Part shown: positions 1 through 64,000 of the stretch, piece after piece
Numbering within the stretch: the first letter of the stretch is position 1
How the letters are laid out: each line of letters begins with the position of its first letter
NCBI GenBank assembly: GCA_011109175.1
Contig: RDEW01000019.1
Coordinates: 308,028-372,027, forward strand
Direction of reading: 5' to 3'
DNA: 64,000 nt
Origin: Dicyema japonicum
Lineage: Eukaryota > Animalia > Dicyemida
The notes under the pieces: generated by a model
Databases searched by the model: none
Told to the model about the DNA's origin: nothing
The model's input: only the letters and a program-made list of their open reading frames with translations
Program-made: the position numbers and the translations under genes

Positions 1-390
1 AGGGTTACTCTTGTGCTTATAATGGTCCTTCTGAGCAAGGTACTGAATGCGAAATACCCACGGTGATTATTGACGCCTACGACCAAAGATCCTTTAGCTA
101 TGGAAAAAAACCAACTGCTGTTTATAGACGACCTAAAAATATTATCTCGAAAAGAGACATAAATATGATTATGATAGAGGTTAATTCTTCGAAGTAGCTG
201 GATTCGAACGAAACATTGAAAAATCTGCTATTAATATGCTCGGTCTTGGATCCAAGCTAGTTTTCTTGAGGAATAGTAGATACCTTGGTGTGATAGAGGA
301 TGGAAAATACAATGTCTTGAAAAACAAAGTTAACATTTGACGTGGTTAAAGAGAATCGACAGTCTGGCAAATACAAGATTCAAGCCAACG
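1..390 (+). mobile_element. Degenerate R4/Dong-type (RLE-clade) non-LTR retrotransposon RT fragment
   Basis: Broken frames read LSKVLNAKYP, QLLFIDDLKILS (RT catalytic motif), FEVAGFERNIEKSAIN and RYLGVIED, with stops and frameshifts. Confidence 0.55.
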
Positions 391-399
391 TGGAACCTC

Positions 400-1010
400 C
401 TTATATTACTACATCGGGCCTTTGATACTGAGTCTTCCGAATTCGAGCTAATTGACCCAAAAAATGGAAAATTTTTGTATCGAATTCATTTTAAACCTGA
501 AAACGAAGACTCTCTGCCAAGAGACAAGCTTGGAAGAGGATTGGTATCCATTACCCACAAAAGTGAACGGATGCTTTCTACCCAGAGAGGTATTTCTAAA
601 AAAGCAGGAATTCTGTGGGTATTGGCATCAAACATATGTCGACAGTCTTAGGTTATCGAACAATTCACCGAGATCTGAAGGATTTTCTTATGCAAGACCG
701 CAATTTATTCTTTAACCATGTTGAAGAAAGTGCAGTCACTGTAATTCTGCAAGGGATGGTTTTCCACCAATTAACGACAGTGACTACCTGCGAAGACACA
801 ACAAGGTTGTTGAAACATAAATCTCCATTTGTGTCGCCAATATGGAATTAAGAAAACTATGAGACTCGATACACAATTTGCCAAGTCTATTGTCGCGAAC
901 GAGTTCGTAGAGACTCACGTGATCCCAGCACGTACTAGCAGGACCTCATCTTGTCCTAATGCTGCTCCCTCGACCCCCACATAAACACGTATCGGCCGAG
1001 TGACTGGAAC
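400..1010 (+). mobile_element. Degenerate Gypsy-like integrase remnant
   Basis: Frameshifted pieces YIGPL, GIKHMST..VIEQF/HRDLKDFLM (compare VERFHRTLK) and a GPY/F-like GPHLVL near 940. Confidence 0.4.
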
Positions 1011-1419
1011 TTCGCAGTCACGACGGTTCATTTGTATCAAGGCTTCAAGAGGCATTGGTGGCTGAAACTTTCCAGAAATCCAGCGTTCTTTTTTCGACTA
1101 GTCTCGATTCTTCAAAACCATTTGTCCAAGAGATGAGTGGTCCCCATATACCACATGCGTAAGAGATGCATGGTTCAATGAATTGTTCATATACAGTGCT
1201 CAAAACAGTATGTTTTTAATTTAATAAAAATCAATTATAAAATTTATTTACTACAAAAATTTTGAATTAAAATATTAAATAAATAAAATAGAAAACAGTA
1301 ATGAGTCCAAGTAAATGAAATATTAGGCCAATCAGCATAGATTTGTCATCAAAGTATTCCCATGGTTTTTTTATATTTTGTTTATTCCTGGTCATTTGAT
1401 TTACGATTTAGTGACCAAT

Positions 1420-2065
1420 TTAAAATGCAATTTACCGTCATTAATGATGTCATTCAATTATTATTTTTTAATTTATTAAAGGTTAACAATAAGTCCCTCC
1501 AATCACAAACACTCAAAAATTGTGCGAATCCAATGATTCAGAGAAAACAACATGGAACTAATTTCGTTGCTTAAAAACTTTTCATTGAAATTCCTACATA
1601 ACTTTGAAAATGATGTCATCTGTAACAACCTCTATGATATCCCTTCTGGTTATCAATCCAGTCTTCCAACTCAAATGGAAGATTAGTTCTTTCTGAATTT
1701 GAATATCTCGTCATACTGAACAACCGCTATCAAAATACAAAATGTAGGACACGGCGTGAGGATCCCAATACCTCCCTTCATCTATCACAAGAATCAATTA
1801 AATGGGAGTCGACATTAAAGACAAACTAATTCAGATATTAAAAAAACAATTTTCCTTCAAATTGATGTATCACTATTCTGTGAAAATTGAATTCAACGAT
1901 TAAAGAACAGCTTCCACATTTTGAACTCGATCTCTCAGATAATGTTTTCCAACTTATTTTTGAGGTGATATTAGACTTTAAATCAAATTAAGCTTGATAT
2001 TGAAACTCAAGCTAAAAGTCACAAATTCCAAAGATCACATTATTCATTAACCCCAGGTTTACAAT
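1420..2065 (+). other. Possible degenerate host gene fragment with tiny introns
   Basis: Exon-like stretches (IKEQLPHFELDLSDNVFQLIFE, LDIETQAKSHK) separated by a GT..AG segment of about 28 nt; no recognisable domain. Confidence 0.2.
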
Positions 2066-2067
2066 CT

Positions 2068-2190
2068 TTGGTAAGCCCAGTACAAAGACATAAGTTATTA
2101 ATCCGAATAGGAACCCTAGGGAAAATGTTCGCTTGTGCCAACCAAATCCATCCCCCATAGTCCATTGCAGACGTTATGTTCAGCCATGAA
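2068..2190 (-). mobile_element. Partial copy of tRNA-derived SINE family B (3' part)
   Basis: TTGGTAAGCCCAG..GGAACCC.AGGG..TTGCTTGTGCC.ACCAAAT matches 17318-17405 and the reverse complement of 9570-9660. Confidence 0.55.
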
Positions 2191-2889
2191 GGATAGAGAA
2201 GATCACATTATATTTGATGATCATTGCATATTTAATGGGTTATAGAAACTTTCGATTGGGTACGGAATTTCAAAATTGTTCGAGGAGATTTGAAAACTGG
2301 CAACTGTAGTCAGGTTCACCATCTCTGCCTTCTCGCCGCTCAGGCTAGAACCAAATTCTAGGACAGATATTGGATCAACGTCTGTAAGCATGCATACCCT
2401 TCTCGTCTACAGTAAGAACAATGTGTGGCTCAAGGCTCTTTTTTGTGGATCTCCTGAACGAATGACTCAACATGAGTAGGAGACGTGGGGTGATACACGA
2501 AGTAGCCACGGAAAGTTTTTAATTTTCTGGATATCATGTACAAATAAAACCCTTGGACTTGACAGCACACATAAAAGGCCGTACGACGTTTTTCAACGGA
2601 AGGGTGGGAAAATCACCGATGTCAATGACTTTTTCTTTAGCAACCTCACACTGACAACTAATCACTCAGGATTACTCTAAGTGGATGAAACTCTTTACAA
2701 AAATGTGTCGAGACAATTCGTCTTTCAAGCTGTAGCAGCCGAACCCATGAGGTTCATAAATCATTACGTCAATGGATCGTTACAAGCAACTGGTGGATGG
2801 AAGCCGAAAAGATAAATGGCTGATTTCCATACAATTTTCCCAACAAAGATCTTTATTAAAATAAAATAGAGAAACTGTGAGACGAGGGT

Positions 2890-3215
2890 CATACGACTGC
2901 GTGGTTATTCCTCCTCAGGATGGCGAGCGGCTCAAATAGCCAGCAGCGCTCACGGAGATCTCCTGTTCTTGTAGAAATCCGATTCCCATACAACTTGTAA
3001 GAATCGGACAATCACAGAGTTACTTGATAAAATTATTCCAAAGACAAACGGTAAAACAAAACTAATTCCTTGATCCTCCCGGTGGAATGAATAGATGGAT
3101 CCTTATGAATGCCGGCAAGGCATAAGTAAGATGGATCCAATGACGACACCAGAAGGAAAGAAAAGACTTCTTCACTCAGGTGGCCACATGGCACCACGCG
3201 TCATTAAGTTAATAA
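2890..3215 (-). mobile_element. 5' end of an RTE-like LINE (5' UTR plus endonuclease fragment), internally deleted
   Basis: 2890-3000 is homologous to 22740-22860, and 3065-3215 is homologous to 23150-23345 and the reverse complement of 25135-25330. Confidence 0.5.
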
Positions 3216-3476
3216 CTACCTCTGTTGATCTTATTTCTTTTGTAAGAGAACTTCAACTAAATATATTTTTAAATATTAAAAATAAAATAATTAAATATAA
3301 AAATAACAAAATCAAAGTGTTTATTATTATAAAATTATTATTTTTTCGATTTAAAGTAATCACAGAACGTTATAGAATAATCAGAAATATATAGTCCACT
3401 CTTATCATTCAGTTTATTGTGATACTTCCCACTGGCCCAATCGTATCCACTCAGTTGCCTCTAATAACAACTATTA

Positions 3477-5955
3477 TTACACATAGTAGTTCGTCATCCT
3501 TGGGATTTCCACAAAATTCCTCTTCTCTGTCCTTCTTTGGCTTTCTGGTATCTTTTGTTTGAGCTCAACCTCATAATTTTGCTTCACATCAGATGGGATC
3601 TCAGGCTGTCGTCTGTCCTCCAGTTTGGAGCAAATATCTCGACATAGTGATTCGATATTATTCAATCTGGTCATCAAAGAAGCCAAACCTCCGAGAATAC
3701 TCAGAGTCTTTATCTTGTACCCTCTCAACCAATTTATCGACCAGGGAGACAGTTTTACTGTTATTCCTGTTCACATCATCACGAAGCTTAAACTAAAATT
3801 TTAAAATACATTTTCAAAATTTGCATCAAAATTCATAGTTTTTTTGAAAGCATTCTTGTCGAATTTTTCGTTCAAAAAACCCATCATTCTAAACATAAAT
3901 AGGCGACTAAACCGTGTCTCGTGGTCGTCAAAACTCACGGAGAGGATCTGTTCGAGTTCTTTTTTGTTGAATGCCTGAATTTCGTTCAAACGACTTCCAT
4001 CCGCCAACTGAGACTTTATTGTGTCCTGAAATGCGAATAAAGCCTACCATAAACTCCTCTATTGTATTTTTTAGTTTTTTGATTTCTGTGTTCTCCAGAT
4101 TGAGTTGATCCTGCAATCACAGAATGCTTATACCAAACTTTCTCTTCTATTTTCGTTTTCACTAAAATAAAGTCTCCTACTCACCCCTTTTCCAGAGATT
4201 CCAGTCTACACGTGATTTGCTGAATCGGAAGTTTGAATTCGTTAAACTCAGAAATCAGTTTTGAAATGGAATTTCTTAAAATAAACAAAAAACAACTTCA
4301 AATCAGAAATGTCTTCATTGGCTGACTTTGTCTTCTCTTTAAAAGAGTCTAATCTCTCTGAAAGTTTGTTGTTCAACCTAAATTTCCCAGGAATGCTACA
4401 TTCTGATGTTTTCGGTCTCAGTTTCCATTTTTGTGAATCGAACGTCGTCATTGTGCAGAATCTGTTTCGTCTTGTCTGTCAACAGTCTGTACTTATCAAT
4501 GATATCCTGGGAGTGCATGAGCCCTACAAGTCTCATTGACTGAGTACAGTCATTCTTAACGGTGACCTTTGATTTTTCCGTCAATTCAGAACTTCTTATG
4601 TCAAAACCCACCAGAACCTTACTTGAGACTCTGGGTTATATGCAGTGGATGGTTGTGAAAAGCTTTCCGCCGCTTTTTTCTTCATATTTTTGTATTTATC
4701 AAAAATTGAAGCCGAAAAGTCCCTCATTTCCTCGAAGCTATATTTGCTGCAAACCATCAAATGCGGTCATACCTACTAATATCTACATTTTCTGTGGCAT
4801 CAGTCGGTGGTTTCTATTGTAATTTGAAAATAGAACCTGTTCCACGTGGGTTTCATTCAGACATGAAGGTGGGGTTATATCAGACCCATTATCCAATATT
4901 CTAATATCTAGGGATGGTTCCTGTGCTAAATATTGTTACTTACAGATTCAGTGCTCGTTGTTTCTGTCGACGTTGTTTCTATGGAATTATCACTTTAATC
5001 ACTTATTGGACTAATCGATGATTTGGCAGACTGCTGGTTAATTGAGTGATTTGTCTCCCGGTTACTCAAATCACCTCCATTCTTGCAATAAAAATTACTT
5101 TTATTTTCCAGTTGATTTAAATAATTCAAAATTTTGTCGTTTTTTGAGCTGACTGAGTACGTAAATACACTATTCCCTAGCAGGTAATTGAGGACAAACA
5201 CCTGAGTAGTCAATAATGTTCTGGTCGGCTCCATTGGCAATAAGTAAGAGGGCGATATCAGTGAACACGTGTTTGGTGGCTATAATTAAAGCAGTTCTAC
5301 TTTAAAACAAATATTACTCTCCTAAATTGTTGACTGAATTCAAGTTGCAGTCACATTTTATCAAAAGCTTGCACATTTCATATCGTTTTAGTCCAGCAGC
5401 AAAGTGGAGGGGAGTATTACCTTCCTACGTGTAAATTGGGGGATTAACGTTGTTTTTTATGAATAAACCGTTTATTCTGCTCTCCAGCTTTCGTGAGATC
5501 CCAAAATTCCCATGGTAGGCCAAATAATGGAGGATGTTGTTCCCATAAATGTCCCTCACACCCAGAACTGCTCCATGATCAATCAGAATAATCATGCATC
5601 TGCTCTGATTCTCAAATGCTGCCTAAAATGAAGAGATTGAAGACTATTAGGAGAGGAGTCCTGCATTGATTGTCGATTATGTCGTGCCTTGCGGAATATT
5701 TCTTGAGGATTTTATCGACAATTTCAGAGTTGCCCATCGCACAAGCCAAATGAAGGGGAGTCCTGTTAATTAAATGAACTATTACCTTGAATTCTTATCT
5801 ATTATATTCGGGTCTTGAATGAGAAGCTGATCAAACTTTTTGAAGTCTCCTGTTAGAGCTATTTGGTGGAGCTTTTTGCGTGACTTTTTGTAGTCAACTT
5901 TGCTAAAAGGGCCTGATGTTTTTGGCTGTTTTGCTATTCGAAAGAACTTCTTCAT
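3477..5955 (-). CDS. ANKRD26-like protein: N-terminal ankyrin repeats plus C-terminal coiled coil, many tiny introns
   Basis: The ATG at 5955 gives MKKFFRIAK..KKLHQIALTGD, then TPLHLACAMGNSEIV, RTPLLI/AAFENQSRCMIILIDHGA, GNNILHYLA, GNTPLHFAAG and RTALIIATKH..NGADQN once 22-26 nt GT-AG introns are removed. Coiled-coil exons run 4600-3480. The 3' end is uncertain because one frame shift is unresolved near 3700. Confidence 0.72.
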
Positions 5956-6404
5956 GATTTAATATTTCTATAGTTAAATTATTTATTGTTTTTAATTTAA
6001 ATTTATATTTTTATAAATATTTTTATATTAAAAATCTTTATTATTAACACAAAAAATTGAGTTATTGGAACTCAACCGTGACTTATGGCTATTTCCTGAA
6101 TATGAGGGAAACACTTTCAAATAGTAGTCCTCAGAGGTCCCCTATTGGTTTAGAAGGCAACTAATTATTGTCAGTAGTTTAATATTGTACAGGAATTTGA
6201 AATATTACATAAAATGAAATTTTCCCTATTTTGGTGGAATTATAGATCAATGACCTTGTAATGAACGCAGCCGTGGGGCGAATCTTTTAATATTTAAGAA
6301 TTTTTTTTCTGTCATATAAAATATAATATATAAACGTAAGAAATTAGAATTAATTTTTTTGGAGAAAAAAAACATAAATATCTTTGATTCATAAAACCCG
6401 TACT

Positions 6405-6815
6405 TTTATATAACGCTGGAACTTGGACGACCTCATCAGCGGATATGGAAAGACTAGACTCGTTCCACAGAGGTCAGCTGAGAAAAATAACAGCAACTAC
6501 TTGGCCTACGAGAATATCGAAAAATGCTTTATATAAGAGATGAAGCACTAGACCTATCAGCTTAGAAGTACTGGAATCCCGATGGAAGCTCTTCGGACAC
6601 GTGCTGAGGATGAAATTAACATCCCCACCGACCATATCTATGGAAACATACTATGTTAGCCAAGAAGGCCCCTATCGTGGAAGACCTAGAACAACACTGC
6701 CAATAGTTTTACAAAAAGACCTGGTCAATATTAAAAGAAATCTAAAAATGCCGACGACCTGGACAACATGAGAGCTTTGGCTAGGGACAGGGGAGCATGG
6801 AAAAGGATGACATTT
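6405..6815 (+). mobile_element. RTE-like LINE C-terminal remnant
   Basis: YNAGTWT..ERLDSFHRGQLRKI..RWKLFGHVLRM..YRGRPRTTLP..ARDRGAWK. Confidence 0.75.
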
Positions 6816-7123
6816 AACCTTGTTTCTTTTGCTCCACCTGCGGGACTATAATTAGTATCGATTTCTTCAAGCACATGAAATCTCCGTCAGCGTTGGGTTT
6901 CGTCGAGTCGCTTATACGGAGCAATCTTGATTCCTGTCTCCTCGACTTTTCCAGAACGAGATGACACCCTCCTTTTAGATAGTGAGGTACGACTCCTTGA
7001 GTCCACAGAAGAATGATCGACAAGAAAGTCTTAAAAACCATTATTTATTGAAAAATAGTAATCAATTCTATTTCCAGATCCATAGTTTTTCTTCAAATTA
7101 CGGAATAAATTTTGTCTGAAGCA

Positions 7124-7700
7124 GTAAAAATTCTTTAACGAACTGGAGCAATATCTGAAACTGATTCTTTCAATTCATTAATGTTTTTACTACTTCTTTG
7201 GTCGTCGTCTTTTTATTTTGCATACCAATATGAAAAATTTCTTTATTATCGCTGCTTTCCGGACTTTCCAAAACTTCGTCTACAATTTGTTCGATAACAT
7301 CATCCGTCAGATTATCAGACACAACAGGGATTTCATCGCCGAAGGTATTATCCCAGCAATTTTCATACCTTAAGATGTAAGAAAAAGCAAAATTACCATT
7401 TTTAATAAGAGGGCCTGAAACTGGAATATTTTGGAGTCGTAATTGTTGAAAAGTGTCGAGAACTTTACTATCCAAAGTTTTAAAAATATCGTCAGTTTTT
7501 GTTTGAGTTCGAAAATTTGAAATAATGTTCTCATGGGTTATGTACGGCATCATCGTTTTTTTATTCGAGCTATTGTGCCAATGCTCGTTTCATATTTCCG
7601 AGCAAGTACTCTCTGTGTGAATGATTTTTCACTAGTCGAGCAATTTCAACTTTTTTCTCGTAACTAAGACTCATAATGATTTAGTGTGGAGTTTTTTATT
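7124..7700 (-). mobile_element. Tigger/pogo transposase remnant (CENP-B HTH) with a 28-nt intron at 7369-7396
   Basis: QQLRLQNIPVSGPLIKNG|MKIAG after splicing; internally deleted. Confidence 0.6.
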
Positions 7701-7724
7701 TAAAAATAATTAATTGTAGTGTCA

Positions 7725-7960
7725 AATATCTAGGGTGTCCGAAAAATTGAGTTATACGTTCGTCATCACTCCTGAAGAACGATTCATAGTGATCAGCAAT
7801 ATTCTCTGCAACTTCTTTTTTGTCTAGTATTCGTTTTCCATTCTTGTCATTCATCTCCGCCACCGTAATTGGCTTTTTTTCTGTGGCTCCCCTAAAAAGT
7901 TATGTAACTCTCTTTGGGCATGACTGGTCTAAGGAATCGGACTTTTTCACAGACATGAAA
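7725..7960 (-). mobile_element. RTE-like LINE internal fragment
   Basis: Close nucleotide match on the opposite strand to 27450-27560 (ACAAGAATGGAA.ACGAATACTAGACAAAAAAGAAGTTGCAGAG). Confidence 0.7.
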
Positions 7961-8049
7961 TCTTTACCCATTTTCCAAATATATGTGATAAATTCAAAAA
8001 ACAACTTGTTAATAAAAATCATTACTACAAAATATATTAAACGAGTTTA

Positions 8050-8345
8050 ATCACAGATTTGGCGATTTCAAGAATATTGTTCTTTTATGCACTTTCTAGC
8101 TTCTCCGTTCATGAAGAGTGAAATGTTTCAGAAAAATTTAGAAAGATTTTTGACGTTAATACAAGAAAGATTCAAATAGAAATTATAAACATAAAAATGA
8201 CATCATCTTAAAAGTACATTCAAATGTCACCCTGGAAATTTATGTGTCCATAAAAATATCCCATTTGATTGATGCGTATCAACGAATTCTATTATCCGAA
8301 ACATCATTTTCGAGCATGAAAAAGATAAAATCTCAATACAGGACC
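8050..8345 (+). mobile_element. Possible hAT transposase C-terminal (dimerisation) remnant
   Basis: FLTLIQERF and ILLSETSFSSMKKIKSQYR resemble the hAT C-terminus. Confidence 0.35.
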
Positions 8346-8574
8346 CTTTTAAAACTGATCAGGAACTTGGACTTGTTTGAAGAAAATCCTTGGAGAATTT
8401 AAGAATTAGTCTCTGTGAGTTACTCAGGAAAAGACTGAACAAATAGGAATCACAAGGGAATCAAAATATATTGATGGAAGTTGGAGGGAAAAAAGGAATT
8501 TGAGATCCTTACTTGGTGATAGTGAGGATATGATGTATAGGAGAGTTCTAGCCACTGCCATGTATAAAAAATGA

Positions 8575-9100
8575 AGAAGTTATGGAGTCGACGAAAACTA
8601 ATAAAAACAAATCTAAGAATAAGACTATAAAACGCATATATAAAACCGGTGCTTATGTACAACTCGGGTACATGGGGGATCACAGAGCTAGAGCTCAAGA
8701 AAATGGATATATTTCATCGAAAAAAATTACGCTATTTACTGGGCCTAGGTTGGCCCAAGAAGATTTCAAAAAGAAATTATACTCTGTGGCACAATCGAGG
8801 CCAATAAGCATCGACATTATTGAATCAAGATGGAGACTGTTTAGGCACGTGCTTAGAATGGACATAAACGCCCCTGCAAATAATGGATAATTACTTTAAC
8901 AATGAGAACAAACCATCGTTCAGAGGAAGACCCAGAATCACTCTCCCTGTGGCTCTGAACAAGAATCTTAATGGAATTGGAAGAAAATTTAAATCTGTAA
9001 AAGACCTAAAAGATCTACGGACAGATGCGCAAAACAGAGGCCGACGGAGACGCCTAGTAAAACAAATTTTGAAACGTGTAGCACAAACGGGACCTTAGTT
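8575..9100 (+). mobile_element. RTE-like LINE C-terminal remnant
   Basis: IKPVLMYNSGTWG, ESRWRLFRHVLRMDINAPAN and FRGRPRITLPVALNK, with frameshifts. Confidence 0.75.
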
Positions 9101-9244
9101 AATATAACGTTCTTTGGTTAGAATTTAATATTAAAAAAATTGTTATTAAAATACAAAAAATGTATACAAGTTGATCTCCAGAAAATCGCTATATAAAAAG
9201 TAGCTCGCGAGCGAAAAAGGTAGGCCATGTTTGTCGTACATCGT

Positions 9245-9660
9245 CCTTCTGGTTGAACCTGTAACGTCTGATGACATCGGATCTGAAGTTCGTGGGTTCA
9301 AATCCGACAGACGGAGTTTTCAGCGAAGGTCAACTTTTGTCAAACAGATCCCACCCGTGAAAAGACAAGTCCTTCTGGGACGACACAGTAGTTAAAAGAG
9401 ATCTTCCTACATTTCTCCCTGACCAAATCCTCTGATGAAGATTGCAATGAAAACTATTCCGCTAAAGAATGAAGTGATGTCCGCGACGGTAGGACGTGCG
9501 ACGAAATGGAGGAGGGCGGACCTACTTCTCCTCCTCTCTTTGGAAGCGGCCTGTAATAAAGTATTGGAAGATGGATTTGGTTGGCACAAGCAGATGTTCT
9601 CCCTTTGGTTCCTTCCTTGGATTAATAGTTATGACTGTTTGTGCTGCGCTTACAATGGTG
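9245..9660 (+). mobile_element. tRNA-derived SINE family B
   Basis: B-box GGTTCAAATCC in a tRNA-like head; homologous over about 410 bp to the inverted copy at 17318-17745. Confidence 0.7.
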
Positions 9661-9749
9661 GTCACTTCTTGAGTCGTAAGTGACAGACAAGGTCGATACT
9701 GCCGCCAAGTCGGGAGAATAAAGTGTGATGTCTGGAGAAGTTAGTTGGT

Positions 9750-10330
9750 CTGACTCCCTAAAGGAGGTTCTCGTTGTTTTAATGGGTCATTTATAACCGT
9801 AAAAGGACCTGTCTGCGATAGTAGTAATTATCCTCTTGGATCGGATGGTTGACTTGCCAGCCATAGACGGTATTTCGCGTTGATGTTTTCACCAATGATG
9901 ACATTGTTCAAGGAAACCAAAGTTGATAAATTGGGCATAGCGTAGTACTTCGGGCAAGATCAAAGTGGAGGCACGTAGATGTTTCACAGGTGTAATTTTT
10001 CAATTTGTTGTTCCAAGTAACCTTGTGTTGACTTTAGTTACATAGTCGTCTCCTAGGATATTTTTCACGACTGAATTAATGTCAACACATTTAAGGTCAT
10101 TTCGATTTAAAATGAATAGGCAACCACCCGCTTCTTCCGGTTAGCACGTATTGACTTGTATCAAGAAAACAGTGGAGTAGGACTGTTTAATAGGAGTTTC
10201 GTCTCTTGAACCAGAGACACATAGATCTCCAGCTCCACCAGGAGAGAGAGTAGTTTCAATATTTTGCGCCTTACTCCATTGACGTTTAGTTGTAGAACCG
10301 GGGTCCATTTCTTGTAGTGGGCTATGGTTT
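9750..10330 (-). mobile_element. I/Jockey-group LINE apurinic endonuclease domain remnant
   Basis: VLQLNVNGVRRK..VSLVQETKL..GGCLFILNRND and NIYVPP. Confidence 0.65.
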
Positions 10331-10637
10331 ACTTCCAGGTAGTTAAAGCTGAAAGTGTGTGCCGCCTGCGAGACAGTATTCTCTGGGGTAAATGTTTAAT
10401 GGTTCTCTTTGGAGAAACATTAGGTGCCCTCCGGGAGTTACTACATTACGCCACGCTAAAATTAAAAACAAAAAAACCTTTAAATATATTATTTTTTTTA
10501 AATTAAGTAAGAAAACTAATTAAAATAAATTTTACTTTTAATATTTTAATAATTTTAAATAAAATAAACTTCAAATAATAAATTTTGAAAAACACGTGAT
10601 TCTTGTTTGGTGTTGTATACTTTGTAAAGAAATTTAA

Positions 10638-11402
10638 ATGGAAGTCGAAGAAAGAATATTTTCAGATGAGTCTTCTTCAGATTCTGACAGAGAGCTACCA
10701 CACTTATTATCAAAGGGACAAATCAAACCTGGGCTCTACAAAAGCAGGGAGGAGAAACGACACGTGCAGGATAATGAAGGTTTAAGTAGGGTACTGTCTC
10801 AATTCTCCCAATCCAAGTTAATGTGGATAGAAAGACTCGACATCCTGGTGAAAGGCCAACAATTTATTGAATTCCTCGAAAATGAACAGAAAAGTGGAAA
10901 AACTTCAGTCAATGGAGATTTCACCGACAAGCAGTCTCGTGATAAGCTGGCCTTTATGATGACTCAGAAGGCTGTCTCTGAGGGACTCGACCGACTCCAC
11001 AAACTTGGGGTTCCCACCACCAGACCCGACGATTACTTTGCAGAAATGGCCAAATCTGATGTCCATATGAAAAAAATCCGTGAGCGACTTGTGAGAATAG
11101 ACAATGCGGCGGAGAAGGCCAAAAATTCCCGAAGACTGCGTGACCTGAAGAAACAGTCTAAGGAACTAAACTTACAGGCCAAGAAGCAGAAGCAGGTTGA
11201 TAAGAAGAAGTTCAACGAGAAAGTGCAAGATTATAAGAAGGGAAAGCTCAAATCGTTGGATTTTTTGGAGGAAGGAAGTGAGGATAAGAGAAAACAGCGC
11301 AGAAAAATGAAGAAAGATAATAAAAAGGACAAGTTTGGATTTAAAGGAAAAAATAAATTTACTAAACAAAACACAAAAAAGTCATCAAATAATTTTAAAT
11401 AA
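10638..11402 (+). CDS. EBNA1BP2: rRNA-processing protein EBP2 (EBNA1BP2), 254 aa, intronless
   Basis: Intact ORF with Ebp2 motifs WIERLD, LGVPTTRPDDYFAEMAKSDVHMKKIR and a basic KKDKFGFKG C-terminus; flanked by A/T islands. Confidence 0.93.
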   Translation: MEVEERIFSDESSSDSDRELPHLLSKGQIKPGLYKSREEKRHVQDNEGLSRVLSQFSQSKLMWIERLDILVKGQQFIEFLENEQKSGKTSVNGDFTDKQSRDKLAFMMTQKAVSEGLDRLHKLGVPTTRPDDYFAEMAKSDVHMKKIRERLVRIDNAAEKAKNSRRLRDLKKQSKELNLQAKKQKQVDKKKFNEKVQDYKKGKLKSLDFLEEGSEDKRKQRRKMKKDNKKDKFGFKGKNKFTKQNTKKSSNNFK

Positions 11403-11899
11403 ATGTTTATTTTTTGTATTTTTATTTGAATTTTTTATTAGTTTATTTGAATTATTAGTCGTTGTTAAATATATTTTTAATAACCGTAGGAATTTTCCGG
11501 CACTTTGTTCGCGTCCAACCGTCATAACTAAGTTTTCAACCTATTTTAACTATTCATGGACAAACACCCCCCGTTACGAAACATTCCAAAATACGTGGAG
11601 TCATTTTCGAACAACTATTTACTTTTTCGAAACATGTGGATGAACAATGACAATTACTGGATGTCTCAGATCAATCCATATTGATCATCTACACTGGGAA
11701 TCAATTGGAGACAATTTGGAAATTTTCCTTTATAGGGGTTTTTCGAAAATAAGCCCACAGGGCTCCCTGTCACTCTCTATGCAAACCCCAAAAGAAAAAT
11801 TATAAATCCAGTGACCTACCTCGAATGCTATCATCAATCCCTTATGGATTACTACAGAATAATCCTTCCTTCTCCCATCAGACTGCAATTTCTATGGAC

Positions 11900-13400
11900 G
11901 GTTTTGCTTTGCACAAGGATTTACTTTCCGAACTACAATGATCGGATTTGTGTCGTTCAATTACTTATTGGACTCAGGGCGCAATCTAGACAGCAATGTC
12001 CATCGTGAACGTGTTCGCCCCACATAGTGGCCGCGTTTCTAAAGACCCGGAAGAATTGGACGTTTTCTACCAAAAACTTGCCAAGATTGATCTCACCTAA
12101 AGTCTTCTCATTCCTCCTTATTGCGGGCAATTGGAAAAAAGGGGTACAAAGGATACGAACGTTTTATTTGACCACACGGAAGTGGGATCAGGAACTATCC
12201 TGGCACTGTTCTAGCATATTTCTGCGATGCCTTTGACTTGTTCCTGTGCAACACCCAATTCCAACATTCCGCACGCCACAAAACAACGTGGGTAGGCTCT
12301 CGACTTTCGACCACCGAAATCCGATAAAGATCTGTAATCGATTATATTGTTTTTAGAATAAAATGGAATTCCTCTTACGGGACTCGAGTCTTATGGAGGA
12401 CTACTGATGACAGAGAACACAGAATTGTGTCTTCAAAATTCAACCTAAATCTGATCTAACTGCAAAGGATGACTATGAGATTCTCCACTCAAAATTTAAC
12501 AGATGTAGCCGGGTGGCATAGTGGTTAGGTGTCGGGCTTAAGTGGCTTAGGCTACAGGTTCGAATCTCGCTGCTGTTCACCTGGTGGAAGGTTCCACGCA
12601 TCTACGATGCAGAAAGGGTTTGACGAGTGACGCCGTCATCAGTGGATACTAGTTAAAATTAACTGTTCTTTACTTAAATAAACTGTGTGTCCTGCCTATG
12701 CGGGTTCTCTTGAAAAGGCGTTATTATTATTAGGTCATCCAAACACAATGTACCTACTATTTCAGAGGATCAAGATAGATGTACATGAGTGAATTCTTGG
12801 ACTCGTCAGCAGCACTACAAACAGAATATCAAGAATGTGTCAATTAGAAGTATAGGAACGGATCTTCCACTGGGAAAGACATGGTCCGAAACTGTGAAGG
12901 ATAACCTTTCCGCGTCTACAATCACCTTGAGAAACCTAAACTCTACAGCAGTCAGCATCACTTAAAGCCCCATAGAACCGCTCAGACATAACAGCAGAGC
13001 TGTAAAAATAGGTCAGAACTTGCAGAGAAACTCGCAAGATTGCGGAATGATAGCTAACAAGGACTTTTAAGAGTTTGGAAAAGGGGTACTAAAAACTTTC
13101 GTCCTGTGATTTTTCTGAATACCCTGTGGAAGATTCTTACCCTGATCGTACTTAATTTGACCCAAGAATCAGTGGACAGGTATTTGCTCAAAGCCAAAAT
13201 GGGTTCATGACTAGTTTTTTTTGAATTTTAGGCTATTCATGTGATTAGTTTTTTTTTTGAATTTTATGGAATTATAAAAATGCAATCAACTATCGCGTCT
13301 ACATTCATTAAGATAGTCTTGAACTATTCTGGATCAGATCAGTCTTCACTATTACGTTTTAAACGGATACCCTGTGTGTTGAGAGGGCAATAAAAAAGTT
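11900..13400 (+). mobile_element. Degenerate RTE-like LINE (endonuclease to RT), interrupted by a SINE
   Basis: SIVNVFAPHS, EELDVFYQKL, FLLIAGNW and later FRPVIFLNTLWKILTLIVLN. Confidence 0.6.
12505..12732 (+). mobile_element. tRNA-derived SINE family C with (TTA)n tail
   Basis: A-box GTGGCATAGTGG, B-box GGTTCGAATC and tail TTATTATTATTA; body segments recur at 23355-23410 and 38910-38945. Confidence 0.65.
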
Positions 13401-13810
13401 GAAAGCTGTAATGAGAAAAAAACAGAAATTTCACAGTGTGAAAAACTATATGATTGTGACTTTAACAAATAGTTACAGTTTTTTGTTTTAATAATAAGAG
13501 AGAGGACGAATGCATTTCTCTCAGATGTGAGCCTCGCGAAGGACTCTGCTTGAGGCAGAGGCTCGAAATGGCGGTAATCAGATCAGTGGAACGCCTTCGC
13601 AATCCTGGCTTCTACTAAAAATCTTAATGTTTTTTTTAAAATTGAAAATTTTTAAGTGCTATATTTTAAAATTTAACTGCTATAAAAAATTGCCCTACTA
13701 ATCACCCTGTAAAAGATTTAGGAATATTAGATTTGGTGATAGTGGCTATCATCCGGGTTTGATTCTGAGTAAGAAATACAAGGACCGATTGAATTAAAAT
13801 GACAAAAATG

Positions 13811-14200
13811 TTATGTTGTCCAATTTAGTCGTGTCCGACCCTTGGAGATCTCATGAACGAGGTTCTTCCACTCTTTCCGATCCGTTGCAATTTGGAGTAG
13901 CCTTGATATAGGCATTCCCGTGACGTCTTCCACCGAAGGTCTTCTCTTCCCAGTAATATTGCTCAGCATAATGGTTCTTTCCAATAAATCAGAGCGGACA
14001 ACATGCCCAAAGAACGCCAATCTGTGTTTTACGATTTTTCCCTCTAGCGAAATGTCAGTCTCTACCCGTTTGAGTACATTGATGGTTGTTACTTTGGAGG
14101 TCCAAGGGATTCTTAGTAACCTCCTCCAGCACCACAGCTCAAAAGCATTAATTCTTCGCCTATCCGCCTTTTTCAATGTCCATGATTCTGCGCCGTACAA
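13811..14200 (-). mobile_element. RTE-1/BovB-like LINE 3' end
   Basis: Open frame LYGAESWTLKKADRRRINAFELWCWRRLLRIPWT..FFGHVVR..DRKEWKNLVHEISKGRTRLN. Confidence 0.85.
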
Positions 14201-15591
14201 AAAAACCAAATGACAAAAAAACATGAATTTATTTAAAAACGGATATTTTTTTACTTTTAGGCTACGAATGTTTAAACTAACCAAATTATGGAAAAAAATA
14301 TGTGTTATGTTTACGACATCATACTGACCTGAGAAAAAATTTAGTCTACTTAAGCACATGATGAGTAAGAACGCAATAATTTGAATATCTGAGAGAGAGG
14401 ACGCCAGAGTAGTTCTTATTAATAGAATCCCAAATATATAGCATCTGGTCAAGTTTCAACAAGGTCAAGGCTCACATTAACATTTCTTTAGTTAAAAAAT
14501 TACTGATTATAACGGGCCATGCTTCTAAGCAAGACGAAGATCAGGAGAAGGAAGTACCGAAGCATTTCGGAGGATCACTTATTTTTCATGTTTTTTCTTT
14601 AATGGTATTAATAGGATTAAAGCTGAAGACAATTGAAAATGGATATTTCCCCGTCGCTTAGTGCTTGGTAATTTTATATTTATAAACTTTCTTCGTCAAA
14701 ACATCTAACAATTTTTGCGATTCAGTCGCAAAGAGAGTTTTTCAAATCAACGTTTCAAAGTTTGATTAAAACGTTCTATCTCACTTTGAGACTGGTCTTC
14801 CATAAATAAAAATAGAGTACCTTTAAAGATTGCAGAGTAAAGCTTAAAATACCTATCTAATTTATAAGCTTAATAAATAGTGTCATGGATAAGTGGAGAG
14901 TATAATTGAAAATAACAAGAGCGTTAGAGACCTCAACCCATAGAGGCAGAGCTTGCAAGGAGATAGCGTGCTGATGCAACTCTGCTTTGTGTATCGAATT
15001 TTTAAGTAGATTGCTCACCAGAACCATCACCAAATAACTTTATATGTAAAAGCACTCAGTCTCCTGCAGGAAAAATGCAGGCAGATCTCCCAGGCACATG
15101 GCCATGAACGAAGTAGCTAGACGAGACTTTGGATACTGAGAACACCCTTCTATGCTCAAACCAGTCGGACTTTGCAGATTTGATCGAAGACGATTTGATG
15201 GGATGTCCATATTCCACTTTAAAGCCGGAAAACCTCTTGTCTAACATTTCACCGTACCCACACGTTCGCTTTTTGTGATCTAAACAAAAGCGCCTCTGTA
15301 GACTGCCAAGCGATTTGGGGATAATCTATTACTGTTAACTCCATGTAGTTCCATATGTCATGACATAGGATTATATAGTTACTATATTCCACATTGGATA
15401 CTCAAACAGATCATACATACAAGCACCTGTGCTCAAGAAAACCATTGAGAACGTCTCCTTGACGCCCATAACGCGAGTCCAGGAAGAGTCGACCAAAATG
15501 AGAGATACCACCTAATAGCCAAGTTGTTCTCCGATAATAAAAATAATAAAATTAAATAGACATAAAATAATAAATTAATCAAAATAACAAA

Positions 15592-16186
15592 TTATTTTTT
15601 GTGGCCATTTAAATCATAAGGAAAGTGATATTCCTCATTGTCATACTTTGGCATGTAATGCATGTAGTTAGTGTGACTCCCATAGTCAATCCTCTGAGGG
15701 TCATAGAAGTGATCGAGACCACCATATGGATTTGGAAAATAATCATTGATATCATAGTAGTCCATTGGGTATCCTTCATGATATGGGAAGACGTTTTGAC
15801 TTGGGGGATAGCGAGACATTTCCATGTTATAGAGATAAGGGGGACAATGATTCATTTGTGGTTTTATAAATTCTGCCAATCTCTTAGCCAAGTCAATCTT
15901 CTTTCCAGAAAGGTTGATTCGGTTTTTAAGCTCAGTCTTGATATCCTCCAATTTCCAGTTTATCATCAGTTCCCTGATTACTCCCACGTTGTCCTTGTTG
16001 CCTGAGAAATCACTTGGCAGACCTATAACCCATTAATCCTCAACTTACTGAGCTTTTGACATCTGGCTTTTGAGTTGTCAACGACAGGCTCGTAAAAGTA
16101 GACTTTGGTGTCCTGAAATGAAAATTGGAGCATACATGGCTTTTGGTTTTGATATATTTAGGTTTGGTCCTTACCAACTTCTTCAT
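15592..16186 (-). CDS. SAP-domain protein with Tyr/Pro-rich C-terminal tail, 181 aa, 3 exons
   Basis: Introns at 16135-16113 (23 nt) and 16048-16023 (26 nt) give a 546-nt in-frame CDS. SAP motif WKLEDIKTELKNRINLSGKKIDLAKRL. A/T islands on both sides. Confidence 0.7.
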
Positions 16187-17317
16187 ATGTGCTACCACTA
16201 GATTTTCACGTTATATTATTCATTTTCCTTTTATAGAGATAATCAGAAAAAAGACGGGAAGGAAATTTAAACGTATTTATTTAATCAAATTAATTTTTAG
16301 TTAATTAATTAAAATTATTATTTACTCATTTTATACCAAAAATATTTAAAATATCAAAATATGGACAACAGTTTATATTTTTTCACTTGGAAGCTTATTG
16401 GGTCAACTCTGTATTCAGTTATTTTGGAAGTCGATCGGAGCTTCATTCCTTTATCCTCATAGAAGTTTTAACACGAGGTAACCTGACACGTCTTGGCACT
16501 CATCAAAAACGAGATGCTTTGAAGAATGACCGGAAGCAATTTGAGGACTCTGTAACATCTCTACGTTTCCTCAATTCAGGAATATCGCATTTGAGTTAAC
16601 CATAGACACACGTGGAACTGTCTCGTTGGAGACTATGCCATGAACATTTTTGTGCCACCTACTGGAAAAAGCTAAGAATTATCAACAGTCTTGTTAACGA
16701 GAATGACAGCGGAGAATCTCTCAGTCCCTTACAGTCAACTTATAATCACGTGGATGCCACAAGTCACAAGAACTTGGATCGTTCTATAAGGATGGAGTAC
16801 TGCAACGAAAATGAAGAGGGACTGGATAAAACCTATGGAGTCTACAGCTTACTATTACACCCAGCTGACTCAAAACACTATGGACTGGGCTTCGAGAATC
16901 CACAACCACTGGCGACTCAACAATAGAAAACAGGAGATCCCCGCTAGTCTAGAGCGCTCATCACAAGAATGAACTTATATGTTCCACACAGCGGAAGAAT
17001 GTTTCATGACATCGAAGAACTTGACGTGTTCTACTCTGAACTTACAAATCATACACGGTTACGTCTTTATTGATTTTCATCCCTGGAGATCGACATGAGG
17101 ACAGAGTGGAAATCACAACAAAGGTACCAGAGACTTCCCAGGAGATGCATTTATCAATTTTGCAAGACGTCCAATCTTCTCTTATGTAACACAGTATTCC
17201 GACACTCCGCACGACACATAACTTGATTACATCATCTCCCATCACTAAGATAAATGCCTACTATGTGACTCGCGGTACATGGTGGAGCTACTACAGAAAG
17301 TGATATTATTAGGCTTT

Positions 17318-17745
17318 TTGGTAAGCCCAGCACAAACACTCATAGCTAATTAATCCAAGGAAGGAACCCAAGGGAGAACATTTGCTTGTGCCGACCAAAT
17401 ACATCTTCCAATAGTACATTACAGGCTTCCGCTTCAGAAGAGAGGTGGAAAAGTAGGTCCGCCCTCTTCCATTTTCATCACACGTACTACCGTCGCGGAT
17501 ATCACTTTATTCTTCGGCGGAATAGTTTTATAATGTAATCTTCACCAGAGGATTTGGTCATGGAGAAGGTAAGAAGATCCCTTTCAACTACTGTGTCGTA
17601 CCAGAAGGACTCGTCGCCTTACGGATGGATCTGTTTGACAAGTATTGACCATCGTTGAAAACTCCACTTTTCGGATTCGAACCCACGACCTTCAGATCCG
17701 ACGTCATCAGACGTTACGTTCTGTCAGAAGCCACAGAAAGTGATC
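17318..17745 (-). mobile_element. tRNA-derived SINE family B, inverted copy
   Basis: The reverse complement carries GGATCTGAAGGTCGTGGGTTCGAATCC and aligns with 9245-9660. Confidence 0.7.
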
Positions 17746-19133
17746 ACAGTATTATCTCGGCTAGGGTTGATCTCAAAAAATGCTTAATTCAGCAAAAAAG
17801 AGAGAAATCCTCTCAAGAAGATATCCAAGTAATGAGCTATGCTTCTCTCTTAAAAACCGAAGGACTATCAACACTTTCTCGATAACTCTTCAACCTTCGA
17901 CCTCCTGGACCAATTTTATGAAGGTGATCCATCACGAAGAAAAATCTCGGAATCCGGCCACGTCAACAACAAAAATCGTCAAAAACATTCAAATCGTGGC
18001 CAAAAGCATGAAATCTGTCAGGTCATCGCGAATACAACCGACGAGCCATACGTAATAAAATGCAGAATAGGAAAGTTGAACAGCTTGCATCTGATAATCA
18101 AGATTGGAAGATATTGGAAATCGAAAAACATAAGAACACTGCCTGATGCTCGCTGTTACCATAGGACTCGAAAAGGCAATAATCTGAGAATTCATGTTCA
18201 GAATGGAAGGGGGATAACCCGCTACAATTTCATAAATCATTGCTGACTACTTTGAGAGTCAATTCTATATTGAGATGATCGAGCAGTTCTTTGAGGAAAA
18301 GAAACCTCTCAGTACAAAATCACTTCATAGAAATCAGGACAAAAAAGATGAAGAACAGTCATGCTGCGTGACCCTACGGCATCCGTTCGGAACTGCTGAA
18401 ATATGGATCAGAGAGTTTCTTTACCATAATCGCAAACATACTAAACAACGTGAATTCGACATTCCCACAGGGAAAATGATTCTTCCTATTCAAAAACCTA
18501 ACAAGAGAGATGGCATACTAGAAAATCTACCCCCAGTCATTGATTATTTTAGAACATGTGCCAACTGTATCAATACCTCTCTCTGTGTCAATGTGGATTC
18601 AGAAATGGAAGATCAATAGAGGATGCAACAGTGGCGCAGTGAAATTTGTCAGATTCAAGTGCGCCACGAAATGCTTGGAATATCACCCTTTCAGCACTAT
18701 CCGCCGCGAGAACTTATAGAAATTCTATCTACCTTCCTTGACCAAGATTCAATACGCATGACACGTGTATTATTAGCCGACAATGGCTGAAATTAGGGAA
18801 CGAGTTAGAAACCAATGTGGGAACATCTAAGGTGACTCACTATCGACGTTGCTCTTCGTTGTCTTCTTAGAGACGGCACTCTGTGACCACAACCTCCGAA
18901 ATATTGTATGAACAATGTGACTTTATATCAGATGATGAAACAGCCATGAGACTCTCGCTCAGGCCCCGGAAGCATTACAAAAATGTCTCCATTTGTATAT
19001 TAAAAAACGGTGAAAATCAGCAGATTTGACACCAGAATAAATGAATTCTGGGGACACATCAAAAAGCTGGTTCTATATTGGGTGACAGTGAAGACATCGT
19101 ACGACGAAAAGTTCGGCAAAGAAAGCCATAAAC

Positions 19134-19603
19134 CAGGGGTTCCCAACCTGTGGTGCGAGATTTTAAAAAATTTATAGTTAATTTTTTTGCAGTTCAGTAG
19201 TAAAAAATGTATCCACGATTATTTCAAACGGCTTCATATGAACTAATTCCATTTGCAACGACATACTTGTGTATATCAGGATTCAGCTCTCTTTTGGCGA
19301 TTAAAAATAAATACGTAAATCGCCTGAATCCAGAACATTCGGATTGCGACTAGCAACAAAATCCCGAGATTCGACAAAAACATTAAAAACAAGAACAAAA
19401 AACCATTAATTGTTTACTTTTGTTTTCTTTATTTTTGTTAATTTAAAGTTTATTGTGTTTGATTGTTAATTTTTTTATTTTTTTATGGATTAGCAAACTT
19501 TCGGTTAAATAAAAATAATATAAATTGAAAATGTTTTTGTGGGTGCGAGAGTTTATGAAAAAAGATTAAGGGGTGCAAGCTCAAAAAAGGTAGGGAAACC
19601 ATG
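19134..19603 (+). mobile_element. Buster-type hAT non-autonomous element, 470 bp
   Basis: Imperfect TIRs CAGGGGTTCCCAACC / GGTAGGGAAACCATG, imperfect 8-bp TSD CCATAAAC/TCCTAAAC, and residual LIPFATTYLCISGFSSLLAIKNKY. Confidence 0.65.
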
Positions 19604-19879
19604 TCCTAAACACTGTACGAAGAGACTGCATAAGAAAATGCTCAACATCCATCGACTCTGTAACCGATTCTATAGCTCGTGAAACCTACGCTCGCATATA
19701 ACTGTTATACTTGGAAGATATCAAACCAAGAATTGGACATGCTAGAATCTTTTTATCGAAAGCGAATAAGAATAATTCACAAAAACAATTTATTAACGGT
19801 TGATTTTTGGTTTTCTGGAGGTATATCTGAGTCCTACCATAAGCCTTGGACTCTACACCCTTCCTTCTTTTTTAATTTT

Positions 19880-20420
19880 CTCAAAACATTTCTCCCAGTT
19901 TTATGTATGTGTTCTGGATCTTTGATCTCCTCCTGGAACAGTTGATCCGATCATCTACAATCCTGCTAATTGGTACTAGCAGATTGTCTTCGTCCTCGCT
20001 TATACAGTCTCTTAGTTTCCGATATGGACAGGGTCCACATACTCGAGTCTTTCGCAGGGACACTGTTTCAGTCGCCTCTATCATAATTTCTAGGTTTCTA
20101 GGCAGAATTTCCATTCGGGAATATTTCCTTAGTAGGTTTGCTGCCTTCACTTGAATGTTGCATATTTTGTCCAAATTCGTTGCAGAAAGTTAGATCCCAA
20201 GACATTACATGCGTATCCTATTGTATCCTCGATTAACTGTTTGTAAATGACCTAAGTCAATAACTACATGTTTTGTAAAGGTAAGAAGGTGTCAAAGGTA
20301 ACTCCCATGATTTTCTGTTATTTGTTTTGGGGGATATTCTTCCCATCCAGTGTGGCGTCAATTGATACTTTCCCTAGTCTTCTGTTTGGTGTGAATAGGG
20401 TCAACACCGACTTCTCTGGG
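19880..20420 (-). mobile_element. I/Jockey-group LINE RT C-terminal remnant
   Basis: EKSVLTLFTPNRRLGKVSIDATLDGKNIPK..MGVTFDTFL, homologous to the 48602-50170 ORF. Confidence 0.6.
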
Positions 20421-20439
20421 CTAGCAGTCAATTGATTTT

Positions 20440-20850
20440 ACGTGGAATGATGTCGTGAAATGAGCACTGGAGTCTACCAGAGACCCTTCCATTCTGGAAC
20501 CAGGTAGCCTGGGCAGGCGTGACAGAAACTGGTCGTACGGAATAACAATCTTTCCGTTCGAGAAAGGATTCCGTTTATTTGGGATGCAACATTTGTCGAC
20601 TCTGTCTCCCATCAAAATCATCGGGAGCGCAGTAAAGGCACTTTCAATCGCAGAGAAAACAGAAAGATTAAGGAAAGCAAGTACAGAGGACCGTTATACT
20701 TTTAGCACCACTGCTGTTGACACGACTAGCGAGATTAGCAGCAAGTTCCTTCTTCAAGAAACTGGGACGTATTGCTTCACTCAGAAGTCATGATGGCCGT
20801 TAAATGCGATGGATTATCTAGTTGATCCTTATAGCATTCACAAGGGCATC
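20440..20850 (+). mobile_element. CRE-clade LINE restriction-like endonuclease remnant
   Basis: ILEPGSLGRRD..GITIFPFEKG, IWDATFVDS and AEK..RYTF..AVDT. Confidence 0.6.
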
Positions 20851-21101
20851 AAGTCTTGGTGAATAAAATAATAAAATGAAAAAAATCCAAAACCACAGTA
20901 ATACCAAATTAACTAATCACGTAATCCCGGCACGCTCCGAAAAAGACTTCAGCTTGGTACGAGGGCATACAAGTATGCATCAGTCATATAACTTGTTCCC
21001 CATAGTACTTAGTTCTTACGTATTTAAAATTATCATCACTAAAAACTTTAACTTAAAAAATGTAGTTATTAATAATAAAAACAACCAAAAATAATTAAAA
21101 A

Positions 21102-22521
21102 TCAATCAAAACAAGAATTAACAGCATCAAAAAACTTTGTAGCATCCTCCTCATTAGTAAAGCTAAGTAAAGTGGACTTTAACTGTCCCTCCAATGTACT
21201 AACAAAAACACTCTTTTACTACTCTTCATCTCCATCTTTGACTTACTAGACAGCACTGTGTTCAGTAATAGTAAGCCAGTCGCAGCTTCTGTTCTCATAA
21301 ATACGTGACTTTGACCATTCTTTTGCACATACACTTTCCCCACACCTTTCTTCGTCCAATTTGAATCCTCAAGGAAATACAGTACACATTGCCCGGAAAA
21401 GATAGATTCCTCAGAGTCAGGATCTTCAATTACCACATTATCTGGGATATCATCAAAATCATCCTCCTTCACCGGTTGTTGTAGGTTGGCAAATGGATTC
21501 ACATACGGCACTTCTGGTAGCTTATAAGATGAATTCCCCAAACTGAATGGATTAGAGTCACACGTGGATGGTTGACCGAATGGATTAGTCGATTGTATAG
21601 ATGTAAGTGGTGAACCAAATGGATTAGTTGATTGAATAGATGTCAGTGGTGACCCAAATAGATTAGTCGATTGAAGAGACATGGATGGTTGTGAGGGTAA
21701 TGAAAATATATTAGTGCCTAGAGGTGGAGTGGTGGGAATAGAAAAGGGAGTACTAAAAGAAGGTAATTTCTGAAATGACGAGGTGGGTAGGGCCGATAAA
21801 AATGGAATGCTTGTATTTGAGGTCACATTCTCTAAGGTCTTGTTAGTTGTGAGAGGGGGAGTACATTCGGTGGTGATTTTGTCACAATTGACTGATAATG
21901 GCATGACAACAGAAGGCTTTTCATGGTTAATATTTGGGGACATTTTGGGTACCTCGATATTTGAAGTGGTGGAGGCATTGAAGAGCTCGTTTAGGGCCAA
22001 TTTCCCTCTGGTTATCTTCGGTTGTTCCATACTTGGAGTATCAACCACGTGCTGATGATCTGAAGGAAGGGTACGAGAGAAATCCCTTTCAATACTGTCA
22101 AAATGTCTGATGTAATCACGGAGAGTTGGTCGGAGATCGACGGGAGTGGTTTCTGAGTAGTACAACTTGAGGGAGTTAATAAAGTCGGCGTTCAGTTTTT
22201 TCACACGTGCAATCATTCCCTCCTTTTTGGACGAATTGTCGGCTTTTGGAGTTATCTCCTGAATAGGGGGATCTGGGGTTTTCATGGATTGTTTAGAGAA
22301 ATTGAATCCCGAGAAGTTCTTGAATGAATTCGCTTCGGAATTTGACGGTGTAATGGCGAATCTTCTCACTGCTTTGTAAATCTTCCTCTCCTTAGGAGGT
22401 TCGGGATCTGAATCTTCGCTGAGCTGTTCCTCTACTTCCTATGAATCATATTTTAGTAATATACTTCACAATCAGGGTCGACTCCTCTTACAAGCTCACT
22501 TTTAGCTTTCCTCTTTGGCAT
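21102..22521 (-). CDS. NUP50: Nuclear pore protein NUP50 (importin-alpha binding N-terminus, FG region, RanBD)
   Basis: MPKRKAKSEL..KERKIYKAVRRF after a 26-nt intron (22464-22439); helical segment KKLNADFINSLK..DLRPTLRDYIRHF; NPFG repeats; RanBD WTKKGVGKVYV..VFMRTEAATGLLLLN. A frame shift near 21205 is needed to reach the stop at 21102. Confidence 0.85.
21576..21676 (-). repeat. 39-bp coding tandem repeat (about 2.6 copies) encoding NUP50 FG units
   Basis: QSTNLFGSPLTSI / QSTNPFGSPLTSI / QSTNPFG. Confidence 0.85.
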
Positions 22522-22699
22522 AGACACAAAGTAAGTGGGGTTATTTATTTATTTTTAAATTTAATTCTTATTTTCATAATTTTTTAATATAGTAAAAATG
22601 GTTAAATTTCAACGAATTATTCTAAAAATATAGTTTTTATCAAATTTTAATATACTCAAAATTGTTAATATAGTTTTATCGTGGTTAAGCAAAACAATT

Positions 22700-23345
22700 G
22701 ATTGCGGACAGTGATAAAATGGTCACATAATGGCCGCCCTGATTGCGTGGCTATTCCCTTTCAGGATGGAAAAAGAAAATTGCTCAAATAACCAACAGCG
22801 CGCACGGGATCTCCTGATCGTGTAGAAATCCGATTCACTATACGATTCAAGAATTTTAGCGTCACAGACGCAAGGGAACCAGATGTCTGAACGACGAGTG
22901 GTACTGTACTTTGCCTGTTTCAACTATCTGTTTTTTTCAGCGGGGTTAATTATAGTAAAATGGTACTGTAATATTGCGATAACCAATGCCGGACAAAATC
23001 CAGATGGTTCCAGATTTCAATCACGTTGCTGTCATTCTGGTGAAGACTCCATGCATCTACGGTGTTTCATGGACTGACGCACCATATCTCTTATTCCTTG
23101 ATTAAAATCAAATTAAAAATTTTTCAAAGACCAAGAGTAACCAAACTAACTAACTCCTTGATCCTGACTCGTTCCAGTGTTCCAGAACACGTGGCAGGTA
23201 ACGACATTGTACCCCAAGGAAGAATAGTTGGATCCTCTTGATGCCGACCAGGCATTGAGCGTTTCCTCAGTAAGGTGGATCCAATGACACCATCGGAGGG
23301 TAAGAAAATAATTTTTGTCCAACTAGCAACATAGCACCACGCAGG
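22700..23345 (-). mobile_element. 5' end of an RTE-like LINE (5' UTR plus endonuclease fragment)
   Basis: Homologous to 2890-3215; the UTR part is the inverted counterpart of 25135-25355. Confidence 0.55.
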
Positions 23346-24023
23346 CGGACAGCCATTTGATTGATTAATTAACTGTTCTTTCCTTCTTAAATGAAGTTTG
23401 TGTCTCCTAAAGTATGAGTAATGGAAACATTACTATTTCTAGGCGGAAGGGTTAAACTGATTATCGCAGAACATTCATGAGAAGATTAGTGCAAAGAGGA
23501 GTTTGGAATAATATTCCCGGTTTGATTTTAAGTGAATATTTTTTATTACCCTCGAGGAATTAACTTTCAACTCTTCCTTACCCCTTCTCCACATCTGAGT
23601 TAGTAGTCTTTCCACTTCCCACATCCACTCTGATGCTTTCGAAACTTCAGTTCACAAGTTGGTTGGAAGCAGAGGTATAAGAACATAGACTATCCGAGAA
23701 ATGGGAGTTGGGTGCCCAGGTTTGGGGGTTAAAAGAGTACAGTATGGTTAAAAAAGCGTCGTTTGAGTCCATGATGTTGCCCCACCTCATCGCAAGAGGA
23801 GAGCAAGATGCTACGCCATCCAAGTCTCGGTGTTTAAGAATATATAGAGATTGCAAGTCTTTCAACACTACGTTCCATAATTTTTAACACAAATATTGTG
23901 ATAAGTTGAGATGGCTTCTTTTGTGTCTGCAGAGGAATTCTATCGGCCAAGGATGTTTAACCAAAATTCTATATTATTTTGATCTGATTTGTTTTTTGAG
24001 GTTTAGGTCGTGATATTCAAAGT

Positions 24024-25050
24024 ACAGTCCTACCTCGTTTAGAGGAACCCAAACTGCAGAGAAAACCTCTATTTTGTGGAGATTTTATCAGTAAGTCATT
24101 CAAAATAAAAAAATTAAAATTTGTAAGGAAATACAGTCAGATCTGTAAATAGATGCGTTTATTTGTGAAAAATATGGCATCCCTATGAAGTTTACAAAAA
24201 ATGAAAAGGGAAGAAATACTATGTGAATCTCCTCTAGGTCAAATTGAGTGAATGAGAACCAATTGAATATGGGGGTTTATGAAGTTTTTCGTTCTCTGAG
24301 ATTCAAGGGTTTCCCAATTAATGGACCAACGTTAAAACTTGTCGCTTGTAAGATTGCAAGTAGACATTCTAAGACTTTATTGTATCAAATGGGTGGCTCG
24401 ATCGATTTAGAACACAATTTGATATAAAATTCAAAATCTTTCAAAACAAAACTCGGTCAGTTGAAGATCAGTTGAAGAAAAAGTAAAAATCAATGATATA
24501 CTTAAAATATAAGAAAACATCTTCAATTGTAAAGAAACTGCAATTTTTTAAAATAAATTTATCTAAAAAAAGTTTTGTTGAAAAAAGTGAATCATTCAAT
24601 GGAAATAAATTAGGAAAAGAACATCTCGCACTTTTTTATGCTGCAGCTACATTTGAGAAAAATATAAGCCACTTATAACATGGAGCTCAAAGTCGCCAAA
24701 AGTATTGAGATGAGTAAGTCTAAAAGCCATCATACTGAATATGATGCTTCATACAAATTTTGGATGACAAATAGCATTTTTGGAAATTAGCTATCGCCTA
24801 TTTACCAAGAAACAAAATTGCTTTGAAAAGGCCATGGAAGTTGAACTTAATGACACTATAAAACAACATGATAACGAAAACAGCCCAATTAATCAGGATA
24901 TTGTGGAAAAATGAAATTTTAGAGACATTTATGATGATCATATCATTGATAGAGAAGATAGCAGCGAAACAATTGTTGAACATTTGGAGTATGAAGTCAC
25001 AAAAAATACGGAACGTACTTTGAAAAAGCATCTTAGTGTGGTCAAAATGA
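24024..25050 (+). mobile_element. Tigger/pogo transposon remnant
   Basis: TA followed by the TIR-like CAGTCCTACCTCG; CENP-B HTH FPINGPTLK..KIA..VSNGWLDRFR. Right end not found. Confidence 0.6.
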
Positions 25051-25134
25051 ATTTTCTGTTATAAAAAACAGATATTGCGCATTCACTACAAAAAATGAAA
25101 TAACATTATGAGTTTCAATTTTTTGACCGCGAGG

Positions 25135-25355
25135 CGCCATGTGGTTCTATGTGGCTAGTTTGTCATAAATTATTTTCCATTTTTCCGATGGCGTCATCGG
25201 GTCCACCTGACTGAGGAGACGCCCAATGCCTGGCAAGCATCAAGAGGATCCAACTATTCTTTCCCCGGGGACAATGTCGTTATCTGGAGACAAGTTCTGG
25301 AACAATGGAACGAGTCAGGATCTAGGAGTTAGTTAGTTTGGTTACTCTTGGTCTT
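25135..25355 (+). repeat. Solo copy of the RTE-like LINE 5' UTR
   Basis: Reverse complement aligns with 23125-23345 over about 220 bp. Confidence 0.75.
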
Positions 25356-25849
25356 TGGAATAAATTTAATTTAAAATGACAGATGATTTATCCTGTTTTT
25401 AATACATTTTAAAGTAATTTTTATTATAAAAGTAATTTCCCACTTTTTTATTTAAAACCTTCATTTTAAGGAAAATCTCAAAATTTGGGAATTTTTCTCC
25501 ACTCGGGGTCGAACTGCAATATTATTTAAGAAATCCATAGACTTTTAGAACTGGCTCAAAGAACTTTGATCTATTTATATATTATTCGAAAGATAGTTCT
25601 TGCCAGAAGCGGGACCGATGTTCTGGTAGTGGTACCAGTATGGACGAATAAGATGATCGAGAAGGCGAAGATTATAAGTGGAAAGTTTTTTTATTTCTTT
25701 GAAAAATTTAACCACTAAAAATAAAATTAACTGCCCTTGACCGAACAGCAACACAATAGTTATTACCACCACTCTAATCTTTTGAGCTACGAGGGCCATT
25801 TTGATTTTTCTATATTCCTATTAACTTCTGCATTTCAATATACTGGTTA

Positions 25850-26350
25850 AGGTCCCCCTTTTTCCTAAACTGGATCCTCAAGTGACAAATAGTATTACAT
25901 TCATCATACCACGAAATGTACAGTCAGATCTTAAGAATTTTTGCAATATTTTTTATAGCAAACTCTTTCGTTTTTTGGTGCCTCATGTCAGCCCTTTTTC
26001 TGTTGCACTAGTTATCGACACACCCAACATACTGCATTAACCTTCTTTAAGAAATATTATGATTATCCTCATAAGAGTATCATACACTCGATCATTTGCC
26101 TTTGAAATGTCAGTCATAAAGACGTTTTAAAGAATCGGGCTCAGATGGAACCCTGAGGGACTCATTTTTAAGACAATCTTATCAGAAATATACAATCCAT
26201 GCTTCACAGACTATTTTCTTCCACAGCAAAACTAATTGTAAAGAAAATTCTGTCTTTGAAGCAGTTTAAATAATGGTATCGTGCCACTAACTATCGAAAG
26301 CCTTTAAGATATCTTTGTTAATCACACTAAGGTGACACGCAATCAACATT
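25850..26350 (-). mobile_element. Jockey/CR1-like RT remnant
   Basis: DILKAFDS.WHD and PSGFHLSPIL.NVFMTDI, heavily decayed. Confidence 0.45.
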
Positions 26351-26499
26351 AACATTAAAAGTAAGTTAATTTGATATGAGTAATTCATAATTATTATCAT
26401 TAAAATTAATATTTTTTTCTAGATTTTTATTTTATTTTTAGGTACAATTTCCGTGATTTAATACCTTGTTTGGTTGAGGTGGTGACGTCCCTTTTTTGT

Positions 26500-29030
26500 A
26501 CTATGTCTAATACACATCCTGGAGAACTCGTGCTAAGGACATTCACACAAAGGACACAACTGACAGAGGACCTTAGTCGTTATGAAGTTTCTGTAGCATG
26601 CCTTCAGGAAACAAAAGTAAAAAAGAAGACTTGAAGTCGGGGGAGCATAAAGAGTTTTTGCTAGAACCAGAATGCAGACATTATGGACAGGGATTTCCTA
26701 TTCATCGACGTTTTGCCAATACGATTCACAGATGTGGAGTGCAAGTAACAGGATCTCTCTCACTGAAGTTAGGCAGGTTATCAACGCATACAATGGGCTT
26801 AGCAATGAGGTGTCCAGATGAAGTTGAAACTTCGGAATGGAGATATAGTTCCGATTTAATATCAAACTGATTATATACTATGTAAGCGGGAATTCAAGAG
26901 CATGCTTATGGACTCGCGATCTTATGGAGGCACTATTCTACTGAGTGGTCATAAATGGTTATCTTTCGCTTTAAACTAGAAAGAAGTCAAGGAATGATCA
27001 AGAGAAACAAAACAAACACAACTCTGAAAATTGGTGGTGGAAAGTCTGAACACAAATAGCTTCACCCGCCAAAGATTCGCTGATAAAGTGGACGTCTTCG
27101 TCTCAAAATTGGATATGAGAAGCCCACCAAGTCAGCGGTGGGCTGCAATAACTAATGGACTTGGAAATTTTGCCTGGCCATAATTTAAGGATGTCTCAAG
27201 AAGGCCATACAATAAACAAATAGATTTGCTATCGAGAACACAAAAAATTGAGACTCTGGACTGAGAATACAAAATGTCCAAAATAGAAAGCATTATTAAA
27301 AGAAAAAGGGAACTCTATCCACGGAACATAAAGAAAAAAATCCACGAAAGGAGACTTGAACAGTACGAAGAGTAAGTTGAAGAACTTAATGTTCAGAGCA
27401 ATCCGGCTTTTAAACAGAACGGATTAACCTGAAGGATTGATTGTGAATAACAAGAATGGAAGACGAATACTAGACAAAAAAGAAGTTGCAGAGCATATAG
27501 CTGATCACTTTGAATCGCTCTTCAGGAGTGACTACGAACGCATAACTCAATTTCTCAGACAACAGTGGTGGAGATACAAACGGATCTGCAAAAGCTGAAC
27601 AACAATAGGAGTCCGGGCATTGACGGTATCAACGGGGAACTTCTGAAACATTCGTCGCCCTCACTGATCTATCACCTATGCAGCATGCTAAACAACATTT
27701 TTATGTACCACATGGCTGTCCCACTAGGGGAGGGAATTCTGATACCTAGCAGAAACCTGGGAATCACGTTGGACCCGTAGAAAATCTCAGATCTATAATC
27801 CTTCTAACAATTCTACGGAAACTATTATCTCTGATTGTTTTGGAAAGGATTTCTCCTACAGTTAACGAATATTTGTCTCTGGGCCAGAGTGGATTGAGAA
27901 GAGGAAGATCCACGGCTGATATCGTATGGACACAGATGGATATGTGCCATGACGCAGAGATTCCAGAAGGCTTCACACACTGGAAATTGATCTCTTTCGA
28001 GCGTTCCATACTGTACGCAGAGAGAAACTAATATTGCTACATGGTACGTTGCTGGACAAGACAGTCGACGGATGACCAGGGTCCTACTTGTGGACACTGA
28101 AATGCAAGTCTGGGTCGGTTCAGAGCGATCCCGTAAATTTGAGACACATATTGGCACTCCTCGGGTAGATTTTTATCTACAATTTGTTATCTATCTGGAG
28201 GTCGCCCTTCGGAACGAGGCAAAACTGGGCAGACTTCGATCACAGAACTAATTTACGCGGATGACGTAGACTTTGTTTTGGAAGACATAAAGGAAATCAG
28301 TATCGCTCTAAATCATGCTCCCGGAGCATTCGCGGAATGCTTCTGAAAATGGACGAACAAAAGACCGAGGTCACAACTGTTAAAAGAGAAAATCAATTGA
28401 CAGATGAGAAATGGAGAAGAACAAAGTCGGCTCACTACTCGGTGATTGGGAGGATGTTCAGCGAAGGAACATTTTATCGATTCTTTCACTAAAAAGACTG
28501 AAGTCCACATGGTTAATATTTTCACACGTCTCAACATCCATAAAGATGAGTTCACAAAATGTATTTATTCTGCCTATTTTGCTATACAACTCAGGAACGT
28601 GGTGTTTGAATCAAACTTGTACTGAAAACCTGAATGTTTTTCACAGAAAACAACTGAAGTTCCTATTGGACATATGCTCTCCGAAGGTGATCAGCAACCA
28701 GAAGCTATAGACTATCTATAAATCTGAAAGCTTGGAGACCACTGTAATGAACAATCGATGGGGATTATTGAGGATAGATTCGGCTGCTCCCGTAAGTAAT
28801 ATCATGGAATTATACTTCACAAACATCGGTCCATTTCGAGGCAGACAACGGACAACAGCTCCTCTGACCTTAAATAACGACCTAAAAATGAAAAATGTGA
28901 CTGGAAAATCTTGATGACTTAGACTACCTCCGAAAAATCACAATCTCAAGAGGATTGTGGAGGCGTCTGACGGCAAAGATTATCCGGGGTGCGGTACAAG
29001 AGACGTCAATTGATTAACTCTGCGAATGTG
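26500..29030 (+). mobile_element. Near full-length degenerate RTE-like LINE
   Basis: APE (VSVACLQETK, RHYGQG), RT (RSPGIDGINGELLK, SLGQSGLRRGRSTAD, IYADDVDF) and C-terminus (KVGSLLGDWEDVQRR, LYNSGTW, FRGRQRTT). Confidence 0.85.
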
Positions 29031-29149
29031 CATTATTAATACCTCAGAAGCTCCACAGCGTTTATATCAGACTCTCGTGAAAAATGTCTATGATGGATAT
29101 AGCCTTTTTAGTATGATTTTCCAAATGTCCCCCTAAAGACTGACCTCTT

Positions 29150-30400
29150 ATTAAGGACAAAATCAATCTGCTTGATGGAAGTGCTAGTCGATGGAAACAG
29201 GGAGGAATGAAATATACCCGAGAATATTATGAGAATGTCACGAATAGTAGAGGCCCTCAGTTATGGTCTCAAGCGATAGTAACAATACCCCAGAATCCCA
29301 ATAACATTATTCCCAAGGATATTCTGGATTCGAGTGGAAGGAATATGAAAGTTTCCGAAAAGTACCTCGAGTCAACTTTTAAATCTCCTGTCCTTAGTGA
29401 ATAGGGTGAACTGAGACTTGGGTGCAGATACAGCCATCACACACCTGGTTGAGGAGTGATTGAACCACCGCCATAGTCCTGGAAGAAGATTTGTCCTTTG
29501 CAGCGATAATCAGGTCGCCCACGTAAGATAAAACATAGCAAGATAACTGATCTTGGGTATTAGGTAAGTCGTGTAAATTGGAGAAAAGATAAAGGGGAAC
29601 CTTGTGGGATCTCATTTGGGAGTAGCCTTGATTTTGAAGTAGTTTTACCAATCCTGACTCTTCTACGTCATCCAGTTAAGAAACTTTCCAGCCATAACAT
29701 GATGTTCTTATATAATTTCGAATTAAAGATCCTTGTCGCTAAGAGTGTCCTCGAGACTGAGTAAAACGCTTTTGTATGTCGATCGAGCAGATCACTTTTT
29801 GGAGTGTCTCGGCTTGTTTGCAAATCCGACTCGAATGAAGTCGGTCAATGTTTGTATGTGGATCTCTCATTTTTGAATCCGTGTTGAAAAGGCCTCTGGT
29901 AAGAACTCTTTTATTTTCCCGAGCAAAAACCTCTTCATGACTTTTGACATGGAAGTGACACCAGTCTAAAATTCTCTTGGTCTTCCAGATTTAGCATTGG
30001 CCGTATTTGTTCCAGTTTCCATAATAACGGTATCACATTGTGATTAATCGAAGTTTAGGAAAGTAACTCCCCCGTCTCCAAGGTCCATGAGAGTATATTG
30101 TTTTTGAGACATGTAGTGTATCCATCCAAGAAGAGCGGATCTGCCAATTTGTTCAGTTTTCTGCGTGATAAGAGTCCACTTCCTGTGCTCATTGTGTGAA
30201 ATTTCCGTGTAGAATTATATCAAGCAGTTCACATCTCCCGACGACCACTCGACGAATTTAATAGATGTTTGGGTGCAGCCATTGATCTTGCTTCTAAGAT
30301 TATGCTGGTAAACTACCTGGTCCCTTTAACAGGAGAACTAAAGCTACCCAAGTAACGATTTTTTAGTCTGTCTTTAAGATTCGGAATACAATCTCCAGTT
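29150..30400 (-). mobile_element. I/Jockey-group LINE RT remnant
   Basis: LWLESFLTG.RRRVRIGK..LPNEIPQGSPL and VLSYVGDLIIAA. Confidence 0.6.
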
Positions 30401-31199
30401 AGCATCTTTGTACTTGTAGCTGCTAGGAACTCTACTTACGTTGGCCTCTATTGATCTTCACCACAATCCGATTATGATCACTTCTTTTTTATTAGAAGAC
30501 TGACCAAGCAATTATCGATGAAGTGATGAGTACGCACGTTCCGGAATTTGTTGGGGCATTCATTAGATCTTGGAAGAGAGTTTCGGCACATATTGAAAAA
30601 ATGGTACCAATAAAACTAAAAAAACAAAACTTATTGAAGTACACTTGGTTCCATTTTTTGTTGCACGTGTGATAAATAAAGGGAATCAATCTGAACAAAC
30701 AAAGCTTTAAAGCAAAGTGTAATTAAGTTTATTTCATTTATTATCTAAAAGCCCCAAAACCACCAAGAAAGAAATGTTACACCCGCTAATAGGTGATCTC
30801 AGCTTACCCCCTTCCCTCCATTTAGTACTTATACATTATCCTACGGGCACTTTTTAGTGATTTTAAAAATAATATTTTTTTAAGTGAGAAAGTATATATT
30901 TTAAAAATAATTACAATAATTAAATTTAAAAATTCCACACTAATTTTCTCCCTAGTAAACGGAAGTGACTTTGTTCAACCTATCCCAAAATCAAACAGAA
31001 GCTATTAAACTTATACAAGATTGTGGTATTTAACCAAAAGAAAAGTTACGTTGCCGAGGATCTGTCTCAAGGGTATCTAAACCTCCATGGTATTGTCACA
31101 CAGAGGGTGCTGATCTGCTTATTCATTTAAAGTGAGTATTTAAATCAATTTTTAATTTTACAGGTTAGAGGGAACTAGAATAAAATTCGAGGGTGTGAT

Positions 31200-32400
31200 T
31201 AGGCTCATCTTGTGTGAACGCATTGGTCTTTTGCTACAAAGATTTCATCGTCAGCATAAGCGATAACAGACTTCTGTCGCTAGTATGGGAGGGCATACCG
31301 CTCAGAAAAGGTTAAAAAATGGATGTCAGAGGAAATTCTTGTGAAACTCTATTTGGGAGAAATTTAGCTACTGAGTTGGTGGAACGTGCAACTACGTTAA
31401 GGAAGTTTGCAATCCAAAATTTCAATTTGTTTGGAAAATTTGAGACAAGGATCTTCCTCGTAAGTGACATCTTTAGGAGTTAAAATCCTTATATATGTCA
31501 TTGGAGCATATTAGTATCTGTTGATGCCCAGGTTTGCATTGTAGGCCCTTATTGGTGAATTTCGTAAGGCATGTAAGGTGGGTTGTTGTGAATTGACCCT
31601 TCTTAAATTCACGGGGAAGTATACATCGTGAAAGTAGGCTTATCTGATCAAGAATGAGCTTTTCTACAATCGCTGAAAAGTCACACAGGAGAGATATAGG
31701 TCTGAATGAGAAGGGTGAGTCCTTTGAGTAGGACCACATAGCATAGGGGTTATCTTTTCAACACTATTGTTGCAATTCCATCTTGACCTCTGGACTAAGT
31801 TGATTTTTGATATTGTCTTGCTCACATTCTTCTCCACAACGTTACGCTTGAGTTTTATGAATGAAAGTGAAGAACTCTCAAGTTTCTGGTACTTGATTAA
31901 ACTTAAAAAGGAATAATATTTCATGATCTTGTTTAAGAAGTTCTTGTTCCCCAGATCATCGCAAGGAGGGCGTCCTCCCAGAATTTGTGAAGCCAGGAGT
32001 TTATTCATCATCCTCATTAGTTTGTTATCCGTGCTTAGAGTGACATTAGGTTATTCCAGACCCTCTCCTGCTTGTTCCTGGCATTGTTTCTTATCTAAGG
32101 CACAAATTCTTTCCCTAATTAAAAAAACAGTAAGGGCGGCAACTACCTGACTTCTATTGCTTAAATTTAAATAAAGTCCAGAGGTTGAAAAAAAAACTTG
32201 AAACAAGCGGTATATTCGGATCTCAGAACCAATATTGCTATCATAGTTATCTGCAAACAAGCAATTCTCGCGTCTAGAAATCTCGACATAAAAAAATAAA
32301 TTTATAGCCACTACCCATAGTCGCAGATCCCTTCGCGTATGTGAGCAAGATGGAAACCCACTACGCCTCTCCACTTCCAAGGCAAAAAAAACCGATTAAT
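31200..32400 (-). mobile_element. I/Jockey-group LINE RT remnant
   Basis: DSPFSFRPISLLCDFSAIVEKLIL, FKKGQFTTTHLTCLTKF and a decayed YADD region. Confidence 0.6.
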
Positions 32401-33679
32401 TAAAAAGTTCCCCTATTCAGGGTGACTTGAACAATGAAAGACCACAGACGTTGGATGGTGCAGTTGATTACGGCAAATGGGATAACTTAACAGTTCGATG
32501 TTTTTTCTGTCTTTCCTGGTGATTCTGGGGTCCTAAATAAATGCTAATAGCTCTTCGCAGATAGTAAATAAATAATTTCCTTCCTAAAAAAACAAGTTCC
32601 TTTATTCTAATTATAAAGGCAAAGTGACATTTCCTTCCACATTATTGCGCAACTCCGCCACTTCCTTAAATTCCCTATAAAGAAACATTCAGTCGATAAA
32701 TGGAAATCACACTTTGGTTAGTAAATGAAGAGGGAGTTATTCGATAAAGCAGTGACAGCCATAAACTCTGCCATAATCATGGTTTGTTATCGTTCAGTAT
32801 TTCAAGTCTATTGGGGGTTACATTCTGTCGGTTGTATCCCTGATCACACACTTTTATTGGAACTCCAAAGGCACTCATTCGTGGACCTACTTCAGCACAA
32901 TCCTATTTCTCTTCATTTACGCAGCCTTTCTGACTCTTTCCGGGATTTTTGGGTTCATCAACGTGAGAACATCAAACAAATTTATAAAAATACTGGTATT
33001 CTCAGATTTGATTGTCAGTTAGGCCTGGGGTTACTCACGGTCTTTGCAGGATCCCTTCTTTACTTGACGGTCCAAATAAGCGACATGCAGGTAGGCCTTT
33101 GTACTAATAGAAGATGAGGGGGATCATAACAAACACGTTTCAGGATGGCTCAGAGGAATATCTCCACAGGGGGAACATAATCGTCGATTTTATTAAATCA
33201 AGGGTTTGACTGTTTGAATATTCCAGTTTAACTGCAGTTCTGAATCAAGTTCCCGATGTTGCCCCCGTCTCCGTGCAGTTTTGAGGATAAAAGAGTACAT
33301 ATTTACGTAATTTCAGGGCTGTGGGAGAATTATAAGCGCAGAAATGGACCCATCCTTTACAGCTGTCAAAATAATTTCCATAGTCGTATTAGTCTCTTCT
33401 GTATTAAGCATTTCATATTTGTAGAGTGTCGGACTCGTACAGATCATCAACTCTTTTAAAAAATAAAATGAAAACCAACCAGCAGATTAATTTTTAAATT
33501 ATTATAAATATTGTTTAAAATTAAAGAAAATCAATTGTAATTAATTAACACTATGCAAGCTGAATTCTCCTTTTCTTTGGGCATTGGCCCTTTGTATCAA
33601 CCTCACTGTTCCCCTCGTATATTATTTGAGAAAGCAAATCACTAGACAAGAAAGCTGTTTCTCTTGGTTTTTCTTCTAC

Positions 33680-34140
33680 GTCACCTCCGAGTTCAGAGCC
33701 TCTTGAGACAAGATGATTAGTCACTCTTGTAACCTCATCATACTAGTTATCAACTTTTTTCCCATGTCTATGCTCGATTATCATTCTCTCTAAAGTTTTT
33801 TTAATCGTCATTGATTGGATGTACGCCCTCGTAGAGACATCCACGTTGAGTCTTTCCATATAGGACTTTTAGTACTTTGTTACTACTCCATCCCATGTCA
33901 AAACAATCGGAATTATTGTCACCTTGGCCTTGTGAATTTGTGCTGGTTCTTATTCCAGAAGGTCGTATTTGTGGAGTTTTTCTACTTCAACATGTTTTAG
34001 CAAATCTTGGGAAGTGATCTCTACTTCTATTAGTATTATTTCGTTTTTGATTTATCGAGTACAAAAATATCAGGTTTGTTATTTTTAACTTGTATATCCG
34101 TTTGTAGTGTTGCATCGACTCGTTTATATTATTATTAAGG
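33680..34140 (-). mobile_element. R4/Dong-type LINE restriction-like endonuclease C-terminus
   Basis: TLQTDIQVKNNKPDIFVLDK..LIEVEITSQDLLKHVEVEKLHKYDLL..IIPIVLTWDGVVTKY..AYIQSMTIKKTLE. Confidence 0.75.
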
Positions 34141-34169
34141 CACTTTCACGAAAGCCATAATGATTATAG

Positions 34170-34310
34170 CCCCGCATGTGCAACACTCAAAGAAACAATA
34201 TTTATAGTTAGTCTTTTCCATCTTCCTCTGTCGAATGCGAGTGATCTCAATTCGTTCAGGTCGTCTCCCGTCTTTAGATTTTTTCTCACACGATTTAAGT
34301 CTTTGTCGTT
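34170..34310 (-). mobile_element. RTE-like LINE extreme 3' fragment
   Basis: KDLNRVRKNLKTGDDLNELRSLAFDRGRWK. Confidence 0.55.
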
Positions 34311-35166
34311 TATAATTATAATTAATTTCAGAATTTTTGTTTTTTTTAAAAACTTTTGATGATTATTTAAATTTTTTGTTAATTAATTGTTTTCCCCCTG
34401 TAAAAAATTGTCATAAATAACTCCGTATACACTCGTCAATTTATATAGAGAACCATTGATAATCAAAAATATCACAGTGTTTTTCAACCTATTTTCCCGC
34501 CGTCCTTTTTGAAATTTCATATCCCATCTAAACTTTTCATCTCTATAAGTTATTTAACTCTCATTAGAATTTATAAATTAATAACTCATTTATCCACTTA
34601 AGTTGTAAAGAAAAATTTATTATATAATAATCATTAAATGCTTCAATAACCCCTGTAAAATTTAGTCAAGATACAATCGCATGTCATCAAAATGTTATAA
34701 TATTGACTTGGCGACAATGCATTATCCCAAGTTCTTTGCAAGAAAAACGTACTTCCACTTCTTCCCCACCTCTATTGTTTGCTTCTTATACGGCAACGTT
34801 CCGTGGTGGCTAAAACGAAAGATAAGATCTTGGCATCTGTGTGATAATTTTTCATGCTTAGAATTCTAATCTCAAAACCAAACACGCTTTTTCGATCACT
34901 AAGAAAGTTTGCAGACCAGAGTTTAAGTTTCCAGGGATTTCCGATAGAAATATTTTCCATGTTAAGTTTCTTCTAGGAACGGAGCCGAAGGCTCTGAAAA
35001 TATCCACGAAATATTTGGAAATAAGCTTTATGTGTTTTTAAGTTGAAATTAAATTTTGCGATAATAATAATATAATAATATGCGCAATATATTCGTAAAA
35101 ATTAAATTATATATTTTTTTAATTTTAATTTTTTAAATAAGTAAGATTTAAAAAACAAAGCGTAAG

Positions 35167-37383
35167 ATGAAAATTGTATTCTTGTAGTCGCTATCATAGA
35201 TAAATGCACAATCAAGTAGCAAAAGCACATGTTGTATCATAAAGCACTGTGGACTCCAAGTAATGTGCGATTGCGGACTGGACATGTCACTACTAGGACA
35301 ATACCGACCGTGTTCTGAATCACTAGGGTTTACCTGTCAAATTATTGCAAAGACCATTCAGTAGGGACGTAATTCTGACCAAGCAAAATTCAGATCCGTC
35401 GAACATAGTACTCGAAAATGTTAGTTGCAGCCAATTTTCAAATTCAAGGAGGATGCACTGTTAGATGGGCAATTTCTGTTTCTCCCCCCAGACGTACCTC
35501 TTTTTCTTAGTGGCAGATTATCGACAAAATGCACCTAATAAACGTAGTCGTTCTGACTAACCCATACGACCTATTTGGGATCATTTTCATCACCAAGGAG
35601 TACAGATATTCCGGACACATCTACGCGACTGAACCCTGCTTCAGATATGCAAAGTACTACTAGTATTTACTGAGACTCCTGATTAACGAACTGGTCGCTT
35701 ATGTTCAGAAATTGAAGAATTTACTGCCGAGGCCAAAAATCGACAAAGAGACTCTTTTGTTTGAATTCAATTTATTCTAGAACATTCTCTTATGGCGGGA
35801 ATTCTAGGCATTTTAGTACATTGGAGAAGATAACTGACGGGGAATTAAATTTTAATTCAATATTCAAGAAAGACTCTGAAGGGGAAATAGTTATTCCCAA
35901 AGTATTAGAGTCCACTTTTGGGGTCGTTTTTTATCCACATCATTCGAGACTATTTTTGGGGAAAAAATATGTGTGAATAAATTGCTAGAAATGGTTGATA
36001 GTGGAGAGATCGAGTATATTCTCTCACTGGTCAGGACTGTTAGCTTCGGGGAAGTCGTGGTACCTGGGATCTCTCAGTTGTAGAACTTGTTCCAGGGACG
36101 TCTGAAACTGACTTTTCTAAGCTCGGGACTGGCTTTGGGGTGTGCCAATGTGCTGTTGGAGTTCCCCACTTCTTCGGTTATTTGTTGGCTTATTGAAGGT
36201 CTTCTATGTCAGTAGGACGAGCACAGTGCCCAATCATGCCAGAGTATTAACTGAGGTCACTGTAGCCATTGGATAGAAGTGTCAAGAAGGCTGACGTTGT
36301 TGTTGTGTCTTCCCCCGTGAATGATGAGGAACTAGGGTTTGTGCAGACCATAAGGGACGTCCTCATATGTGGTGGGTCCGCATTACTCCCTGTCTCTGTT
36401 ATGGCTACATTTTGACATTATTATGTTCCTGAATGAGAGACTGTTGCGTGAATTGCCATTTACAATGTATGTGATATCCCCTGTGGCAAAATCAGCCATC
36501 TCCCACTTTGATATCTTTTCAGAATGGTAGTCATGGGTTATAATTTAGGCTGTCAGAGGATATGTCTTCCTTAATGTTTGAATCGCTTAGTCCCTTCAAG
36601 CAGGCACTCATTTGAGTTACTTTAGATGATAGAGATGGGGAGACTGTGCATTCGTAGTGACTGCAACGATTTGTCTCTCAAACACCCGGCGGTTGTCTTC
36701 TGTGGACACGTGTCTGCCTCATTTGGAGACTTTGTCCACCTAATGGAAATATTTAACCACAAAAAGAATGCTGTGATCCTCACAGGTTTATCCTTCGATG
36801 TCATTAAGACCCTAATTACGACTATACAGGGATCTGTTCCGTGTTTACCCCCAAAGAACTTCAAGTTCACTATACACCTATCAAAACCTTCATCTCCAGC
36901 CAACAGCTGCATCAACTGATAACTTCATTGTCCCCAAACAGTGTGCTGTGGTCAATCGTGAGACACACAAGTCTCTTAGTGAGAAATCTAATATGTACAC
37001 GTGGGTTGAGGAGTCCATTTCAGTGAAGGTTGACAGCCGAATACCTGGACAGCTTCATTATAATGTAATTGGTGGAGTAAGTGTAGTTGTGTGGTGGTGA
37101 TCTGTCGTCACTGTTTGTGGAGATGACATACCCAGTTTGTACGTTGAAAGAGTGTGATGGGTTTGTGAAGACATTCCTGGATACTCAGTTCGGGAAGAGC
37201 TCGGCAATGAGGAGTTTGTCGAATGGGGGATATGTAATACACAAATGTGATAGTTCTGACACGTTTTATGCCTCCCATGGTGATTCGTTCTGTGAGTGGG
37301 CATTCTCTGAGGATAATCTTGTTATTACTTCGGATAGCATTAATATGTTATCTACTCTTGCTGATATGTTCTATTGTGATTAG
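35167..37383 (+). CDS. INTS9: Integrator complex subunit 9, multi-exon with tiny introns
   Basis: MKI|..VMCDCGLDMS, HIYATEP, GGSALLP, ISPVAKSAISHFDIFSEW and HPAVVFCGHVSASFGDFVHLME follow the INTS9 motif order. About a dozen 21-30 nt introns, and at least one frameshift near 36410. Confidence 0.85.
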
Positions 37384-37864
37384 TTTTTATTATTTTATGT
37401 GGATTTTTAGGTTGAATAAAGGACTTCTTTATTCGACAAAATTAAGACTTTCTAGGGCAGATAAGGAGGCAAAACCTAGATCGAATGGAAAAGGTGGGTG
37501 CTTGACGAAGTATTGAGTGTTGGTTTATGACCGCCGTTTAAGAAAATAGTGCAAGCTCCTAACTTGGAATGAGCCGATTTAGGACACACGTAAAAATAAA
37601 CCGCATAGATTTGGGGGTCTTGGAATCCGTCATACTTTAGACGTCTCACTTCCTGCACATCTGTCTTCACTCACATCCTGCGAACCTTTGGATAGGAGGA
37701 TTCTACACTCCCTACCCGAATTCTCAATTGACTAAGACATAATCTACGCACGAGAAGCCAGGAATGCCACCAACCTCCCCCTGCCTCCTTCAAAAGACTG
37801 CCAGTGAAACCTGGACAATTTATTATGTTGGAATTCATATGGACTCTTACTGAAATCCGCACCT

Positions 37865-38190
37865 ACGCGCTTGTTTGCTTTCGAGAGCTTCCCCTGAGAG
37901 CGGAGCTTGGCTAAACGCCATCTCCAATGGAGTTCTGGGCAACTTTCTGGATGATGAATGCGTTAGAAGTGGTATCTCTCTGGGGCTGGGACTAAAAGTA
38001 TGTGTAGCTCACCCGTCCGATGTGGCATCCTGATAGACTGCTATGGCATGTACCCTCTCGCCTGCAAGAGGAGCGCTGGCAGATCTCCAAGGCTTTGAAT
38101 GAGATTGTCAAGCGGGCTATTGATGCTGCTGGATACTCGGCCATTCTTGAACCGGTCGGGTTATGCAGAACTGACGAATTCTGAGAGGGA
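37865..38190 (+). mobile_element. CRE-clade LINE CCHC/RLE remnant
   Basis: SPESGAWLNAISNGVLGNFLDDECVRSGISL..YPLACKRSAGR..ALNEIVKRAIDAAGYSAILEPVGL. Confidence 0.75.
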
Positions 38191-39765
38191 ACAACCACGC
38201 AATGAGAGCGGCAACTAACTAACATATGTTTTGACCAAAAAAACTGACAGTTCGAGCAGTTCATCAAGGTTATCTATGAAATGTTTCCCTCTTACGACGA
38301 AATCCATGGTTGAGTCGTCTCAGAAGCTGAGATGTGAGATTCAAATTTTCATCTTGTCAAGTGGTTATCTGGTTAAATGGATTAGGTGGTGTACCTCTTG
38401 GTTGAATGTCTTAATCTCTCCAAGAAAGATTTGACCTTTCGTTCCCCCCTCTTTTCCTTTGAATAGAAAAATTATGTACTCGAGACACACAATATTCAGG
38501 GTTCGAATCTTGCCTGGCAGAAAATATGGAGTTTACTTAAAATTTATAATTTCTCTAGTATATCAAGTTTACTCATTTCTAATTTCACTTGTATCCCCCG
38601 TTATACAGTTTATATCCCATATAAACCCATACTAATAAGTTTGACAACCAATTAAGTCTATCCACTTCCCATCTTGCAGAAACAGAGCTTCCAATACCGC
38701 ACATGTCCATCTAGAATCAATGGAATATGAAAAACGTCAAGTCCTTGCAGTTGTGGGCACTCCTTCAGTGGAGTGGAGAAAGCAAATGATTTTTTCTGTG
38801 ACATTCTGGTACGGTACAACCTGAGGGAAATGAATAATGACGTCACTCTAGTAGAATAAGGGAATAGAAGAAGCAAAGGATAAGTTTTGATAATCGAACG
38901 CACTGAGTATTCTTGGTTTGACGAGTGACGCCATCATTTTGATACTCACTGCGGGACCAGATTGTCTACAAGGACTCACTCACAATAACTTATTTTTTTT
39001 AACTCCAAGACCACCAAGAAAGATAGGTCAAAACTAATTAACTAGGTGATCCCAGCCTCCAACAACATCCGAACGCTTTTCGCCTGGTCTTCTGATGACC
39101 CAACCGCATTCTCTTCCTTCTGCATAGGAATTCAACCAGCGTGCACTTTTTTATAACCGACCGAAATTCCTCTGCATGGGTCACTTTTCCTTGAATGAGT
39201 TTCCCAGTTCCTTGCAAAAAACGTAGGAAACCTGACCATTCTTGAACGTCGCCTCATTAGAAACGAGGCCGCCAATGGAGATGTCAGTGTGGTGCATAAT
39301 TTTCCGCCTGAGGGAGTTCAAACGATCAATTCTCGAAGAGGGAATGGCAAATCTAGGCGGAGCAGGCATTTTTAATTAACTTAGCGTGGCGGCATCCGGT
39401 TCACCTGTTGTTCTGGTGGCGCCCGGTGCAAGTTTTGCATGAAAAATAACCGTTTGAACTTCTCCACCCCTCTACGTCTTTTGAATGATGGCCTACCAAT
39501 TTCAATTTCTTTACTCTTAAATTGACGATTAGTTAACGATCAATTTCTACTCTTAAATTGAATTATTTATATAACCACAGGAAACACCGAGAAAGAAGGT
39601 AATAGTAACCAACTAGGTGATCTCGGTTCCTCATTACTGTAGCCATCTTCATCCTTTGCTCATCGAGGGACTTCACCATTTCCCTGAAGTGTCTGCGCAA
39701 GTGTCTACAAGTGAAGTCGATGGGGGACGGATACCTTACTCTTTAATAAAGCGTGCTTCCTGATG

Positions 39766-42115
39766 ATTATTATTATAATCCCGGGAACAAATGAAAGAGG
39801 AAAAATTTATCGTCTAAATCAAGTGATCCTGATGTCACTGAATTTTTTGATGTTGCAGGCTAGAAGAATAAGGCCTAGGAGGGGCTCGCGTTGTTCGCGG
39901 TGGTCTTGATATATTGTTTGTAGATTATTCTGAGTTTCCTTATCCTGCCAAAGATGGATCCGGCCACTATGAGGAGAGCGTTTCCTTTCTTGTTTGCCTT
40001 TGTAACTACGTGGTCCACGTGAGAGGAAATGTAAGGCATTGGTCGTAGATTACTCTCAGGATTTTCGGTGTTTTTGATATAGGGAGGACTTAGAAAATTT
40101 TTAGCTCTGGTTATGTGTTTAGCTATTGTCAGTAGGAGGTAAATACTGTATCGTTAGACTTAGAGGGGGAGACGTGGTTGTTAATGACAAGGACTCTAGA
40201 GCAGCGGTTCTCAACCTGGGGTCGACCCCCAGGGGTCTAAAATCAATCCAGATCGATCGTAAGGAGGTCAAAAATGAAATATTTGGGGGTCGAAAATAAA
40301 TTTATACATTTAATTTTTTTCATTTTAAATTAAGTTAGTTTATTTTTTAAAGTGGTAAACCTTTGTTCTTAGAAATTTTTAAAATTACCATGCTTGTTTT
40401 TGTTTGTGTATGAGTCGTCCTTCTACATTAAAAATTCGTCAATATAAAAATGAATATTTGGCATTTGGATATATAAAAAATTTCTTTTGATAATTGGCCA
40501 TATTGCTTACTGTGTAATAAGTCATTATCAAATGATGCAATGAAACCGTCAAAATTGTTGGATCATCTTAGGAGAATACATTCGGATAAAAAAGATCAAC
40601 CATTAGACTATTTTGAAGAATTAAAGGATTTTTTGTAAACAAAAAACGATTGATACTGTTTTTACAAATTGTAATGAAAGAAACAATGGTTGTTATTTTA
40701 AAATATATTTAGGAGGACTAATTGCATCCTATAAAATTGCAATGATTATTCCAAAAATGAGAGTTCCCAAGAGGAATTAATTATGTTAAAAATTCAATCC
40801 AGAATTAAAGCTATACTATAATGATTCACAATCACCTGTTATTTTTTGGCAAAATATGAAAATTAAAAGAGAGCTATCCAAAATTGTGGACAGAAATAGC
40901 ACAATTGCTACTCTATTTTCCGACATCATACTGTGTTGAATGCGGATTTAGCATTCTACATCGAATTGTAAATAAAGAACGAAACAGATTGGATGTGTCC
41001 ATTAGAGGAGATATTCGTTTAAAAATAACACATGTAGTGCCAGATATCGAATCTTTGGTCATTAATATTTAATTCTTTTTTTATTATAGATTTATGCTAA
41101 GATACCAACATAACATCGAGTATATACTTTTTTTTTTGATTTGATTATTAACAATGAATTGATTTTGGATAGTTAACTAATTTTACTTAGAATTGTCTGT
41201 TCTAAATAAAAAAGTTTTAAGGGGTCAATTAAATATTAGGGGGTCGAAAAAAAAGTCAAGGAGTCGACGAGTAAAAACAGGTTGAGAACCCCTGCTCTAG
41301 AGAATCCAAATATTTTGGAGGCGATTAGAGGCGGAAAAAATGCTTTATCCGTCGTCCGTATAGGACCAGCGTATTTTCCAGGTCACGTATGATACTCAGG
41401 TGGATGTTGAACAAAGCCGGACAAAGGGTAGAGCTTTGTGGACTTCGTTTGTAAGGTAAAGGGCATGAGATTTCTTTGACATAAACAAGGTATGTCCGAG
41501 TCTCCCAAAGAGAAATGACTTTAGTGTCCAAAGGGAGAAGGTTTCTTGCATTCTAATTTACCAGCATACTCATTGTAGGAAAGAATCTCCTCTTAAAAGG
41601 GATTCAAGAAGACCTTGTCATTTTTAGGGAGTTGTGATGTCTCCACATGATGTGTGAACTTCATCAGAGGGTCGAATGTGACTCCAAGGATTAAGGGTTT
41701 CTTCTTAACAGGGATAAGTTCTCCATTCCAAGTTATTTTAGGATCAAACGACGTATGGTTCCTGTAGGAAGGAGATAACAGTAGTGTTCGACTTCCCAGG
41801 GGATATATTCATTTGGTTCTTGAGGAACCATGGTTCATATTGTCGAGGGTCTCCTGAACCCTTAGCGTAGCCTCTTTGTGATCACGACGTCTTGCTGTCA
41901 CAGTGAGATCGTCGGCATAAGACAGAAAGATGGTGTTTTGAGGGTTTGGAGTTGTAGGGTCACTTAAATAGATTGAATAGTGCCGGCGATAATGGGGATC
42001 TTTGAGGGACCTGGTTGGGTAAGCATCGTAGTTTTAATTTTCGATTGGTCATTACAACTTGACCTCTTCTGCCATGATGAAATAATCCAGCCACATCTGG
42101 ATCCTCGGGTGGATA
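39766..42115 (-). mobile_element. I/Jockey-group LINE 3' half with (AAT)n tail, split by a hAT insertion
   Basis: The 3' UTR at 39770-39840 matches 52865-52935; RT pieces IHPRIQMW, LSYADDLTV and LGVTFDPLMKFTHHV. Confidence 0.7.
40202..41294 (+). mobile_element. Internally deleted Buster-type hAT element, 1093 bp
   Basis: TIRs CAGCGGTTCTCAACC / GGTTGAGAACCCCTG, perfect TSD CTCTAGAG, BED finger PYCLLCNKSLSNDAMKPSKLLDHL and C-terminal FPTSYCVECGFS. Confidence 0.92.
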
Positions 42116-42370
42116 GTGGTGGCGAAAATAAATCAGAGTGTTAAAATCAGGGTGGTCACATCCATAAAGACTGATACTCAGGCCAGGTTCAATAAACCAG
42201 ATATTTTAGTACACGATGACGTGAAATTGTACTTAGTCCACGATAAGGTGAGCACTTTGAAGCAGAAAGTTGCATAAGTACGATTTATGGCTGGAGATCT
42301 CAGGGTACTGTATGGTGCTCCAGTCAAGTCATACTTATTGTTTTCGTATCGAAGGCTTATAAATCTCACT
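42115..42370 (+). mobile_element. R4/Dong-type LINE RLE fragment
   Basis: IRVVTSIKTDTQARFNKPDILVHD and KYD.MAGDLRVLYGAPVK. Confidence 0.6.
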
Positions 42371-42403
42371 TGGGAGCCACCGTAATCTATGTATCAACTA
42401 GAA

Positions 42404-43451
42404 CAGTGGTTCTTAACGGAGGGCGAGTCGCCTCTTTTGGGCGATTTTTCTGATCATGGGGCGAAGGTCCTTAAGGAGTTCATTGTCACATGAAAAATTA
42501 AAGACGGATAAATAATATTGTTTTATATTATTTATATTATATTAAAACTATAACATTTATATTATATTTCATTTAAAATTATTAGCGTGATTTCTAATAC
42601 TTCGTTAAACACTCCAATGATTTTTATCCCCCAATGATTCTTGTTCAAAAAAAGTTAGAACCTATATAGAGTAATACATTTCTTTTGATTTATTAAAAAT
42701 CCTCAGGAGCCTCATAAAACCGCTTTGTTTGCAATGTGGTAGAGTGTTTTACAATGAGGCAATGAAGCCATCGCGCTTAATCGAACATTTACAGCGTAAA
42801 CATCCCAACTCAATTAAAAAAACAGAATTTTTTGAATTAAAATAGAATTATGAAAATAAAAACACTTTAACTTCTTTTTTAATAAAAGTATATTTCAAAA
42901 TGTTTCTGGACTATTTATTCATACAAAGTTGCAGAGATAATAGCAAACACTGGTTATTTTATTTATTTTAATTTGTAGGTAATCACCATTTGATAACAGA
43001 GACTGTTATTTGCCCGTGTTTAGATTCATTTTTTTACGAAATTTTACAAAAAGATTTTTCAAACATACTAAAGACCATGCCATTAAGCAATGACACAATA
43101 AGAAGAATTGATGAATGTTTGGACTCTAGATTTTTTTGATGGTACTTTTGATGACAACGATTCAAAAATTTACGAATTTCACTTAGAATCATTGGCCCGA
43201 GAGGATTTAGGACTCTCAACAATCTCATCGGGAAAAACGAAACAAATAAATGTACAAGAGGAGATGTAAGGATTGCACTTACGAAAAGAAAGGCAAATTT
43301 AGAGAATCTGTAAATACTCATCAACCACAAGGATCTCACTAAAACTATGATTTTTAAATAAAAAAATATTTATTAAATAATTTCAGTACGTAGTAATGAC
43401 TTTCTGATTTGTGAAATAAATGGCGATTAAAAAAAAGGTTGAGAACCACTA
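42404..43451 (+). mobile_element. Internally deleted Buster-type hAT element, 1048 bp
   Basis: TIRs CAGTGGTTCTTAAC / GGTTGAGAACCACTA, perfect TSD AACTAGAA, PLCLQCGRVFYNEAMKPSRLIEHLQRKHP and PLSNDTIRR. Confidence 0.9.
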
Positions 43452-43469
43452 AACTAGAACATACATTCA

Positions 43470-44760
43470 TTCCTATCAATGAACACTTCTAATATGGATA
43501 TAGTGGAGATCAAGCAGATGGAACCACACAGCACCGAAAACTGGAGGAAGATTATACAGTTTAGTTCCCTACTCTCGAAGACATTGCTCGAAGGAAATTG
43601 TTATCTACGGTGACCACGCAAAATCTTATGAAAGGATGGATCCAAAGAAATCAATTCTGCTATCTCTTGTATGAGGCTTTCGTAAAACCGATCCTTAAGT
43701 ACAGCTCTGGCACACCGGGAATCTCGAAAACCGATGGACAAAGGCTCGAATCCTTTCATATAAAGCAACTTCGGTCTCTTGGGATTAAAGTGGCCAATGC
43801 GTGTAAAGAGTGAAGCATCGTACAAAAGATGCTCCTCTGAACCTCTGAGCATCCTGATCATGAAGACGTGGTGGAAAACTGTTAGGTCACACCCTAAGAA
43901 TGGAGCGAGACACGCCAACAAACATCATCATGAAAGAATCTTCGCAACATCTGGGATTAGTTCAGAGGTCGTCCACGTACACCGCTCCGTCGTCCTTCCT
44001 TTTCCTCGATCCAATGGATGTTCCATGAAATACCGCTTTTCAGTAAAACCGACACCGGCGCACCACAGGGAGACTCGTTATCCCCGGTCCTATGCTTAAT
44101 GTACCTGGAGATAATTTTTCACTGATGTGATGAAAGTAATATACGCCGACGATATTGATTTCGTCAGCCTGGATAGGGACACGCTAGGAACTATACTAAA
44201 AGTGACCCCTCAAGGGTTGAAGGACTGGTCTCTGGTAGTAAACCCAGACAAAACGGAAAGAACTAGCATAACCCGTTGCAAGATAAGAAAAGAGGAAAAT
44301 TGGAGAACATACAAGAATGTTGGATCTCTCCTCTGGGACTCGGAGGACGTTATTCATAGGAATGTGCTGGCGGTTGCCTCTTTCAAAAAATGTGGGCGAT
44401 CTGGATGCGGCGAAGGTACATAGGCACTCGCCTTCGAATTCGGTTGTACAACTCCTTCTGCTTACAACGCGGGACCAGGGGCCTAACCACAAAGAACTGA
44501 AGAAGCTCAACTCTTTCCACAGAAAACAACTACGACTTCTACTGGGCATCTACTGGCCAAGACGGATGACCGACGACGAGCTTTGTAACTTGAGCAAAAT
44601 GACAGCTCTTTGGACACAACGTTTCCGTCGACGCTCGACAAAGTACTCATGTGCATAGGAAGGAAGCTGAAATCGGGAGAGGATCTGGATGATCTAAGGG
44701 CGGTTGCGAGAAACAGAGGAGGATTGAAACGAATTACAGCGCCTGAGATGTATGGCAAAA
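43470..44760 (+). mobile_element. Two tandem RTE-like LINE 3' remnants
   Basis: LYEAFVKPILKYSSGT..ESFHIKQLR; then TGAPQGDSLSPVL, IYADDIDF, VGSLLWDSEDVIHR and LNSFHRKQLRLLLGIYWP. Confidence 0.8.
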
Positions 44761-45233
44761 GTGGAACCTCAAATTAATTAACTTCTGGTTCCGCGGACAT
44801 TGCTATTAATAATGATAGTAACCCCGATATACTAATTTAATATAGTACCCCCGGTCGGAGTGAGACGTATCCTCAACGAGTATTGGCCATTATGGGAATC
44901 CTTCCACAGACAGGGATTCATTTTTGCAATAATACCGGCCAAAATTAGATTTCTCCTGAGTTAGGTGGATCGAATAACGCCTCTATGAATTGAAGGGAGG
45001 AAACCCCTCACCAAATAAGTAGGGATGCCGATCCCAATCTATGAAGCAGAGAGGTGGAGACATTATTAAATGAAAATTCCAGGAAGCAAACTAAAATAAA
45101 ACTAACATAAGCTTGATGCGCTTCATCGTAGATGTCATCTTGAGCCGATGCCCCTCCCTCAAGCCCTCAAAAGTAAGTATCAGGCGTTCAACGGGATGAT
45201 CATACTTGAACGATCTCGCTCCTTGACTTTTAT

Positions 45234-45600
45234 TTATCTACCCCCTGTCCATTCTAGTGAAGGAAACCACTGGCCAATAAAAATGTAACTACCAAAAGCG
45301 AACGCTACCAGAGACAGTCCAAGACAAGGGAAAAAGTAGCAAAAAAGGCACAACGACGAACCAGATCGTCTGATTCTATTTAAATAGTCTTGTAAATCTA
45401 TATGGTGACAACATTGGTGCGCTAAGTGGTTATCAGCTTCCCGAGGGTAGGGAGGCTTTATTTCCATCTATGTTTTGTGGCAGACGGCCCAAAAGCTTTT
45501 TTATACAAAGACTTTCGATAGAATTAACGGAAACCCAACCGTGGATTGTTTTAAAGCGCAACCGAGTTATGTGTCTCCGGAATAGTTCGAACAACAGGAG
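45234..45600 (-). mobile_element. I-group LINE C-terminal zinc-knuckle remnant
   Basis: HIDLQDYLNRIRRSGSSLCLFC. Confidence 0.45.
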
Positions 45601-45656
45601 AAAGCTTGATTTTTATAAAGTAAAAATTATTTAAAAAAGTAACAATTAATATAAAA

Positions 45657-47257
45657 TTAAATTTTATTAAAATAATCAGTAATCTTTACAGGTTTCGCAG
45701 ACTTTATTTTCTTACTACTACGTTTACAACAGGCACATCCCATTCCAGTAACAGCATACTTTTCAATAGAGTATTGTGAGGACATATCCCTCAATTTGTA
45801 TGCCTTCAACCCCAATAATCTATAAGACGTGTCATTCCCATCAATGTGCTTCTTCAATAGTCCAATACAAACTCTGCTTATAACAGAATAGTTCTGAGTA
45901 GAGAATGGAGTAAGTTGAGAGTGAGTGGACAGTCTGAACGAGTCCGTCTTCAATTTAATTCCAAATCCCCGTGCCTCCACACCTTTCCATAATCATATCC
46001 TCCTGTAATAGAGAACACAGGAAGGCACATTTAGTAATCAGCAATGATTTGCTACATGTCGGGGTAAATGTCCGCTCAACACTCAACGATCGTCTAACAG
46101 ATCCCCCTCCCTGCCTACCAATCCATTAGCCGATAGTAAAAAACACTCCAATGATTTATATCCCCCAAACAAACAAGCCAGAATCCCCTTTGATTAATAA
46201 TATCATCACATGTGAATATTCCAATACCATTAAGTACATGTGACGTCACCTTCCCTATTCCAGGGACTTTCCTAACGGGCATATCCTCATAAACTGTCTA
46301 AGGGAGGGGGAATCCATCACATAATGACCGTCTGGTTTGTTCATTTCACTGCAATCTTAGCCACCATCCCATTGGGGGCAACCCCCACTGACACTGTTAG
46401 CTTGGTGTGCTGTCTTACACGACATCTCAGTTCCTCAGCCACATCATTCAAACTAACTCCAAAAGTCTTCCATTTCCGTCCCCCATTAATACAAAGACCA
46501 CACTTCAGACATTCCACATCATCCCCAAACAATCATCAATCAGTTCACACTCCGTCAGTTCACTCAACGGGAAATGACACGTGCATTCACTGCAAGAAAT
46601 CGCCTCAGTAAGCAAAAAAGTACGAAATTTACCATGAGAGGTCTGTCTCCATCGGAAATGATCATTTATCGTCAAATACGCTTCATCCAAACTAGGACAG
46701 CTAGGTTTACCATCATAATATAAGAATATATTACGCAATACATCACTCAGCTGTTTGTATTTACTGAAGTTTGGGTGAATTATTATCAGGTTAGGACACA
46801 GTTTTCTACCAATAAAGCCCGCCATTCCAGCCCTCACTCCGAAACGGCGAGCAATATAATTTGATGTGGATAACATGGAGAGTGACCCCACTGCCACTGG
46901 TTTGTCCGCCAAGTCTGGACGAGAAAGAAGCTCTGCCGAGGCAAAAAATGAGTCAACGTCCACGTGCAGTACAATTTGAGTCAGATCACAGCAATTTGTT
47001 ATTTTTTGTATAATTTTGTCAGCTTCATAATTGCCAATTGAGATTTGGCGATCACTCAGTTTAGATTTTTCTACAAGGAGTTGGTCCACGCGAGCATTTA
47101 GGGAAACTTGTCTGTCCAACTCATTTTGGTAAAATTTTGATCCGCGTGAAGCATCCAATATTATTTTGTTAATAGTGTCTTTGTCCAAACCTTCCATTCC
47201 TGCTTTGGTGTCGTTAAGGGTAAGCATAGTACAATCAGTGTTTGAATTAATAGACAT
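45657..47257 (-). CDS. POLK: DNA polymerase kappa (DinB family), intronless, with several 1-nt frameshifts in the 3' half
   Basis: N-clasp KAGMEGLDKDTINKII, HVDVDSFFAS, STSNYIARRFGVRAGM, SLDEAY, TVSVGVAPN, NKPDG, RKVPGIGKVT, SVERTF and a C-terminal PIP-like KITDYF. Confidence 0.88.
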
Positions 47258-48155
47258 CACCACATGAATATTTTATTTAAAATTTTGGTTTAAGAAAAAA
47301 TTTAAATTTTTATTTTTTTATTGACTCAAGAACATTAAATTAATTAGTTGATCTCGAAAGCCTCAATAGATTTCTCATCCTCTCCTTGTGCGCCTTCTGG
47401 GATCAAACACAGCTTCTCTGTGGGCGGGATGATTTCGAGCATAGAAATTAGAGAGGGGGTGATGTATACCCTTCTCGTAAGACATGTCCTAGATGTGTAC
47501 TGTTGGGAGTTGGACTGTCCGCACATGGCGGCAAATCCTTTCACATTTCATGATAAAGTCTTCAAGTGATGAAGAGAGTAGTTTTTAAGTTTCTTGAGAT
47601 TGCTAATAGTAGTGACTGTCAGGGTCTGAATGTCGCTGATTTTCTGTTTGTTCGTCCAGGACAGATTGATTTTCCAGGGCACAGATGGTCCAATGAATTG
47701 TTCGCATAGTAGTTTCAAGCTGGGAGGGGGTCTTAATGTCATCAAAATTTTTTTAATTAAATAAAAATAGATTACCTATAACACTAGTTAAATAATCAGT
47801 AAGATGCCATACTGTATTAATGTTCTTGAATTTATTCCTTCCACTAGCTACTTAGTATAAGATTTCTTCGCTCCTTATCTCATTTCTCCGTCTTCATAGC
47901 ATTACGTGATCCACTGGTTTTAGTCGCCAAATGCCGGGATAGCTTCTAAAGGATCCCATAACTGTGGTTATCTTTCAAACTTATTTCAATCTAAATCTTA
48001 ATCAATTATGTTTATTTTTTCACTATCCACCTTCAGTTTCACAAATTGGTTGGAAGTATAAATAAAATCTTCACTATAGACTTTCATTTGTTGCTTGTGT
48101 TCGACTATCACACCTCGGTATTTCTAAGATAACTCAACATAATTTTAAACCACTC

Positions 48156-48537
48156 ATTATTATTATTATTTAAGCCAAAGAAACACGTCTTAACCACTAA
48201 CTAATATTCAGGTGATCCCGGAATCTATCAATAATCGGGCCATTTTTTTCTCGATGCTCCGACCGTGATCCCACACATTTTCTATACGGACAGGGATCTT
48301 TTTCCCCTCCTATTCTGAAATTGAAACTGGATCATCATGACAAATCGAAAACACTTCTGCAATAAGATTATTATTATTATTATTATTTAAGCCAAAGAAA
48401 CACCGTCTTAACCAATAACTAATATTCAGGTGATCCCGGCATCTCTCAATAATCGGGCCATTTTTTCTCGATGCTCCGACTGTGATCCCACGCATTTTCT
48501 ATACGGACGGGGTCTTTTTCCTTTTCTTCTGAAATTG
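48156..48537 (-). repeat. Tandem duplicate of a LINE 3' UTR, each copy ending in (AAT)n
   Basis: 48156-48323 and 48367-48537 are near-identical units of about 170 bp. Confidence 0.85.
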
Positions 48538-50510
48538 CCTCCAGTTGCCTCTATGATAGACTCGAGTGCTCTGGGGGCAATTTCTTTATCTGTATATTTT
48601 TCTAGTAATTTTTTGCTCTTGACTGGATATCTTGAATTTTTGTTAGGTTCGTTGCCGACAGGTTAGATCCCCATGCAGCACATGCATAGCCTATTGTTGG
48701 CTCGACATACTGCTTGTAGAGGGTCCCGATACCTGGCGGATAAATTCCTCCACAGTTCCAAAGGAAGGCCTTTACAAAATTGATCTTCTTTGCACAGGTT
48801 GATATGATAGATTCCACATGGGCTGAGAAGCAGAGGAAAGTATCAAAAGTTACTCCCAGTATCTTCTGCGTTTTCTTTTGTGGTATAGGTACTCCATTTA
48901 ACGTGACATCAATTGTTTGCGTTCCCATCTTTCTATTCTTAGTAAATAGAGTGACTGCTGACTTTTCGGAACATGCATTTAATCGATTCTCGCACAACCA
49001 TCCAAATATGTTATTTAGTATTCCTTGTAGTCTTTCCTTAGCATGTTCGACGTTTACGTCTCTAGATGCGACAACTATGTCATCGGCATAGGAAAGTAGT
49101 ATGTCATTATTATTCATAGGTACGGGGAGATCACTCAAAAACAAATTAAAAAGGATTGGTGACAGAGGAGATCCTTGGGGTACACCATTGGGTAATAATC
49201 CCGATCTGGAACTCTTGTTTCCGACGGATACTTTCCCTCGGCGTCCACTTACGAAATTTGCTAACCATAACTTTAATGGTGCATCAATTTTTGTCAAAAA
49301 TATTTTTCGTATGAGGATCTTCCTTGGGACAGAGTCGAAAGCTTTTTGAATATCGATCGTACATATGACCGATTTTTCCTGTTTTGGCTTGTTCTTGTGT
49401 CCTTCAGTTATGAACTTCATTAATGTTGTTAGGAAGGAGGTTGTTGATAATCCTTCCTTGAAGCCATGTTGGAATGTACTTGTGGGAGAAAAGGGCGAAT
49501 AACTTTTAGGACCAGTTTCTCCAGGATCCTCGACAAAACACATATAAGGGAAACTGGTCTGTAAGAGCCGGGATCGTTCTTCGGTCTTCCCGGCTTCAAT
49601 ATTGGTCGAATTTTTGATAGTTTCCACAAAGTCGGTATGGTATTTCTGTTCAGCGATGTGTTGTAGATGTTTGTTAATGCATTTATTGATGCTGGGCCCA
49701 AGTGTTTCAGCAGAATAAGAGGAATTTCCGTCTGGGCCACATGAGTTTGTTTTTTTCTGATTTGATATTGCTTTGGATACATCTTTAGGGAGAAAATAAA
49801 TCAGCGGGGCAAATTTGGATGGCTTTCTCTTTATTTTCGTTTGTGTGTTAATCTTTTTATAAGGAATGTGACTGATTCGAATACAATGTTTCATATATTT
49901 ATTCAGATTGAGCTGGCATTGTTCTTTGTTATCTTCGTATTCTGGGTTCTTCAGACGCCTCAACATCTTCCACATGTTGGAAATTGAGGTCTGGTTATTC
50001 ATGGCAGCAGAGATTCGCCTGAGTTTCTTCCTTTGGGTGTTGTTTGTGCTTTTCGTGATAAGAATGTTTAGTGACCTGATTCGATTAATAACCTCTCGTG
50101 AACGATGTATCATTTTCTTAAGGTTGTTTCTTTCCATAATTATTTTCCTTGTTTTTGAGTCGTATTTCAATTTTTCGTTTTTTATATATGCTTTTCTGAT
50201 AAAAATATTTCTTCCGTCAATGATTATTTTGTTGAAATAGTATATAGCTTTGTCTATGGAGGAGAAATTTTCAGATTGGAAATGTTCAGTTTTGAATCAA
50301 CGAAATTTGTAAAGCCAGTCCAATTTGCATTTTTTAATCGTAGAAATGAATAGGCTTCGGTACAAAGCGTGGCTCGCAGTTCAGCTTCATTAACATTGAA
50401 TGGTGGTCGCTCCGGAGGTCATAACGGACCGTCCAATTAATGATCGTGGAAAGACGAGGTGAGCAGACGGATAAGTCCGGAGATGTCACCATGTCCTTCG
50501 TGTTGTATGG
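48367..50510 (-). mobile_element. I/Jockey-group LINE, 5'-truncated in the endonuclease domain
   Basis: TSPDLS..DLRSDHH (end of APE); RT YRPVSL, QHGFKEG, IDIQKAFDSV, GVPQGSPLSPILFN, SYADD and LGVTFD; a few frameshifts. Confidence 0.9.
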
Positions 50511-50599
50511 TGTCCAAAAATAAGATAATAAATTTATTTCATAAAATTTTAATTCTTTAATAAAACACGAATTAAAAATAACAAATTTAATGACTGGAT

Positions 50600-52935
50600 A
50601 GGTTGTTATAACAAATGTGAAAAAATGTCACGTGGCTCACCTACGATGTGGTGTATTGCACAGTTTATGTGAAAAAGATCCAATTTGGTACAAAAATCAA
50701 CTATTGGACCAGAGAGGATCTATTATATTAGACAACATTGACGACTTGGTAATCCTTAACAACAGGAATAATATACAAGAACTCTTTCAAGAAATGGTGA
50801 CTCTCCAACCTCACCAGATCTGACTCTTGCCGTCCCATCAATTGCTTCGACTATTACATGGGACGTTATCTACGATTTGCACACAGATCACAATACTATT
50901 GAAAATCCTGGGAAAACACAAGATTAATGTAACTCGCAATACTTTAATCAACTTCTCACGTGCGAATTGGCTTGAGTACATGATTTTTATTGAAGACTCC
51001 CTATCCTCTTTCCGAATAGAGAACTTTTCCTCGATAGATGCGGTCGTTGGATTTATTAATGAAAAGATTTTGCAAGGGCCCGAAAAAAGTTTATTCCAAT
51101 GGGGCGATTCAAGACTTTTTCAGATAAATTCGACACAAAAACGAGGGTCCTTATTGCGAGAAGAAATAGACTAAAGAAAACTAGATACAACAGCATCCTT
51201 GAATACTGAAATTACAAATCTGAATAAGGAAACTACCAAAAGAATCAGAAATAAAAACAAAAAAATGGGAGGCTGCTTTGATGTCTGTAAACAGACATCA
51301 TCATTATGGAGAACACTACGGAAACTCAAACAGATTCCCATACAACATACACTAGGAATTAATCCTGACACACTTATGAAATTTTATGTCAGTTTAAGCC
51401 ACAAACCATATTTGAAACTGGAGCATCAATCGAAACACAAGAAAAAATATCCATACATCGAGGTATTTCATGCAATTAAATACATGAAAAATACAAAATC
51501 CAAAGGGGCGGATGACATTTCAATAACTGAATTGAAACACTTTGGGCCAATAGCAATCGATGCCCTTACTGAGATTTTCAATTACTCAGTGAATAGAAAT
51601 GAGATTCCCTCATTGTGGAAAAAATCGCTTATACATCCAATACCTAAAAAGAACAAAGCCTTAGACGACCCCGGAGTTATCGTCCAACATCGAATTTTTG
51701 CGGCCTTTCAAGAACATTGGAAAAATTAATCCTTCACAAGATTAGTCATTCGCCTGATCTTGCAAATTTCCAACATGGCTTCAGATCGGGATACTCAACT
51801 TCAACACATCCAACAAAACTAACTCAGTTCATCTCGGGTGGACTGAACTACTCAAAACCACATAAAAGGACGGTACTTGTCGCTCTGGATATCGAGAAGG
51901 CGTTTGATTCGGTACCGAGGAAAACTCTAACGACAAAAATTTTTGACACCGATATCCATCCGAAAATCCAGATGTGGATGGCCAATTTCATTAATGGTAG
52001 AAGAGGCCAAGTTGTCATAATAATAGAAAATCAAGACAACGATACCTTTCCAACGGGGTCCCTCAAGGATCCCCTTTATCACCAACCTTGTTCAATTTAG
52101 TTACAAGAGACCTTCCAAATCCAAAATACCATCCTTCTGTCTTATGCCGACGATCTCACTGTCGCAGCAAGACACCAAGACCATAAAGAAGCTGCACGAA
52201 GGGTTCAGGAGACCCTCGACATTATGAACCCATGGTTCCTCAAAAATTATATGAAAATATCCCCTGGGAAGTCGAGCACTGCGATTATCTCCTCCTACAG
52301 GAGACATACATCCTTCGATCCTAAATTAATTCGGAATGAAGAGCGTATCCCAGTTAATAAGAACCCATCAATCCTTGGAGTTACATATGACCCGTTGATG
52401 ACGTTCACACACATGTGGACACAATAATTCCAAAAGTTTAAAAAAAGATGGGGATCTCAAGACCTTTGCTAGATCGCCAATATTTTCACTTTCTCATCTC
52501 AAATTATTATACAAACAGTATATTCTACCGACAATGGAACATGCATGTACGGCGTGGATTACACCCTTGTCAATATCCACGCAGAACAAATTAAAGGTCA
52601 TACAAAACCAATGCCTCCGGATCCTTCTTAATAGTGACGGAATGACGCCTACGCCAGAAATGAGAAACAAATTAGATCTCAAAAAAGTTATGGAACATCT
52701 CGGTAACGAACAACAAAGATTATTGAAAATGGCGCGATCTTCTGGTAACCACTTTGAAGATGAGTTTCCTGCCTACCAGAAGTATGCTTGCAATTTGAGA
52801 TCAAACTTTCCCCTTTTTGGACGATCAAATAAAATTGCAGAAAAGTCGAAATAAAAAAAGACGCACTGACACAGGATCACTTAATTAGACGATAACTTTT
52901 TCCTCTTTCCTGTGTTCCCGGAGTTATAATAATAA
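50600..52935 (+). mobile_element. I/Jockey-group LINE, 5'-truncated, (ATA)n tail
   Basis: End of APE (WDVIYDLHTDH); RT QHGFRSG, ALDIEKAFDSVPR, SYADDLTV and LGVTYDPL. Confidence 0.88.
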
Positions 52936-52979
52936 CTAATGTGAAAAGAAGACTAACGTGTTGGAATGTCTCCGGCTTA

Positions 52980-53680
52980 TGGAAGATCGGAAATCATTCT
53001 ATTTTGAAATCTATGTACAACCAATACATTTAGTCATGCATTTCTTATGCATGTGGCATATGGGGGCATTTATTTCTTGGGCTAATGTTTTGAAGATCTA
53101 AGCTAGACAAAAAAAAGCTTCTAAAATTACGGAACGATAGACTTCTGGAAAGTTCAGTCTCCAATGCCTCTGGAATACCTATACGTAAGAACCGAGGAGC
53201 GTTCCGTTGTGACTATGAAGATCCAGTTATTCGGCCGATACGTGAGGAGGAGCAACGGGTCAAGTTAAAGTCTCTGCTAAAGTTTACTGGCATCTCGTGA
53301 TTAGCTAGTTTGTGTTACCGTGGTCTTTGATAATTATTATTATTTAATGACTAACTCAATGTCTACATCGATCCTCGACTTTTCTCTCTATGACATTTGA
53401 CACAGCGATGACTTTCAGCAAACATGTGTTGAATGTGATCAATGCGTTAACAAGAAATTGAATTTGAATGTTACTTTCCAAGTTCGAAAGATGATTAAAC
53501 TCGACGCCTGGATCCCTTGTATACACAAATCATCGAGCCAGCCATCAGTTATGATCTTGCCGCTTGGAGAACAAATCTAACCAGAACAAACGTTGAGAAA
53601 ATTAAATATAGCCGTCACCAAGGTACAACCTACCATCAGAACTAGACAACGATCTGAAGCCAATTATACGGAAACTAAAA
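52980..53680 (+). mobile_element. Two further tandem 3' fragments of I/Jockey-group LINEs
   Basis: MYNQYI.SCISYACGIWG with an (ATT)n tail near 53335; TFDTAMTFSKHV..LYTQIIEPAISYDLAAW. Confidence 0.6.
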
Positions 53681-54297
53681 ACAGCAGACAATATAGATTT
53701 GTTGAGAGGAAATGAAAAACCAGCAAGTATGTTGGAAAAGGGAGTAGAAAAATCGTTTTGGATTATTTCACATTCATCTTTAGTGGAACCCGGGTTAGGG
53801 ACCACTGGTTTAGATTGATGAAACTTTTTACTAATATTAGCCAAGTGGTTATCTGATCGAGAGGTTGAGGTGCCACATACCTCTATCACTCAAAATCTCT
53901 GGAGGAGAGAGATACCTGAAATCATATGTTCTGAACTAAAGAAGTACCCGAGATGTGAAATATCAAGGTTCAAATCCCATCAAACCCAAAAAGTCTGTGA
54001 GAATCTGGGCGTGTAGGATGATTGCTAATTGAGTCCTTTGCAGTAAAATGGTGTCTCGATAGTAAAATTAGTGCGAATTACCCAAAGTTCGTAAAGGTTT
54101 GTGATGATAACCTAATGGTTCTATCTGACTGATCGTTATTAATTAGCAGTGCCAGTTGGCATAAAATCAGTAAAATGCTTCTCCTATAAAAGCTAATCAA
54201 GTATCTGTCAGATCATTGATTAGTTTCATTATATGCTCCAAACTGCGATTTATCTTTAATCCAAGAAGTGAATGTAGGCTTTAATAGTAATATACAG

Positions 54298-57200
54298 ATG
54301 GAAGTCCCCTTAACTGAAAGTATGAAATATTTGGAAGTCGACAAACAAAAACTGTTACAGGAAATGCCACCGTCGGATAACAAAAAGGCTTGCTGGATCC
54401 CCGATGAAAAGGAATGCTACATACAAGCCACGATCGTAAAAACTGACGGAAAAGTAGTAACCGTTCACGTAGATGGAAAGGGAGAGGTTGTCTTACAAAT
54501 TACTGTAGATTACAAGCAATGAAGATGACATTCAGCCAATGAACCCCAGAAATACGAATTGACTACGGATATGTCGACATTAACACATCTTAATGACCCA
54601 AGCATATTGTATAACTTGAGGAGAAGGTACACGAACTCATTCATATATGTAAAATTGCTTAAACAGGGGATAGACATATTCTGGATTGTTCTGTATTGCA
54701 ATAAACCCCTACAGACGTCTCCCAATCTACACCAAGGAAGTGGTTCAGCAATATAAAGGGAAAAGAAGGACTGAAATGCCTCCTCACTTATATGCCGTGG
54801 CTGATATTGCTTATCAGAATATGCTACAAGGTTGTCTAATAGCTGTCACTCGTATTAAGCGATTTAATAATTATTATAGTCAATACAAACATTTGTAAAT
54901 TTATTTAAATAAACTTAAATAAATAAATAAATAATAAATAATTTAAATAAATAAATAAAAATTTATAGACCGGGAGAATCAATCAGTCTTGATAACGTTT
55001 TATTTGAGTAAATAATTTCAGGGGAGAATCTGGGGCAGGGAAAACTGAAAATACTAAAAAAGTTATTCAATATTTTGCTTTGGTGGCTGCCACCTCGGTT
55101 AAAAAAGATGAAACGGAGACCAAAGGGGTAATCATGGTTTATTATTAAAATTAGACTCTGGAAGACCAGATTGTGCAGGCAAATCCTGTATTAGAGGCAT
55201 ATGGGAATGCGAAAACAACACGTAACAACAACTCTTCTCGATTTGTAGGATTTATCCATATTATAGGGAAAATTTGTTAGAATTCATTTCGGTATGACTG
55301 GGAAGATTGCAGGAGCTGACATTGAGACTTGTTGGTGAATTAATAATTATAGATTTGCTCGAAAAGTCAAGAGTTACTATGTGCGGATCAAAAGAGCGAA
55401 ATTACCACATTTTTTATCAAATTTTATCAAATTCAATTCCTGAATATACCGGTGGTCCTAGTTTAATAAAAATAGAAAAACTTTTGCTGGATCCGAATCC
55501 ATCCAAATACAAGTTCGTCTCTAATGGGTCCCTGACCGTGGATAACATGGATGACAAGGAAGAGATGATTTTGACGGATGTTTGTGACATTTTTAATATC
55601 AGAAAGCTTTTGATATTCTGGGATTCACTAACGAAGAGAAACTGAGTGTACTGAAGTGCACAGGTGCTATTCTTCACCTGGGAGAAATGAAGTTCAAACA
55701 GAGACCAAAGGAAGAACAGGCGGAAGCCGACGATACCTCAGGTTTATGACTAAATTAATAGTCAGAGGCTGAAAAGGCTGCGTATTTACTTGGAGTTAAC
55801 GCACAGGATCTTTTAAATTCCTTATTAAAACCGAGAGTCAAGGTGGGTGCAGAATTTGTCACCAAAGGACAAAATTTAGATCAGGTACGTTATAGACAAA
55901 CTTTAAAGGTAACCAATTCAGTGGGAGCCATCGCAAAGTCGACTTATGAGAGGATGTTCAACTGGCTCGTAAAGCGTGTAAACAAAACTCTTGCGACAAA
56001 TGTTAAGCGACAGCATTTCATCGGTGTATTGGACATTGCAGGATTCGAAATATTTGACTTCAATACATTCGAGCAGCTTTGCATAAACTACACGAATGAG
56101 AGATTGCAACAGTTTTTCAACCACCACATGTTTGTCCTCGAACAAGAAGAGTACAAGAAACAGGAGATCGAATGGGAATTTATAGATTTTGGAATGGATC
56201 TTCAGTCCTGTATTGACCTCATCGAAAAGGTTTTATTTTAGACTCAAATATTAGCCGATGGGAATTTTGTCTATTCTCGAGGAAGAATGCATGTTTCCTA
56301 AGGCCACCGATAAAAGCTTTATGGAAAAACTGTACAACAACCACGCTGGGAAAACTGCTGCCTTCACAAAGCCAAAGGTTCAAAAAGCATCTCCTCCCGT
56401 CCACTTTGAGATTCATCATTATGCTGGAACTGTTAACTTCAAAAATAACTTTTAGGTTGGATATAACATTGATAATTGGCTGGAAAGAAACAAAAATCCG
56501 ATCAGCGACAGTGTTATAGAAGTTTTAAGTGATTCCAAGGATCCCCTCGTCTCTGAACTGTATAAGAAAAGTCACAATTCATATGAAAGTTAGGTGAAGA
56601 CGACGGTAAAGCCGGTGGTGGGAAAAAACGGAAAGGTGCTTCCTCGCAAACGATTTCTTCAGTTCATAAAGTCTTAAAAATTCAAATAAATTAGGAATCA
56701 TTGGGGAAGTTGATGATAAATTTGTACAGCACACATCCTCACTTTGTCCGCTGTATTATTCCCAATGAAAATAAAGAACCTGGTTTTATTTTGGTCATTA
56801 TAGGAGGGATTATTGACTCGCATCTTGTTCTCCACCAATTGCAGTGTAATGGAGTTTTGGAAGGAATTAGAATTTGTCGTAAAGGCTACCCTAATAGGAT
56901 GACATACCCTGAATTCAAGCAAAGATACTCAATACTTGCCCCCAATGCAATCCCTCAAGGATTTGTTGATGGAAAAGTTGTCACGGAAAAGATTTTAGCA
57001 GCATTAAACCTTGAACTCAACAGCAACAAACTAGGAGTCACAAAAGTGTTTTTCAAGGCAGGAATCCTGGGAACCTTAGAAGAGATAAGGGACGATAGAC
57101 TTGGCCGTATTATTGGAATGTTTCAAGCAAATATTCGAGGTTATCTGTGCAGAAAGTTTTACAAGAGACTTCAAGATCAAAGGTCACGTCCGTAATATAT

Positions 57201-58043
57201 TTTAGAATTGGTTTATCGATAATCCAGAGGAACAAAGGAAGCATTTACAATTACGCACGTGGGCTTGGTGGAAATTATTCCTAAAGGTCGTCTCGTATAT
57301 GTATATCAGGTCAAACCGCTCTTGAATGTTGCACGGCAAGAGGATGAAATGAAAATGAAAGAGCAGGAGTTAAAGGAGACTAAAGAAAAGCTGGAAAAGA
57401 TCGACAAATTGAAGATAGAATTGGAAGAACAGAATATAAAGCTTTTGAAGGAAAAGGATGAGCTTATAATGCAAATAAAGGGGGAACAAAATAGTTTGGA
57501 CGATGCTCAGGAGATGATTGACAATTTGATCAACCAAAAGTGCGAGATGGAACAGAAAATTAAAGAATTTGAGGATAGAATATTCGACGAAGAGGACATT
57601 AACGCAAAACTGGAAGACTCGAAAATAAAAATGGAGGAAGAAATCGAAAATTTGAAAAAGGATGTCGACGACCTCGAAGACTTGTGGGCTAAAGTAAATT
57701 TCCTGACTAACTCGAAGGCTGAGAGTGATAATAAGAAATACAATGAACAAATCGAGAAAACGAATAAGGAAATGACTAACAAAAATGATGAGATAGAGAA
57801 TTTATTGTAGACCAAGAAGAAACTGGAATTTGAGTTGTCGGAATCCGAGGACAAGTTGAGCGAATCCCTACAAAAAGTTTCGCAGTTTAGTCAAGCAAAT
57901 TCTAAAATGGAAAATGAGATTGAAACCGTATTTTTAATTTAAACAAACGCCAGCTTTCGAGCGACCTCACTAAGGAGACGAAAGTTAGAGCCAACTTGGA
58001 GAAAACCAAGTCAAAATTGGACAACGAAGTCAAAACTCTTAAG
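54298..58043 (+). pseudogene. Striated-type myosin II heavy chain (head, IQ neck, S2), lacking the LMM tail; disabled as sequenced
   Basis: [41 protein letters not shown] and [14 protein letters not shown]; 20 introns (19 of about 21-27 nt). 1-nt deletions near 54545 and 57235 and an in-frame TAG at 57808-57810. Confidence 0.9.
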
Positions 58044-58964
58044 ATTATGAAGAATCTTCACGTTGTATTTACTATGAATCCGTCTGAGGAAGGCCTTAAA
58101 GATAAGGCGTCGGCATCTCCAGCATTGTTTAATAGGTTTGTTTATTCAACATTATCAGATGCGTTTTGAATTGGTTTGGCGATTGGTCTAGAAATGCTCT
58201 TTACCAGGTAGCTTCTGAATTCTTGACTCGTCTTGATTTGGAGTCCCAGAATGTATTTATGAAATTAAGACTTTAGTATGATTATGATGGTGTGTGTTGA
58301 AATGGTCATTCCTAATACTATTTATCCATTAACACTGAGGAACGCTATAACAAATGCAATGATTCATATCCATGAGAGTGTGGAAGAGTTAATGAAGATT
58401 TACGAAGGAAGAAACTTCCGACGACATTTTTGACACCACGAATTACCTTGATTTGATAAATCACTATGTTATAGTTTTTACTCAATTTAGGTGTCTATTT
58501 TTAATGAGAAAAAGCTTGAAATTAGAAGAACAACAGTTACATATTGATGTGGGTCTTGGGAAAATTAATGAGACTGTACACACAAGTGACGAACTAAGAA
58601 AAATCGTTACAGTCAAACGGGCGGACCTGGATAGCAAAATGAGGCTGCAAATGCTAAGCTACATCAAATGGTGTAATAACTTGATTTTTATTCTTAGTTA
58701 AGAGATCAAACAGGAGACAGAAAAAAGACGAACAGAGTCGAGCGCAATGAGAGAGGAAATAAATCAGAGACAGAAACAGATAGTTAAATTCGGAGCTGTC
58801 GTTGGTTGAGCCTGCTGTTAATGAAACAAACTTGGTTATAATGTGTAATAATAGTTAGCTGTGAAGAGTATAAAGAGCAGAATTTGGTAGAGATTAAAGC
58901 CTTGAACAGTCCGCCTTCCTCCATCAAGCTTGCAGTTGAATCTGTTGCCACTTTGCTTGGAAAA
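58044..58964 (+). pseudogene. DYNC1H1: Cytoplasmic dynein 1 heavy chain internal fragment (end of AAA4, stalk CC1, start of MTBD)
   Basis: [61 protein letters not shown] and SIKLAVESV; five 23-27 nt introns; several frameshifts. Confidence 0.9.
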
Positions 58965-58965
58965 A

Positions 58966-59390
58966 TGGTTCCTTGAAATGAACCATCGCAAAACTGACAT
59001 TGTGGAAGTCAGAATGGAATGCAGATCAAGTGAAACATGGCGAAAACAAACAAACTTGGCTCTTTACTTGGAGACAGTCAAGATTTTGCCAAAAGGAAAG
59101 CCCTCGCTTGGGTAACGATGAACAAGTTAAAGAAAGAGTGGGTTGGCAAACGACAATCCTGCACACCACTTCGTTTGAGACTGTATGAAGCCTTTGTCAA
59201 GCCGATCTAGTGTACAATTCATCGACCTGAGGAACGTCCAAAATTGAACTACTTGGACTAGACTCTTTCCATCGAAGACAACTTAGATCCCTACTAGGAC
59301 TGAACTGGCCAGCAAGAAGTGAAAACGAGTTGAGGAAACTCTCCTACGATTGAGGAGGTTAAGAAATTGGTTCGGAGGATTGTTTTGAAT
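58966..59390 (+). mobile_element. RTE-like LINE C-terminal remnant truncating the dynein fragment
   Basis: LGSLLGDSQDFAKRKALA, LRLYEAFVKP and LDSFHRRQLRSLLG. Confidence 0.75.
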
Positions 59391-59499
59391 GCTGCACGAG
59401 TGAAATTATAACTATTATATTTTACAAATGTTGTTTATAATAATATAAACGTGATTTTTATTTCTGCGATAATGGATGAAAATTGGCAAATAACCAGAA

Positions 59500-60460
59500 A
59501 TAAAAACCGTGATACTCTTCAAATTGGGTGCCGCATGGAAACAACATTGTCATCAACGCTTAAATTTTTTATCGTACGTAACTTTGTAAGATTTTTTGAA
59601 TGTCTTAAGTTATCTTCACGTTTTATGCGCTTAAACTACAAAAATTGAAATTGCTAAACTTCGTTCAAAAAATGGAGTATTCAATTCGATAACTCGCGAG
59701 AATGTTTGACACAAGTATCGGAACAATCTCTAGACTCAAGAGAAACATTGTTCCATTCACAAAAATGGACAGATTTATTCAAATGCAGAGACTTCAGAGT
59801 GAATCACTAGTGAAAAGCAGAAAGTTTGGATTCAAAAATTTTGGATGTATTTCAACACTAAGAAAACAAAACGTTCCCATTTCCGGACCATTAATCCAAA
59901 AAATCGGTATTATTGTAATTCTTAAAATCGTTTTATTAGGACTGAAAGTCGCATCTAGAATCTTACTTCAAATTTTTAAGGCTTCAAACGGATGGCTAGA
60001 AAAATAAATTAAATTTTTAATTCGATTTAATATCAAAATTGACAAATATGAAAAAAAAGATTTTCAATTGCGACGAAACGTGTCTTTTATTCGACGTAGT
60101 CCAAAAAAAATTTTTATTCAAAACAATGAAGAATTATTTGGTTTCAAGCAGAGCAAAGAATAAATAACTGTCTTGCTCTGCTGCAGCTATACAGGATAAA
60201 AATTAGACCTTTTGATTATTGGAAAGTTTCATAATCCAAGATGCTTTAGAATTTCCTCCCGTCAAACCATAATGTTGTATTCTTCATCAAAAAATGCATG
60301 GATGACAAAATATGTGTATAGATGTTGGCTTCATAGGATTAATGAACTTTTTTTATCACAAAATCTGAAAATTATTCTGCTTTTGGACAATGTTGGGCCT
60401 CACAATAATCTTAAGAAAATTATTCTGCTATTGGACAATGCTCACTGTATACTTTGAATC
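59500..60460 (+). mobile_element. Tigger/pogo transposase remnant with a 33-nt intron at 59907-59939
   Basis: NVPISGPLIQKIG|LKVA..FKASNGWLEK, DETCLLF, LLIIGKFHNPRCF, AWMT and KIILLLDN. Confidence 0.8.
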
Positions 60461-60469
60461 TGCTCTACG

Positions 60470-61020
60470 AGATCTCGGGAAGTACTACATCGACGAAATT
60501 ATGGAAATTGTTTACAGCGGTGATATTTACTGTATCAAGTAACAAAGATGCACTAAGACGACCGATGGAGGTAGCACCAGACCGCCGGCTATATGGTCTT
60601 AATTAATGACAATTCGAAACGGATATCGTCGATATCAAAAGGACGGAACCACGCAGTACTGAAAACTAGAGAAACGCCAAAAACTTGGCTCGTTTTTAAC
60701 GACTCAGAAGACATTGCCAGAAAGATATTATAATCTACGGTGACTATACAGAAGCTTTTGAAATGTTGCATCACTCCGACTAAGATTGTATGAGGCTATC
60801 GTGAAATTTATCATTAAATATTTCTTTGGAAAATGGCGTATCTCGAAAACAGATGACGAAGGCTCGACTCCCTTAATAGAAATCAACTACATTCTCTCTT
60901 GGGATTAAGTGGCTTACACTTTAGTTACGATTCGGAAGATGCATGCTGAACTACACTTTACAAATTGGCAGATCAAGGTTCGTGTAAGACGAACCTTCAA
61001 TGGGATGCTGGAACTCGTAG
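60470..61020 (+). mobile_element. RTE-like LINE remnant
   Basis: KLGSFLNDSEDIARK, RLYEAIVK and DSLNRNQLHSLLGIKW. Confidence 0.55.
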
Positions 61021-61029
61021 CGTAGATGT

Positions 61030-62570
61030 TGTGCGCATTTCATTTTCAAGTTGAACTTGGTGTGATTCAAGCTGTCTCTGTACCTTTAAGCTTGTGGAGA
61101 AGGATCCAGTTCTGTTTATGTTGTTATGTATTATTTGATAAAGGTCACCCAATTGGTGTTCTAGAAAGGGGGTATGGTTCGTTTTTATTAATTTTGTGCT
61201 TCGTTTACTGTGTTTTTTATGGGTAGGGAAGATAAACGTCTCGTCTTCAAGGAGTTTTGATCAGTTTCGGAGTCTTTCAAAGAGAGTTGCATTAACTCAC
61301 CTGGCCTTAATATTTTATTATATGTCACCATTTTGGTTTATATTGCAGTATTCGAAGTAAAATGATGATGTTCCTTATATAGTCAATACTCCCATCATCG
61401 TTCACAACTGTTTGAACATATTCCTCTTCATTGAGAGTAATCGTGTGTGAGTAAAGCTAGTAGTTTAAGTCCTTATGATTAATTAGGATAATGCATACGC
61501 CGTTCTGCATAAATCAGAAGAAAACCGTACGTTCTTTAACACCTATCAAAGTCGATTACTTCTGTAATCGTCTTTTGAAGTGAAATTATTCTCTTAGAAA
61601 CGAAAGTATAGCTGTGTGATTCAGTTGTCCAACCAGGATAATAATTAAATCATAATAAATTTGAATTAATTAACACCAATTTTATATCCCAGAAAAGTGA
61701 ACGATTAAGTTAGTTAAATGTTAAATTGAACTCCGCAAGTTCCAAGTACATTATACTTGTTTTTAATGGCACTGCAGACTGAAATAACATTATTAATTAC
61801 GTAATTCACTTGTCCGCCTGCTTCTCTAAATATATTATTTTCTAACATATACAATTTATTATCTTGATAGATATTGTCTATTAGTTTTGCTTTATATCTA
61901 TACTAAATATAATATCATACGCCTCTGGATTTCCGAATGAATCGATACAAACGATAGCACTATATTATTATATTAAAAATACTATTTTAAATAATAAAGT
62001 TGGAAGTAATTTTAAAAATTTGAATAACACTTATTCCTCGAGGAAAGTCTACATTAATTACAAAAAAACTACATTTCTAAGCATGATAAATTTTCCGCAA
62101 ATTCGATCGATATGAATTTGAGGGATTTACATATCAAAATCTCTATAAATTTAAAAAATATATATAACATTCCATAATGGTGGGTGGGAATGTTTGGTTG
62201 TCTACAGATTTCAAACTTTCATCATAATAACCACATCGACTATGAATAATTAATAATAATTACAAAGCATCTAACTTCATTCCCAATAATGAAAAGTTAA
62301 CATAAGGTTCAAATTTAATATTTTGAACTTCTAATCCATTACTTTAAAATCAGGAAGGCCAGTTATTGAATATGTACAATTAATCCAATATCTTAATAAT
62401 TTATATTTAATACAGAATTCTACGCAACACTGTTATTCGTTTTTGCATATTCTGTGATGTTAATATATCGAATGACAAGTTTAACACAGAAAAGTGAACA
62501 TCTATGATGATTAAATACCAAAATAATGAATATACGATAACCACAAGAAATAAAAATTACTACATGAAAT
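61030..62570 (-). other. Probable unidentified host gene (or relic) with tiny introns
   Basis: Exon-like LYSHTITLNEEEYVQTVVNDDGSIDYIRNIIILLRILQYKPKW|PGELMQ with a 23-nt GT-AG intron; further exon-like blocks upstream; no full model. Confidence 0.3.
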
Positions 62571-63744
62571 ACAGTCGTCATAATTAATTATAATTTTATT
62601 AAATAAAGTGTTGGATTAAATAAATAAAATTAAAAAATAATTTAATTAAATTCACACAATTTACATGGTTTTCCGATTTGTTTAATAATTTTACCATAAA
62701 ATTTAATAAATTTGTCAAAAATGTCTAATAACTATGCCTTAATGTTTAGTAACTTTATCAAAATGTTTAAAAATTGTGTCAAAAAGTTTAATACCTTTTG
62801 AATAATGTTTAATTACAGGTCAATTTGCGCAAAAATTAAATTTTAAGTGAATCTGAAGAAAGGCTACACACATTGACACTTCAGAAATTCACTCACAATA
62901 ACCAATTCTTTTGTTGTCTATCTGGAAGCTGCTTTTCGTAATTGAGAGCTAAAGCTTGTCCTACTTCTATCTAGGAATTATGATATGCGGATGACCTGGA
63001 TTTTAGTTTTGAATATGATGATATCTATTCTTTTTCTAACAAGAGTACTGCAGGGTAAATGAAATTATTTTTTTCAGACAAGAGTACTGCAAGTTAATTA
63101 AATTGGTCTAATTTTGGAGAATTAGACGTGAAGTCAACACAAAGCAGTCTGAAGTAGTTAGCAGGAGAATGATAAGAGAATCTTTTGCCTTCTTTAGAAT
63201 CAAATAGATGATATTGTTCCAAGTAACGAATGACCAACATTCGCTCTCTCGAATTGATTTTATGTGAAATATTAAAAAATCGAATAAGGTAATCGTTTGA
63301 TGACAAAATAATTTTTTGTGCGATTTTGGCAAATTTGTGCGATCAGGACTGAAAGCTTTTCAACTTCCGATGTTCTTTTCTACTTGATAGTAAAAAATAG
63401 GTCATATTTTTCATTGACAGTAAAATTAGGTCAACCGTTAAAGTAATTTTAAATATACATTTGATGACAATAGATGCTATTAGTACTCTTACTATTATTC
63501 GCAACCAAATGTGGATGCAATTGTTTATTCTGACCTTGCACCCTTTTCTTATTTCTTGATCAGTGGACGTATAGGAGGACATTCCCTTAATCATTTAAAT
63601 GACCAAATTAATTTGAAATCACATTAAGATATGTTTTTGAAATTTGAAAAAGAAAAAGTTTCTTTAACGCAATATGATGCTAGAAATCAGCTTCAAGACG
63701 ACTAGAAATTATTCAACAAATGTTTGGTTGAATGTTTATCCATG

Positions 63745-64000
63745 TGGTAAAATTGGCAATTTTCTGACGACGAGGCAGTGAGAATAGCTGTCCGTCTTGA
63801 CCTTAATTTTGTGTTAAATAAAAATGGACTTTTGGATGCTGGATCGATGTTTATCATCCTTTAAGCTGATTTATTGCAGATCCCCGACATGAGTCACTAC
63901 TTGACATTAAAAAATGCACTTTCTCTTCTGGCCACCACTAGTTTTTTTTCTATGGCAACGCCCCGAAGCGGAAACAATAATCCCATTCGCTAATGGTCGA
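63745..64000 (+). mobile_element. CRE-clade LINE remnant
   Basis: IGNFL.DDEAVRIAVRL, DPRHESLL and GKRP-like ..ETIIPFANGR. Confidence 0.5.

Follow-up and report, generated by a model that had tools for sequence, protein, structure and literature searches.

Striated-muscle class II myosins of bilaterians, for example those of scallop, squid and human (MYH7), have an SH3-like N-terminus, a motor with the P-loop GESGAGKT and two IQ motifs. The same parts are found in the 64,000 nt stretch of the Dicyema japonicum assembly that we analysed here (the window); the rod aligns to MYH7 without gaps and the best matches are striated-muscle myosins of molluscs. Unlike the bilaterian genes, the Dicyema copy has introns of only 21-28 nt, carries three lesions, is split over two scaffolds and sits in an animal without muscle cells. 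In the window it continues in frame into a piece of cytoplasmic dynein, which is followed by a LINE remnant.

Arrangements of this kind are known from LINE template-switch retrocopies (U6-L1 type). As in these, a 5'-truncated LINE carries a foreign piece in sense orientation at its 5' end, with microhomology upstream. On the other hand, the dynein piece keeps its introns and the target is not resumed; neither an origin from processed RNA nor a target-site duplication, by which members of this class are recognised, was found.

Another close system is the misjoin in a hybrid assembly. The published assembly was made with Falcon (6.8 Gb of PacBio RS II subreads), merged with Platanus and then freed of alleles by HaploMerger (PMC6736024). 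In such misjoins a short, error-rich piece bridges unrelated unique loci, and the true continuation is left over as a small orphan scaffold whose start is the breakpoint; both are the case here, and the assembly history matches (PMC6736024). Ligation chimeras, in contrast, do not typically have a shared string of 6-10 nt, as is found here in a join that is known from the assembly only. Finally, somatic genome rearrangement and extrachromosomal circular DNA have been reported in Dicyema japonicum, according to the works cited in PMC6543705 (Noto 2003, Awata 2006). In DNA from whole animals, such processes would show up as joins between unrelated unique sequences at low frequency. Here we see neither a circle nor a developmental pattern, and they could at most have produced a join that is real but rare.

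Results

The myosin gene is split over two scaffolds

Positions 54298-58043 (forward strand) belong to a myosin II heavy chain gene of the striated-muscle type, as seen from Pfam matches and an exon-by-exon reading of the DNA. They hold its 5' part, with the SH3-like N-terminus, the P-loop-bearing motor, the two IQ motifs and 228 rod residues, counted from the start of the rod. A reading of the same DNA from its letters alone (the sequence-only reading) had described a head, an IQ neck and a rod before the join. The Pfam matches bear this out, with Myosin_N (PF02736), pieces of Myosin_head that cover positions 30-679 of PF00063 in order, and Myosin_tail_1 (PF01576), of which positions 1-221 lie within the window and the remainder on a second scaffold, C91. 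The P-loop GESGAGKT can be read in the motor DNA, an ORF at 55843-56241 keeps the frame open across 56103-56138, and the IQ motifs at about 57120-57290 are followed by the coiled-coil rod. Rod residues 1-126 align gap-free to residues 836-961 of MYH7, and MYH7 residue 1063 is the counterpart of the last rod residue in the window. Among solved structures, the striated-muscle myosins of scallop and squid match best (E = 2e-72), whereas non-muscle and smooth myosins score more weakly (1e-46 to 1e-48), which puts the gene into the muscle class. Other myosin II genes of the same genome are only about 45% identical. Contamination from octopus, or a transfer of the myosin from host to parasite, was rejected, since the gene has the tiny introns typical of D. 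japonicum and its score is no lower for scallop than for squid.

Three lesions were found in the myosin part, all of which had been noticed before. The first is a loss of 1 nt in a C run at 54544-54547 (forward strand; ..DDIQPMNP / QKYEL..), seen in the DNA and as a frame change in tblastn against the genome's own paralogues; since it lies in a homopolymer, it may be a consensus error of the long reads. The second, read from the DNA, is a loss of 1 nt in an A run inside the second IQ motif (57234-57236, forward strand; ..IIQRN / RKHLQLRTWAWWKLF..), so that both myosin frameshifts sit in homopolymers. The third is an in-frame TAG in the rod (57808-57810, forward strand), present in the DNA and in the ORF list; any GT..AG intron that spliced it out would take homologous rod sequence with it. 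An AT-rich GT..AG intron of 138 nt with an AAAT-type microsatellite (54831-54968, forward strand), directly before the P-loop exon, is not a lesion, as its excision restores the frame. Note that a search for a stop-free path with GT..AG introns of 20-34 nt masks real lesions by means of spurious introns and counts the 138-nt intron as lesions. Lesions were counted instead by hand reading guided by the paralogues; exons were searched singly, and joined translations were used for frame checks only.

The rest of the rod, about 870 residues, is found at the end of the 21-kb scaffold C91 as an open frame of about 2.98 kb with 14 small introns, and is single-copy and unique in the genome. C91 begins exactly 4 nt past the join and in the correct frame: its two leading bases complete a codon and its start is the equivalent of MYH7 residue 1066, so that exactly 4 nt are missing after residue 1063 and the frame fits. 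The stop-free path search, which gives a lower bound, counts 0 lesions in this tail as compared with 7-11 in shuffled controls. A whole-genome Pfam scan revealed no further myosin tail elsewhere on C124, the contig that contains the window. The striated-type myosin heavy chain is thus one gene split over C124 (5' part) and C91 (tail), and the claim that the motor had been left without its filament-forming tail does not hold, as the tail lies intact 4 nt after the join.

The join

In the assembled contig the myosin passes in frame into dynein at 58043/58044, and the ORF at 57996-58169 reads through, as had been stated before. Both sides have retained their 21-28 nt introns, and the join is therefore one at the level of DNA; here, too, we agree with the sequence-only reading. 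In the alignment to the dynein parent, the 6-nt CTTAAG at the myosin end (58038-58043) is also the sequence with which a dynein intron of 25 nt ends. The ATTA that follows is common to the myosin as well, as we infer from the start of C91 exactly 4 nt later. The whole shared string (58038-58047, forward strand) is then probably CTTAAGATTA, 10 nt long, judging from the alignment to the parent, the start of C91 and residue counting against MYH7.

It had been proposed that the end of a myosin exon and a dynein acceptor site recombined through an AG alone. The dynein side does begin at an intron acceptor, but the string in common with the dynein parent is CTTAAG and the break in the myosin falls in the middle of an exon. 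Compared with the intact loci, only the dynein breakpoint is therefore an exon boundary.

The dynein piece

Positions 58044-58964 (forward strand) are a copy of five exons of a cytoplasmic dynein heavy chain gene together with their introns, all five of which are retained; the parent stretch lies at C2:631685-632626. This piece of 0.92 kb is the sole extra copy of a 948-nt stretch (C2:631679-632626, 95% identical) of the dynein gene, which is intact on C2, and no dynein sequence continues it beyond either side, in the window or elsewhere in the genome. It differs from its parent by 14 substitutions (1.5%) and 16 indels. Fifteen of the indels are of 1 nt, six indels form three compensating pairs within 12 nt of each other, and the first 245 nt are free of indels (Poisson p = 0.014).

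The piece runs from the end of AAA4 over the outgoing stalk strand (CC1) into the beginning of the microtubule-binding domain (MTBD), as claimed earlier. A Pfam match to AAA_8 (dynein D4) runs across the join, and the AAA_8 and MT profiles match the parent exons weakly. In databases, the dynein half is best matched by entries with the name cytosolic dynein heavy chain 1, and a word search with the junction ORF returned dynein exons of other organisms only (identity up to 84%). In the protein collection, which apparently holds no D. japonicum proteins, an exact look-up of the ORF of the dynein piece and a word search with the 183-aa rod ORF gave no match.

Position 58964, where the piece stops, still lies in the first part of the MTBD, and a complete stalk (CC1, MTBD and CC2) is not present. 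If it is spliced as the parent, the first stop is a TGA at 58298-58300 (forward strand), 69 dynein-derived codons after the join, and the frame shift before it stems from an insertion of 1 nt at 58289. Together with the TAG at 57808 and the two myosin frameshifts, this TGA means that no single open frame leads through both parts. The central idea of the sequence-only reading, an actin motor that gained a microtubule-binding stalk, is not supported, given this early stop and the presence of one stalk strand only.

The LINE and the downstream repeats

Directly after the dynein piece there is a LINE remnant from the region behind the YADD box (58965-59449, sense on the forward strand), with an internal deletion of about 240 nt. 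The element has more than 40 copies. Other copies continue upstream through the YADD reverse-transcriptase box (..YADDVDFV..), and the remnant is therefore 5'-truncated; the closest copy is only 95% identical, and Pfam gave no match for the short decayed reverse-transcriptase pieces of the LINE. Neither a target duplication nor a resumed myosin target is seen after the 3' end of the LINE (about 59449). Further on follows a remnant of a pogo/Tc5-type DNA transposon (59702-60454, forward strand; Pfam HTH_Tnp_Tc5 and DDE_1, and repeat copies), everything from 59702 to 64000 is repeat, and C124 continues 750 kb further. The myosin, dynein and LINE pieces all lie in the same sense orientation, for which there is 1 chance in 4.

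Error spectrum and quality of the assembly

The density of 1-nt indels is 1.6% in the dynein piece, 0.16% downstream of it and 0.06% in the myosin. Indels are about 10 times more abundant in the spectrum of the piece than around it. For transposon copies within the window, the ratio of indels to substitutions is 0.1-0.3, and the excess in the dynein piece is significant both against these copies (Fisher p = 0.008) and against pooled copies (p = 9e-7). The repeats at 60945-64000 have a near-normal ratio; a general drop in consensus quality downstream of the join was thus rejected, as the anomaly is limited to the dynein piece. The assembly is otherwise clean, since in 3.3 kb only a single indel separates the near-identical loci C101 and C179. 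There is no N in the window, and C91, C13 and C32 carry single Ns, as is typical of gap-closed Illumina scaffolds.

The indel-rich spectrum of the dynein piece fits the consensus of long reads at low coverage and does not fit old decay, and on its account an old decayed pseudogene fragment was rejected. The dynein frameshifts that had been reported are thus present, while their interpretation as decay is not upheld: by their indel spectrum they look like consensus errors. A uniformly low coverage fails to explain why the first 245 nt of the piece are without indels.

The assembly probably derives from the 2019 sample, whose four sequencing runs contain only 0.64-0.67 of the sampled 31-mers of 56500-58960. 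The predicted share is 0.76 with the words private to the piece missing and about 1 with these words included. The low shares count in favour of a join carried by very few molecules, and they could also reflect the polymorphism of 1.24%.

Discussion

Origin of the join

From the DNA and the history of its assembly, the locus is probably not a fusion gene, and the join would have been carried by very few DNA molecules and promoted into the haploid reference. One or a few long-read molecules would have joined the myosin to the dynein via the 6-10 nt shared string, and the same molecules would then have linked the dynein to the LINE. Falcon may have threaded the contig through these molecules, and the dynein piece in the middle would have kept its errors, being so short that reads from the true locus could not correct it. 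HaploMerger may then have dropped the part of an Illumina scaffold that duplicated C124, leaving the true continuation behind as the orphan C91; the merging of Falcon and Platanus contigs followed by the removal of alleles accounts for such an orphan. The fallback of the sequence-only reading, a decayed chimera or an artefact of amplification or assembly, pointed in the right direction. The heterozygosity is 1.24% (PMC6736024).

The very few molecules could have been of two kinds. A purely technical chimera is a serious candidate that falls just short of being probable by itself. It is possible, if unlikely, that the pooled animals really carried a rare rearrangement, either somatic or polymorphic. 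Neither of them yields a myosin-dynein protein. Some observations count against a join of very few molecules. A shared string of 6-10 nt is not expected of chimeras from blunt-end ligation, and no amplification step is reported for the library. Lesions of the substitution type, such as the TAG at 57808, rarely arise from long-read consensus. The common sense orientation of the three pieces is a further observation on that side.

Rather unlikely, in our opinion, is a join of real DNA that arose recently and exists at low frequency, as a somatic or polymorphic rearrangement through template switching or end joining at the 10-nt string, with the dynein frameshifts as mere consensus errors. If it were true, the protein encoded by the allele would be a myosin motor of the muscle type that continues in frame for about 270 residues of dynein AAA4/CC1.

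We regard as improbable a chimeric pseudogene fixed in the germline, in which the 5' part of the myosin gene was duplicated, joined in DNA to a fragment of dynein and to a LINE, and is now decaying, while the 5' part of the true gene was discarded as 'allelic' so that only the tail on C91 is left. It would account for the TAG and the two frameshifts in the myosin part, partial gene copies do occur in this genome (e.g. the 92-93% identical copy of 55970-57129 on C13), and the shared string suits microhomology-mediated joining. However, the 14 substitutions in the dynein piece amount to 1.5%, which is near the heterozygosity, and they stand beside 16 indels; at the ratios of the neighbouring repeats, real decay with so many indels should have brought 50-100 substitutions. 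The motor is still very near scallop and squid myosin, and the homopolymer position of both myosin frameshifts also argues against decay.

A young insertion allele from one retrotransposition event, with C91 representing the intact allele, is more doubtful still. Here the LINE reverse transcriptase would have switched from LINE RNA to unspliced dynein pre-mRNA, and the end of the cDNA would have been joined to a nicked myosin exon via the shared string. While the 5'-truncated LINE directly adjoins the dynein piece, all parts are in sense and there is microhomology at the 5' join, such an event agrees poorly with five retained introns and with a nearest LINE copy of only 95% identity. It does not explain why the indel excess is confined to the dynein piece, and the LINE is followed by a pogo remnant and other repeats, not by a target duplication or a myosin tail, while C124 goes on for 750 kb.

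In the architecture of dynein, one strand CC1 with a partial MTBD can form neither the stalk nor the binding domain. A working fusion protein with an actin motor and a microtubule-binding dynein stalk is hardly credible, for although the join is in frame and the underlying molecule could read to 58964 if all indels were consensus errors, the assembled frame ends at the TGA, even an error-free piece would end in the first part of the MTBD and lack the return strand CC2, the myosin part contains a TAG, an intact tail exists on C91, and no protein spanning such a join occurs among 5.8 billion database proteins (a collection apparently without those of D. japonicum).

Meaning for the reference

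Taken at face value, the contig suggests exon shuffling between an actin motor and a microtubule motor, and it should not be annotated or cited in this way. What we see is that, in the published D. japonicum reference, C124 and C91 each hold a part of one well-conserved myosin heavy chain gene of the striated type, and that a short, error-rich bridge marks the break. Indel-rich islands beside the ends of orphan scaffolds may help to find similar joins in this assembly. As for the gene itself, a muscle-type myosin in a muscle-less animal fits the retention of troponins in dicyemids (PMC6543705).

The myosin gene and its tail

The window (C124:308028-372027, in a genome of 67.5 Mb and 377 scaffolds) encodes on its plus strand a class II myosin heavy chain, from the ATG at 54298 to 58043, in which Pfam finds an SH3-like N-terminal domain, a motor whose parts are all present in order, and the beginning of the rod. 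Read from the DNA, the introns of the myosin measure 21-28 nt; the one exception (54831-54968, plus strand), AT-rich and 138 nt long, contains an AAAT-type microsatellite and lies directly 5' of the P-loop exon. Reading exon by exon, we found all three lesions that a sequence-only reading of this DNA had listed: an in-frame TAG (57808-57810) and two frameshifts, each due to one missing base, one in a C run (54544-54547) and the other in an A run (57234-57236) that belongs to the second IQ motif.

On the evidence of its converter/lever exon, which fits the striated-muscle myosins of scallop and squid (E = 2e-72) far better than non-muscle and smooth myosins (1e-46 to 1e-48), the window myosin is the muscle-type paralogue. 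A Pfam scan of the genome places non-muscle-type myosin II genes on scaffolds C101 and C179. A second, partial copy of the window myosin's motor (window 55970-57129) lies at C13:1187920-1189882; it is 92-93% identical, is broken by an 820-nt repeat insertion and has reverse-transcriptase-like sequence directly before it on the same strand.

The same scan found no further myosin rod on C124. It did find a rod without a head, single-copy in the genome, on the minus strand at the extreme end of the 21,033-bp scaffold C91. This rod reads without lesion from 21033 to about 18050, roughly 2.98 kb that include 14 small introns; shuffled controls require 7-11 lesions. The window's first rod exon aligns without gaps to residues 836-961 of human MYH7, and counting on from there the last myosin residue of the window is the equivalent of MYH7 1063. 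For C91, the alignment of its third exon to MYH7 1116-1161 makes its first whole residue 1066; tarantula myosin gives an identical offset. From these counts, and since the first two bases of C91 complete a codon, exactly 4 nt separate the two scaffolds, whose frames match. As the C91 tail continues the window myosin in this way, the myosin is, by alignment, a single gene (window 54298-58043 plus C91:21033-18050, minus strand), divided over two scaffolds and broken in mid-exon at the join. The earlier suggestion of an actin motor that had lost its filament-forming tail is therefore not supported, the tail being intact on C91.

This animal, which has no muscle cells, keeps a myosin heavy chain gene of the striated-muscle type that is highly conserved and has an intact rod. 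This agrees with the published report that dicyemids, despite their absent muscle cells, have retained troponins (PMC6543705). Given the strong conservation, the intact tail and the troponin retention, the myosin is probably a working gene with a broken reference sequence.

The join and the dynein piece

The join at 58043/58044 does exist in the assembly: within the ORF at 57996-58169, ..EVKTLK passes directly into dynein residues, and the in-frame continuation that had been noticed is indeed present in the assembled sequence. Window 58038-58965 is 95% identical to C2:631679-632626, a stretch of an intact gene (the parent) whose exons translate without lesion; database relatives of the dynein exon bear the name cytosolic dynein heavy chain 1. 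For the dynein sequence flanking the copied stretch, upstream or downstream, we found no copy elsewhere in the genome. Homology begins with CTTAAG, the final six bases of a 25-nt intron on C2, and the exon starts at C2:631685. Sequence is shared at the join as had been proposed, but the dynein-intron string is CTTAAG and not just AG; the breakpoint falls at an exon boundary on the dynein side only. Dynein homology stops, and a LINE in sense orientation starts, at 58965, in line with the truncation by a retroelement described before; other copies of this LINE extend upstream through the YADD reverse-transcriptase box, so the window copy is 5'-truncated.

The exons on C2 run from the end of AAA4 through the outgoing stalk strand CC1 into the microtubule-binding domain (MTBD), of which they cover the first part. 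This matches the content assigned to the piece earlier, except that only one strand of the stalk is there and the return strand CC2 is absent. As assembled and with parent-like splicing, the frame ends at a TGA (58298-58300), 69 dynein codons in. Were every indel an error, the frame would stay open as far as the LINE and close a few codons beyond that point; such a product, too, would have no more than CC1 and the beginning of the MTBD. By established architecture a dynein stalk requires both strands, CC1 and CC2; with CC2 absent, neither a stalk nor microtubule binding could arise from the piece.

Mutation spectrum of the piece

Over 0.92 kb, the piece differs from its parent by 14 substitutions and 16 indels. 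All indels except one are of a single base, mostly within short homopolymers; three compensating pairs, with members at most 12 nt apart, account for six of them. The private indel/substitution ratio of the transposon copies in the window and their relatives is 0.1-0.3, and the piece differs significantly both from the window's own repeats (Fisher p = 0.008) and from the pooled copies (p = 9e-7). Single-base indels reach a density of 1.6% in the piece, against 0.16% in the downstream repeats and 0.06% in the myosin. There are no indels in 58044-58288 (245 nt, 6 substitutions), and all 16 lie in 58289-58964 (676 nt; Poisson p = 0.014).

This spectrum fits a long-read consensus made from very few passes, for which reason the frameshifts of the dynein part, present in the assembly as had been stated, are probably not biological lesions. 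An old pseudogene was considered and rejected: 16 real indels should bring several-fold more substitutions than are seen. The substitution level (1.5%) is near the published heterozygosity of 1.24%. Two non-muscle-type myosin II loci, C101:683416-686697 and C179:311296-314577, show 99.76% identity, with 7 mismatches and 1 indel over 3.3 kb; they are either alleles left uncollapsed or copies from a very recent duplication.

Origin of the join

Falcon contigs (6.8 Gb of PacBio RS II subreads) were merged with Platanus scaffolds, and HaploMerger then removed allelic redundancy (PMC6736024). Ns are absent from the window and from the C2 locus; C91, C13 and C32 contain isolated Ns, the mark of gap-closed Illumina scaffolds. 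We consider it likely that the join existed in a minority of molecules and was promoted into the reference. A long-read contig may have been threaded through a molecule linking the myosin, the 0.9-kb dynein fragment and the LINE-bearing locus; the flanks would have been corrected by plentiful reads of their true loci, and the short middle piece left uncorrected. HaploMerger could then have cut the Illumina scaffold overlapping C124 up to where similarity stopped. This endpoint, the start of C91, is 4 nt beyond CTTAAG, which suggests that the true myosin has about 10 nt (CTTAAGATTA) in common with the dynein sequence. A real structural variant, by making the assembly graph branch, would produce the same scaffold end.

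Such a minority molecule may well be a technical chimera, to which we give somewhat less than an even chance; a simple one does not explain why the two sides of the join have a string in common, why all three parts point the same way and why no indel falls in the first 245 nt. A rare real rearrangement is a plausible, if rather less probable, source, since somatic genome rearrangement has been reported in this animal (as cited in PMC6543705).

We also looked up sampled 31-mers of window 56500-58960 in sequencing runs. The share expected is 0.76 for myosin words plus words common with the C2 parent only, about 1 for the piece as assembled and 0.49 for the spliced myosin transcript alone. Four runs from one 2019 sample contain 0.64-0.67 of them, and a small 2017 run from a different study 0.46; these shares lean weakly towards absence of the piece, and polymorphism could lower them too.

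A fixed, dead chimera combined with a collapsed duplicate would account for the lesions of the myosin; with so few substitutions in the piece, we regard it as unlikely. Still less probable is an insertion allele made in one step by LINE template switching, which has in its favour the LINE beginning right at the end of dynein homology, and against it the retained dynein introns. The fusion-gene interpretation is not supported, and a working actin motor with a microtubule-binding stalk, in spite of its open frame across the join, is highly improbable with a TGA after 69 codons, no CC2 and the myosin tail on C91.

Neighbouring repeats

From 58965 to its end the window is all repeat. The 3' end of the LINE adjoins a pogo/Tc5 transposase remnant (59702-60454; HTH_Tnp_Tc5 and DDE_1), and the two are collinear at several other loci (C32, C356, C235), which suggests a composite copied as one unit. 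At the end of C32 (53200-53755) about 200 nt are directly duplicated, with a short N-containing filler between the copies, as is typical of a gap-closing artefact; the adjoining LINE copy carries an internal deletion. On the other side of the myosin, a 516-nt repeat (50000-50516) has copies of 98-99% identity on at least 8 scaffolds; it is a young element, possibly still active.
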